Assembly (NCBI GenBank): GCA_951406725.2
Contig: OX597815.1
Location: 94,984,001 to 95,048,000 of the forward strand
DNA: 64,000 nt
Source of the DNA: Octopus vulgaris
Taxonomy: Eukaryota
Direction: 5' to 3'
Part shown: piece by piece, positions 1 through 64,000 of the stretch
Layout: every line of letters begins with the position of its first letter
Position numbering within the stretch: position 1 is the first letter of the stretch
The notes under the pieces: model-generated
Told to the model about the DNA's origin: nothing
Databases searched by the model: none
Seen by the model: only the letters and a program-made list of their open reading frames with translations
Position numbers and translations under genes: made by a program

Positions 1-142
1 ACGTGTGCGTATAGATATATTGAGAGATAAGTAAAATACGTTAATAGAAAATGGTTTGGTCAACGTTATACAATAATATGGCTGTCACATTTCTGTGTCT
101 ATTCGCCTATTTCTTTATGTTTCACAGCCTCCCTTACTCACG

Positions 143-171
143 AATGCACACATACACACACACAAACACAC

Positions 172-208
<37 letters not shown>

Positions 209-290
209 CATACACACACATACACACACACACAAGTTCCCAACCACATGCTGGCACACACACATACACACACACACGCTCACACACATC
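143..290. repeat. (CA)n-rich microsatellite
   Basis: Directly visible dinucleotide tract; explains ORFs 51..305 and 95..325. Confidence 0.95.
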
Positions 291-639
291 TATATAAAGT
301 TATAAATGAGAGGGAAATATTTTGATGAACTACTTTGATAATGGAAATATTTTGATAATGAATAAATTACTTAAATGTTTGCATTGATACAAAATGCAAA
401 AAATTCGTTCAAAATGATTCAGAATTTGAGCCATGTCCTCAGGTGAAAGAAAGTTCTTGTATGTTACTATATATTCTAGCTGGTTGTGCAATGATACATT
501 AAGGAGCTTTTTCTATGAGTACTACCGAATTACTCTAATTGATATATTGTGACACACACGCGCGCGCACACACACGCACATACACATATATAGATAGATA
601 TGGATTAATATATATTTGTATATATATATATATATAAGA

Positions 640-2148
640 GAAAATTGGAAGCTATACCTGGATGACTGTTTTATCATCTGGAAGGAGAACATCGACAAAC
701 ATTTTGGATTTCAAAACAACACTAAATGACATAAATAGTAACATTCAATTCACAATGGAATATAACAAAGAACAACTTCCATTTTTAGACATCATGATAA
801 AAAAAGTTAACAATGAAATCATAACTGACATTTATTATAAACCAACTGATTCAAAACAATATCTTCTTCTTAACTCATGCCACCCGAAACACATAAAAAT
901 AAACATCCCTTTTAACTTAGCAAAAAGGATCTGTACAATAGTGTCTGATAGAACAACCCGGGACCTTCGTCTTCAAGACCTCAAAACAACACTTATTTAT
1001 AGACAATATCCACCCGCTCTTATCGACGAGGGAATTAAATGTGCCAAACAATTAGACACAAAAACACTAAGAACAAAAAACATAGCACCACACCTCAAAC
1101 CAAAACATTACTTTTTATATCAACACACAACCCCAGAAACAGTGAGGCATTCAACACTATTGTGCAAACTCTCCCTTTACTAACTAGAGATCCAAAAATG
1201 AACGACATCCTGAAAACACACAAACTCATCAAATGCAAAAAACAAGACAAATCGCTAAAGAGACTACTAACAAATGCGAAGCTTTACAAAACAACCACGA
1301 AACCAACGGTTGAAAAATGTGGACGCCCGAACTGAGGAACCTGCCCCAACCTGCTTGAAGGCTCGGATTTCCTTTTCAAACAAGGACAGAGGTTCACAAT
1401 TAAAACTAGTTTCACCTGTGCCTCTGAGAACCTAATTTATATTAATAACCTGCTCGGGTTGCGGTCATTAGTGCATTGGACAAACGAGTTTGACTTTGAG
1501 AAAGAGAATCACTCTACATAAGGAGCAAATCCGTTTCTCGGAATACAGACAAATTCCTCTCAGTGAACACATAGAAAAATGTGCAGGTAACATCAAACCA
1601 AATTCCACAGTCTTCCCTCTCTACCAGTGCAAAGACGCAATCTCTCAACTAGAACGGTTAAATAATGAACCTTTTTTCATTGAAAAATACAAAACACGTC
1701 TTAATATGCACGCATAACCAACTTTTATATTTTTACATATTCCATTCACGATTACATCACTGTACATAAACCCCCTACTAAACAAGGTTTTTTAAAACCT
1801 GTCTTTTTTCTGTACTCATATTTAATCCTCACCTATTACCGAAGGCTGAACAGTTATCTCCCTTACACACAACAATAACAATAATAACAACCAATTACCT
1901 CCCTTTATTTGTCTACTTGTGAAGCCATTCACTCGTGAATTTCATCACTCACAACATGGACCAAATTTCTTGTTAAGAAAAAATATATATTCAAATAGAT
2001 TAAGCATAATATCATGAATAGCGATAGTGAAACCGGTCGATATATTAAAAATTATATTAAAACCATGTAAGTGTGCGTATTTTCCTTTTTTAATTTCTTA
2101 TATACATTACAACCCACAACGTGGAGACAATCGAAATTCCTCTTTTCT
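640..2148 (+). mobile_element. 5'-truncated, frameshifted Penelope-like element (Neptune-like): RT C-terminus, Cys-rich linker, GIY-YIG endonuclease, 3' pLTR region
   Basis: Translates to WKLYLDDCFIIW (RT catalytic motif), IQFTME..LPFLDI..DIYYKPTD..YL..SCHP (PLE thumb), KCGRPN*GTC linker, NLIY..TCSGC..IGQT..LRKR..H (GIY-YIG). It starts in (TA)n and has an HHR downstream. Confidence 0.9.
2009..2043 (+). ncRNA. Minimal type I hammerhead ribozyme in PLE 3' end (A3-U8 core variant)
   Basis: ATATC-ATGAATA-GC.GATA.GT-GAAAC-CG-GTC-GATAT; 5-bp stem I, palindromic ACCGGT stem III. Confidence 0.6.
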
Positions 2149-2171
2149 GTTACTACTACTACTACTACTAC

Positions 2172-2213
<42 letters not shown>

Positions 2214-2284
2214 TAATAATATTCGTTTTTATCAGATATGTGTATCATATACAGCAATATTTTTATATTGATAATCAATATATT

Positions 2285-2360
<76 letters not shown>

Positions 2361-2416
2361 TATACATATATATATGTGTGTGTGTATATGTGTGTGTGTT
2401 TGTGTGTGTTGTGTGT
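2149..2416. repeat. Compound microsatellite (TAC)n/(TA)n/(CA)n/(TG)n
   Basis: Directly visible. Confidence 0.95.
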
Positions 2417-4109
2417 CGAAGGTAAGTCTTGTGGATACTTTGTAATACAAAATTAATTGCGTTTCTATAGATCATTGTCGGCACCGAGTATTTTAAAATC
2501 AATGTGCGAATTGATCACCTCGAGGTGGATGCAGTTCCAACTTGCATACAATTTTGTGTTGTTCCGGGGTTATGATGTTTAAACTTCTCAACTACGTTAT
2601 CTCGTGTTCAATTCAACTACATGTTATCATGGGAAATGCCGTTTACATGATTTTGGCTTGACCGGGACCTTACGGGTGAATTTAGGTAAGAGGGACAGTA
2701 GGCAGTGATACACGACTAATTATAATTTACAAATAATTGAAATCAATGTAATGGAAGTAATAATAAAGCATTTACGTTAGCTGTTATTAAGATATTGACT
2801 TTGAATGTCCTTCATTTGAAGTATTTAATATGAAATGTAGAGATTTTTCGGTTAAATATGCTGCCAATTCATGTAGGCTTAGGTGTTTGGCGAAGAATTC
2901 CGTTTCGGAATCATAGTCATGATTTTGGTATCAATGCATTGTGGTCAGGTATCATCTATAATGATAAATGTCAAAACGTGTGTCACACTTTGTCCCCCCT
3001 CTCTCACTGTTCAGTGACACTTCAATTCCTCTTGCTGGGGTGAGAGTAATAGTAGGCATAGATACAGTGATGGTGGTAGTAGATTGACAGTTGTGATGGC
3101 AATGGGGTAATAGTAATAGTATGAGCTGTTGTTGTGACAGAGGCGGAGGCGACGTGATGATGAGGTGGTGGTGGTAGTTGAGGCGGTGATGGTGATGGTA
3201 AGGGATGTGAAAGACAGTGGTGATGGTGGTGGAGGGGAAGGTGGCGAAGTCAATAGTGTTAATGTTGATGGCGTCAGAAGTCTGAATGGTGTGTGTGTAT
3301 GGCAGTTGTGGTGGCGATGGTGGTGGTACTGGTGATGGTGATGGTTTAAAACAACAGAAAGACAGAGAGAAAGAAAGAGGTTAGACTGAAAAAAATGTAC
3401 TGAACACCGAATGGGAAGACAAAGAGTGTTGTTTATCATGAAGATTTGCAATAAGATCCAAGTCGATATATCATTGTTTTTATGAAAATTATTCATTGCT
3501 TGAAAAATACCGGTCAAGTTTAATAAAATTTAATATATACTCAATGTCATTATTGGGCTCAAAGCCCGGTGAAGTGTCCTCCACAGGAGCTAGCTTAAAA
3601 CTCACCCGCCCGATAGTTACTATAACTTCAGGATGTATTACATTGTGAGGGTAATTTGGCAGATATAGCATATGAGTGTATGAGTGTATGTTGAGTGTGT
3701 GTATATCCTAATCCTGGTGTAAATCATTCAGTGAAAGTAATCCTCTTTAGGCTGAAAGATAAAACTTTGAGATGGACCCCAATAAATTTGATGTTAAAGT
3801 GAAATTGTTACAGAATTAATTTCAGTCAAGTAAACGTTATGAAGAGCTTTCTTGAACATGGCCGCAGTCCAGTGATTGAAAATAGAAAATGAAAAAACTA
3901 AAAATATGCCGTATCATGATCTGCTTAAATTTGAAGGATTTCCTCTTACTAATAAGGTATATATTGAGCAAAACAATCCGAAATTTCGTAACAGCCTAAC
4001 TTGATATGCACCAACTAAGCGTCTACAAGTATTATATTTCTGAAAAAAAAAACCAACTAATAATCACGTATCACTTACAATTACTTCGTAACATAATTAT
4101 AGATGTGGT

Positions 4110-5170
4110 GTAGGGGACTCAGAACAGAGGCAGTACCTTTGGTATCTAGCATCTGCAACTTGCCAGGGATGGTCAGATGGACAGGCATCGCTGGTTTTCC
4201 TTCAACTACTTTCTCACACTTCATGGCTTCTAGTAACACATCCCGACATCCACTCCAGCTGGTAAGCTAAACCAAGGGAGGGGATGGTGTTAACACGGCA
4301 CCATTATCCGAAAGAGTCCGGGTAAGGCTCTCCACGGAGTAACTGGCTAGGATGGTGGAATTGCTCAGGTCAGCGGCAATGTGCTCGGGGGCAAGGCGTA
4401 TGTCATGTAGATGCATAGGATTATGGTCAACAGCTTGGAGAGGAATCGGCGCGCAGCCAATCTAACCTGCCCATGATACATTCATGATAATGACAACAAA
4501 ACCAGAGCTAATACCAGATCGGATATCACGCGGGTTATTGACTCACGTTGGGCAGTAGAAGACCTGGTGAAGTGTCGAAATATGGTTGTGATATCAATAA
4601 TGACTGCTCCAACGACATCACGGTAAACGGATAGGATGGAAGTATAGTTATGGATGAAATAGAATGATTTCAAAAATATGGTCATCAGCCAGTATAACTG
4701 AATTCAAATCGAGAAAAGAAAGAATATTCTAAAACCAAAAATTTTCATAGATTAAGAGAGGACATGGTAAACTCTAAGTTCATATAAATATACCTAATAT
4801 ACCTAACAGAGCGGATAACCAACATTTGGAACTATGAAGCATATATATATTCTCGATTCCTTCAACCATAGATCTAACAACAATACCCATTACATTCTTA
4901 TGTATGTTGGTACTCAATGCCGAAGTTTAAAGACTCCAAATGATAGAAAGACATTGACCAAACTATGAATAACACTAGGAAACCTTAAGCCTCCTTGTAC
5001 TACATAAAACGCATTCCTTTCACTAATGTGTTAAAATATGATTTTTGAAAGTCTTAACGTGATCTAGTTGTAAAGAACACAATATAAAATTAAAGTCATG
5101 TTTATGATCATGATACTTAGCACCTTCTGAAATTTATCACTCTCATTTTAGCTTATAATTTTCATCCTTA
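4110..5170 (+). mobile_element. Highly decayed LINE 5' region (RTE-like 5'UTR plus AP-endonuclease remnant)
   Basis: GC-richer leader followed by remnants such as TRSDITRVIDSRWAVEDLVKCRNMVVIS and HYILMYVG-LNAEV (GDxNA-like); many stops and frameshifts. Confidence 0.4.
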
Positions 5171-5343
5171 ATATAATAATCGTTTAGAACATTATCATCT
5201 TCGTGTCAATATCAGTATTTGTATTGTCTTTTTATTTATTGTTGATTTCAGAAAGAACGTTTGTCAGTCTGTGTGTTTGTGTGTGGGTGCGTGGGCGTGT
5301 CTCTGTGTATTTCTGAGTGTAAGTATGCATAAGTATGTATGTA

Positions 5344-5383
<40 letters not shown>

Positions 5384-5384
<1 letters not shown>

Positions 5385-5776
5385 TCTTTTACTTGTTTCA
5401 GTCATTCGACTGCGGGAATGCTGGAGCACCGTCTTTAGTCGAGCAAATAGACCCCAAGACTTAGTCTCTGTAAGCCTAGTACTTTTTTGCCGAACCGCTA
5501 AGTTACGGGGACCTAAACATACCAGCGTCGTTGTCAAGCGATGTTGGGAGGACAAATACAGACACACAAATATATACACACACATACATACGTATGCATA
5601 TATATATATATACGACAGAGTTCTTTCAGTTTCTGCCTACTAAATTCACTCACAAAGCTTTCGTCGGCCCGAGGCTATAGTAGAAGACACTTGCACAAGT
5701 TACCACACAGTAGGACTGAATTCGGAACCATGTGGCTGGTAGGCAAGCTACTTACCACACAGCCCCTCCTGCATCT
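5384..5776 (-). mobile_element. tRNA-headed SINE, family A (full length)
   Basis: Reverse complement of copies at 40474-40913 and 50763-51177; A/B-box-like head, internal microsatellite, CTGAAACAAGTAAAAGA tail. Confidence 0.9.
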
Positions 5777-6076
5777 ATATATAAATAATATAGGTCGCTA
5801 ATTCGCAATTTGACACATTAAATACAGAAATATACATGTCACTAAAGTCAACAAGGGCACTAAACAGCACTACTAGTTCACGCCGCGCTTAGGGTTGAAC
5901 TCACCTTGTCAGCTTATATAATTTCTGTTGACATCATACGCTGATTTCGATCATACGCTGACTTCAGTTGTTAAGCGATGGTGGTTGGGGGAACAAACAC
6001 GAGACACAAATACATACATACATGAATATATATATAAGAACAATGAAAAATGGAAAAATGTTATTTAAATATCGCT

Positions 6077-6169
6077 ATATCACCGACATATGTTTTGTTA
6101 GATGCACTAAAATAAATTCTAGAGGACGAATAATGTGGAACAATGCAGCAACCTCATCAGGGAGGATAT
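6077..6169 (-). ncRNA. Degenerate type I hammerhead with long stem II, in a short PLE-pLTR-like repeat (about 6035-6195)
   Basis: Minus strand: ATATCCTCC-CTGATGA-stem II insert-AAAAC(G12>A)-ATAT-GTC-GGTGATAT; homologous to 7105-7193. Confidence 0.7.
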
Positions 6170-6217
6170 ATACAACAGTGTGCATCAATGAGACATATAA
6201 GAAACTACAATATATAC

Positions 6218-6280
<63 letters not shown>

Positions 6281-6307
6281 TACACATGCATATGCACATA
6301 TATATCA

Positions 6308-6531
6308 GTTTGGAAAAGAGGATGAATAGTTATTTGTTTGTACAAAGAGGGCAGAATGGTTTCCCTTTATCATCGGGAAATGATCTTGATAAAAGTTTCC
6401 AAGCTAAAGGAAATTGTTTATTTGAGTCTTTAAATGCCAAATTAGTTTACTAACACCTGTATACAGGTCTTAATAAACTAATTTGGTATCTCAAAGGCTA
6501 ATAAACAACTATTTATCCTCTTTTCCAAACC
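6308..6531. repeat. Old, interrupted fold-back palindrome next to (TA)n
   Basis: GTTTGGAAAAGAGGATGAATAGTT.. (6308) is inverted at 6500-6531; inner arms 6414-6461 and 6462-6509 centre on ACCTGTATACAGGT. Confidence 0.7.
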
Positions 6532-6945
6532 TACACTAGTCAACACCTATAAAGAACGTGTTTACAGGTGTTTACATTGGAAAAATTACTCTTTCAGCTA
6601 TTTCAAATAATATCTTTCACCTAATATTATCTGCTACTTAATTTTATTCTTACTTCTCATACTTCCTATTCTTTTCTTTATCTTTTCTTTCCATCTATCA
6701 TTTATTCTCTATTTGCTTATACCACCATTTCTCCTTTAATTCTCTTTCTCTCTTCTTTCTTTTCTTATGTCGCCCTGTGACGTCAAATTTCTTAACGGTA
6801 GTTTTTTTTAATAATTACTAGTGTTCCCTATACAACTTAGCTTTCCATAGGTTATATGTGTGTATGTATATGCATGTAAATATTTATATATGTGCATGTG
6901 TGTATTTATATGTATACATATGTATGAAAATATATATGTATATGC

Positions 6946-7042
<97 letters not shown>

Positions 7043-7104
7043 CATATATATATATATATATATATCATATCATATATTGTAGTTCTTACATCAGTTGAAA
7101 TGTC

Positions 7105-7193
7105 ATCCTCCCTGATGAGATTGATGCATTGTTCTACCATTATTCATCTTCTCAGATTTATTTTAATGCATCTATCGAAACATATGTGGTGAT
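7105..7193 (+). ncRNA. Type I hammerhead with long stem II, cleavage-site nucleotide deleted
   Basis: ATCCTCC-CTGATGA-GATTGATGCATT...AATGCATCTATC-GAAAC-ATAT-GT(-)-GGTGAT. Confidence 0.75.
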
Positions 7194-7221
7194 ATAAATG
7201 ATTTTGATAACATCTTGTCCT

Positions 7222-7368
7222 GAGAAGCTTGCTTTCGAGTTACGTGGTTCTGGGTTCTGTCCCACTGCATTATACTTTGGGCGAGTGTCTTCTACTGTAG
7301 CCTCGAGCCGACCAAAGCCTTGTGAGTGGATTTGGTAGACGGAAACTGAACGAAGTCCGCTGACCGCG
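7222..7368 (+). mobile_element. SINE family A, 5' half
   Basis: Matches 50785-50925. Confidence 0.85.
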
Positions 7369-7570
7369 TGTGTACTGTTGGCGATTTTTTTCCTCCGTCT
7401 TCCCTTCTTTGGATCTTTCCTTTTCCTATGTTTCTGGCGAAGAGCTCCGCTCGATGCGTTAAACCCTTCTTTCCCTCTTCCTGAGCGTCCAATTATGCTA
7501 TACTTGTTCCACGTCCTCGCGTTGTTGTGTTTTCTCTTTGTGTTTTCATGTTTGGATTAACTTTATATAT
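7369..7570 (+). mobile_element. Short HHR-bearing repeat (solo PLE-pLTR-like), mutated hammerhead at 7430-7464
   Basis: GTTT-CTGGCGA-A-GAGC.TCC.GCTC-GATGC-GTT-AAAC; same family at 16082-16290 (-) and 44472-44600 (-); ends in (TA)n. Confidence 0.75.
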
Positions 7571-7759
7571 AAATATATATACACCACCCTGACAATTACA
7601 AGACACACTCACACAAACACACCCACACATAAACGCACACCACACAGAAAAATATAAACAAAACACGCATACATACAAATGTGCGCGCACACAACATAAT
7701 ATCCTTAACCGCCTACTCCCCCCAAAAGCATCCACAACAAATACAAGATGTTGTCTTTC

Positions 7760-8423
7760 TCTTTCGCAAAATGAGCCCCCCCTTAACTTTGCTCAGATTG
7801 CTTTCAATTTTGGTGTATCGATGCAACTTTGAATTTTGATTACGATTAACCAATTACTTCATCTAAATTAAAGAATCTGAAGTGATTTGGAATTAAAGTT
7901 GGGAAATTTGGGTAATTTAGCCAATCAATAGACAGCGTGGCATTAGCAGCTTCTTACTATGACAACCGCACGCTGAGTTGTGGTTCGCTGTTGTCTGTGC
8001 CGCTGTTGTCTATGTTGATTTTTCTCATGTGCTTCTGTGTGTTAGTATTTTTACATATTTTTCATTTCATATATTTTTGGGTCTCATTGACTCAGATAGC
8101 TGGATTTATGATTTCACTAGGTTAATTATATTCATAAAAATTTAAATTAGGAGTATTTCTTTAAACCGTTATCTTCACATTTCAACAGGTTAAATGAAAT
8201 TTAGCCCACGTAACAGGAACAGACAGGGATATCGTGAAATAGAAACCGTGGGTGATACAGATAATTTGACATTATTTTTTAATTCTGCATGCAAAAACAT
8301 ACAAGATGCAGGTTTTTTTTGCTTGGGACAAATTCTTTGTTGACTACTGATATTCTTATCATGGTTTATAAATCCAAGCATGAAAATGTTACTCAACTTT
8401 GGAGTTTTGGAGACAGACGCTCC

Positions 8424-8460
<37 letters not shown>

Positions 8461-8775
8461 TATTGATGTACACAAATACATAACAGGTATACATAATACT
8501 GAAATACGCATAAAGTAAAGACCTACTGACAAATATATTAATACAAGAAAGTAAGCGAATGAGAGAAGACTTGTCAAAGTGTGCATTTTTTGCACTAGTA
8601 ACCACACTTTTTAAGATAGGGATTTCTAAGCTAGCCCATTAACATCTTCGCCTCATTTTACATGTCCCTGTAAATTTTGGAATCAATCCGACGGGATCTA
8701 GTGACCTTTAATCCGTTCCAATTCCAAAACCAGACAAACAAACTTTTCGCATTTCAGATTTATAGATATTGATAG
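7760..8775. mobile_element. Unclassified non-autonomous DNA-transposon/Helitron-like fragments
   Basis: 8670-8775 ends ..CAAACAAACTTTTCGCATTTCAGATTTATAGATATTGATAG, resembling non-autonomous Helitron-like ends; no ORF. Confidence 0.3.
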
Positions 8776-9139
8776 CAAATTTTAAAAAAATAATAAAAAA
8801 TACAGTCAATGAAGAGACAAAAGAAACATAATATGATACATGTTGATTTTATTAGGTATTTCTGTTTATTTAGAAATCTACAATGAACAGGTCAGAGGCT
8901 AAACTATAAATTTCAAAGAGTGTAACCTTAAAGTTGACACCGCTCCATTAAACGCAGAAAAGTTCTGGCTCACTATTGACTAAAAATATAGTTTTTTTCG
9001 ATTTTTAAACCCCTTTAAATGTTTCTCCAATTTTTTTCTGCACAACATCATACCCTCAAAGCAATGAGTCAGGAAATTCATATTATTAGAGCCGATTTTC
9101 AGATTTCTTTTACTTCCTTTTAAAAAAAATCTAGATTCC

Positions 9140-9780
9140 AAACACACAGATACATACACAAGCACACACAAATACAACACAGCCACCCCCACACGCATAT
9201 ATACACACATACGTACACACACACTAACACGATATACCCATTTCCCAGTAAAAATACGCACACACACTCAAAGAAGAAACACGCATATACACAGGCAATA
9301 CAATTCCAACGATCACAAAAAACACAGACACATACACATACACATATATGCACACACAAAAGCACGTACGTGCACACAATAACACCCCACCCCTGACAAA
9401 TACAAGACACACTCACACAAGCACACCCACACATATACACACATACTACACAAACAATACAAATACAACGCTCACAAAAATACACCCAAACATACGCACA
9501 CACCACACAGAAAAATAACATGCACGTACACACTCATGCACACGTACACACACACTTCGCCGCAGCAAATATAGCATACACACACACATGCACCCCCCCC
9601 CCCGAAAAATACATAAACCACACTCACACACACACAAGCGCACATACACAGTAAATACACTTACACACATTCGGACACATATGCAGCCCATGATAAATAC
9701 AGTGCACTCACACGCACATACACACTCACACGCATACATATGCACCCCCACACACATACGTATACATACTCACACACACG
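9140..9780. repeat. Degenerate CA-rich low-complexity tract, partly similar to 7583-7700
   Basis: CACCCTGACAA.TACAAGACACACTCACACAA.CACACCCACACAT is present at both 7586 and 9390. Confidence 0.8.
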
Positions 9781-10361
9781 TTACGATTTTTGATGAACAA
9801 AGTAATACTCGCTTTTGTCCTACGAAATATTGTCTACAAATTCTTTCTGTAGATATGCTTATAAACAATTATGATTTCTGATAAACTTATAAACAATTAT
9901 GAACTGTTTAAACACACGGGCGGGGTGGGGTTTCTACAGAGACCTACTTTTTCGACTGCGGCTATTCCGAATCTGCAAAAAAAATGATCAGCTTTTTCAA
10001 AATATTGATTTCCTCATTTTTGTCGTGTGTGTGTGTGTATGCGTGCACTAGAAAAACCAATTTTTACATACCTCTCTTAATTCCAAAAGACCCTCAGCCA
10101 CAACATGTTCACTTTCTGTCACAGACGCGCTGGCGGAGGGGAGAAGTGTTTATTTGGTTGTTTATTTTTGAAAAATTGAAATTTTACAAAATTTTCTTTT
10201 TCAGAATCATAATCACCCTATTTTTCTACGTATTTCGCCAAAAAACATTCTAAAAAAAAAAAAAAAAATGAAAAATTGGGGGCGGGAGAGAATTAAAAAC
10301 AAACCGAAAAGAGATGCGGTCCATGCCTTTTACTTCCACCTAAATGCACACATATGTACGT

Positions 10362-10431
<70 letters not shown>

Positions 10432-11929
10432 ATGTATATTTATATATATGTATAACTTACTGGTACGTTACTCAATAAGTGAAAAAATGTATAGTAAATA
10501 TATAAATGCGTACACATATATACAGGAGTCCACTATTTAGGCAAGAACTTAGTAGTGTAACACTTGAGTCCTAATACACGAATTAAATTTAAATAAACGA
10601 TATATTCAACCACATGAAAGAAGTTGGTCTTCCTCAGTTGTTTCACAATTTTGATCTTGTTACATATTGTATGCTATACACTCACCTGCATGCCCATCTT
10701 TATTAGATTTTTGCGCATGCGTGTAGGTCTGTTAACTTCCACAACAGAAGAAATATCTTATCCGAATATGTTTCTTAAGACAGTATCGTACACTGCATCT
10801 GTTCTGGAGTATTTCTTATGCTGTCATATAACATCTACGCCAGACTGTGTGAAAATGTATAGGGGTCCATTATTTAATCGATATGATTAGTGGTTGCGCC
10901 CGATATTCCATGTTATTACCTTTGAATGAGCATGCCTAGGGTGTATATAATTGTCAGATAGCATAACAAAAGAGGGATTATGCAAGGATATAGACGAGGA
11001 AAGATGTTCCTTTGGTTTGAACACAATATTTTATTACTCCGTTTATTATATGGAATGTAAAATTAAATAAGAATCAAAATTGCTATCTGAACCCACGCAC
11101 AGGATACCTCTCTCAAGGCGCTGTTTTTGGAAAATGATTTATAACTGTCATTAATTCTTGTTCCAAAATCTTAGATCATGACAGACGTACAGAATTACTT
11201 GTTAATCATAAATATTCTGGTTAAGTTAATTTCATTGGGATTTCGAAAATTATGAAATATAGTCTTATGATTGAAAATATATCTACGTATGATTAAAATT
11301 GTTGAATTCCAGTGATAATAAATATCTCGCTTTTATAATAAGAGAAGGATGTAAAGTTATGTTTGCTAACTTATATGTTGGCATTTAAAATTACATCGTT
11401 TATTGAGATAAACGACATTTCATTTGGGAGATATAGCAAAGACTAAAATAATTAAGATTTAAATTAATGTAGTGGTTTCGAGGAAAGGGGAAATAATAAC
11501 GTAAAAGCGCTCTTTATAAATAGGTATATATTAATCCATCCAGTAAAGTGTTTGTAAATTTTTTCAGTATAAATTAAATTTCTGATTTGAAATATATTGT
11601 GATACCAGTTATATTGAGGCACATGAGTATGTGGAGCTCCTCAACTTCAGAATTACAAATTTTTGGTGTTATAATCTCTCAATGACCTTCCATTTTATGT
11701 CGTAGATAGTATCGCCCCCTTTAAGTTCATTTCTTTTAAGTAAACACTCTTCCCTTGTTAGAAAATAACAACCCCGCACCCGTTCATTTAACATCAAAAT
11801 TGAGTCTGTCGGAAATGTAGAGATACACGCTGTTTTCTGTTTTTATATTGTAGATAGATATGAAAAGAACTCTTTGTACTGACGATCTTTGATTATATAA
11901 CAACATCCTAACGGATTTGCATCTGTTTG

Positions 11930-11961
<32 letters not shown>

Positions 11962-12017
11962 TGTATGTATGCATGCATGTACACAGACAGACAGACAGAC
12001 AGACACACAAATACTCA

Positions 12018-12072
<55 letters not shown>

Positions 12073-12321
12073 GAATATATTAGTGTTTTGCGTGCATATT
12101 TTAAAAATTCCTATTCTGAAATAGTCTCTAATATTTCTAAATATTCGTTCATAACAATTTCCCAAAATATAACAGGTATAGGAGATCAAAGAATATTTAT
12201 TTTTAAATTGTTTAATCATAGGAAGGATGATATCATCAATTACTATTTTCAGTGCTTGAAATATTAGTGGGATAAAGAGAAGACATTTCCGCCTTTATTG
12301 TTCGTCGAAGTAATTAGTATT

Positions 12322-12755
12322 CTTTACTACTCTCGTCACATGGCCCAAAATTTTTGGGGAGGGGGTACCAGTCGATTAGATCGACCTTAGTACGCAACTA
12401 ATACTTAATTTATCGACCCCGAAAGGATGAAAGGCAAAGTCGAACTTGATGGAATTTGAACTTAGAACGTAAAGACAAACGAAATGCCGCTAAGCATTTC
12501 ATCCGGCGTGCTAACGTTTCTTATCTCTTTATTGCTCACAAGGGGCGAAACATAGAGGGGACAAACAAGGACAGACAAACGGATTAAGTCGATTACATTT
12601 ACCCCAGTGCGTACCTGGTACTTAATTTATCGACCCCGAAAGGATGAAAGGCAAAGTCGACATCGGCGGAATTTGAACTCAGAACGTAACGGCAGACAAA
12701 TTACCGCTATGCATTTCGCCCGACGTGCTAACGTTTCTGCCAGCTCACCGCCTTA
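12322..12755 (-). mobile_element. Two tandem SINE family B copies (Nin-domain-like)
   Basis: Minus strand carries a tRNA-like head (GAGTTCAAATTCC B box) and GTCGACTTTGCCTTTCATCCTTTCGGGGTCGATAAATTAAGTACC twice. Confidence 0.88.
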
Positions 12756-13381
12756 GGAGAAGTAATTATTATTGAATTACCAACTGATGTGATATGCATC
12801 CTGAATTATTTGCAGTGAAATGGATTCTGTACTCTAGGTAGTGGCGTTAAATCGACCAATGAATTTGGTTTAACACTCAAGAACAGCTATGGAATAGAGC
12901 CAGGCTTTCAAATTTGCAATCTACTCAGTTTCAATTGCAGTTCATGGACCGATACCCACAAAGTCTGTAAACACGTGATTGCAAAATGAACTACTTAAAA
13001 ATCATCGGAGAAAATTTATTTTCTATCTTGTATATAAAATGAATATCCAATGTGTTAATATAGAAAAGAAAGAGGTTAGTCTGTATAACATCTATGTAAT
13101 GAAATAACATTTTCCCCTATTAGCGCATTTTACATTTTAAGTTTCCCAGTATATTAATGATTTAAACCTAAATTTACTGATGGTCTATAGAAATAAATAT
13201 AAGTATAGACATATAACAGACAATTATAACAGATGCCGCATTACAAGGGTAAGGACCTCATATAAATAATCATTTTTATTGTCTCAGAGTACCGAACATA
13301 TATTCAACCAATACAATACTCTGAACACACAAGTTCGTGCACATTCAAATTTATAGATAATACATACCTGTAACCACAGCT

Positions 13382-13495
13382 ATACATACATACATACATA
13401 CATACATACATACATACATACATACATACATACATACATACATACATACATACATACATACGTACATATATTGGAAGGTACACACACACACACAC
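13382..13495. repeat. (TACA)n / (CA)n microsatellite
   Basis: Directly visible. Confidence 0.95.
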
Positions 13496-13867
13496 AAGAA
13501 ATCATCCCCACGTACACACATACATGCAGTTTTTTAATGCCAACAACCTGAGGTAGATTTTGGCGTTGGAAAAATCACAGTTCTTTATCACATTGCAGTC
13601 GATGAACACACAAGACCATATGATTAAACGCTTTAGCATTATTAACCAGTAGGTTTGGAATTTAATCTCACAGCGTGACAACCAGCGAAGTGATTCCTAC
13701 AATAGTAGTTATTCGATCCAAATATTGTGAATGGAATTAGGTAGCCGGAGAACTGTGTCAAAGTGAATGTGCATATTTAAATGCCCAATCTTCTGGCAAA
13801 CTCACAATTATACCAGTCTTTACCCGAAGCGTACACATGTCTAGAGTATACAGTTACTTTAAATAAA

Positions 13868-14310
13868 ATTCTTGCTAATTTTGGCATACGATCAGTAACT
13901 TATTGGGTGATGGGGATGCTCGGTTACATTCACCCCAGTGATGAAGTAGTACTTATTTTCATAGAACCCGAAAGGTGAAAGCCAAAATATACCTTGGCAG
14001 AATTTGAACTCATAATGTAAAGAGCAGGAATAAATGCTGTATTGCATTTCGTTAGACGTGCGAATGATTCGGCCAGCTCGCTGAGTTTGTCTCTTTAACT
14101 ATAATGGTTTCAAATATTGGAACAGTTCTAGAAGATTTGATGGTGGGGTACATTGACCCTAGTACCTGCCTGGTACTTATTTTATCGAATCCGAAAGGCT
14201 GAAAGACAAAGTCGTTTTCGGCGGAATTTGAACTCTGAGAGTAAAGACAGACGAATTGCTAATGCATCATTTTGTCCGGCATGCTAACGATTCTGGCAGT
14301 TCTTCGCTTT
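13868..14310 (-). mobile_element. Two older SINE family B copies
   Basis: Diverged matches to 12522-12755 (GTACTTATTTT..GAAAGG.TGAAAG.CAAA, GAATTTGAACTC). Confidence 0.8.
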
Positions 14311-14919
14311 CGTCAACTTTAAATAAAATACAATGCATACATAGCTCTGTTGAGCGATCAGCAGACAAGAGAAAACGGACGCAAGGTCATTCACACATCA
14401 TTAATGACATCGAAAAATGTATGAAAGCTGCGCAGTGTTTTATTCTACTCAGAAGCGAATTACAAATGAATGACTATAAATTCAGAATCCGATAAATCTG
14501 CTGATGTTGTGCGTCGATAACAACTAGTCCGTAGCAGAGTTCCTAGAAGAGTTCGACGAGTTTAATCGCCGTGAACAGAGAAGAATCTCAAATTGTGGGT
14601 TCTTGCCCACCTTTTGTCTGAAAGTCAAAAGCAGAAAGAAAATAGTGTTGTCGCTTGACTGCAAGCTAGTAAAATTACATAGAATATCGCTCCACTTCTT
14701 TCAGTTATTATTGCATTTTTTGACTGGTTACACATCATTCAAGCACCATCGTTGATGGTTTAATCGAGTTTACCGAGGAAAACAGGTAAACTTAACCGGG
14801 CGGAAAATGTTGTAATGGAGACTGAACGAAAAGAACAAAAATGTATTTTTATCACAGCGTACCAGTTCTCTCGTCACACGCCGATAAACGCGAGCACATA
14901 CGGTGTCTCTTACAGATGT

Positions 14920-15033
14920 TTACATACACACACTTAAATACACTTGCACATATACACTCAAACACATACAAACATACATATAGGCATACATGTGTGCGTG
15001 TATGTAATTGCTTGTGTGTATACATATATACAT

Positions 15034-15081
<48 letters not shown>

Positions 15082-15098
15082 GTATATATATGTATTTC

Positions 15099-15142
<44 letters not shown>

Positions 15143-15155
15143 AATACACACATAT

Positions 15156-15216
<61 letters not shown>

Positions 15217-15290
15217 CATGTATGTATGTATGTATGTATGTATGTATGTATGCATGTATGTATGTATGTATGAATGTATGTATGTATGCA
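14920..15290. repeat. Compound (TA)n/(TACA)n/(TATG)n microsatellite
   Basis: Directly visible; explains the overlapping long ORFs. Confidence 0.95.
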
Positions 15291-15826
15291 GTGAGAAGTA
15301 ATTCTGCACAGTTTATGCCAGCTAGATTTCCGCTGAATAATTTGATCGGACTGAGACAGAAAGAGACAATGAGAGGCACTCTGCTAAGTGTATTGCACGG
15401 TAATATCTTCCACGTGTTTGCAAAGTGAAACCTTGCTAATATGCCTGAGATCATTTATGCGATTATGGAAAGTAAACTAAATGGCGTACACATCTAAATA
15501 ATATTATTTTTTCTCATACAGGTACACTACGTGCAAGATTTATGCATACGTGCTATACCTCTGAAAACAAAATATATTAATATTTCTACTGACCGTTTAT
15601 GAATGAACCGGCTTTACTAACGAGATAAAGATGTACTGCACTACACCATGTAATCCAATTTCTATGGTCGGTAATTTAAACACGTGACAGATTTTTTATT
15701 GAATAATTGGAATGCGAAAAATAATGCTAGATAGCTCTCTGAAATAGAGCTAGGCAGAAATGTTAATTTTGTTTGTTATTCTTGAAGGAGAAAGTAAATG
15801 ATATCTATTGTGCGATTCAACTGCTC

Positions 15827-15840
15827 TTGTTGTTGTTATT

Positions 15841-15876
<36 letters not shown>

Positions 15877-16078
15877 CTTCTTCTTCTTCTTCTTCTTCTT
15901 CTTCTTCTTCTTCTTCTTCTTCTTCTTCTTCTTCTTTCTTTTTTTCTTTCTTTCTTTTTTCTTTCTTTCTTTCTTTCTCTACCTCATCTGTATGTGTCTC
16001 TGAGTGTGTTTGTGTGTATGTGTATGTGTGTGCATGTGTGTGCATGTGTGTGTGTGTGCGTGCGTGTGTGTGTGTGTA
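15827..16078. repeat. (TTG)n(TTC)n(TTTC)n and (TG)n microsatellite
   Basis: Directly visible. Confidence 0.95.
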
Positions 16079-16081
16079 GTC

Positions 16082-16290
16082 AGTTCAAATAAACAGTTCC
16101 AATAAACAGATAAAAACTAAGGAAAAAGAAGACAACAAACGTGAGGGCGTGCACAAGAAATATATTAGCTTGATGCTTGGTGAAAGGAGAGAGTTTAACG
16201 TTTCGAGCATAGCTCTTCATCAGAAAGGAGAAAGGGAAAAGTCAAAAGGAGGAGGAGAAGAAATCGCCAACGGGCCACAGGTAGTTACAT
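16082..16290 (-). mobile_element. Short HHR-bearing repeat with intact catalytic core at 16193-16227
   Basis: Minus strand: TTT-CTGATGA-A-GAGC.TAT.GCTC-GAAAC-GTT-AAA; homologous to 7369-7570. Confidence 0.8.
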
Positions 16291-16440
16291 ACTAGAAGTA
16301 CTCGGCGTTGCCCGGGTAAAGATAATAATGATATTTCATTCAAAAATTTCATATAGGAACTATTTCTTAATAGTTATTGTGATTAATGATTCTGACATTA
16401 TTGGCATAACAAATTCTGTGAGATCAACAACAATGATATA

Positions 16441-18413
16441 CTTGAAAGAGAAAGCATAAAATCAAGACACTGGACATTTAGAAGACAGCTCCAACAATTG
16501 TAAACCTTTTAAAAGTAATCATGAATTCATGGAGAACAACGCTCATTTTAAACCATACACAAGAATATACCACATCACCAGGTATCAATATCGCCTGTGA
16601 TATCTTTCAAGGTGACTCATTAATACCCTTATTATTCTCCCTCACTCTGTTCCCATCATCCACGCAGCTGAATAATGCTAAGAGGGAGTATAATATCTTT
16701 GACCAGAAAATTTATCATCTACTCTATATGGATGATCTAAAACTATTTGCCAAAAACGACAAAGAATTAGAAGAGCTCCTGAATATTGTCAAAGAATTCA
16801 GCTCTGATATAGGTATGGAATTCGGACTTGATAAATGTGCAAAGGCTACTTTCAAGGCAGGGAAGTTCATAAAGGTAGAAAACATATAACTTGATACTAC
16901 TGCAGCTATTCGAAACCTAGACCAATCCGAACTATACAAATATCTGAGAAGCAATGAAGGTGATGGTATCCAGCACTCTAAAAAGAAAGAGAAAATACAC
17001 AAGGAGTGCTATCGAAGGATAAGAATGGTCCTAAACTCAGAATTAATGCGATAAATTCTTTGGCTACACCAGTAACATATAGCTTCGGTATCATTAAGTC
17101 TCACGGACATGCAGAATATGGAATGAAAGATCCGTCAAATCCTTACGGGTGCTGAAATCACTATCCAAAATCAGGATTTATCTCCCAAGAAAAACAGAGA
17201 AATCCTTCAAATCAGTAATAATAGGCCTTGAAACGTACCTCTGTAATTAAAACCTTCCTACAAGAAATGATGTGCTCTTACGAACTGCACTGAAGCATGA
17301 AGATTCCAAGCAGGCTTCAGTCATGAAGCTTAGTCAGAAATTTAAAACGTCTCTTGGCCTTCAAGTTAACAATAAGAATGACCAAAGACACTCAAATACT
17401 GACAGACCTACCATTGCTTCTCCTGATTTAGAAATTAACAATCGAAACGACCAATGAGATCCAAATTGTGACATACCTATCAGTGGTGCAAAAGCATCAG
17501 ACAAAAAGCAAAGAAGGCTTGCAGGGATAATATAAAAAAAAAAACTGGACAGGCAAGCTAGATATTGATCAAAATCTAATACCAATGGCTCCAAGTGGCA
17601 GGCCTGAAAGAGGGAACAGAAGGTTTTGTTATTGCAGCGCAAGATCAGAGCATACCTACCAGAAACTACCATTCAAACGTCCTTAAAGATGGACCTGACC
17701 CCTCGTGTAGAATTTGCAGGAAATTCACAGAGACAATTGATCATGTAGTTTCTGGCTGACCAGTCCTCACTGAAAAAGAGTACCTCATAAGACATGGTAG
17801 ACTAGGACCATACACCCACTGGAATGCTTGTAAATACTACAAAATTAAATCCCATGATAAGTGGTACAGGCACCATCCAGAGGATGTAATAAATGGCGAG
17901 GGTGTCAACACACTTTGGAACTTCCCAATACAGACAGAAAAATTGACTCCATTTGACCAGACATTGTGATCAAGGACTACAAAAGAGGAACCTGTCTATT
18001 AATATATATATATATGTCTGTCCCACAAGATAAAAATGCCTCAAGAAAGGAATACGAAAAGCTTTCTCACTATAAAGATCTGCAAATTGAAATCGCAAAA
18101 ACGTGGAAGTTTAGTTCTAGGATAATACCAGTAGTAATTGGTGCGTTGGGAATGATAAAGAAGTGAGTAGAGAAGTATATTAAGCAACTCCTTGGTAGCT
18201 TCAATCTCTGTGAACTACAAAAGATAACCTTCATGGGTTCAGCTCATATACTACGTAAAGCACCCCCATATAAAATGGAATAAATGTGGTGATAATTTTA
18301 GCATGCATAGCAAAAAAATTGTCCCTACTACTCTTGGCCTCCGGAGGGTGGCCGGTACTAAGGCAGGTGAAATGAAGTTATAATGGAAAGAAACCATAAG
18401 TGATAATAATAAA
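16441..18413 (+). mobile_element. Decayed Dong/R4-like non-LTR retrotransposon (RT, CCHC finger, restriction-like endonuclease)
   Basis: IFQGDSL.PLLF, HLLYMDDLKLFAK, DIGMEFGLDKC, TEGFVIAAQDQ, CRIC..ETIDHVVSG, PDIVIKD, KY.DL..EI, IIPVVIGALG; ends at TAA repeats. Confidence 0.9.
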
Positions 18414-18880
18414 TGCCCTGATACCACACCAGGTACTGGTGTGACTCTCGTGGCTTCTGACCTTTACAGACTGGAAGTGTCATCATATTCATGTTTTGTT
18501 TTGGTGTAAAAGATGGGCTACAGCAAATATTCTGCTTAATACAGCAGATTTCCTTGTTAGTTGCTTGATCCTAACCAGTTGGGTATGTCCCTCAGTGGCT
18601 GACGAGCAGGAACAGTGGGGGAGCGTTCTAGCCATATGGTGGAGATTGAATAATTCTCCCTTGGAAATGTGTTTCGTTATCGTCCTTAAACAAGCCTTAT
18701 TCAGGGACACTGTGCGGGATGGGCTACTCAAAGTGAAGAAAATTTTAACTCAGCCCCACATGCAAAGTAATGCGCTGTTCATCTTTATCTGAGATTACCA
18801 CGTTATGTATGAGCCTTTTTTAAACCCGTATCAGCTTCCCTTTGATGGTATGCGCTTCTCTCCCACTCAATAATGATAAT
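18414..18880. repeat. Unclassified interspersed repeat flanked by TAA repeats
   Basis: Recognised as resembling an abundant octopus repeat; single copy in this window, non-coding. Confidence 0.45.
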
Positions 18881-18883
18881 AAA

Positions 18884-19060
18884 AATCCTTTCTACTTTAT
18901 GCACAAGGCCTGAAATGTGGGTGAAGGGGCCAGTCGATTACACAGCTGGTACTTGATTTATCGACCCCGAAAAGATAAAATGCAAAGTCGATATCTGCCT
19001 TTCATCCTTTTGGGGTCGATAAATCAAGTACCAGTTGTGTACTGTAGTCGATCTAATCGA
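18884..19060. mobile_element. SINE family B fragment folded back into a palindrome
   Basis: ACACAGCTGGTACTTGATTTATCGACCCC.. (18940) is inverted as ..GGGGTCGATAAATCAAGTACCAGTTGTGT (19040). Confidence 0.8.
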
Positions 19061-19269
19061 TGTAATGATAATGATAATAATAATAATACTATTGAAAGTA
19101 TCATAATAATACTGTCTAACACATGCACAAAGCCAGAATAAAAATGAAATTTAATCTTGAATGTGGAATCAGAGCATAAAGCGCCATAACAAGCAAGCAC
19201 AAGGAATTGATTCTAACGCTCTGTTGAATTTGACAATCCACTGTGCTAACGAAAATGCGGTAAGAAATT

Positions 19270-19442
19270 GCAGTCTATTAAATGAAACCCAGTATCTCAT
19301 TGGTACTGTTTTTATTGATCTTCGAAGGTTGAAAGTAAAGATAACCTTGGCGAGGTTTGAACTTAGAATATAAATATCTAACACTAAATAATGCACAGAA
19401 CTTTTACTGATGCTCTCTCGTTTCTGTCAATTCACCGCCTTA
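19270..19442 (-). mobile_element. Old SINE family B copy
   Basis: Diverged match to 12600-12755. Confidence 0.7.
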
Positions 19443-20864
19443 ATCTAATCCTACTACAAATAAAAAAGATTACATTGCAATGTGTTCTGCTTGTATCACA
19501 TAAGCGATCGATCAAATTAGACACTACATGCGTTTTCAAAGAAAATAAAGAATCAATACTAATTTAAGCTGAACAATTTTTGGAAAATCTATTTTCGGTT
19601 CTCCTACATCTTCACATGTGTTTTGTATATGTTTCAGTTTGAAGCTGCATATAACCAGAAAGGAAACAAATTTATTTCTCTCTCAGCAACCACTAGGATA
19701 TTAATGAAGACATTGTGTCTGCAAGTGTTTTTTTTTAACATGATAATAGAAAAAGATATATGATTTGTGGCAAAGGCGATTTCGTAAGTGAAAAAAAAAC
19801 TGGATGAGTGTAATTTACTGGAAAACGGCTTCTCAGCATTCTAGAATGCATAGCATATATGAAATGATCTTTTAAATCACACTTCCTTTAACAAGTAGCC
19901 AAATATAAATGACAAGAGATATAAAACTGTTGAAGTGAACGAAGTGAACATCTTATACTTTCTACACTGTTTCTCATACACACACGTACATACATAGAAA
20001 TGCTCTCACCAACACATTTATTTAAATTCCCACTTCAATTTGAGAAAAAATAAAAAAACTAAATTCAATGGTCAAAATGACTAAAGTACAAAAACTTATT
20101 ATGCCCATTATCACACTTCTCTATTAATAATTTCTTTACCTCTGTCATTAAAAACTTCCTTCAGAAGGCAGTCAGCTATTCCAATAATTTCTAATATTCA
20201 CGCATGATAAAAGTATTATTCAACAGGTCAGGAAAAGCCTAGGCACTTTTATAGGAAATATTCGGATAAAACGGAACTCAAGTGAACACTGCCATTAGCA
20301 TGAATGCTTTCTACCTAGCTTAAGAGAGTTACCTGGTTCGAACATTATTCCTACATAAAATACACTGAAATTTCTCACGAATGTCGAAAGTGTCTTCAAT
20401 GATGAGAAAATACTGATCCTAAAGCCGCTAATCATACTTTCGCTAATAAACTCATTAAAAAAAACAAAAAAAAACTCTTACATCTCACCTTAAACAACTC
20501 GGCCTGAATATTACACAAAAAAAATATTCAAACATTGCATTAACCTTAATCGTATTAAATTCTATATATATGTATGTATGTATATACACACACATATTAT
20601 AACAACATATGTATACCAAATACTTCAAGCTAATATGTCATTATGTACTTATAAACACATACACACACATACACATAATAAAAGACAAATACACACACAT
20701 ACGCACACACAAACATACGCACTCACACACACAAGCACACGGACACCGACAATCATATATACACATACACACACATATACACTCAACTGCCGTTGAGTAA
20801 AAAAAAAGAAGTGCTCGATACAAACGTAGAGTGCTGTAGTGTATTTAATCCGCTTTAGTGTCAT

Positions 20865-20976
20865 TGTTACTCGGGAGTGTGCACGGTGTGCAGCTGCTTC
20901 TTTGGGTAAGTGAAACTAGGCCAAGTCAAACTTGCCTGAAGAAGTAGCTACATACCGGGAAAACCCCGGAGTAACA
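20865..20976 (+). ncRNA. Candidate pre-miRNA-like or other structured RNA hairpin
   Basis: 20884-20911 pairs with 20930-20957 (28 positions: 5 G-U, 1 mismatch), 18-nt loop, basal TGTTACTC/GAGTAACA helix. Confidence 0.5.
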
Positions 20977-22669
20977 GGCCACTGGATAGCTTTAAATAAA
21001 TTGTGTGTCGGTGTGTGTGGATATGCTTGTGCGCGAGTATGTGAGTATGTATCGGTGTGTGTGTCATTATTCATATATATGTATTATGCATTTCCTTCTA
21101 TGAACGTTTATTGTATTTTTGCATGTTCATTCATATGTGTACATTTATATACCTGCAAATTGTATGACTCGAATAGATTCACTTCACTTCATCATGGTGA
21201 CAAAATTTATTCTACTTTGCAAATGACACTATCACTGTCGAATATTCCTTGTATCGAATAAATATATAGACACACCTATGTAATTGATTTACATTATGTA
21301 TTTTACTGATCACATAGATGATCTATCGATTTTAAAGTAAGCGCAAGATCACAAATGTGTGTTGGGGATGTGATATTGATGATATTTTAACTTTGGTATT
21401 TGGTCGGTCCATTACATAACGACCCTACAACAGATGGAGGGTAAAGTTGTTTTTAATAGAATTTGAACATTTGAAATCAGAAGATGAAAAGCATCACATT
21501 TAGATATCACAAATCATTTCGTCAACTGATTCTAATATCTTATATGAAAATCTAAGGTTGTATTTTCATTAGCTTTTAAACTTAAGTGGTTCAATATCGA
21601 ATATAAGCATTGTTCTTTTTAATAAATTTTCTGAGAATGTATCATCAATTCTGATGGAAGAATGATGAAGGTAGACAACGCCATCTAATAAAATACAAAA
21701 TAAATATGTGACCCTTGCAATGACAAAAGCATTACAAATTTTAAAAAGAGATAAATTTCCAATTGTAGCTTGAGAAGAGGAGCAATGGGGCTTGAGGAAA
21801 TAATAAAAAAAGAAATAATAAAAAAAGAAAAAAAAAAGGAAAAGGAAAAAGAATCGATAAAAAAAAGGCAATTATATCAGCCGCAAGAACAGGTTAACAT
21901 CCAATGAAATATGGTTTCTTAAGATTATTTCAATTGGGCTGTCATACTCTTTCGAAGCAATAAATTTGGGGTGCTTTTTTTTGTTAATCATTTGATACAA
22001 AGTGTCACACAGGGAAGCTGAAAATCATTGCATGTATTAATTTTTAATCATTGAGTAAATCGAGATAATCTCAACAATAGCAATTTACAACAACAGCAGT
22101 AACAATAATGGCGTGGAAAGCGATAACAGCAACAACAAATTTGCACTGACTTCAAAAGTGAGAACGTGGATGTAATTGACGATATCTCCATGTCAAATAC
22201 AAGTACATCGCATTCTCTGCTGTTCCCAGTTAGCACGCCCTTTATTTTGTCAGACGAATACATACACACACACAAACACTCTACTATTACCACCACCACC
22301 ACCACAACCACTACTACTACTTGTTTCGTCACCTCTTCGCATCTCAGCTCGATTCACAAACACTACACACCCTTCTTTTCTTACCCACTTCCAAACTTAA
22401 CCTTTAACTACCCATAAATATCTCTGAATCTGTCAATTCATCTGATCACTGACCCATCCCGTCTATTCAACACACTTCAAAATTCCTACAATACCTACAA
22501 ACATTTTGGCGCTTCAATTCAGCTGGAAGCTGAATTGAAGCGCTTTAGAAACAGCTGGGTAGGTGACTGAAACAATGATACCAGGCTTGTCCTTCCTCAT
22601 TCCACGTACAATTAAGATTTGATATCTCAGGTCCCCAGGTTTATATGCCCTCCGCGGTAGAGTCGGCAA

Positions 22670-23607
22670 AGCTGACCAGTTATGCTGACGACACAAAAGT
22701 ATCGCAAGGCAGTTAGGAACATAGAGGACAACATAAACCTGCAGAAAGACCTGAATGAAATACAGAAATGGGCTAACAAAAATAACATGCAGTGCAATAC
22801 TATGAAAATTCAGGCACTCCACTATCGGCCCGACACCAGGCAAAAATCGTAATACACTGGACCAGAAGGTAATACCATCCCAGAGTCAGAGTCGGTGCGT
22901 GACATGGGGGTTCACATGAGCAATGATGCAACATTCCATGTGCATATTACCAAGATGCCAACACTGTGCATGCAAGTGGCTGGATGGACTCTTAGGACAT
23001 TCAGAACTAGGAAAAGGGAGGCCCTGCTTCTGCTATAGAGGACTTTCGTTCTCAGCCGCTAAGACTACTGCTCCCAACTATGGTCCCCAAAGAGTGTGAA
23101 ACAAACTGTAAAACTCGAAGCAACCGAAGATTGACTCGATGTAAAAGATGGGCTACTGGGAGAGGCTAAAGGAATCGAGCCTCTATTCCCTGGAGAGAAG
23201 ACGAGATATGCGGTGCTATATATCTGGAAGATCTTGGAGGGTTTAGCTACCAATTTTGGAATTGCCAACTATACCGATACTTGAACTGGACAACGCTGCG
23301 TCATACCAAAGGTCCCATCTTCTCCATGTAAAATAAGGACACAGTACCACAATTGTTCAACATCCTGCTAGGCATCCTTAGAGATCTACATGGTGTTGAT
23401 GTGGAAGTTTTCAAGGAACGTCTGGGCAGGTTTCTATATGATATACCAGAAGAACCACATCGCAGCAGGTGACACAAAGAAGAGCAGCTCCGTCCAGCTC
23501 GCTACGTCACCAAAAATAATACCGGAAACAACACCGAATAACTACAGGTGGTGACCAGCATAACCTCAGCCCCGGACGGAAACCAGTAAAAGATAAAAGA
23601 TAAAAGA
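22670..23607 (+). mobile_element. 5'-truncated CR1-group LINE 3' end
   Basis: YADDTKV..LQKDLNEIQKWA..NNM, VRDMGVHMS, GWTLRTFRTR, DYCSQLWSP; (GATAAAA)n tail. Confidence 0.85.
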
Positions 23608-24637
23608 ATAATACATGGGAAGTCTTTCAATGAATTTTATCACAGGTTTTATCTGGAGAATTAAGAGTAGTATCGGGCTGAATAACAATTTGCTTTAATA
23701 TCCACCTAAATTCAATGGTATTTCAGTACATCGATAAAGAATATCAGCCAGTCTTAAAACTTAACGAAGAATAACTATAAAAAGAGCATAAACATCATAA
23801 CAGTATTGAATATGGTTATTGGTGTATCTTTCGATTGCACTGATATGCTAGATGCAGTTGGAAATATCCATTAGCATCAATAAGATAACGTACTACTTTA
23901 AAATATCAATTAATGATATTTTATTGTCTCTATAAAATATTATGACTCACATTAAAATTCATAATTTTTTTCATATTATAATTATAACAGTTTTTAAAAA
24001 TAATTTCTGTTTCGATCTTGTGCCGATTGCAAGAGCTAAATATGCTAAATTATTTGCAATCATATTTTTAAGGTAATTTGACAGACTTCGAATTAAAATT
24101 CTCATTTTCAAGCTGATTTTTATATTTCCCAGGTTGTACAAAGTGTTTTATTTTATGTGTCACTAATTTTCGAAGCGTGCTTTTTTTTAACACGTTATCG
24201 TTTGCCTTAATTTAAGAAACTGTCTGGAGATTTGCAAAAGAATTTCTTGAAAATTAGGTCATTAAGTTGTGTAACTGAATTTTCCGCATATACATCTGAT
24301 GAGAAAAGTTCAGTCAATTGGCTATTCTATTTAACTTGACATTAATTTAAGCAAGTATTTTTATGCTCTTATATAACATTACTTCAGCTAAGAATAATGC
24401 GCATCATCTTACAGGCATATCTTCTCTCTTCTCTTGCAAATGATACCCACAAGCAATTCTATAAATATAATTCAAAATTATACTTTCTTACTTTTACTGT
24501 AGTCAAATGGTCAGAATTCAATTAGGAGCATTAAAAGTATTATAGATGTAACAGAAATGTGAGACAATAATTGATTAAAAATGTCGAGAACATACTCTGG
24601 AAGCAATAACTAAACAAATACTTTAGAGTGTATTTTG

Positions 24638-24681
24638 CATCAATTAAGTTAACTTTGAATTCAAAGTTAACTTAATTGATG
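24638..24681. repeat. 44-bp perfect spacerless palindrome
   Basis: CATCAATTAAGTTAACTTTGAA|TTCAAAGTTAACTTAATTGATG. Confidence 0.95.
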
Positions 24682-25049
24682 TAAAAAGCAAAAAAAATAT
24701 AACTAGTACAAATTACAAGCGCTCAAGTTCTAATTGATTTCTTGTAAAGAAAGGCCAGGGTTTTCACCATTGCTTTTATTTCCCAGTAGTTATTAATTTT
24801 CCTTCTCACGACATATATCCATTGAATCATTTGTTATATGTTGGTTTCGTACGTTCAGTATTTTAGCACAACTTTAGTTTAGCTCTTGTACTGTTGTATA
24901 ATTTCCAATAGTCTAAGTACCGATAAACAGATCCATGCATAAATATACTTATATATTCAACCATATATATTCAGTAACGATGCCCTGATAAACGGATGAA
25001 TCTCAACATAGTACAGAAATTTCTTGTATACTAAAATAAAATCACTAAA

Positions 25050-26090
25050 TTAGTGCTCTAACATCATAGAAAGCGAAGGACTTTATGAATATGTGTTCCT
25101 GGTTGAAATGTACCCAAGAAAAATGGAGAGCCAGGCTTGATATGATTCTGATATAGGTCTGCTGGGTCAATTGTGACCTATGACAAATGGCTCTGGCAAA
25201 GTCAAGGTATATCACGTCTACGGCTGACTGGTTTAGCTGTTGTTTCAAAGTGCTGCAACAGTTGTGAGGCAGCTCCACCCTGAATGGGAGCCATGTTGCG
25301 TGTTTGTGAGAAGGTTGTTTTCTTCTAGGAACATGATCAGGCTTTTTCTGACAATGTGTTCCATTGTCATCTAACATGTGAGGTCAGAGAAATGGGCTTG
25401 TAGCTTTTAGCATCTGCTCTGTTCCCTGCTTTATGGACAGGGCATATTACACCCTCTATTAGCATGTTGGGAAGTTTACCACATACATGAAAACTCTGAA
25501 AGAGTATCTGCAGTGGTTTTGCAAGAGCCTTTTTACATGTCTTTAAAAGAAGTGCCGGGAGTTCATCTGGTCTCGTTGCTGAGTTTGATCTCATCTCATC
25601 AATGGGTGATATTAATCCTCTTCTGTTATGTTGATATGATCGATGGTTGCCTCTTTTCCGAATAGATTCGTTACATTAAAAACTCCTCAGACTTGATTAT
25701 TGGCGTTTTTTGCAGTGGAGAAGTGAAAACATTTCAGAATTGTTTATTCAGTGCTTCACTTATCTTCCAGTTGGTGAGCTGTTCTAACCAAATAGTGGCC
25801 TTATCTTATAACGTACCATAGCAGATTCCTTTGCCATCGCTTAAAATGCTTTAGGATTTGTTTTTTTTTATTTTCGACTGCTCAGGTTTCTCTTCTCTTT
25901 CTTTTTCATGGGAGATTTTGAGTTTATTTTCAATTTCGAACAGTTCCCCTATCATTCAGGTGTTTATTTAAACGATTCGAGATCTTTATTCTCTGCCGCA
26001 TGAGTATTCTCCTGTCCCGAGGAATGGTGTTTTCTCTCTACTGGTTCTCTTCTCTGGGAAATATTTAATGCATATGGCTCGCATTATGAC
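25050..26090 (-). mobile_element. Decayed CR1-group LINE RT N-terminal fragment
   Basis: SATRPDELPALLLK.C..LAKPL, ICPVHKAG..SYKPISLTSHV, GRSCLT, VDVIYLDFARA. Confidence 0.85.
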
Positions 26091-26092
26091 AG

Positions 26093-26290
26093 TGGAGGCG
26101 CATAACATTATAGTAAGGGTATTCATTTCACGAATGCGAGGTCGTGAAATCGATTCACGGCGGCGAGTTTAGCGAGATACTTTATTGCACGCGTGTCTTT
26201 GGGAGTGGTCAGCCACTTGAACGTTAATTTCATGTTCAGGTTATTCCGTTGATCGGCTCAACTGGAACACTCATCGTCGTTACCGACAGA
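26093..26290 (+). mobile_element. Degenerate tRNA-headed SINE, family C
   Basis: GTGGAGGCGCA.. head with a B-box-like segment; related to 43770-44050 and 31190-31385. Confidence 0.5.
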
Positions 26291-26347
<57 letters not shown>

Positions 26348-26846
26348 TCCGTTATTCAAGCTGTGTTCTTTTTATGTTTGCGGGTCAGTGTGTGTGCGCA
26401 TACACATGTATGTATATATGCATGCATGTATGTATATATGCATGCATGTATGTATATATGCATGGATGTAAGTGTGTGTATGCATGTATGCATGTATGTG
26501 TGTATGTGTACCTCTGTCTCCTTGTGTGTGCCTGTTTGAGTGTGTGTGAGCTTGTCTGTTCATATTACCTATGTACTTATCCGTCAGTATATCTTTCTGT
26601 TTACTTTCATATCCATTTGCCTTCATACATGTGCATACACACACGCACGCACAAACATATATACATCTACATAACAGCCCACTAATTATCCTACCTGTAT
26701 ATAAATATAAGCTGTAGGTATGGGGGTATGATTTTCTACTACGTATATTTCCTATTTAGTGCTGGGAATGTTTCGTTTATGAGGACGTACTACTGTATTT
26801 GCTTGAACTCACATAAAGAATCATGCAAAGCAAATCCCAAAACGAA

Positions 26847-26883
<37 letters not shown>

Positions 26884-26954
26884 TACACACACACACACAC
26901 ATATATATATATACACATATATCTGTGTATGTGTGCGTGTGTGCGTATGAACTG

Positions 26955-27540
26955 TTTTGTCGTCATATCGTCTCAAATCCTCTTAGATGTCTCCCCTATA
27001 TATGTCATGTACATGTCTTTACAAGCACCTTCTATGCATCTTATGTTGTAGACTACATATCTAGTTCTACAGTTAATGCCAGGGCTAATCCTACATACCA
27101 TGCGGTTACCATTGGTGCATATGGTATTCTCAAAGAGGTACGTCCTATATAGTTGTGATCTGATGGAGTCTATTGTTGCGGTGCCTAGTGGGGTAATCTA
27201 TAATTACCTTGATACTTTGGTGGATGGAGTTAGATACTTGCTGGATACTCTCCATTATGTTTCTCTCAGTTTCTATATAACCGTTACTAGAGTTGATCTT
27301 AACTACGATATTAATGTCAGCTACATACCAACTGTAAAGTAGAAGAGTTGTGAACTATCTGTCCCACCAAGACATGAAGAGGCCGGCCACATCTCCAGCT
27401 ACACCGGTACCAATGGCTGCACCTTGAATCTGTATGTATAGTTTCTTAAACTTTCGTATTTAGTTCTTCAAGGTGGTTTTTATGCTAGCCCCTGATGCAT
27501 GTGCAATCATTCCCTTCACCTGATTGTTGTTCTCATGGTC
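26955..27540 (-). mobile_element. Internally deleted Penelope-like element (RT core joined to GIY-YIG)
   Basis: Minus strand: KLYIQIQGAAIG.GVAG.VA.LFM.WWD, WYVADINI (RYVDD-like), SNSIHQSIKV..DYP, then NCRTRYVVYNIRC..C....YIGETS. Confidence 0.8.
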
Positions 27541-27574
27541 TGTAACAAACACTTCAACAATAAACTCAAGTGAA

Positions 27575-28030
27575 TGAAACAGCAACAACAACGATCTCAG
27601 AATGTTAAGAATCATTACAAGTACCCAAACAATATTGACAACAACAATAGTGGTAATAACAATAACAACAATGCTAAGCACTCAAACAACTATAACAACT
27701 ACACCAGCATACAAAATCGAAACGGCTATTATAATAACAACAACAATAACGATGGTAATAGCAACAATTACAACAACTTCCCACACACAGACAACAATAC
27801 CAAACACGTCATCTATACCACTGCCAACAACATCACCCACATCAAACACACACACACACACATAAAAACACACAAACACAAACACACATGAATATGCAGA
27901 AGAGGTACATACAAACGTACATACATACATGTATACATACGTACACACACATACATACATGCATACACATACTTACAAGCATGAATACAAGCATTCATAT
28001 GTATGCGCACATACACTGACACACACTCAG
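27575..28030. repeat. (AAC/AAT)n and CA-rich low complexity
   Basis: Directly visible; explains the Asn-rich ORF 27574..27891. Confidence 0.9.
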
Positions 28031-28374
28031 GGGCACAAACAAAAAGAACGCAGCTTGAATAACGGACAGTCAACAACCATTGAAAAGGTTGCCAGAGGCA
28101 ACAAAAAATTTTAGGAAAATAAATAAGTAAATAAGTAAATTTTAACGGGAAGTATTGATTCTTAAAGGCACTAAAAGAGAATGACTGTCCCCAGGCACAA
28201 CAGAATATACTTCAACACACGAACTCACATAAAGAATCATGCAAGGCAAATCCCAAAACGAAATACACACACACACACACATATATATATACACATATAT
28301 CTGTGTATGTGTGCGTGTGTGCGTATGAAACTAGCATTTATAAATATATAAACATTTACATATAAGTATATGTA

Positions 28375-28416
<42 letters not shown>

Positions 28417-28424
<8 letters not shown>

Positions 28425-28942
28425 TATTGGTGAATTGAAGAAATGGAGCTGAACGAAGATTGAACAGAAATCGTTTTATTTCACGTGTTTTATTACACGT
28501 GTTTCGAAAGGCACAATTTACCAAAATCCGTGTTTCGAAAGGCACAATTTACCAAAATCCGATTGAATAATGGGACCATATTGTGTCTTTCTCTTCAGGA
28601 AGAAATAGGAAATCCGTTGGAAAAAAACAAAAACAGAACAGAGGCGGATTTCCTATTTCTTCCTGAAGAGAAAGACACAATATGGTCCCATTATTCAATC
28701 GGATTTTGGTAAATTGTGCCTTGTAGAATGAAACAAAACGATTTCTGTTCAATCTTCGTTCAGCTCCATTTCTTCAATTCACCGAATAATATTTTAATTT
28801 CAATTATCCGCACCAACGCACGGTTGCAACACCATCTGGTTGTACCTCCAACCGTGCTGATTACTGGTGTGATTTTTGCTACCAAGGTATCGGTTAAACT
28901 TTTGATTAATCTACTACAAGATTATTCATCTTTCTATTTCAC

Positions 28943-28946
<4 letters not shown>
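28417..28946. mobile_element. HHR palindromic element 1 (inverted pLTR-like arms, 28-nt spacer, 3' tail, between (TA)n tracts)
   Basis: 28417-28616 is inverted at 28645-28796; CTGAAGA at 28663 (+) and 28598 (-); GAAAC-ACGT-GTA on the minus strand at 28505-28494; 31-bp tandem duplication 28498-28559. Confidence 0.85.
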
Positions 28947-29008
<62 letters not shown>

Positions 29009-29150
29009 AGAGAATGGTCACTATGTGGCTCATTCTAGCACTAGAAAATCCAAAGGTTTCAACCACAAAAATACATGTTTCCCATGAAAGTCAGTACGAT
29101 TGTTAGCTCACACGAACAGGGCAAATAAAAAATAACAAAAATACAGATTA

Positions 29151-29232
29151 TTTTGGGACAATTGTTTCGCTATTAATGAATTAAATGTAATTTTTACTTA
29201 CAAAAAACCGACTTGTAGCTCCTCAGCCAAAA
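29151..29232 (-). ncRNA. Type I hammerhead ribozyme, canonical core
   Basis: TTTTGG-CTGAGGA-GCTA..(43 nt)..TAGC-GAAAC-AATT-GTC-CCAAAA. Confidence 0.85.
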
Positions 29233-29278
29233 CTATCTGGATGAAATCCACTCAATTGAGTGGATTTCATCCAGATAG

Positions 29279-29360
29279 TTTTAGCTGAGGAGCTACAAGT
29301 CGGTTTTTTGTAAGTAAAAATTACATTTAATTCATTAATAGCGAAACAATTGTCCCAAAA
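29279..29360 (+). ncRNA. Type I hammerhead ribozyme, canonical core, one stem I mismatch
   Basis: TTTTAG-CTGAGGA-GCTA..TAGC-GAAAC-AATT-GTC-CCAAAA. Confidence 0.85.
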
Positions 29361-29638
29361 TAATCTGTATTTTTGTTATTTTTTATTTGCCCTGTTCGTG
29401 TGAGCTAACAATCGTACTGACTTTCATGGGAAACATGTATTTTTGTGGTTGAAACCTTTTGGATTTTCTAGTGCTAGAATGAGCCACATAGTGACCATTC
29501 TCTTATATTTATTTTTATATAAAATATTGTAATATATTATAAAATATTATAATAATCCAGGTTTCTCGAAGCACTAGGCCACTTGGTGTTGAATAGATAT
29601 ACTATTAAATTAGTATCTAATTCTCTCACCCTTATTAA

Positions 29639-29685
<47 letters not shown>

Positions 29686-29732
29686 AATATATATGCATAT
29701 ATATGTATATGTATGTATATGCATATATATAG

Positions 29733-31060
29733 GCATGCCGAGAAACGGGGTTACTTTGAACAGTTTTAGACTTCTTATTGCAATAATTTCATAACCTTAT
29801 TTTCAAGCTTAACTAAATTTGACTATGTTAGGAGGACTAAATAGGTAAACTGATATATGAAAGTGAAATAAGTAGCAGTCAATATATGGTTAATTTTTTT
29901 TATATAATTGTCGCTGTTCAAAGTAACCCCTGATTTTGGGTTGAACAGTAATGTTCTTTTATTAACAAATACAAAAGAAAAGTCAACGAACAGCTTTAAG
30001 TATTATAGCACTAAAGAAAATGTCACGCAGTTATCAGTAAGTCATATTTTATATTCCCCATTCTTGTTCAAGATCAGGAAATCGATAGAAACCCCTGTTG
30101 TTTAGCGGAATCTCTTGTTTTCCTTTCTACCACATCTTCCCAGTCGTAGGCGAGTCTATCCTCTTTCAGTGGCCACCTCCACCCTACCTTTATGCATTTT
30201 GTTAATGATGACACAAGTGCTTCATTACTTCCGGTTGAGATCACTTGACCGGAAATGTTTGCTCTTCACACCTCACAATGACAATGTTTCCAACAAACCT
30301 ACTTTTTCTTTCTGTGTTTTCTGCTCTTGCCGTGCCTGAATTACCGGAGTGCCTGTCACATTCATTCATAGAAACATCACTATGCACAGAGTTTAGCCCT
30401 TCATCATGCAAATTCTCTTGTTCTTTTTCTCCGTGCTTCTCTATAACTGTTGATGAACTCGAGGCCATCATTTCACTACCAGAAGCACTGATGTCCTCAG
30501 TACTTATACTTGTGTTAGGGGGTAACGTTCAACCTCTCTTGTCTCTTCTCATCCAACCCTCTGATTGACTTTAGCATTCCCAACACAACATCCGAAACTC
30601 TTACATTGATGACTTCATCGCCTTCTTCGTTCATTTCACGGTCTGGTAGCTGATCCAAAACTTTGTCTGGATAAAAAGGATGAATTCCACATTACATGAA
30701 CCCCCTTTCCAGATTCTTGGTGTGAGGGACACTACCAGGAAAGAGAGCAGCATGCAGCTGTGTGAGCAGAGCAGGAAAAGCATCTTTAGTTAAGGACTTT
30801 GAATTCTTCCTGTCGTAAGCCTTCCAATCATTTAAGATTCTTCTCCAACTTTTTTTGAAGAGGCCCATAGAATGCCACGTCAAGTGGTTGAAGAATATGT
30901 ATGGAACTGGGTGGTAGCAGCTTGCTTACTGCAGGAAACAGCGATCGGGGTTATTTTGAACGGCGTCATGCTATACAAGTTTTTACAAATATACCAAAGT
31001 TATAAAAACACTTAAATAGAAAATTATTAGCAAGTTATATGAACATCATACTTTAACAAA
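29733..31060 (-). mobile_element. Decayed pogo/Tigger-like DNA transposon
   Basis: LPPSSIHILQPLDVAFYG-KKSWRRIL..W, F..LL..L, GF..CGIHPF (DDE_1-type C-terminus); repeated subterminal motif GGGGTTA(C/T)TTTGAAC at 29747, 29915 (inverted) and 30947. Confidence 0.8.
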
Positions 31061-31189
31061 AGCTTTTATCTTTTATGCAAGAAGTGCTTTATCTACTGAC
31101 ATATGTATTCATATCTTGCAAAAATGTTTGTACTGCCTCACCGGCGAACGCACTACCTAGGGATATTTTTTGGAAGACCAGTAGTCGCC

Positions 31190-31385
31190 CACGCATACCA
31201 GCCTTCCCTCCCCATGCCTCCGATGTTATCCAAGTGAAAAGCAAAAGCCGATACAGCCTGGTACCAGCCAATAGAGCTTAGCAACTCATTTCTACAGCTA
31301 AGTGAAGTGGAGCAATGTGAAATAAAGTGTATTGCTCAAGAACAAAACACACAACCCGGTCTATCTACTGAGCCATGCGCCTTAA
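31190..31385 (-). mobile_element. Degenerate SINE family C
   Basis: Minus strand TGTTCTTGAGCAATACACTTTATTTCACATTGCTCC matches 43838-43875. Confidence 0.55.
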
Positions 31386-31507
31386 CATATATGTATATAT
31401 TTATACATATATGCATATATATATATATGTGTGTGTGTATATATATATGTGTGTATATATACATACATGCATATATATATATATGTATATATATACATAT
31501 ATGCATA

Positions 31508-31554
<47 letters not shown>

Positions 31555-31939
31555 TACATACACACACAGACGCATATATATATATATACATGGAGAGGGA
31601 GATAGAAGTAAAAAGAATGATTGGTGTATCTATATATGTAAATTCAAACCAATTTATTAAAACGCAACTGTGTATTTTACTCATTAACTGCAATGTGAAA
31701 GCTCTGCACACATTTTTCACAGCTCCTTAATTAAATGCGAAAAACGTTATTCAGTTTTAAATTTTAATGAACGCAGGCTGTTTTTTATCAGTAATGATAT
31801 GAAATGTTGCATTAATTTAAGCGTAATAGACAGTAATTTCTGGAAGTGAAATACTTTCGCCATTCCCACAAGCATGAAATCAACTACATAATACATGCAA
31901 ATATATACATGCACATTGGAATTAATAACAAAATTTTCA

Positions 31940-33130
31940 TCTGATATAGGCATGGAGTTTGGCCCAATATGAATGTTAATATTTGGTTATAGATCGAGGA
32001 AAGTCAGTCCCCCAAACCCAAAACCCATGCATTAACGGGCTCTTTATCTATCCCATTCCACACAAAGAATATTAGAAGTACCTAGGCATAGACAGAAATG
32101 TATAATATGAAGCTACTCTGAATAAAGATAGAGTGACTCGAGAATATTACACCAAACTTAGGAAAAGATGGCAGTTGAAACTCTCCTCTTATAGCGAAGC
32201 AATATCCCACAGTGCTTTTGCAGTACCAGTGCAGATCCCAATATTTGGAATAATCGATTGGTCTCTAGAGGAAATCCACTCCATAGTTATTAAAACCCGC
32301 AAAATCCTGACAACAACTGGGGACTACCACAGAAACATTGATGTTGACAGAAGAAATGAATGTAGTGGCCTGAGATCAGTGCAGACGGCCTTCGAATGCC
32401 GTATGGTATCACCCAAGCAGCACTTGCTAAACAACAACAACAAAACCATTCTCTTAGACACAAAACCATTACATCACAGCACACTTTGAAGGCTGTGCGT
32501 TTGCAATCCAGGAACAGGAGATTGCCACAATGTACCTGGTGAAACCCCAAGGTGCAACCGCATGTGTAGGTTATGTCATGTTTCTGTGGAAGACATCACG
32601 CTTGTGATTAGCAGCTGTCCTAAAATGTCGTCATAGTACTACCTCCCTATGCGGCACGATGTTGTTGCTAAAACAACTTACAATGCCATCCGCAAAAAAG
32701 ACTGTCCTGAAATAAACTTAAAATCCCTCGTATGGAATACATTTATTAACACCAACTCAAGGAATACTGGTGGAATATTCCCATCAAAACTTCTGTCAAA
32801 TGTAAACATAACAGGTTGGATATTGTTATTTTTGGGGGACAGAGGGGAACCTTTGCCCCAGCATAGAGGTCAGCTGCCCTGCAGATATAAAAATCTCTGA
32901 GGGTATCTATGGACAACAGCTTCGAAACCTCCAGCTTCCATATCCAGATTATGAATTGATATTCACACCATTTTAAGTGGAAAACTAGGTTTTGTTAGTA
33001 AATGCTTAAAGTAGAATCCAGATTAAGTGGGATTTTCTGAAGAGAAATCAACCGGCTAATTCGTACATTACAAGTGCAATCTGTGAGTGGAAAAGTAAAA
33101 ATAGGCAAGACTTTTCTCAAGTTCCAAGTG
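31940..33130 (+). mobile_element. Decayed Dong/R4-like retrotransposon with internal deletions
   Basis: DIGMEFG, KYLGI, FAVPV..PIFGIIDW, AIQEQEIAT, CRLC...EDI..V.S.CPKM..YLPMRHDVVAK. Confidence 0.85.
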
Positions 33131-33236
33131 TGAATTTGTCTGTGTTAACAACATCCCAAAGATGGAACCTTGTATCTTTGTTAGCAACCGGCTTCCTCCT
33201 CAGTGGAAGATTTATAATTATTAAAAAATAGAAGTG

Positions 33237-33446
33237 ACATACATACATACGTACATACATACATACATACATACATACATACATACATACATACATACAC
33301 ACACACACATACATACATACATACATACATACATACATACATACACATATACATACATACATAGATACATACATACATACATACATATATACATACGTAC
33401 ATACATACATACGTACATACATACATACATATATATATACATACAT
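33237..33446. repeat. (TACA)n microsatellite
   Basis: Directly visible. Confidence 0.95.
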
Positions 33447-33935
33447 GTAGTTATATTTAAGAAATATACGAGAAAAATTCCTGTTTTCCCCCAGATTAAA
33501 GTTTGCACTTAGAAGTGCTCAAGAAATTCAGACGTGAGGCAAAAGATAACTATATAAGTGAAGATAATTCTGTCCACAAACAATGATCCAACTCGCTTTC
33601 ATCAATAGAATTGACATAGAAAAATCACAAGAAACACATACTTAATTGTTATACAGAATATATACAGCACAAAGATATGTAAAAAAAAAATATAGATATA
33701 TTAAAAATACATAAACATATACATACAGAAATATATAGGGTAACTGATACATTAAAAATATACAGATGTGAACATTGATACATAGATATTAATATATATA
33801 TATATATATATATCACAATCAAGGAATGGCCATAATAGGCCATTCACCCACTAGAAATAACAGCCAAAGCTTCAACCGCAAAATAACATTAATTCCGCAA
33901 ACCAGGAGAAAATTAAAAAACATTTACCCTGTAAT

Positions 33936-34038
33936 TTCTTATACGATGCACCGTTTCATCTATTGTTTAATGGTAAACTAACCTGATTAAATTAAATCAA
34001 GCCAATCTTCCATAGGCCGATAGATTCGTCAGTAAGAA
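33936..34038 (-). ncRNA. Type I hammerhead ribozyme, canonical core
   Basis: Mirror copy of 34352-34454. Confidence 0.87.
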
Positions 34039-34351
34039 CAGCCAGATCCGAGCAGATATTATCACGAGGCACCTCTATCCCTGCCTCGGCAATATCTGAC
34101 CTAAAATTTTCAAATCATCGCACTCGCGCCAAATTTATCCAAATTTATGGTGGCAAATAAATTCTACGAAAGTTTTTGCCACCCTATATTGATTAATTAT
34201 GAATTTTCTGGTTAATTCCGTAATGGAATCGGCGGCTTATATTTGCTGCCGATAAATTTGGCGCGAGTGCGATGATTTGAAAATTTTAGGTCAGATATTG
34301 CCGAGGCAGGGATAGAGGTGCCTCGTGATAATATCTGCTCGGATCTGGCTG

Positions 34352-34454
34352 TTCTTACTGACGAATCTATCGGCCTATGGAAGATTGGCTTGATTTAATT
34401 TAATCAGGTTAGTTTACCATTAAACAATAGATGAAACGGTGCATCGTATAAGAA
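34352..34454 (+). ncRNA. Type I hammerhead ribozyme, canonical core, extended stem II
   Basis: TTCTTA-CTGACGA-ATCTAT..(56 nt)..ATAGAT-GAAAC-GGTGCATC-GTA-TAAGAA. Confidence 0.88.
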
Positions 34455-34676
34455 ATTACAGGGTAAATGTTTTTTTAATTTTCTCCTGGTTTGCGGAATT
34501 AATGTTATTTTGCGGTTGAAGCTTTGGCTGTTATTTCTAGTGGGTGAATGGCCTATTATGGCCATTCCTTGATTGTGATGTTGAAGTTATAAATGGTCTA
34601 TGACTATTTAATTTTTTTCCCACTAGGCCGCTGGTGGCAAATAAATTCTACGAAATTTTTTGCCACCCTATATTGA

Positions 34677-34725
<49 letters not shown>

Positions 34726-35129
34726 TGGCCCAACTCACTGAATAAAAATGAAATTGATGAAAAGAAATGAAAGTTAAAAATCCTGGAAGAAAATAAAATA
34801 TTAAATGCCCTATGGACGTTTCTGGGGTTAATTGCCCGTAAAAATAAAGAGTATATATACTCATTATTGCGCAACGCCTCTTACTTCAGGGTTGATAGTG
34901 GTTGTGCAAGTTCAAAATTAGTAGTTGTTGAAATGCTACAAAACGTTTAAATAATTTTATAGATCAAGAATTCATAGAAGTTGAAGGCGGAGGTGGGGGA
35001 AGGGCGGAATATATTTTTAATGAATTTAATTAGTGATTAGAAAATGATGAGAGTTAGCTTAAATAGGTACATTGGTTCAATTATAACCTAAATTACGAAA
35101 GTTCGAAAATATTGAATAATATCTATGTT

Positions 35130-35600
35130 TGTATGAGTAAACTACGTCCGAAAGTTTATTTAGTAATAATGAATTCTAAGAACAGCGGATAATAAGGAAT
35201 TTCTTAATGCATAATTTATAGTTGCCCAATTTTGTGTTAAAAGGGGGAGCTCTCGTTACAATAGACGATGTCGGAGTATATTCTGTTTTTTTTTTAACTT
35301 AAACTAATGAATGTCTTTAGCTAGCGTAGTTGAAGTTTTATAGGATTTTGGAAAGAATTTAAATGTGCGCGATGCGCACCTTTGAAATCTGTGGTGCTAC
35401 CAATATAGGTCTTTACTTGTGCTTCATGTGTTAATACACAACATTTGTATATAACACTTTTACAAATACAAAATCCCGCTAGAGGATAACATTCGAGATC
35501 TCGACAGTTACAGGTTTTTTGTCTGCTAATTTAGCGTATAATCTTCAGTTTTGGTGGATTAGAGGCATTACGCTGTTGCATGGCCATGGTGAAGCGTTTA
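35130..35600 (-). mobile_element. Decayed PLE GIY-YIG endonuclease fragment (Nematis-like)
   Basis: Minus strand: CNCRDLECYPLAGFCICKSVIYKCCV....KTYIGSTTDFK..HRAHLNSF..STTLAK..IVTRAPPFN...KLC. Confidence 0.75.
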
Positions 35601-38600
35601 AATTGCCGGAATCTGATTCACATTAGGATTGCAAGTTTCAACTGCTCTGCCAGTGTAGTCAGGTCTAAAATAGTGTACTCTATCGGTCCTTGTGTGTATA
35701 ATTGCTTGAAATTGAATGTTAGATTTTTTAATTGATTCTATTATAGATCCTAAAATATTTGGTACTCCTCTGCCTTCTACCTTCAAATTAAATTCTTACT
35801 TTATTTATTCTTTAAGATTCTAAAATCAAATTTCCCACTACATCACAAGTACCATCTCATATTTAATAAATCAACAGTGAAATTTTCTTATTCGACTATG
35901 CCTAATTTAGGAAGAGTTAAGGGGCACTACTTTTCATTCTGTGACTGAGCGATAGGCGTGTGAATAAATACCAAAAACTTCAGAAATCGGCAGTGCTGAA
36001 AATCTTAATAATATATAATGTGAATTGGATATAACGACAGCAGTTTTGAATAAAATTCTATGCAGAAAGGGGAGGAATATAATGTTTCAAGGCTGCCACT
36101 TTGTCCAAGAGAAAATCATTTTACTTTTTCAACTAAACAGAAAGAATTATTGAAATCTACGGTCATATCAATTGCTAATGCTAATCACTATGGAATTCAT
36201 CTATCAAATAAGTTAATCGGTTGTGATCTGCTGGAATTATATTAACGTGTGGCAGCGAAAATCATTTATACACCCATCTACTCTGGGTAAACTTTGCGTG
36301 CAAAATAAAAAAGAAAAAAAGAGAAAGAATGAAGTTCTGTGCGAGTGTGTATGTGAGAGGAGTGATAATGTTCATTGGTGAGGGTAAAGGTGCGATAGCA
36401 GCTAGGGTGGAGAATTAACGGGGTTGGAGCATGAAAGGAAGGATTTGGGAAGTAATAAACTGGTGAAATATAGAAATAAACGAAGTACGAAATTAGTTTG
36501 ATGGTGACTTAGAAGTTTGCTTCGTGTTCCCGTTGCTTGCCCCCCGGGGACTTTATGTAATATGTCCAACTAGAGAACGCGAAAATATCACTAAAAAACA
36601 GCCAATTTTATAATAAACAAAACACGTCTAAAACCATAGACGTTATTACCACTTACATATATATGCAAATAACGATAGGAAATTTATATACGCTATCAAC
36701 ATTATGATGTGATCATCTATCATTATTTGATTTCAGTTTAATATTTCAATTGAATGATGATACATAATAAATTTGGACAATGTAATTTCCATTTTCTTCT
36801 ATTTACACGCGCACGCGCACATGCACACACATACACACAGATACGCACACACAAGCACCCACGCACATATACGTATATATATATATATACATATACATAT
36901 TATTTTTAGATAGGGAGCGACATATAGAGTGACTGAAAAGAAATCGAAATTCCATTTTCTAAATGCAATTTTAAACTTTTATGTTTTACGTGAAGAATAT
37001 TTATAATATATTTTCCTTAACAGTAGAAAAGTTTGCCGATACACATATTTAGCATTGTATTTATTAAATTTGTAGAAAATATCATTAAGATATTCCTATA
37101 ATAATACCTCTTTCAATACAACTTCTATCTATAAATGATTTTCCTGCGCAGATAGTTACAGGCATCACAATAGAGTTGGTTGATGGGTAATGATTGTGAA
37201 AAGACAATAGAATAGAAAACCGTTAAGCATATTACAGTTATATTTACAAAATTTAGATAGAAAAAGCTTATCGCTTGAGTTAATATATCATAACGTTCCT
37301 TAGATTTAATGAGGCGACATCTAGTTTTCATTATGTGTCTAACAATTGGATGCCATAGTCTACTGTAATAAATAAAATTATTATTTAATCAGGCTTAAAT
37401 GATACAATATACACTATCGTTTAAAGGTAGTTCAATAAATTTTATTTACAAACTGCTATCATTTTCTATCATGTTTGCGGTTTTCCTCGTGATGTCTGTG
37501 TTAAATATGAATGCAACACTTTATATGAACAAAGACATAAAACAACTATATTTAATATTGATCGTAATATGGTCAAATGAAAGTACTTTTTTTTTTAGCA
37601 ATATAATATAATTTACAGGAGAATAGAGAATTAACTAAAACATTTATTGGAGATTAGTGCAGGTATTAGTAGTCAGATCAAAGCAGGAAATACACTTTAG
37701 TAATATAAGATAAAAGGAGTGTATAACGAAAAATCACAAATCTAATACAGCATATTCATCTTTATTTACTTTTGTCGTAGCACTTCAATCTGTAAGATAT
37801 GAATTCTACTTTTCCCCAACATTACAGGATATTACACATATCTTCACCGAAATCTACAGAAGTAGACTTACTAACTTCCCAAACTTTGAGGCCATATCGT
37901 TGGAAATGTTTTTGTGATTTGTAAGCTTGTACTATTTACACTTTTATATTCATGATAGGGACTTCTAAAGTGAGTTGTAGCTTTCAGTTGACCTTTCATT
38001 TCTTGAATCAAAGGGAGTCCAATGAATTTCTGTATTTTACAATTTCTGATTTCCGACGTTTCATTCGCGATTTTCCTTTTGTGGTAAGAATAGCTACAAT
38101 CTCCAAAGATTCTATCTGACATCGATTTAAATACATCCATACTTGTATAGAATATACGCAACACCAATGACTATCAAATATTCTCTGAATAACATCAACG
38201 GCATCACAAAATAAAATCAAGTTACTACAAAATATCAGATTTTCCGACAGATGATGCATATGTTTAGTGCACTGAAAATTATATTACAGCTTCCTTAGGT
38301 TACATATTTTTTGTGAATAAGGATGAATTAATTGATTTTATCGACAAATACTTGAATACTTATTTCATCGATTGCAGAAGGGAAATCCTTCAATGCTCTG
38401 ATGTTTCTTTCAGTTATGATCAACATATCGAATTCTACCATATTTATAAGTCTACACATATTCTTACCAGTACTTGCCTGTTATCTTATTTTATCGGAAA
38501 GAATAAAAGGCGGTAAGATTCGAATTCAGAAAATGCAGGGATTTATATAATATAAAGAATTTTTCCCAGTGTTCAACCGATAATATGATTCCAACGTTGT

Positions 38601-39924
38601 TTTTTTTAAAACAGTAATATATTGTGAAGAAGCGTAGCGAACTTAAAGTACGTGTTAAACTGAAGAAGTAGAAAGTTTGCGTATATTTCTTTGCTCAGTA
38701 AAAATGCGGACTTGAGAAAAGATCAAAGAATATATTGTGATTGATGGAGATATTTTTGAGAGAAATATAAAAATACGATTTCTAGGTAAACCGATTCTTT
38801 ACCTACTTCATTTAGCATTATTTAAATTTCTCTACATTTCCATTATAAATTACGAGGTCAGTGAAAGTGCTTACTTTTTTCTTAGATTAGTGGGCACCTT
38901 AACTGGTGTTCCATAGTTTGTGGATTGGTACCACAGTCAAACATTGAGTGATACATGGATTCATTTAATTTCAGATCTCAGTTGGTTAAAGCATTTTCAT
39001 TAAGCAGTCGCAAAACGACTCTAATTGATAGATCTATTGTCAATTACTTACTATCCCTGAATATCTTCCGTTCCAGAATACCTTGCTAGTAATACGTTAT
39101 CCAGTGAGTCCTTTATATTATTGGAGGGTTGAATGGAATTTGAGAAAAAATTGGTTGTTATTTCTTGCAGATATTCTGACCAGGTAACGTTTTTAGATAC
39201 TTTTCAGTAAATATATCTAGAAGTATATTATTCAAAGTGTCCTTTTTTGCATAAGAGGATAGACGTGATTTGTAGAAAATTTAGTTGCAATATCTAGCAG
39301 TTGATCCAGATTGGAAGAGATTCTCTCATTAGCTATAAGTTCAATATGGTATGCTAAAATATAATTTAAAATTTTCTCGAGGCAAATATCTTTTTCTTTA
39401 TTTTATTTTGTAAAACTTTAGAATGTAAATCTACCAATAATGATATAAATGCATTTGCCTGAAACTTAGATTAAAAAATAAATAAAAGGCAATTGTTGGA
39501 AAATCCGTTGATAAAATTGGAAATAACTGCCATAATTCTATGAAATAAATTCAAGGAGAAATTCTTGAAATGAAAAAATAATAATATATATTAAACGCAG
39601 ATATTTAAATATAGAAAACAACACAACATTATAATATACAATATGTATACATATGCTTAATTGTGTTATAGTATTCAGTGAGATTTGACTTTTGGGGTAT
39701 TTCTAAATATCTTATGTTTGCATGGAGTTTCTATGCCAATTTATCATGAACAAGAAATGGAATTCATACACTGGCCAACTTGAAGTATTTGTATTAATGA
39801 GCATCTTTGATACTTGAGCACATGATGAAATATATATTAAACGTCGAACTGCAAACAATTGCAGCAATTATATGTACAGAAAAATGAAGTAAGAAAATAA
39901 TCGTAATGCCTACTTGAACATCTT

Positions 39925-39988
<64 letters not shown>

Positions 39989-40222
39989 TACATACATACA
40001 TATATACATATGTAAATAGGAATTAATAGCACAACAAGGTACCAATTTTTGCCGGAAATAGCAGGCGATAACCGTACGACGCTATGTAAAGTGCCTTGCT
40101 GTGCCACTATTTCCTAATTATTATTCTACCTTTACGGTACTTTATTTAGCTGGAAAATAATACTATTATAATATATATAATATATAATATATATAATATA
40201 TATAATAATATATATAATTTAT

Positions 40223-40433
40223 AAGGCAACGAGCTGGCAGAAATTTTACCATGCCGGGCGAAATGCTTAGCAGTATTTCGTCTGTCTTTACGTTCTGAAT
40301 TCAAATTCCACCAAAGTCGACTTTACCTTTCACCCTTTCGGGTTCACTAGGTGCCAGTTGCGCACTGGAGTCAATCTATTCGACTGGCCCCTTCCACCCA
40401 AATTTCGGGCCTTGTGCCTAGATTAGGAAAGAA
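40223..40433 (+). mobile_element. SINE family B
   Basis: GGCAACGAGCTGGCAGAA head, TTCAAATTCC B box, GTCGACTTTACCTTTCACCCTTTCGGG. Confidence 0.85.
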
Positions 40434-40440
40434 TATTTAT

Positions 40441-40473
<33 letters not shown>

Positions 40474-40476
<3 letters not shown>

Positions 40477-40639
40477 CGCAGGAGTGGCTGTGTGGTAAGT
40501 AGCTTGCTTACCAACCACACGGTTCTGTGTTCAGTCCCACTACGTGGCATCTTGGGCAACTGTCTTGGGCAACTCCCCCTGGCCGACCTATGGCTTTTGA
40601 GTAGATTTGGTAGTCGGAAACTGAAAGAAGCCTGTCGTA

Positions 40640-40679
<40 letters not shown>

Positions 40680-40913
40680 TGTGTATATGTTTGTGTGTCT
40701 GTGTTTGTCCCCTTAGCATTGCTTGACAACCGATGCTGGTGTGTTTTTGAACAATTGTAAGAGGTTTATTGCCTCATGTATGAGGCAAAAGAGAACGATA
40801 GAATAAGTACTGGGCTTACAAAGAATAAGTCCTGGGGTCGATTTGCTCGACTAAAGGCGGTGCTCTAGCATGGCCGCAGTCAAATGACTGAAACAGGTAA
40901 AAGAGTAAAGAGT
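40474..40913 (+). mobile_element. SINE family A, full length, with a foreign 36-bp patch
   Basis: GGCGCAGGAGTGGCTGTGTGGTAAG...GACTGAAACAGGTAAAAGAG; matches 50763-51177. Confidence 0.92.
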
Positions 40914-40914
40914 A

Positions 40915-40949
<35 letters not shown>

Positions 40950-40960
40950 CATATACACAC

Positions 40961-41150
40961 ATTTGACTGCGGCTATGCTGGAAACGCACATTTAGTCGAA
41001 CAAATCGACCCCAGTATTTATTCTTTGTAAGCCTAGTACTTATTCATTTGGTCCCTTTTGCCGAACCGCTAAGTTACGGGGACGTAAGCACACCAGCATT
41101 GGTTGTCAAGCGATGGTGGGGGGACCAAACATAGACACACAACTATACAC
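40961..41150 (-). mobile_element. SINE family A, 3' half (tail-to-tail with the previous copy)
   Basis: Reverse complement of 50965-51145. Confidence 0.88.
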
Positions 41151-41488
41151 ACACACACATATATTTATGTGAAAAAAAAAACAAAAATGGAGAAATATTG
41201 ACGAACAACAATTGTCTTACATGAATTGTTATTTATTAAATTAATTCAATACAAATAGACTACATTCAATCTAACACCTCTTTCTGCTTCCAATGTTGTA
41301 TGGTATTGCCATTGATATACTAAAAATATTTATCATATTTGTTGAAAAATAAAACGATCTGAAACGTGGAGTTTCATCGGAGTGAAGAACAAATAAAGAC
41401 GACCATAGAGAGAAAAAAAGGAAAGGTTGAATATAGTTGTAATCATACAATTTTGCTCGCGTATCTCATTGGTATGTTGGACTTCTTT

Positions 41489-42967
41489 TAGTTTCTATGT
41501 ACCAAATCCACTCACAAGGCTTTGGTCGACTCAAGGATATAGTAGAATACACTTGCCGAAGGTGACACGCACTGGAACTGAACCTGGAACCATGTGATTG
41601 GAAAACAAACTTTTTATTTCATTAAATTGGCTATAATGGCCTTACATAGACAAAGAAAGAAGCTGCAGGTTGGGCACAGTCATCCTTTTATATGAGATGA
41701 AAAGTGAAAATGATGATTAATGGGGGAAACAGACAACGCTCGCCGATTGTTGTTTCCCGAAAATATTGTTCTCTTATTTATCATACATGAGACAATAAAC
41801 CTCTTACAATTGTTCATAATTGTTCATTAAAGCACAAAAAATGAGGCACTACGCCTCATACCTTGCTTAAAAACAGAATGAGTTTTCAAACCTCTTATCA
41901 GTTCACAATATTGAGGCTTTCCAACCTCTTACCCATAGTCCTCTTAAGTATCGCTTGTAACACTGCATCCTCCATTCCCTACGCCTCACTCAAGCACAAA
42001 GTGGGTGATTTGTCAGGACCGCCCGGCCACAGGCGATATTCCTCATTGCGCTTCTTCAGCCTTTGCAACACGGGCAACGTTATAACCTCCACAGCTATCT
42101 GCGGAGGCCATTCGAAATCCCGTGTGCAGGTCATAATTGCTCCTTAATGGTGCTTCAACCTCTTCCCCACGTCTCCGCTCCTGTGGGAGAAAACAAGTAA
42201 TTCTTCTTCTTCAGGTGGCGAGGTATTCACTTCCACCGTCGGTGGCACGATTCCCACCAACAAAGATCCGGGATATTCCGGTATTGTGTTACCAACTGCC
42301 GGCAATGTCCCATTTCTCCTTTTCTTCCCCTTTCCCCCCTTTTAACTGGAGAACGGCGTGTTTCCTCCGTGACCGGGAGATCCGCCTTCCCTCTCTCGTC
42401 CCTAGGATTCTTCGATGAGCACCCATTGTTACTCACCTTCTTCCTCGAAAAAAAAAAACAGTTCAACACTACGACAGTTCTTTGCACTGTGATAGTTCAA
42501 ATCACTGCAACAGCTTCTTCAAAAGATTAAATTCCGGCCAACCGGTACTCCTGGCCCAAAAGAGGTACTCCAGTTGAATAGGGAACCCAGTAGCAGGAAC
42601 AAAAAAGAATTTACTATTAAATGCTAATTACACAACGAAGAAAATTTTTTTACAGCAGCAAAAAATTCCACACTTTATAGCAGTAGAATATCCCAAAAAA
42701 TTTACTTGAAAGTGAACAATTTTGCCCAACTGTAGGCAGACCAGAGTCCAGAATCCAGTGAGGATTTCTTGTTTGTACAAAAAATAATACAGCAAACAAC
42801 AAAACCCTACTGGACCGAAAAAACAAAAGTCTTACCATGCAGTTGAGCTTCTTTTCCAATCAATATTTCGCCACCTGTACACCAGTGAGGCGACTTCTGC
42901 ACTGACACAACCGGAAGCGGAAACAGGAGAAGCAAGCTTCTTACCACAGAGCCACTCTTGCGCCTAT
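41489..42967 (-). mobile_element. SINE family A 5' half split by a retro-insertion of about 1.3 kb (41612-42930)
   Basis: The SINE stops at ..GGAAAACAAACT (41611) and resumes at AAGCAAGCTTCTTACCAC (42930); the insert ends in AATAAAAA on the minus strand. Confidence 0.75.
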
Positions 42968-43769
42968 AACTACATACATATATATATCCTTACACCCACA
43001 TACACACTGATATGTAAGTATATATGTTAATGTATAAGTAAGTATGAAGATATATAATATTTATCTCTCACCAGATGGAGTACCAGTTTGTTGATCTTAC
43101 CATCACCGAACAGTACATTATATATACACATACATACTTGTATGCATAGATAGATACGTACACACACATATATATATATATATATACATAGATACTTACC
43201 TACATACATATATGTATACATATGTATATATAAATATATATGTATTTGTGTGCGTTTATGATTGTGTGTGTATCTATGTATATATGAATGGATGTAGATA
43301 GGTAGGTAGCTAAAATAGCACAAAGGAAATGAGAGAAATCAGAGACGTATATTTGGACAATGTGAGAGGTTGCAGCATGTAGGCAAAACTTCAGAATATA
43401 GTCGAAAGAATATAAAAACATCCGCACGCGCGTGCATAAAATTACCATGACAAGTAGGGTATAGTGAAGTGTACAGCAAAAAGAGAAAAAGGTAAAACGA
43501 GTGACATTGTCAGAGAATCAGAAAAAGGAGCAAAAAGAGAAAAGAAGATTAAAGCACCGGCATAGCTTTCGACTACATGATGTACACACACATACACACA
43601 CACACACGCACAGAAACGTAAATACACACACTCACACACACAGAATTTTCAGTAACAAATACAAAGCTGAAACACACTAGATCAGCTTTTATTAGTGCTA
43701 TAATATAACACATATATGTATGTATGTATGCATGGTGAATGTCAACACACTGCAGTGCTACACTAACTC

Positions 43770-44050
43770 TTACCATGGCCCAGTGGTTTGGGCGTCTAGC
43801 ATTCAATTCGTTCGATTCCTGGATCAGGTTGTATGCTGTGTTCTTGAACATGACACTCTATTTTACGTTACTCCAATTCACTCAGTCACCACCTTTGCGC
43901 TTCGTTTGGGCAACATCGGTAGCATAGAGAGGTGAAGCTAATATACATGCACGACATCTAGTCTTCTGAAAATAGCCTTGCCCAGTATTCCATCCTCGGA
44001 GGGGAACGTTCAACATGCACTCTCTTGGTCATGAGTGAACAAAAGGAGAC
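43770..44050 (+). mobile_element. Degenerate SINE family C
   Basis: ATGGCCCAGTGGTT (A box), GTTCGATTCC (B box), TGTGTTCTTGAACATGACACT core. Confidence 0.65.
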
Positions 44051-44052
44051 TT

Positions 44053-44110
<58 letters not shown>

Positions 44111-44165
44111 ATGTGTGTGTGTGCTCCACTATGGCCGTTGTCAAATGACTGAAATAAGTAAAATA

Positions 44166-44207
<42 letters not shown>

Positions 44208-44233
44208 GTGTGTGACAATTATTCGGTAGCCAT

Positions 44234-44320
44234 GATAAAGCTCTGAGTTTCGGATGCCGTGGTGGAAACCCACACCGGCATCCCATGTCGGCAACCCACC
44301 CCGGCATCTCTTCAGTTTTC
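44234..44320 (-). ncRNA. Degenerate hammerhead-like motif in a short repeat between microsatellites
   Basis: Minus strand: GAAAA-CTGAAGA-GATGCCG..(internal duplication)..CGGCATCC-GAAAC-TCAGA-GCT-TTATC; cleavage triplet non-canonical. Confidence 0.5.
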
Positions 44321-44471
44321 GAGCCATCAAACAAATGCTATGAAATTGATTGTTAAACAAAGGGAAATTACTGAGTGATTGACCGTTATTAAGGCAAAAG
44401 AGCTATGAGAATGACCGCTAAGTAAGGTGAGGGAGTATATATATATATATATAAAGATATATATATATATC

Positions 44472-44600
44472 GTTAATCCAAACATGAAAACACAAAGAGA
44501 AAACACAACAACGAGAGAACGTGGAATAAGTATAGTGTTATTGGACGCTCAGGAAAGGAAAGAAAGAAGGAGGGAAAAAATCGCCAACGGTATACACGCG
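44472..44600 (-). mobile_element. Third copy of the 7369-7570 family with the hammerhead segment deleted
   Basis: Reverse complement matches 7372-7395 joined to 7470-7561. Confidence 0.85.
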
Positions 44601-45034
44601 GATATATAGATACATACATACATACATATATACATACACACATGCATGCACACGCTTATATAACTCACATATATCGATTTTCCACGAGCTTTGTCGCACG
44701 AGAACCTTAAAGTAAAGTCATGTGTTGAAACATATATTTTGAAAAGAAAAGAATGTTGATATAATTAATTACGCACGTTGCGTTTTTCTTTAAAATAGAC
44801 TAATTATTTAATCAACCAATCAATTAATTCCTTGAATTGTTAGTCTTTTGTGAAACATTGACATTTTCACTAAAAATACCAAACTCAAACACACTAAGTC
44901 TTCTTGTTATTGGTGCTATAATACCATATATCGAAAATATAATTTATGCAAGCTTACGTATATATATGTAAATATGTTATATGTTTGTATGTATGCATAT
45001 ATGTATGCACATGCATACACACACATATTCACGT

Positions 45035-45044
45035 ATCTATCTTA

Positions 45045-45104
<60 letters not shown>

Positions 45105-45160
45105 TTATCTATCTATCTATGCATCTATCTACACACATACATACACACACACACATATAT
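45035..45160. repeat. (TATC)n microsatellite
   Basis: Directly visible. Confidence 0.95.
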
Positions 45161-46143
45161 TTGTATATATAAATATATATTCAATTAAATATTTAAAGTG
45201 TTTACCAGTGAGTATGTGTGCTTGTGTGTGTGAACATGTGTTTACCTGTGCATGTATATATGCATTTCTAATTTCTGCAAGCTTGAGGTTTCATAGAGAA
45301 ATATTGTTTTCTGTTTTCTAAAAGCTTTGAGACAACATTTCTCGTTAATGTAAGACAATATATGATTAAAGAGAATGTTTGAAAAAAAAAAAGGACAATA
45401 AATATTTCAGCTGACATGGAATATAACAAAGTCATCTGAATCAACATTTACGTTTCCCTGCAGCAAATTCTCATGGGGATATAAGCAAGTCTATCAACTC
45501 CATATGTCATACTGAATAAAGCCAAATTCTTGTGATGCTCTCTTGGGCACTGTACGACATAGAAAGTTCGCAGATAGTTCCTTGCACGAATGAGACTACG
45601 TTGTGTATTTGACACTATAGAAACCACAGAACCTTTTACTGAACTGCAAAGACACACATACGAAAAGCAACACACTTATATCGCTTCATTATTGCACGCA
45701 CACATATATGTGTGTATCTATTTAGTTACAATCCGATTGTCTGTATACATCAGTATGCACGAATATATTTATTTGTGTATGGCTACATTTTGATGCGAAT
45801 GTTTGACTAAATTTATGCGTTTGAATACCTTGTGTTCGCGCTTGTGTTTTTGTGTTTATTTGTGTGTGTGTGTGTTTGTGTATGCAGTATTTACAGGGTA
45901 CATTGATTCCATGATCCATGTCTTACTCTCAGTCGAAAGAATTTTAATTTGATCACACCAGCTGAGAATCCTGCGAATATTATATCCCATTTCAATATGG
46001 CTGATGTTCAATAGCTATTTAAGTTATATGCATGTATGTACACACACACATACAAACACACACAAACACACACACACACGTACATATTCACATACATAAA
46101 CATATATTTGTTGCGTGACTGATGTATACAACAATTGATAACA

Positions 46144-46220
<77 letters not shown>

Positions 46221-46345
46221 CAAAATTGGACAAGAACGCAAAACATTCAAATAGACGACACAAAAAACGGACGGGTTATTCGAAGCCTCTAATCTTCAGT
46301 CAAGATTATATATATGTAGTTATGTGTGTGTGTGTGTGTGTGTGT

Positions 46346-47701
46346 GTGCAGATCAGATATTTGTTGTAGGGCAGATGTGTGAAAAGTTTTTGGCAAAAGA
46401 GAGAAATGTATATTAGGCCTTCATGGACTTAGAGAAGGCATATGACCGTGTGGATAGGGATGCAATGTGGTGAGTGTTGCGGTTGTACGAACTAGATGGT
46501 AAAGTTTTGAGAGCTGTACAGAGTTTCTATAGGAAAAAGTAAGGAATGTGTTAGTGTGGATAGTGAAGTAAGTGTGTGCCTTGACGTGAAGGTGGGGGTT
46601 AAGACAGGGTTGTGTGATATCTCCGTGGCTGTTTAATTTATACATGGATGGTGTAATGAGATGTGAATGCTAGAAACGTTGGTAGGAGAACTCAAATGGT
46701 GGGAGAAAATGGAGACAAATGGCAGGTAAATGAGATGTTTGTTGATGATACAGCACTGGTGGCAGATTCAGAAGAGCAACTGAGGAGACTTGTGGTAGAG
46801 TTTGGATGAGTGTGTGAGCGTAGGAGACTGAAAGTAAATGTAGCTAAGAGTAAGGTGATGAGATGTTCGAGAGATGGGATGGCTGGTAGGATGGATGTGT
46901 GTATAAATGGTGAGATGTTAGAAGAGGTGAGTGTTTTGAAGTACCTTGGATCACATGTGACGGTGGATGGGAATTGTGGTGGCTGAGAAGGTGGGATATA
47001 GAGTGAGGGAGGGGTGTAAGATACTTGAAGTTGTGAAAGACAAAAGGTTGAGTATGAAAGCGATAAGAGGTGTGTATGAGGGTGTGATTGTGTCGACAAT
47101 GTTATATAGTGCAGAGACGTGGGGTATGAGATAAGCGGAAAGTAGGCAGCTAGATGTGTTTGAGATGAGATGTTTGAGGACTATGGTTGGTGTGAACCGT
47201 ATGGGCAGGATGAGGAATGGTGAGGTGCGAAGGCGAGCAGGAATGAGTGATCTATGTACTAGAATAGATAGTGGTTTGGCTACATGGAGAGGATGGACGA
47301 GTAGCGGGGTGTAAGAAGGGTGATGAAGGTAGAGGTGGTAGACAGCAAAACTACAGTCAGACCTCGGTTTGTGTGAATGGATGGAACGAGGAAAGCTTTA
47401 GTGGTTAGAGGTGTTGGAGTGAAAGAAGCAAGAGCTTATTAGTGATAGGAAAGCTTGGAGAGTGTGGACGGATGAGTGAATTGATGTTGCTCAAAGGGGT
47501 ACGGAACCAGCATGATTCGGCGGGGGTAAACCAGCATATGCTGTCAGGCCTTACTGCTGATATCGGGGGTTGCTTTTACGCCTGACCCAAGCATAGGACG
47601 CGGCTCGCTTCTTTGAGCTGGGAAATGAATGGAATGCCTGGTGTGCGTCTTGTTGTGGTTACCCCTTCCTATGGGGATTTTAGGCCGTGGTAAAAAAAAA
47701 A
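46346..47701 (+). mobile_element. 5'-truncated RTE-clade LINE with 3'UTR and A-tail
   Basis: CADQIF, AFMDLEKAYDRVDR, RQGCVISPWLFNLYMD, FVDDTALVADSEEQL, LKVNVAKSKVM, FKYLGS, LYSAETW, FEMRCLR. Confidence 0.92.
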
Positions 47702-49365
47702 GATGTGTGTGTGTGTGTGTGCATGTATGTATGGTTGCTTGTATGTAGGTATACATATATGTGTATATCAGTGTACGTGTGTTTGTATTTCAATGTTTCT
47801 TTACAAACACCTATATACTTCGATCTAGCGATATTCTAAATTAATTGCTGAACTTTACCGCTTCAATAATTATATGGTATATGTTATCCATGCAGTTATG
47901 TTGTATATATGATAAATTTTGAAGTTGCGTTAGCGAAAAGGAAGGGAAACTAATTAGATTACATCCTAATACAAAGCTTTTTGATTTCTAGATAGTGACA
48001 CAAAGGAAAGAAAGGACCGATGTAAAACATGAAGGAAAGAAAGATCCGATGTAAAACACGAAGGAAAAAGATTGAAGTATTTCAGCTAATAAACGCTTAG
48101 TAGATGCTATAAACACGAGGAAAATAAACCGAGTGGGCGAATGAAGAAACAGAAAGTTGGGTACGTGTCACTAACGCAATCTCTCAAACTAGAATCTATA
48201 ATAAAATTTATAATTCTATGTAGTATCTGTGATTCAGCGAAATAATGACCGGAGAGAAAGAGGAGAGAAAGGCGAAGACAGCCAAGAAAATGGGAGATAG
48301 GAAATAAAAGAAAAACGTAGCTAGTATATTACGTATATAGAGTATGAAAATATTATAAGAAAATAGGGAAATAGAGAATACTACTAGATTACTACTGCTG
48401 CTAATAACTGAGCATTTTCGGGCAACTGCTAATCGCATGTGAGATTTATTTCACAGAAATACGACAATCTATAATTTCGATTGTATCTTGGAGCACCAAG
48501 AGCTTCACTGTCTCTTTTGTTGATTAGGAATTTCGGAGAAATCTTCTGTCCTTGGGTTTCAAATGGAATAGCCTCGAATTGTAATGTGATGTAAGAGTCA
48601 CGGGTCCAAGAAAGTCTTCTATTCATGTCGATATTATTGTTGTCGTCATGACTTTGGAAATCATACCCTTACATAATCTTTTATCCCGGTCTTTGCCGTA
48701 TGTCCGTCCGGCAGTCTTGGCGGGAAGGGAATGTTTCCTGTGGAGCTCACAACACGTAGACTATTGTTCCCTTCAGTTTCCCGGCTATAAGTTTATATAT
48801 TCAATTTTGCTGCTGTTTAGCAAGTGTTGTCTGAGAGAGATTATTCGAAGTCTCTCGTCACAGATCTCAAACTTTTACCTGTTTTGTCTCTTCATATGTA
48901 TGTATGTATTTTAAAGTTTACTCACTACTTATACAATGTTTTATCTAGAGAGCAGCAAAGCTACTTGTAGATACATCAGAATTTTTAATGAGAGTGCGAA
49001 ATACAGTTTTGCTTTTCCCTAGATAAAACCTCTCACAAATTGTAAGTGTATTTGTGATATAAAATAACACTCTTCTTTAGTGCGTCGAATACTTATGGAA
49101 TTTATGCAAACAAATACACTATTCATGCACGTGAAAAGTCATATGTATAGAATACGGTGTATATGTAAATTTATAGATGTCTTATCGAAAAAAAGTTAGT
49201 TATTTTGAATGCATGAAAAAGTTTTGCATTGATAATTTAAAATACTTGAATTTTTTGTAGGCTAAAGGGCACCTTCAAACAACCGTACACAATTTATTAC
49301 GATTAGAAGCATAAGCTTTGAAGTGCATACATACATGCATGCATACACATGCACATACACGCACG

Positions 49366-49400
<35 letters not shown>

Positions 49401-50119
49401 TCACACAAACAAGCAGTTCTGAATCAGTGTATGTCAACCTTGTATGTCACAATACGTTTACAAAAACCCACGCAAAACTCCTGATAATCATTTGAAAGAC
49501 CGCTATCAATTATGATCTAATCTAACAACCACAGACACATATAAACTATTGCCTAGGTTTTCGTTCAGAATCTACGTCAGGTTTTATGGGCGGATAATCA
49601 TCTATATATCGCATGTGATCTCTTCTTGGCCGTTTCTGCCAGATTATTCACAACAAGGTTTTATCATAATCGATAAAAGTATGCCTGATTAATTGTTCTA
49701 GACATAGCTCGTAATGTGTCAAATTTCTGAACACACTGATTAAGAAATGATTGTTTTCGTCTGCACTTCGAGTTACAGGTTACTACTTCTACCACACCTC
49801 AACTGATATCCAGTGTCTTATCTGCACTTTAATTCGTCTGTTTCCTCATACCATAAATTCTTGCCAAAAATCTACACCTAACGATTGCTTTACAAACTTC
49901 AATAAACTGGAATTTCCTCTCCACCTGTATTTCTTATATTAGAAATGAATGTCAAAGACAAAAAGCAGCAACTCCAAAGATTTTACAAGTTTCTGCTATG
50001 ACTAATTGATATGTCATTTCAGGGAAATAAAAAATTTTGACGAGACAGTTTTTTTGCATCATACTTTAGAAGTTTCACTAACTGGATCTTTCGTCAAATG
50101 CATAGCATAATTCCTAGAT

Positions 50120-50124
50120 ATGTG

Positions 50125-50200
<76 letters not shown>
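50120..50200. repeat. (TG)n/(TGCG)n microsatellite
   Basis: Directly visible. Confidence 0.95.
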
Positions 50201-50202
<2 letters not shown>

Positions 50203-50544
50203 TCCGTGCGGGTGAAAATTTGCAAAGCTGTAGTGCTAATTACATGTGACATATTTTAGGTTCGATATCGTTACAGTGTTGTGTTAATTTTATTTAAATG
50301 AATGATTTTGCACTTTAAAATTAAAGAAGTATTAACGCGTAAAGTAGAACAGTGAGTAATGTGTTGTAATAGGTCTCTAGCAGCTTAGTTAAGGAATGCA
50401 TATCAGAATGCCTTATGATACTATATGAAGATTCCACTGTATAGTCTACGTCTATCACTCTTTGAGAAGATCAATTCTGAATAAATTCAGTAGGATTGCA
50501 AAAAACAGATCTTAGACGGGGGATGTGCATAATCATTTATATTC

Positions 50545-50660
50545 ACCTCTGCACTGGACTGGTACTTTTTCAACTCCAGAAAGGTGAAAGACAAAGTCGA
50601 CATCGGCATGTCTTGAATTCAGAATATAAACAACCGAAAAGATACGGCAAAGTATTTTGT
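50545..50660 (-). mobile_element. Old SINE family B fragment
   Basis: CTGGTACTTT..GAAAGGTGAAAGACAAAGTCGACATCGGC..TTGAATTCAGAA. Confidence 0.7.
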
Positions 50661-50762
50661 TGCACACATAGTCCATTCAACAAAACCACAACCTTAAAAT
50701 AACTTAATTATTACAAAACCTTTTGAATGGTATTTTACAGTTTATGTAAAATAAATATTCAT

Positions 50763-51177
50763 ACCGCAGGAGTGACTGTGTGGTAAGTAGCTTGTTTACC
50801 AACCACATGGTTCTGGGTTCAGTCCCACTGCGTGGCACATTGGGCAAGTGTCTTCTACTATAGCCTCGGGCCGACCAAAGCCTTGTGAGTAGATTTGGTA
50901 GGTGGAAACTGAAAGAAGCCCGTCGTATATATGTATATATATATGTGTGTGTGTGTGTGTGATTGTGTGTCTGTGTTTGTCCCCCTAGCATTGCTTGACA
51001 ACCGATGCTGGTGTGCTTATGTCCCCTTTTACTTAGCGGTTCGTCAAAAGAGACTGATAAAATAAGTACTGGGCTTACAAAAGAATAAGTCCCGGGGTCG
51101 AGTTGCTCGATTAAAGGCGGTGCTCCAGCATGGCCGCAGTCAAATGACTGAAACAAGTAAAAGAGTAAAAGAGAGAG
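50763..51177 (+). mobile_element. SINE family A, full length, least diverged copy
   Basis: A-box-like GTGACTGTGTGGTAAG, B-box-like GGGTTCAGTCCC, tail GGTGCTCCAGCATGGCCGCAGTCAAATGACTGAAACAAGTAAAAGAG. Confidence 0.93.
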
Positions 51178-52899
51178 CGTATACCAGCTCTAAGTATCTG
51201 AGTAAGATATATCGTACCTGGAACGAATATTATATATAATGTGTATCAATATCATCATGAGGTTTATCTTAAGTGTATATGTTCAGGAGAGTATGTAAGA
51301 ATAACTGATAATATTTCAGTGGAATAACAAAATTAACTCATCGATCTGTATCGCATTTAAATGGAAAAACTTTTATTTCGGTACCGTGTAGCTTACAATA
51401 TAAAACGACGATTTCTATTTCGTGTTATATACCAATTGTATTTCAAGTGTCTATACTGACATTGTCTGTAAAAGAATTCTGTTTTAATATCAATTTAGAG
51501 AGAATGCTGCAATCTTTATAGGAAGATGCAGAGGTAATAAAACGACATAAGTCCTTAATGAAATTATTTCTTGTGAAGCGATTGCTCTGGGAACTGTTGT
51601 AACATCTTTACGACAAGTGTTTTATTTCTCTTTTGGTATTGCTCAATGTTGCTTTAAGACATCGCATAAATTTTGTTCTTCCTATACTCCATGCATGCAG
51701 CAAACATTGCAATGTTTGGCAGTCACTAGTAATAACCTGTCACTGTTAATTCATTTGCATCAGCGGTCTTCTCTATTACATACAATACAGCAGAAACCCA
51801 CTAAATCGAGCTGTTAGATTCATGTGTAGCAGTTTTATATCCCCACAGAGTCAAATATATTATTATTACTCTACAGCAGATTATCAATTTAGGAAGAAAC
51901 TTCGAGAATTTTGTTAGAGATTGTCTGTAAATCCATTTCTATTGCATAAAGTTATCCCAGATATATGTATTTATTCTATTTCCTCGGATTCTGATTATAA
52001 TTCGGGTATAAATATATGTATAAACGTTAGTAACAAATTTCCACACCTAAAAGTAAAGACAACTGTTAAATTAATATGAAACCCACCACAAGCTTACACA
52101 CTGACAGAAGAATTTTGTCACATCTCATTGGATAAAGTTGTGTTGTATACACTGTATCTTCCATTATTACTTTATTCTTTAAACTTTGTTTGTATTTTAG
52201 TGATTAAGTATCGACAATTTGAAGTTGGGCTGTTGTTGTTTAGTTCCACTGGATATACGGAAACCGATATTCAAAAACCTACACCAGCATCCATCTCGTT
52301 TTATGTTATTCATAGTAATATACCGAGGATTACACGAGATATTTCCTTTTTATCTAATAAGACACTGATGCTTGATATAAGTAGTAGATATTCTATCTAT
52401 CGAGTAATCTTTGAGAAAACCCAACATTTTCTTGCATTTAAAGTTGTTCATCGATTATATCGGTCCTGGTACTTTCTATGATGCTTATATATTATCGACA
52501 TCGTACAGTCAAAAGGCGAAGTGCCAAGACACACAACCATAGAATCAAAGATCTGATGGGTCGCTTTGAACTCTCAGCCATTGAATAACTTTCATAGATG
52601 AACTGAATTTATACTATCAAGGATTTCGTGTATATTTCTCCTGGTGTATATCTATTATGTTCATTCTATTACAGAAATGTAAAGCTATCTTAGTCTACCT
52701 ATCTACCTCTTATAGACAATTATTATTTCAAGGTTGGTATACAATAGGACTACTTCGCTTCGTCGTCAATTCCCGGTCGATATACATACATACGTACGTA
52801 CGTAGTACATACATACATACATACATACATATAGATATGTAGCATCAAGCGAAACTCCAAAGCATAACTGAATCGCATTTACCCATGAAGGCGACGTTT

Positions 52900-54060
52900 C
52901 TAAAGAAATTATCCACTCAGAGTACTATTTTGCCTAAAATTGCAGCAGATGTTTTTGGTACCTTGCTAAAGCGGTTTCTACCAGGTTCACAGAAGCGTGT
53001 GTCACTCCATTTTCGAGCAGAATTAGCTCTGTGAGCAGTACGCTCACAGAAAATGATTCTATATTCACTGTCCTCTTTACAACTAATTCTTACCTTCATA
53101 CACTTGGTAAATCCTTTCCCATGCTACGAGTATTCACTTCTCTAAGTCCACCAACTTGCACGTCAAGTTACTTCAAACGTGCAATGCCACTGACGGAGTC
53201 CCTTCCAATATTCTTAAACTCACTGAATACTCCAATCTTTCCAGGGGTATGAACTTGTCTTTCGAAATACTAAGCATTTAATCCCATCACCAAGAAACGA
53301 AACAAAACTTCTACTATTTCTAAGATGAGAGTGACAGACATTAACAACGACACCTTCTTACATCTTGAATATCTTTCTTCTTAATGACTAATACTAGCAC
53401 GTTTTCTGCAAAACCAGATTCACTGGTTGTCTGCTATTATTTGTTACTCAACAATGAATTCTTACTCTGGAGAAATTTGGTGACAAAAACGTTGCCATTC
53501 TTCTCATCAGCAATACATTCAGTCGTATCTAGCATGCAAACTTCCCGTTGAAATTCTTGCTTACTGTATCCTCTCACCTCTCAACGTTTGGAGAGAAAAC
53601 ATTTTAGAGATCACTCTACTGGGTTATTGGAGATATTTCTGTCAAAGATCAAACGTGGTCGGCACATTGCTATGACACCTGGATTGGTGCTGTGCAGCAC
53701 GTTCAGCTACAGACCACTCAAGTCACTGGCATAAATCAATTACCGAAACGTTCCAGGCTCTGTACCTTATGCATGCTGTTAAACTCTGTGTCTTTTCTGC
53801 TGCTCTTATAAAGACATTTGCTCCTCGCTTCAGCACAGGTACGCCCGTACCAATCGTCCATTCTCTTCCCGTCATAATTGTATCCATCCCTCTAGGATCT
53901 GCACTCATCACGACACTCCGTTATTCCGTCCCAGAACGTTGAACGCCAGGAACTCACTCGCTGTTTAAGTCTTCCTGTGCATGTTGAATTGCATCGAGAA
54001 TATTAAGGGCAACAATTTCATCTGTCTACTGGGAGAGTTTCACACCTCATGAGAACTAAC
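52900..54060 (-). mobile_element. Highly decayed LINE (L1/Tx1-like) endonuclease region
   Basis: Weak remnants (LVMG-LNA, QVGGLR/LVDL, YRII) in GC-richer sequence; many stops. Confidence 0.3.
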
Positions 54061-54434
54061 CCCCTTAATAAAGCTTCCAAAATACACCTACACACAAAAT
54101 ACACCTACACACACAGCTTGGTTCGTTGCAATCGTCTTAACCCCTGCACCAAAATTGTTGGCCTTCTGCCAAAATTAAATTTGAAACCACTATTAAACTA
54201 AGACTGTGACTTAGAATTTACTATCAAAAGTACAAGTTCGAGGAACTTGATTCAAAAGAGCTATACAGAAGTAGAATTTCGTTGTAATGGTTTATTTAGG
54301 GTTAACATCCAACGCTATCTCGCTTAATGGTTCCAATATATTTTTCTTTGGAAACAATACTTTCAAAACGCAGGTTTATGTTCAAATCTCGGTAGACTAC
54401 TCTTTCTTTCTCCCCACCACTCAAGACATGACTG

Positions 54435-54477
<43 letters not shown>

Positions 54478-54513
54478 ATGTGTGTTTGTGTGTGTGTGTG
54501 TGTATGTGTATAT

Positions 54514-54545
<32 letters not shown>

Positions 54546-54857
54546 CAATTTCGCAAACATTGATTTCTCCATAGAATGTGATCCTCGCTAATAGAATCTA
54601 GGTCTGTTGGGAATTCGGCATAAAACGTATGCTTAGAAAATGTACGTTGAGAAGAAAAGTAAAAATATTTTAAACAATTAAGAGAGATCAGCAGGGATTA
54701 CAACCCTAAATACTGGCCCAGTATGAAGACCTATGCAATGTTCTTTCCTAAATCAATTACTTCTGTGATTTATTTTCATATTACATGTTGCGTATAGATA
54801 TCGGTGCACATATATGTATGGCGAATAACACATTAACCTAGTTCGAATATATGTACT

Positions 54858-54889
54858 TTTATATATATATATATGTGTATATATATATA

Positions 54890-54958
<69 letters not shown>

Positions 54959-54980
54959 GTATATGTATATATATGTATGT

Positions 54981-55011
<31 letters not shown>

Positions 55012-55045
55012 CAAATATATGTACACACACATACACACACATAAA
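54858..55045. repeat. (TA)n-rich microsatellite
   Basis: Directly visible. Confidence 0.95.
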
Positions 55046-55284
55046 TGCATACAGAAAATGCTGTCTTCCTAGGAACTTCCTTCTCCCTCTTAGTTGATTC
55101 AAATATACATTTGTATGCAAGTTTAGGTAATTCTCTGGACATGTTAAAACATAACATTTCTGTTTATGCTTTCAGTTTTTATCGGAATCATATGGCCATA
55201 TATTTTCCTGCTTATTCATAACTCACTTTCTGTGAATGTCTTTATATAACCAAATATCTGTTTCATACTATTGTAGTGAGGTAA

Positions 55285-55462
55285 CAGAATCGTTAGCACT
55301 CTGGCCAAAATGCTTAGAGGCATTTTGTCCGTTTTAGTTTCTGAGTTCAAATTCCGCTGAGATTGACCTTGCCATTCATCCGTTCGTGGTCGATAAAATA
55401 TATTCCAGTTGAGCATTGGGATACCACCAAAATTGCTGGCCTTGCGCCAAATTTGAAATCAA
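55285..55462 (+). mobile_element. SINE family B
   Basis: CAGAATCGTTAGCAC..GAGTTCAAATTCCGC..TTGCCATTCATCCGTTCGTGGTCGATAAAAT. Confidence 0.8.
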
Positions 55463-55654
55463 TGTCTCTATTATATTATTTATATGAGAACTTCTACTGG
55501 TATATTTTTCTAAATCATGTTTATGAAGGATAAGTGAGCTGTAAGTATATAAAATATATATGTATACGACTCCTATTTCTGTAACACAGATATCTATCTA
55601 CCTGTCTGAAAAGTCAAACAATATCAACTAGATTATGGCTGGGACATAATACTT

Positions 55655-56350
55655 TATCCAAAGTAGACGCTCTCAGTCTCCACCATGACCTCAAGACGGG
55701 TCAGGAAACTGACGCATGCGTTCCTGACTGTGTCTTTGAGATCTTTGAGCATCACCTCAACCTTGTTGTTGCAGGCTAAGTGGCTGGTGTCTTAGCTGTG
55801 CCCCACACATAGTAATCGTGAGAATTTGGAGACTAGAAATTGGGGCTTATGAAATCGTAGAAATCTGATTCTTTCTGGAGTTCTGGCAAGGAGCTGAATC
55901 TTGCTGCCACACTTATGGCCTTCCAGCTGCAACCCTTTCTATCCAGGTTTTGACCGTAACCCTCACCCCCAACATCTTCACATAGATTGAGCCTGAGACC
56001 CTGTTCAAAGATGTGGTTGGGAATTCCGGTATGCGGTCGCAATCAGAACACCTGCTGTGTCATTTCCTGCTAGCCACGGCTTCGTAGTCTCTGTTATCGT
56101 TGTCCATGCAACGTCTTACAGGGCTTACAGTGTTCATAGGGCATTGGTGTCGGCATTTTGATGTCATGTATTTTGATACCCGCTGCGAATTGTCATCATA
56201 CAGGTAATTCTTTTCCAATATTGAGATGATTTCCGGGAGTTACAACTTTAAACTTTATACTCTCCCACATGGTTGACTATTCACCAACACATCAAGTTGT
56301 TTCAGAAAAAAAGGATGCGCAAAATATCGTAAAATTTAGGCCGTATATAT
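55655..56350 (-). mobile_element. Decayed Tc1/mariner-superfamily transposase
   Basis: HIFEQGLRLN, VKTWIERVAAGRP*VWQQDSAPC, FYDFISPNF*SPNS..DYYVWG, VRNACVSF..RLE.MVE. Confidence 0.85.
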
Positions 56351-56427
56351 ACTTACGTACCTATATATATACACAATCACATATAAAAGGACAGTTTCAC
56401 ACAGAATACACACCACACACACATATA

Positions 56428-56489
<62 letters not shown>

Positions 56490-56999
56490 TCACTATAACA
56501 CATACATAAAAAATCGCATGAAAATGTACCAACTCATAAATAAAGCATGACAATCTTGCACAAATACTTATATACGTAAATTCAAACAGTAGAAAGTAAC
56601 GAAATATTAATGAGTTATCTATTATTTCTTCTTCTTAATTTTCTTATATCATTTGACTAATCCGTTTTCTACAAAGTTAGGGCAGTAACACTTATTTTTT
56701 TGTTTTATTAGATAAAGCTACATTTATTTATTTATTTTCTGATTTATTTCTTTGTTGTACACGTTCCAGTAGCTTGAAATTATAACGGATAAATTTTCAC
56801 GTAATAAACATAAGAACTATTGAAATCTAGTTTGTTAAATAGTAACAACAGCAACAACTACAATAATAATCCCGTACTTTTAAATAAGTAATTTATTAAT
56901 TTTACAACCTAATATTGTTCAATTATGACTTCTTTTATTTAAAATTATCAGTCTATCGTAATAAGAAGCGTATAGTATTAATTACGTTTAAGGATACCT

Positions 57000-57093
57000 T
57001 GTCTGTCTGTCTGTCTATGTACGCACGTGTATGTATGTATGTATGTATGTATGTATGTATGTATGTATGTATGTATGTATGTATGTATGTATG

Positions 57094-57170
<77 letters not shown>

Positions 57171-57195
57171 GTCTATGTATGTATGTATGTATGTA
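57000..57195. repeat. (TATG)n(TATC)n microsatellite
   Basis: Directly visible. Confidence 0.95.
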
Positions 57196-57474
57196 TCTTT
57201 CTATCGACCTTCGTAATTCTGTGTAAATGTAAACAGATACGTGTATGCACTTATGTACATATGTTTGGAGACATATTATATGAATTTATATAACAGGAAG
57301 TGAAACTATGCATGCAAATTTTATTACCGAACATACTTTATCTGGTTGTACACATAAGCATTCGAATACATGTTTATACATGCGTTAATTTATGGACATA
57401 TCGCATGCATACATAATCATTATTTGAATTCTTGTATGTACACAACCACACACGAACACACACACACACATATA

Positions 57475-57527
<53 letters not shown>

Positions 57528-59221
57528 ATAGATGTATATGTACATGTGTGTGTGTGTGTTCGTATGGATGGATATATATATATATATATATATACATAAA
57601 AATAGATTTAATATGTATACTTATATATGTATACAATGACGCACGAACATACACACACAATCACCCAAAAACACACATACATCGTTTTAATCAAAAGTCT
57701 CTTCGGCAAAAGTTGACAGCATTTCGGGGAGTTTGGTGAATGATGTTGTCATGAAGTTAGCAAATGTAAGCATGGAATCTATTTTGTGACAAAGCAGGTT
57801 GAGGAAAAATAACTCTGGACAGAGTAAGAAGAATATGAGTAACTTATAAAGTGGTTGCCAATTATGGTGCGTAGCTGATATCTATTTTTATGTAATCAGA
57901 CTTTAATATATGTTGAATCTATTAAGGGTGTGATTCAATGCAGTATTTCAAACATAAAATATGGTTGAAAATAGAATTTAACATACTCTTACTGAAACTA
58001 AATGTATATTTTCCAGAAATTTCTGATTTTTTTTATTAATACAGACAACGTATAATAATAAACCTCTCATAGTTTTCAGAATTTTATCTACATTTGATTT
58101 TCAAATAACCAATAAAATTTCGGAGAAGGCTAAGTGAACACGAAAATGAAGTTGACTTCCATTTACGCAAGAAAATCCATTTTCTTTTTCTTTGTGTATA
58201 TCTAATATTTCCGCTGCATTCGAAGTAATTAGAAAATGAATTTTTCAGCAGTTGTATGCCATGCATTTTTTCTTTATTTCTCTTAATACTGTTGTTGAAT
58301 AGATAAATGTGGTGAAATTGAAGAAAAAAAGAACGCGGAATTTACCTTACGAGCAGTAATATGTTATGAGAATTATTAAAAAATCGAAGGAAAGAAAATT
58401 TAAATCAAAATATGTATTTTCTTTATCTTCTTTACTATTGAGAAATGGATTTTCAGATTTTTTTAATAGCAGTAGAATGAATTTTTCATCGAATTTAATA
58501 CTTAGCAAATATAACATGTCAGGAAAAAATACACACTGGAGCATAAATTTGGATAAATATACAAGACTAAAAAAAAAAAATGAAATCCATCAAATATGCA
58601 TTTCTAATATATGTTTCAATTAATATTATCCTCTCTTATGGAAAAACTGACATGATATCAGATAATTAAAAAAAAGAAATTAATGATCGATGCCCGAGTA
58701 TTCATTATATTTCCGGATGTGAGAAATAGCTTTGGGTAAGATTCAAACTGCATTAAATGATTACATGAGGGATAAATAAGAAGAAAATCTACTTTCGGAA
58801 TCATTCTCTGGAATAATGTTTTACATACCTATTCTCTCCATCGATACATTAAATAATCAATACATCCTTGCAAAGTTTTACATCATTAACACTATAGCAC
58901 TGTTGTATCACAAACAACTCTATGCTTAAATTCACGATTTACACTATCCAGAAATGCCGTCCGATATTTTCCGTCATGGTCTTCTTTCAGCCTTCTAGTT
59001 ATCCAACACATGAAATAAAGGAATATTTCCTGGTGTCGGAATATTGGAAGACGCCCCGACATGTGCTAATAAATTTAAGCGATTAAAGTCTTAAAAGTAA
59101 AAGTAATTCAGTCAATTCATGTTCTAATTATAAAGCTCAAGACATGGATACATATATCAAGAAGTTCATACATTGTAGAATATATACATACATACATACA
59201 TACATACATAATTACATACAT

Positions 59222-59785
59222 ATAGACTTTGTGGAGTTAGCACCGAAAATATCACCCACATAATAAGCAGTTGTCCGAAAATGTCATCACGGTATTATTT
59301 ACCGATGAGACATGATGTTGTAGCTAGGACACTCTATAATGAAATCTGTTGGAAGGATAACCTCGAGGACAAAGAAATAAGAACTCACAGAATAGAAGAA
59401 GCCATAGCCACTCATAATAAAAAGGAGTACTGGTGGAATATCCCAGTAAAGACCTCAATAAAATGTAAGCACAACAGACCCGATATAATGATTTGGGATA
59501 GAGAAGAGAAACTGTTCACAGTTGTAGCAATTAGCTGCCTAGCGGATGTAAACATAAAGCTAAAAATCAGTGAAAAAGAGAACACATACGCTGAACAATT
59601 GAGAAATCTGCAGTTACTCTATCCAGATTACAAGTTTAGGTTTATACCTGTAATAGTTGGGGCCCTGGGATATGTAACACACTGCCTAAATACCAATCTT
59701 GAGAAATTAGGCGTCTCAAAATCAGACTACCATCACTAGAATTGTAAATCTGTAAAACTTTCCAGAAGTTTATCATTTAAATATA
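59222..59785 (+). mobile_element. 5'-truncated Dong/R4-like fragment (CCHC finger and REL endonuclease)
   Basis: RLC....ENITHIISSCPKMSSRYYLPMRHDVVAR, EYWWNIPVKT..HNRPDIMIWD, EKENTY..L, FIPVIVGALG; same family as 32550-33130. Confidence 0.9.
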
Positions 59786-60112
59786 TATGAGCATGTCTAG
59801 ATATGCGACTATATGCATTAGAATACATACATAAAGCAGAATATACATATCTGCACATATACATACATATAGACAAATTATGAGTTAGAGGTGATGCAAC
59901 CGTCGAAAGGATGAATGTATCCGTAGACACTACTGGTGTAGTACCTAACTATATATAGGCCTTGCTATAAGGTTAACAGTAGTTGGTAATTTAAATGGTA
60001 AACCGTCGGTTAATATATTCAGATAAGAATATGTTTCTTTTCTTTTCTTATCTGTATACATACATACAATCATACATACATACATACATACATACATACA
60101 TACATACATACA

Positions 60113-60148
<36 letters not shown>

Positions 60149-60169
60149 TAGTCCTTATGCAGAGTTTGA

Positions 60170-60985
60170 AAACCTCCTTACCTACAACTTAGCTCCAACA
60201 TGGCATGGGATGTGGCTTTTTAAACCAGACAATTTTCTGTTTAAAGGATGACATAAGGACTTATGCCTCTGCAAGCCCACCATAAAATAGCTCCTTCGGC
60301 ATGCATTCATCCGCCATTCGAACAATATGGCTACACCATCTCATTTGGTTCCTCAAAATCATAGGTGATGCCTGCAGATGTAAGGACATCTGTGTTTGGA
60401 GTAAAAGAACTCCATTTAATGTTTAAAATGCGATGAAGGCATTTTTGGGTGAAATTGTTCTAATAATTTAAAATACCTTTCATAACAAGTCCATATTTCA
60501 CAAGAATACAACAGGAATGGTAAGACAAATGATTTGTAAAGATCCAGCTTTAGATTTTTATTTATATGTCGCTGGCACTAAACGCGTGACTTCAAGCCAC
60601 CAAATGCTTTTGCAGCTCTTTGAATTCGCAGCTGTATATCTGTATCAAGATTTCCATCATTTTATACACACCTTCCAAGGTAGATGAACGAATCGACAGC
60701 CTCAATTAACTTACCCTTAACACGCAAGTTGATGCATTACAACTGGGTTTTTTTCAACTTGATGGTCAAGGGAAAATCATCACAGGCCGAGTCAAATGCA
60801 GATACAAGAGAATGACCGATAAGATCGCAATCGTCAGCGTATAATAAAAGTTCCCTAATGAGTGAAGTAAAAACTTTCGTTTTGAGATTAAAAACAATCC
60901 CTGTTGTTCGATATTTTATGTAAATACCCTCCTCAAAGTTTTGAAAACACAACAGCACAGTAAATTGCAAAACCCACATAATAAA
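60170..60985 (-). mobile_element. Decayed RTE (BovB-like) LINE
   Basis: GIYIKYRTTG.VFNL, IRELL.YADDC, LTI.LKKT, VLPFLLYSCEIWT, CLHRILNIKW, QMRWCSHIVRM. Confidence 0.88.
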
Positions 60986-61709
60986 CCAATAATTATATAC
61001 CTACTCTTCATCCTATGCTAGCCTATGAATGCATATAATTCTTTTAAAGCGAAGACCACCTAGGATACTTACAAGCAAACTTTCCCCCCACCCTTTCTCT
61101 ATGCACTCATCATAACAAAATATTATTACGGCAATGAGTCTCTCTACACGCTAGATCGGACCGACTATAATAGCACCAGTTTTCCCTAATTAGAGTTAGC
61201 TCCCTTATATTGCACCGCCGGTGGACCTCCACAAGTCACGGGCGCGTGCAACTAATATTCTTCATCCACCTCACAACGGACTTAACGAACTGTGAACCCA
61301 ACTATAATGTATGACACTCGAATCTTTGGTCTCTTTTCCGATGTAACCATTGATCTTTCACTCTTCTTCTCTCTACCTTTGACTTCTTCGTTCTGACGAG
61401 GTCTACCATTGGCAACAAGGCAAAATATAAATATATATTTTCCTCGCCATGGTAAACAGAAACGATCGTAAACAACTTCACTCTCACCTTTATTTACTAA
61501 TTAAATAATGATTTACTAGCACAAATACACACTTCTGTTTGTTATTTCTCTTCCATTTTCTTCTCGTCTATATAAATTAAACTACGGTTACCCGGTAAAT
61601 TACCTGCTGCCGTATACCTGTTACCATGGAATATAACCACTGCAGTAATTACCAGAAGTGCCTTTGCATATATCCATCCCTTAGAGGATTTAAACGCCTC
61701 TAACTTATA

Positions 61710-61754
<45 letters not shown>

Positions 61755-61769
61755 TTATAGTGCCCCCTT

Positions 61770-62675
61770 CAGACATGCCCACAGCTGCTCAGTATCTCAG
61801 ACAATTCAGAATCCTAGAAATATTGTGTATGTGCAACGGGAGTTGGACGCAATATACAGGTGGGCTGAGGACAACATGTAGTTTCACGCAGGAAAATTCC
61901 AACACATGCACTACCAGCACACAAAGCTGAACGATATGCAGACAGGATACATACCCTGGGAGGAATTGAAATCCCTACATATAAATCAATGCGTTACATG
62001 AGTAATAATGCATCTTTCAAGGTGAATATTTCTAATTTGATAATAAAATGCAGACGATTAGCAGGATGGATCCTCCGAACTTTCAGAACGAGAGAGAAGA
62101 AAAATATGATGGTCCTTTGAAGGACGTATATCTTCAGTCTCTTGGACAACAGCTGCCAAATATGTTCATCACACAGTATAAAATTAACATCAGAACTCGA
62201 AGCAATCCAACGAAGCTACACAAAGAAAATCGTCGCAATGCAATGTATCAGCTACTAGGAAAGGCTGAAGGAGTTAAGATTCTTCTCCCTAGAACGAAGG
62301 CGGGTAAGTAAGCAGTGATATATATCTGGAAAATGTATCTCAGCATCTCAGCATCACCATCAAAGTACAGGACCAGATTCTGAAACAGCTTGGATTTCAA
62401 GGGTCCACAGCTCTTCTATATCCTTCGAAAATGCCTAGGAAACCAGCATGGTGTGGGTCTAAGTGTGTACAAAACAAAATTGGATCTCCTCCTGTCAAGG
62501 ATTCTAGATGAGCGTACCTCACGACAGGAAACACAGATGAAGGCAGCACCATCAAACTCCCTCATTCACCACCAAATGCCACATATCAGAGGTTTCAAAT
62601 AATGAAGGTATAGCATAGGCAACGGTGGTGTCTCAGCATGACCACGACTTTAAAGCTGAAACAAGTTAGAGTTAG
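61770..62675 (+). mobile_element. 5'-truncated CR1-group LINE 3' end
   Basis: VQRELDAIYRWAEDNM*F..GKFQ, AGWILRTFRTR, LELEAIQRSYTK, LGFQGPQLF; related to 22670-23607. Confidence 0.85.
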
Positions 62676-62681
62676 AGGTAT

Positions 62682-62729
<48 letters not shown>

Positions 62730-62776
62730 AAACAAGTCAAAAATAGAAAATGCTAAAATAATTTTATAGTGAACAT

Positions 62777-62817
62777 TTTAGTACCGGTTTCGGTCATTTT
62801 GAGACCTTTTCAACTGT
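62777..62817 (-). ncRNA. Minimal type I hammerhead in PLE 3' end (U3-A8 core variant)
   Basis: AG-TTGAAAA-GGTC.TCAAAAT.GACC-GAAAC-CG-GTA-CT; stem I weak. Confidence 0.55.
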
Positions 62818-63169
62818 AACGATTAAATAATTAAATTTAGAAAAATTAGAAGAAAAGTTTTTTTAAAAGAATATTTATATAGTAGTGTTCAGATTTAAGT
62901 GGCATTCTGCCTTTCTCTGACTCCCTTGTTTGCACTTGTGTGTCGGAGGTCGTTGTGAGTTCTTGGAAGGGTAGTAGAGGAAGAAGGCTGGTGGGGAAAG
63001 GGGGATGGGAGAATCTGGGAGTGCCCTGATGGTCGTATTTTGAATGGTCAGTGGCGGCTGGCAGTCTCAGTTCAATTCAGGAGAATATTTATATTGACAG
63101 GCTTGTTTATAGAATTAGCGTAGGTGTTATACTAAAAAACATTAGTGACAAAGTTAAGGGGTAGGGGGT

Positions 63170-63432
63170 GGAGAAGTAGAAGAAGAAGAAGAAGAAGAAG
63201 AAGAAGAAGAAGGAGAAGGAGAAGATGACGATGATGGTGGTGGTGGTGATGATTATGACGACGATGATGATGATAATGATGATGATGAAGAAGAAGAAGA
63301 AGAAGAAGAAGAAGAAGAAGGAGGAGGAGAAGGAGAAGATGGTGGTGATGATGGTGGTGATGATGATGACGACGATGATGATGATAATGATGATGATGAA
63401 GAAGAAGATGAGGAAGAAGAAGAATAAGAAAA
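63170..63432. repeat. Compound (GAA)n/(GAT)n/(GGT)n trinucleotide tract with a duplicated higher-order unit
   Basis: The order GAA-run, GGAGAAG, GAT/GGT-run, GACGACGATGATGATGATAATGATG occurs twice. Confidence 0.9.
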
Positions 63433-64000
63433 AAACAGAGAAGGGGGAATATGAATGGGTGTAAGTATAGCTATGAAGGGGCTGATTAGTAATGGATTCT
63501 ATGGAGTGTAATATTTGTGTGTGTATATATATTTTTTTCTTTTATTCTAAAGTTGAGGTATATTAATTGTTTGTCGTAGACCCGTTTAGAAGTGGCTTGT
63601 ATTTTGTAATAAAGAGATTTTCTTTACTTATTCGTTGTCTCGAGGTTGTATCGTCCCTAAATTGGTAGAGGGGAAAATTCTGAAGTTTGGTGTTTTTTTG
63701 TTGGCGCAAGTATCTATGTGTTGGCTAAAAGCTATTTTTCTGAATTTTTTTGGGGAATTTTTATCTGGGATCTGGACACCCGGAGCAGGTGAGCAGGGCC
63801 ATTCGTTTACGCAAACCGGATTTTAGTCGCATATCCCGCAATTGGGTCTTCCACATTTTTTTACTGTCGGCTTCTGTGTTGAGGAGTGAATTCGGGCTTG
63901 TGTAAGGAGACTTTTCATGGATCTAGGCTGTCTTTTGCTTTTTATGATCGTGTGTGTTTGGAGGATTGTGTTCATTCTGTGAACCCTAACTCTGTAAGCA

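Follow-up and report, generated by a model that had tools for sequence, protein, structure and literature searches.

Three fold-backs in neighbouring TA tracts

Three fold-back elements with hammerhead motifs lie within 6.3 kb in the stretch of Octopus vulgaris DNA analysed here (64 kb, hereafter the window), which raises the question of whether they form one palindromic retrozyme system, as a first-pass annotation had proposed, or merely share a target. We identified them as head-to-head fold-backs with (TA)n on either side, namely, E1 (28417-28946), E2 (29009-29643) and E3 (33812-34684), with sequences that are mutually unrelated or only distantly related. We consider it very likely that they are three independent (TA)n insertions, E1 being the end of a PLE, and E2 and E3 protein-free hammerhead tandems probably inserted by Penelope-type enzymes.

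E1 lies between a TA-rich target tract (28339..28418) and a (TA)n tract common to E1 and E2 (28946..29008). Its inverted arm (28417..28648, minus strand), the 3' end (pLTR) of a Hydra-like PLE, stops at the short end of the family and contains the hammerhead core CTGAAGA at 28598 with stem III ACACGTGT, a 14-nt duplication (28473-28504) that breaks stem I, and a 31-nt duplication (28498-28561). The forward arm (28645..28796, plus strand) is also pLTR, with CTGAAGA at 28663, and leads into a tail of ~150 nt (28797..28946, plus strand). The inverted arm of E2 (29009..29255, minus strand) runs from about position 442 to 147 of a 535-nt unit and holds a type I hammerhead that is intact (29226-29157; stem III ACAATTGT); its forward arm (29256..29554, plus strand; hammerhead 29285-29354) is followed by a tail of ~90 nt (29555..29643, plus strand) that stops at the family long end, unit position 535, next to a TA-rich tract (29644..29731). 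E3 is flanked by (TA)n on the left (33790..33811) and right (34682..34723). Its inverted arm (33812..34139, minus strand; unit positions 380 to 51) contains an intact hammerhead (34032-33942), and on the plus strand come an 8-nt junction insert with a 53-nt partial upstream unit (positions 433-485; 34140..34200) and a single full family 3 unit (~485 nt, here 484; 34201..34684). The second intact hammerhead of E3 (34358-34448) has a stem I of 6 bp, a stem II with a 68-nt hairpin and stem III ACGGTGCATCGT; the short end is at 34579, and the tail (34580-34684, plus strand) measures 105 nt.

Within the fold-backs the arms are 98-100% identical and differ by substitutions and indels. The common architecture seen by the first-pass annotation holds as far as three (TA)n-bounded head-to-head fold-backs are concerned, but E3 is a partial tandem rather than arm plus arm. 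The annotation's tail range of about 105-150 nt suits E1 and E3, while E2 falls below it; the palindromic stem III words quoted there are present, and, as also noted there, the window copies contain no ORF.

Hammerheads: motif, conservation and folding

We scanned the window with a strict type I hammerhead descriptor, with 50 block shuffles as control. There were three matches, all within E1-E3, and none in any shuffle. A hammerhead had been claimed for each arm, but only three of the six arms pass, namely, the inverted arm of E2 and both arms of E3. A stem I mismatch (G>A) makes the forward arm of E2 fail, and both E1 hammerheads in the window are damaged, the forward one by an 11-nt deletion that removed GAAAC and stem III, whereas 47 of 50 aligned relatives keep an intact 3' core. 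The suggested Rfam check found no hammerhead model among 92 sub-threshold matches at E<=5, these being hairpin or microsatellite noise; the length of stem II is the probable reason. The family units carry one hammerhead each, in one polarity, which does not support the idea of a ribozyme encoded on both strands.

The core and the palindromic stem III appear, from the aligned copies, to be conserved across subfamilies, with compensatory changes. In family 3, 2 of 978 aligned core letters deviate, compared with 1,773 of 45,056 elsewhere, and the stem III centre has changed from GC to AT in 16 of 91 copies with the palindrome kept; in PLE subfamilies stem III shows ACGT>ATAT. The core is no better conserved than the background in family 2 (12/446 vs 653/24,140) or family 1 (5/508 vs 170/14,498), where the samples are young and near-identical and the copies not independent. 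In computed folds, stem III alone is poorly stable (0 to -0.2 kcal/mol), the homodimer reaches -6.4 to -17.5 kcal/mol, and the single-arm hammerhead lies 2-4 kcal/mol above the minimum-energy fold. As in the PLE hammerheads with a palindromic helix III that act as dimers, described in the available part of PMC4209133, the topology is type I and helix III short and palindromic; here, however, helix II is much longer, and stem III of E3 is a 12-nt near-palindrome.

We also considered whether insertions begin at the ribozyme cut and rejected this, since none of 48 family 2 5' ends falls at the predicted site (the nearest are 13-14 nt off) and none was seen there by eye in family 3. Cleavage therefore does not set the template's 5' end.

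Element 1 is the end of an autonomous Hydra-like PLE

E1 comes from an autonomous Hydra-like PLE, of which it is the 3' end, inverted and with a 5' truncation. Six of 30 family 1 loci run the full 1.5 kb upstream into common sequence, and all six, when fetched at greater length, show the same RT/EN ORF end; among the three families, attachment to a PLE ORF was thus found for that of E1. One locus (L091) has the order inverted pLTR, partial pLTR, ORF and pLTR. In full-length copies the tail is followed directly by a leader of ~47 nt and the ORF start, and tandem copies repeat every 3,624 nt. Copies show a pLTR or partial tandem, an inverted 5'-truncated copy and a tail, and the insertions are TA-flanked. 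Exact motifs of the family number 1,868 genome-wide (reversed controls, 0), and 899-aa open frames hold 20 of 144 scored RT matches.

The single ORF encodes an RT with YRDD and, C-terminally, a GIY-YIG-type endonuclease with a VYQC..YVG domain. It contains SDKT (SDKTRN), the endonuclease pattern CxxC..E..N..CxH (CNLC..E..N..CPH) and no CCHH; RWL replaces RWK, and a single Cys stands at the linker position in place of CxCX5C. A Pfam search of the ORF gave no RT or GIY-YIG match and a PDB sequence search nothing meaningful, while part of the members of its Atlas look-alikes carry HTH_animal/GIY-YIG/RVT_1.

The Hydra clade of C-terminal EN+ PLEs, as presented in the available part of PMC8557442, agrees with the E1 parent in the single ORF, the DKT motif, an RT with a C-terminal GIY-YIG-type endonuclease without CCHH, an E and an N flanked by CxxC and CxH, a hammerhead close to the 3' end, (TA)n as target, partial tandems, the inverted 5'-truncated copy and the tail. 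The parent differs from that description in its RWL motif, the missing CxCX5C linker, a long Ser/Asn-rich linker and a tail of ~150 nt instead of 30-40 bp. It also differs from Hydra-1_Obim of Octopus bimaculoides, whose unit is 2,507 bp against 3.6 kb here, in its hammerhead, and the E1 motifs are absent from the part of the PMC8557442 supplement available to us. The protein has ~30-45% pairwise similarity to loci with the published Hydra-1_Obim hammerhead motif; the Hydra-1_Obim-like locus L226 has CxC at the linker position. Judged by sequence, the parent is a family other than Hydra-1_Obim, and on pairwise similarity we file it as Hydra-like rather than as a proven member of the clade.

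Families 2 and 3 are ORF-less tandem units

The family 2 tandem unit is 535 nt and that of family 3 484-493 nt (~485). Genome-wide exact-motif counts are 2,384 for family 2 and 2,288 for a motif that is mostly family 3, with 0 for reversed controls. The units are ORF-less, low in GC and dispersed in many copies from monomers to multimers, with no LTR/PBS/PPT layout. Dispersed arrays reach 13 units, with the long end joined straight to unit position 1, and bear PLE-type ends and inversions of their own, which indicates that it was the multimer, with no ORF, that served as template.

We looked for a coding parent among copies that make up a small share of both families. No ORF-linked copy was found among those examined, compared with 6 of 30 family 1 loci. 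The units have no similarity to the family 1 PLE, and neither similarity nor a parent was detected among diverged family 1 subfamilies (8 loci), in an older Hydra-like family (30 + 10 loci) or in the Hydra-1_Obim-like family (20 of 240 matches); no parent was detected at 11 mostly single-motif loci with long flanks; a pattern that excludes family 2 and 3 letters had one match, a family 3 variant. A tblastn search of the family 1 ORF, which is blind to non-Hydra partners, against 101 overlapping family 2 and 3 loci matched a separate old fragment once.

E2 and E3 fit non-LTR retrozymes, and we call them retrozyme-like. In the available parts of PMC7229834 and bioRxiv 10.64898/2026.07.22.740005, metazoan non-LTR retrozymes are likewise ORF-less AT-rich tandems with one type I hammerhead per unit, ranging from monomers to multimers in thousands of copies alongside co-resident autonomous PLEs. 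The units of 485 and 535 nt are above the 170-400 nt of the 2020 paper (PMC7229834) and within the 51-972 bp of the 2026 preprint (bioRxiv 10.64898/2026.07.22.740005). Unlike the retrozymes described there, their stem II carries a hairpin of 50-70 nt, and the PLE signature of two ends plus inversion is explicit, whereas the word 'inverted' does not occur in the accessible text of PMC7229834. According to the part of their preprint at hand, Li, Clavereau & Pollet (2026) regard retrozymes as non-autonomous PLE derivatives, with co-resident PLE pLTR homology for the TE matches of 21 of 57 families (bioRxiv 10.64898/2026.07.22.740005). Families 2 and 3 have no homologous pLTR parent among the PLE families reached, and their likeness to retrozymes comes from genomic copies. 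Our literature searches listed no paper on octopus retrozymes, and supplementary files, among them those belonging to the 2026 preprint, might contain these families.

Sequencing runs were compared as contigs, which cannot show strand, ends or circles, in runs only guessed to be RNA and with no silent control stretch. Both the family 2 and the family 3 unit occur in contigs of such runs. The family 2 unit appears in 10 contigs of run X7, guessed to be RNA, against 444 of DNA run X3. One X7 contig (482 nt, depth 910) crosses the unit junction, but X17 and DNA run X3 share this joint, which is therefore no sign of a circle. Family 3 allele ratios in X7 differ from those of three other runs, X16 looks DNA-like, and X18 contigs cover half of family 2 only.

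Insertion ends and a proposed mechanism

We analysed the ends of 65 insertions (29 of family 2 and 36 of family 3, from estimated totals of 740 and 820). Head-to-head inversion is present in 42 (19/29 and 23/36) and absent from 23, and tandem units are contained in 14 of 29 family 2 and 24 of 36 family 3 insertions. None of the 42 inverted insertions has two tailed ends: all 19 of family 2 have exactly one long end, and in 19 of the 23 of family 3 a short end (377-385) is paired with a long end (478-485); most loci are best matches to a tail-containing query, which favours one long end and would also favour two. The fold-back point differs in nearly every copy, while the outer ends are fixed, family-specific and recur at dozens of loci on many contigs.

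This footprint is the published PLE insertion signature and not a new system. EN+ PLEs are described, in the accessible parts of PMC8557442 and PMC3846280, with an inverted 5' copy, a tail and (TA)n targeting, and two RT start sites define the tail, both strands being cut and extended (PMC11167929, in part). EN+ PLE insertions (PMC3846280 and PMC11167929, same parts) further resemble these elements in head-to-head inverted repeats, a tail at one end, microhomology junctions, two internal RT starts and AT-rich targets, and we count as a likeness that pLTRs suffice for mobilisation in trans. Here the tails are 90-150 nt, and target-site duplications are unreadable within (TA)n.

Drawing on the genomic copies and on in vitro results published for a Poseidon PLE, we propose that a PLE RT/GIY-YIG protein would bind tandem or circular unit RNA and nick both strands of the TA tract. 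cDNA would be primed from each nick at either of two fixed internal starts, giving a short or a long end, the tail being the sequence between them. Both cDNAs would stop at variable points and be joined head to head, often across 2-4 nt of homology or with a few extra bases, yielding (TA)n, an inverted arm without the tail, a forward arm with the tail, and (TA)n. By prediction, the self-complementary stem III allows two adjacent units to cleave as a dimer, which would free unit-length RNA from tandem arrays. In a fold-back each strand would carry a ribozyme downstream of its own complement, so that read-through RNA would form long, probably uncleaved dsRNA; the fold-backs would therefore probably be dead ends, with tandem arrays as the probable source copies. 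Insertion of E2 and E3 by Penelope-type enzymes is likely, and the earlier suggestion of copying into TA repeats by PLE enzymes holds in this broad sense, as does that of small ribozyme elements or extreme PLE truncations, E1 being a truncation and E2 and E3 retrozyme-like.

Alternative explanations

A dedicated palindromic retrozyme, in which the fold-back is the unit, ribozymes work in both polarities on a viroid-type rod and the neighbours form one system, could draw on the near-perfect arms, the intact hammerheads in both E3 arms and the rarity of such triplets (about 0.06 expected genome-wide within 6.3 kb for these three families under a uniform model). However, the units repeat in direct tandem, each with a one-polarity hammerhead, the fold-back is variable in position and missing from 23 of 65 insertions, E1 is a PLE end, and different PLE-type families adjoin in other TA tracts as well (L019, L091, L195, L222, L223). 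This reading is largely refuted and very improbable, and the first-pass annotation's idea of a palindromic retrozyme system is not supported; the single polarity per unit and the variable junctions do not fit an ambisense viroid-like double-ribozyme RNA, which would have a fixed unit. In the listed part of contig C1, two cross-family pairs within 6.3 kb were observed against 0.50 expected in total. The triplet is uncommon, yet consistent with (TA)n as the target of all three: the elements have this target in common and do not form one system, and the locus is an ordinary one, with three members of abundant PLE-type families in common TA targets.

One of the outcomes that the first-pass annotation named as refuting it, homologues that are ordinary pLTRs of an autonomous PLE, holds for E1. 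E2 and E3 could also be plain pLTRs of unfound autonomous PLEs, with short tandems made by internal deletion or local amplification: they share end structure and target with E1, the copies examined are the top-scoring or first-listed (about 65 of the estimated 740 + 820), and PLE diversity in the genome is large (11,961 first-look RT candidates). Against this stand the dispersed arrays with unit-to-end joins and inversions of their own and the lack of ORF-linked copies among those seen, where family 1 gave six at once; we hold it to be improbable. Families 2 and 3 may nevertheless descend from a pLTR that is extinct or has escaped notice, which would be compatible with three independent insertions. 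Perfect palindromes beside (TA)n are prone to assembly or long-read fold-back artefacts, but such an origin is scarcely credible, as the arms differ, the family-specific ends recur across contigs, and an opposite-strand joint in family 2 is present in one contig of an independent DNA run. Equally remote is a DNA transposon, either a MITE or a foldback element, that has terminal inverted repeats and inserts at TA: inverted repeats with TA flanks would suit it, but the arms vary in length and meet centrally, and the 5' truncations and tandem units speak against it; the asymmetric ends, with a tail on one side, and the RT-encoding parent of E1 refute it.

Implications

Having the three independent insertions as the preferred reading, we note that the families give a countable picture of PLE integration, with one short end, one tailed end and a variable head-to-head junction. 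This picture is common to an autonomous element and to ORF-less retrozyme-like units, which supports the recent proposal that PLEs move retrozymes, and with the intact Hydra-like ORF a Hydra-type protein, and trans-mobilisation too, could be tested for the first time. More tentatively, and on balance rather unlikely, families 2 and 3 may be young uncatalogued octopus retrozymes whose abundant unit-length circular RNAs come from few arrays, with a Hydra-type PLE protein that shares no sequence with them recognising a common hairpin of ~60 nt and starting integration at two fixed sites. If so, thousands of short- and long-ended insertions would be direct genomic proof of PLE-integrated retrozymes, the two families with the intact 899-aa driver would make a ready in vitro system, and long dsRNA would arise genome-wide from the fold-back by-products. 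A-to-I editing is heavy in the octopus lineage.

Three fold-back elements bounded by TA tracts

We identified three head-to-head inverted repeats, E1, E2 and E3 (window 28417-28946, 29009-29643 and 33812-34684), each bounded by TA tracts. The whole 64-kb window was scanned with a strict descriptor of type I hammerheads (stems I and II >=4 each). This gave three matches, every one within the E1-E3 set, versus none in each of 50 shuffles. The first-pass annotation had placed a hammerhead in each arm; among the six arms inspected this holds for both arms of E3 and the inverted arm of E2, and fails for the other three. The forward arm of E2 has a mismatch in stem I, and both E1 arms are damaged, one having lost GAAAC and stem III through an 11-nt deletion, the other being disturbed by duplications of 31 and 14 nt. 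The tails, lying between the two fixed outer ends of the insertions (short end and long end) and put by the first-pass annotation at about 105-150 nt, measure ~150 nt in E1 and ~105 nt in E3, with E2 falling below that range (~90 nt). E3 additionally has a partial upstream unit of 53 nt. No Rfam hammerhead model, the check proposed in that annotation, matches E1-E3.

Further short palindromes occur at window 18939-19041, 22509-22543 and 24633-24686, and short decayed pieces resembling the protein of the Hydra-like Penelope-like element (PLE) described below at 6309-6607 and 35745-35918. Degenerate ORF remnants at 32100-32900 (+), with no Pfam match, contain a C-x2-C...RHD-type stretch, a typical feature of RLE-type non-LTR retrotransposons towards their C terminus.

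E1 and its PLE parent

E1 consists of the 3'-terminal ~300 nt of a PLE, Hydra-like as judged below, together with an inverted copy. The full 1.5 kb upstream is shared by at least 6 of 30 loci of its family (F1), and the same ORF end is present in 6/6 of those, retrieved at 9.9 kb. One locus, L091, holds a nearly full element, in the order (TA)n, inverted pseudo-LTR (pLTR), partial pLTR with tail, leader, ORF, 3' region, pLTR with tail, (TA)n; the tandem period in one array is 3,624 nt. Attachment of the arms to a full PLE ORF is thus borne out for the E1 family, and not for E2 and E3, for which no autonomous parent was found among the PLE families and loci of this genome examined.

The protein search for the F1 ORF scored 144 of 11,961 candidates, 20 of them in 899-aa open frames. 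In agreement with the description of Hydra PLEs, the protein has the motifs DKT and YRDD, carries at its C terminus a nuclease with CxxC..E..N..CxH, and lacks CCHH; RWK is replaced by RWL and the CxCX5C linker is missing. It has no Pfam matches, its Atlas neighbours are PLE-like clusters (0.95-0.98), and it reaches ~30-45% in alignment with loci bearing the hammerhead of Hydra-1_Obim (Octopus bimaculoides), a motif with 240 matches in this genome versus 3 for the control. Motifs and pairwise similarity thus suggest the name Hydra-like. E1 works like a Hydra-type PLE fragment and, by most tested features, is one.

Loci L176 and L168-L175 represent a Hydra-like family that is young and apparently intact, its subfamilies reaching as low as 77% reverse transcriptase (RT) identity; its expanding Asn/Ser-rich linker between RT and endonuclease recalls the N-rich inserts of rotifer PLEs. 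L179-L207 represent an older, decayed Hydra-like family with a ~1-kb 3' region and a long-stem-II hammerhead.

ORF-less tandem families of E2 and E3

E2 and E3 are members of ORF-less tandem families, F2 and F3, with units of 535 nt and 484-493 nt, respectively, in whose arrays the long end directly abuts position 1 of the following unit. After merging overlapping loci by position and excluding segments <40 nt or <83% identity and insertions <150 nt, we retained 29 F2 and 36 F3 insertions. Head-to-head inversion is seen in 19 of the F2 and 23 of the F3 insertions, and tandem units occur in 14 and 24, respectively. The position of the inversion point varies across the entire unit. The outer ends of inverted insertions lie at fixed positions, and none of the 42 has two tailed ends. 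All 19 inverted F2 insertions have one long end, the opposite end being mostly at unit 428-447; in F3, ends at 377-385 are paired with ends at 478-485 in 19/23, and 8/10 inverted insertions retrieved with a tail-independent pattern obey this rule. As read from the sequences, a ~60-nt motif immediately preceding the short end is common to F2 and F3, whose tail ends are also similar; apart from the hammerhead core, neither family shows similarity to F1.

Both units carry TTTGGCGCG ~50 nt past the unit junction (window 34248-34258 region; L007:1402-1412); it resembles the E2F consensus and is a candidate internal promoter. A hammerhead family 59-62% similar to F3 (L195:2619-3135, L091:5134-5436, L223:2350-2925, L219:806-1082) adjoins or sits within Hydra-like elements. 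On L007:1354-1888, contigs of run X7, guessed to be RNA, present the F2 unit as what looks like one closed loop of 535 nt, near-clonal, at depth ~900-1,100, with a change missing from the DNA run; the unit-to-unit joint also occurs in X17 and in DNA run X3 and so is no sign of a circle, and such contigs are only a lead to F2/F3 expression.

Proposed insertion mechanism and clustering

The insertions fall into families and have paired ends at fixed positions, junctions that vary, and TA targets; F1 has an intact driver ORF. In the literature, PLE insertions commonly show partial tandems, a 5'-truncated copy in inverted orientation and a tail confined to one end (PMC8557442; PMC3846280), pLTRs are enough for mobilisation in trans (PMC3846280), and both strands are cut and extended by a purified PLE protein, with two internal start sites bounding the tail (PMC11167929). 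Two cDNAs are probably primed from opposite strands, one at each start site, and joining of their truncated ends would yield the fold-back; F2 and F3 would borrow the protein of some PLE.

Under a uniform model, ~0.06 triplets within 6.3 kb are expected. On contig C1, F1-F3 pairs within that distance number 2 among the matches listed versus 0.21 expected, and the other two cross-family pairs 0 versus 0.19 and 0.10. Neighbouring insertions of different PLE-type families also occur at L019, L091, L195, L222 and L223, and one TA tract is common to E1 and E2. The shared TA target explains the cluster, with no need for a functional link.

Hammerhead conservation and folding

In F3, whose sampled subfamilies differ by ~10%, deviations in the ten invariant core letters occur at 2/978 positions versus 3.9% elsewhere, the free position N7 is variable, and the centre of stem III has changed from GC to AT in 16/91 copies with 8 intermediates, these counts referring to related copies, not independent events. 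The F1 and F2 samples show no such excess of core conservation. In PLE subfamilies at ~71% pLTR identity, stem III switches ACGT>ATAT. Stem III is predicted to be stable solely as a homodimer, as described for dimeric hammerheads (PMC4209133). Since palindromic stem III and long stem II are also present in the older Hydra-like family of this genome, they are a local PLE trait, not a mark of E1-E3.

Predicted whole-element hairpins reach -285, -455 and -673 kcal/mol for E1-E3, and single-arm ribozyme folds -7 to -27 kcal/mol. Because the head-to-head arms mean that the complement is always transcribed first, the fold-backs would be ribozyme-dead dsRNA. No insertions starting at the predicted cut site were found, matching the published finding that uncut RNA is the main template for PLE protein in vitro (PMC11167929).

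Comparison with known kinds and family sizes

Literature searches found no published description of F1-F3, and their motifs are absent from the Craig et al. supplement (PMC8557442). E2 and E3, known here from genomic copies and with a predicted hammerhead, fall under the genomic definition of non-LTR retrozymes (PMC7229834; bioRxiv 10.64898/2026.07.22.740005). E1-E3 are additional members of kinds already known, namely a Hydra-type PLE fragment and retrozyme-like units.

Each is part of a large family in this 2.8-Gb assembly. Counting exact hammerhead or end motifs gave 1,868 occurrences for F1 and 2,384 for F2, with 0 control matches, and 2,288 (0 control) for a pattern common to F2 and F3, F3 making up 96 of the first 100 matches. 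Scaled from the first 100 listed matches, this roughly corresponds to ~1,300 F1, ~740 F2 and ~820 F3 insertions.

Follow-up and report, generated by a model that had tools for sequence, protein, structure and literature searches.

The insertion at 33812-34684 in the 64,000-nt window (the whole stretch of Octopus vulgaris DNA analysed here) represents a recently inserted copy of a non-coding, multi-copy repeat of 484 nt with a type I hammerhead motif. Elements of this kind are already known in animals, and the family described here is a further member without coding capacity. We consider it likely that the repeat belongs to the animal (non-LTR) retrozyme class and that it entered a (TA)n run by an insertion of the type made by Penelope-like elements (PLEs), at two points, with a PLE reverse transcriptase/endonuclease acting in trans.

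The complete unit occupies 34201-34684 on the plus strand, has 37% G+C, and is numbered here from 34201 as position 1. It is preceded by a partial tandem copy (34148-34200, plus strand) that corresponds to the final 53 nt of an upstream unit, positions 432-484. This copy is identical to 34632-34684 at 52 of 53 positions, with a start-to-start distance of 484, verifying the near-identical repeat and the unit length proposed in the first-pass annotation. The sole mismatch is G at 34172 against T at 34656, and on either side the match breaks off abruptly without extension. The whole forward arm consists of unit positions 432-484 followed by 1-484, which amounts to 537 nt or 1.11 units. The other arm is inverted (33812-34139, 328 nt, minus strand) and is the reverse complement of 34251-34579 over 329 alignment columns, the only gap being 1 nt in the T run at 34470. 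This 5'-truncated arm covers 0.68 unit, from position 379 down to 51, with its short end outermost. It lacks positions 380-484, the 105-nt tail that separates the short end from the long end (34580-34684, plus strand); the full tail occurs only on the right side of the insertion. Beyond this insertion, no other copies of the unit were found within the window.

The outer ends of the insertion both adjoin (TA)n runs, at 33792-33811 on the left and 34685-34723 on the right, and the left boundary is ambiguous by an AT shared with the arm. An 8-nt filler (34140-34147) at the inversion joint creates a 10-nt tandem duplication (34129-34138 and 34139-34148) that doubles the end of the inverted arm. 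The filler probably originated from templated end joining. Both insertion ends terminate in AU, a short distance 3' of a hairpin. The 8-bp hairpin at 34546-34567 (plus strand) lies 12 nt upstream of the short end at 34579, and the terminal hairpin at 34633-34667 (plus strand) lies 17 nt upstream of the long end at 34684; only 3 of 200 and 4 of 200 shuffles, respectively, were as stable. The terminal AU could pair with a TA primer. We infer that the boundary between 34200 and 34201 marks the long start point of reverse transcription, that is, an insertion end with no ligation scar. The ligation site of a ring would be expected instead at the cut site, between 34448 and 34449.

The near-perfect inverted arms of 328 nt and the TA flanks might also be attributed to a foldback or MITE DNA transposon, a local rearrangement or an assembly artefact. 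However, the ends are asymmetric by 105 nt, the right end extends beyond the inverted match, and the arms carry a strand-specific ribozyme motif. The same asymmetry is found in a diverged sister element in the window, and the junction and the short end were both found in independent public runs. An origin of this sort is hardly plausible.

The hammerhead motif (34352-34454, plus strand) has a complete core, with CUGACGA at 34358-34364, GAAA at 34433-34436 and GUA at 34446-34448. The predicted cut falls after 34448, which is position 248 of the unit. Stem I is formed by 6 bp (34352-57 with 34449-54), with a possible extension across an internal loop between 34344-34347 and 34459-34462. Stem II is an extended arm of 68 nt (34365-34432). 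Stem III is made up of two Watson-Crick pairs and one G.U beneath a palindromic UGCA loop, and its pairing probability in the predicted ensemble of the isolated motif was about 0.03. The active hammerhead topology was predicted to lie 2.1 kcal/mol above the minimum fold. A hammerhead descriptor that required at least 6, 4 and 2 pairs in stems I, II and III matched twice in the window, once in each arm, and had no match at all in 100 dinucleotide-resampled windows. The mirror motif in the inverted arm occupies 33936-34038 on the minus strand, with its core at 34032. It belongs to the genomic inversion, and the unit itself has one hammerhead polarity only. Rfam gave no hammerhead at the gathering score in the window, nor any among the 19 matches up to an E-value of 10 within 33700-34800. 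The matches with the best E-values in that region were miRNA-precursor models, which were far below their cut-offs and were rejected; these matches arose from the genomic palindrome and the TA run. The earlier description of a canonical hammerhead at 34352-34454 was correct for the core, but has to be qualified for the 68-nt stem II, the minimal stem III and the blank Rfam result. Self-cleavage of the element transcript is described here as predicted.

The unit was also predicted to be stably folded. The linear form had a z of -5.6, with none of 100 shuffles as stable, and the ring-closed form had a z of -6.5 (30 shuffles). The predicted fold includes a hairpin upstream of the ribozyme (34292-34337, plus strand), and the three hairpins named previously were all present in it. 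Closed into a ring, the unit adopted a branched rather than rod-like predicted fold with 61% of bases paired. The stability of the ring fold would suit a viroid-like replicon that also copies itself from RNA to RNA and leaves the genomic copies as by-products, and the covered parts of the study by Cervera and de la Pena (2020, PMC7229834) leave RNA-RNA replication open for mussel retrozymes. Such a replicon is highly unlikely here: the fold is not a rod, the unit hammerhead has a single polarity, and the thousands of genomic variants are enough to explain the diversity.

The longest stop-free stretch around the closed unit was 45 codons on the plus strand and 60 codons on the minus strand. We rejected a coding role for the ATG at the junction (34199), which opens only 18 codons, the same count as reported before. 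No ORF for a reverse transcriptase (RT) or a GIY-YIG endonuclease was found in the element, either in its frames or around the closed unit.

Part of the 484-nt unit was present in 20 of the 24 public sequencing runs listed. None of these 20 is an RNA run on record, which carries no information about expression. Contigs of about 100 nt, too short to reveal full arrays, were placed on the unit for four of the runs: X1, possibly the source sample of the window; X2 and X4, from two other studies; and X5, from the same study as X2. The numbers of contigs on the unit were 13,926 (X1), 6,366 (X2), 4,395 (X4) and 1,562 (X5), and in each run they covered all 29 bins of the unit. Most of them were less than 99% identical to the present copy. 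The 484-nt unit is a large, diverged, multi-copy family. Family variants within stem II (34352-34432) and the short-end hairpin (34546-34567) looked compensatory in these unphased contigs, which is only a lead for conserved structure. The variable position of the hammerhead core also changed in the family, and no other core position was listed as changed.

The junction between unit end and unit start recurred in this family and is not unique to the locus. Among joints with inserted letters (54 in all, 12 shown), 10 of those shown led from 34681-34684 to 34201-34205. Six spellings came from X1, two from X2 and two from X4, with none shown for X5, giving nine distinct spellings over three runs at depths of 209-1072. 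The six spellings in X1 indicate at least three loci in a diploid genome. The exact joint, with no letters between, was not among the joints listed for the four runs; it may be among the contigs that overran the unit ends (445, 279, 56 and 87 in the four runs). The exact junction motif had no match in metagenome contigs. Past 34579, 14 X2 contigs and 8 X5 contigs ran on into (AT)n (two of the four runs, one study), and therefore the short end also recurs. In X1, joints that went back from 34641 to 34266 and from 34538 to 34263, at depths of 336 and 569, may represent shortened forms of the unit that exist in several copies.

These results bear on a further explanation, in which a truncated coding PLE left the 484-nt stretch as its pseudo-LTR and a template jump confined to this insertion made the 53-nt copy. 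The insertion does have the layout of a PLE, and retrozymes resemble pLTRs. Copies that continue into a long PLE ORF would be expected among the loose ends of the family. None of the 24 loose ends shown, out of 272, left the unit at a common point into long unrelated sequence or a PLE ORF, and those other than the (AT)n ends read like diverged subfamily sequence; a sample of 24 does leave room for an ORF-bearing relative. The closed unit without an ORF and the same end-to-start joint in nine distinct spellings from three runs also speak against a truncated element, and we regard this explanation as improbable. Because the unit closes without an ORF and its junction recurs, it fits the animal non-LTR retrozyme class. 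The annotation had set a non-autonomous retrozyme against a truncated PLE. The retrozyme part of that claim agrees with our results, but the opposition is a false choice, since the insertion has the published PLE layout and retrozymes have been reported as derivatives of PLE pLTRs. Calling the element a self-contained replicon was an overstatement, given one sense hammerhead, no coding capacity and a PLE layout.

Animal retrozymes were described by Cervera and de la Pena (PMC7229834), in the parts covered, as short type I hammerhead repeats expressed as circles, for which PLEs are suggested as helper and tandem cDNA copied on a circle as the route. Li, Clavereau and Pollet (2026, bioRxiv 10.64898/2026.07.22.740005) present them, in the sections covered, as derivatives of PLE pLTRs, with solo monomers as offspring. 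The octopus unit resembles these elements in its short non-coding sequence, its type I motif, its G+C content below 50%, its head-to-tail junctions, its many copies, its occurrence as a solo monomer and its proposed PLE helper. Its length of 484 nt is above the 150-450 bp stated in the covered parts of PMC7229834 and within the 51-972 bp of the 2026 preprint. It differs in the 68-nt stem II and in that cleavage is predicted only and circles are putative. With 1.11 units, this locus does not have the two consecutive ribozymes by which the same sections of the preprint define an 'active' element. Inverted arms and fixed short and long ends were seen only here, compared with the animal retrozymes as the covered parts of both papers describe them. 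We found no description of the 484-nt family, or of two-armed retrozyme insertions, in the main texts and listings covered, which were largely non-subscription works.

The layout of the insertion is shared with endonuclease-bearing PLEs of the Hydra, Naiad, Neptune and Poseidon clades. According to the covered parts of Craig et al. (2021, PMC8557442), the signature of PLE insertion comprises a partial tandem, next to it an inverted and truncated copy, a tail of 30-40 nt on one side only and a bias to (TA)n. The octopus insertion has the partial tandem, the adjacent inverted 5'-truncated copy, the one-sided tail, the (TA)n target and the hammerhead, together with two putative internal start points of reverse transcription. 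It differs from these PLEs in the missing RT/GIY-YIG ORF, in a unit of 484 nt instead of about 3 kb, and in the tail, which at 105 nt exceeds the reported length and, like the lack of a helper in the window, counts against our assignment. Non-autonomous head-to-tail PLE passengers are known from the same source, as covered. Chlamys elements such as MRC1 are non-coding PLE passengers with pLTRs and multicopy head-to-tail insertions, much like the present family. However, as the covered text describes them, they are green-algal, most are without canonical hammerheads, and their targets are (CA)n or (C)n. Plant LTR retrozymes are also non-coding and hammerhead-bearing, with a proposed circular RNA intermediate, but the covered parts of PMC7229834 and of the 2026 preprint give them type III ribozymes in two LTRs, PBS and PPT sequences, a 4-bp target duplication and a Gypsy helper. 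We rejected this class on the basis of the type I motif, the 53-nt direct repeat without a ribozyme and the PLE-type ends.

The sister element mentioned above is a two-armed hammerhead insertion at about 29004-29647, also in (TA)n. Its arms are 99% alike and meet at a perfect palindromic centre near 29256, and its hammerhead motif has a 51-nt stem II and a minimal palindromic stem III. Three end-proximal motifs were confined to the sister and the 484-nt element within the window, with 2, 3 and 4 matches. The long end of the sister aligns with 34684, and its short end falls no more than about 4 nt from the corresponding position. Between these ends the sister has a diverged sequence, with a longer tail. 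Its hairpins folded no better than shuffles, 29 of 200 being as stable in the case of the short-end hairpin, and thus the hairpin-plus-AU feature at both ends is only a lead.

Several other repeats lie in the window. At 28417-28796, an inverted-arm element adjoins a TA run and has a hammerhead-like core on its arm, with an internal 31-nt tandem duplication (28498-28561) and without the end motifs of the sister pair. A broken PLE-like remnant follows a TA run at 638-2175. Its first piece has an RT C-terminal-like frame (Atlas PF26215 clusters, 0.96), and Pfam assigned no family to the two pieces searched. A GIY-YIG-like piece near 1472-1714 was recognised by its motif by eye, and a decayed minimal hammerhead-like stretch lies near 2007-2046. 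We rejected the remnant at 638-1717 as a helper: it shares no end motifs with the element, and its 3' region gave only chance-level matches of 11-33 nt. A second diverged remnant on the minus strand (63584-63990) is akin to the endonuclease region of 638-1717, with 42-56% identity by tblastn. Frames at 16482-16889, 25367-25675, 32106-32489 and 59212-59739 resembled, by eye, fragments of LINE-type reverse transcriptase or endonuclease. SINE-like copies of about 400 nt, 74-82% alike with one pair inverted, were found at 5382-5792, 40457-41168 and 50751-51169.

Both arms of the insertion appear to derive from one source sequence. At 34313, 34317, 34318, 34427 and 34564 both arms have the letter that is in the minority in all four runs; the alternative letter accounted for 61-100% of the summed depth of contigs, a measure that should not be taken for an allele frequency. 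Likewise, the two 53-nt copies have in common a minority G at 34652 and 34168. The shared letters indicate one source sequence or subfamily. One molecule is not necessarily implied, because the sites are linked, and these letters could mark one active subfamily, which weakens them as an argument for a single template. Across the arms and the repeat copies there were two differences in about 380 compared positions, so the insertion is recent. The difference between 34172 and 34656 was considered as a common family variant, which would suggest a mixed dimer template. This had no support, as the difference was absent from those listed at 5% or more, a comparison in which contigs lose rare variants.

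The steps that could have produced this locus are as follows. A tandem source locus elsewhere would be transcribed, and the transcript would be split into monomers by its hammerheads, which may act as dimers via the palindromic stem III; a host ligase would circularise these monomers. In the covered parts of PMC7229834, axolotl motifs with a weak palindromic stem III cut poorly as monomers and well as dimers, and in those of the 2026 preprint one of nine Xenopus dimers cleaved in vitro and eight did not. A PLE enzyme would then cut both strands of (TA)n and prime at unit positions 484 and 379, each of which ends in AU a little downstream of a hairpin. One cDNA would copy 1.11 units and the other 0.68, and a short templated filler would link them. 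According to the covered parts of Frangieh et al. (2024, PMC11167929), the anole PLE, in purified form, cleaves the two strands of its target at AT-rich sites, extends both, and begins at two internal RNA sites that delimit the tail. The locus itself has one hammerhead per strand, and therefore its own transcript could not release unit-length RNA; this copy is probably an inert, dead-end monomer offspring.

The forward arm spans 1.11 units and runs across the predicted cut site, and thus the template was uncut there. The annotation had suggested that reverse transcription passed more than once around a circular or tandem RNA. More than one unit was indeed copied, but the circle is one of two templates that fit the locus, the other being an uncleaved tandem transcript. 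For this step taken by itself, a ring is the most likely template, with close to an even chance, and an uncut linear chain is a credible candidate, with template jumps or two RNAs taking the remaining share. The fuller proposal is that one 484-nt RNA ring was copied from both cut strands at once, from two hairpin-plus-AU docking points 105 nt apart and with displacement of cDNA over more than one turn; this is possible, though on balance doubtful. A single-ring template would make the identity of both arms automatic, and by analogy it would match the abundant circles of other retrozymes. It would also need cDNA displacement, as both cDNAs would copy overlapping sequence, and strand displacement by a PLE enzyme was not found shown in the covered parts of the PLE and retrozyme literature.

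The competing arrangement keeps the same class and PLE enzyme but takes a linear tandem transcript with uncut ribozymes as the template, and we see it as plausible while somewhat short of probable. The forward cDNA would start at position 484 of unit n and stop at 432 of unit n-1, and the second strand would be primed at 379 of unit n-1 and run to 51, so that non-overlapping RNA is copied. Copying of this kind resembles L1 twin priming. The forward arm ends 52 nt short of the upstream second priming point, so no displacement is needed, and the weakness of stem III also suits an uncut chain. In the covered parts of PMC11167929, the anole PLE mainly used unprocessed RNA in vitro and could dispense with ribozyme cutting, and multimeric RNAs occur in axolotl, in those of PMC7229834. 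However, a random stop point would fall within the 105-nt tail in 22% of cases (105/484, one locus), and the arms of the sister element both stop at one palindromic centre, away from the tail. Near-identical arms from different units also need a homogeneous source array, against a family in which most contigs fall below 99% identity.

If single-ring copying is true, the insertion would document directly, at the genomic level, the rolling-circle reverse transcription that has been proposed for animal retrozymes, and it would account for the combination of inverted and tandem copies seen in PLEs generally. The repeat is also of value as a substrate, being a young, small, non-coding PLE passenger RNA with two defined start points. 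With such an RNA, the use of rings or uncut chains as templates by PLE enzymes could be addressed in vitro, as could the origin of inverted-plus-tandem insertions and the purpose of the hammerhead.
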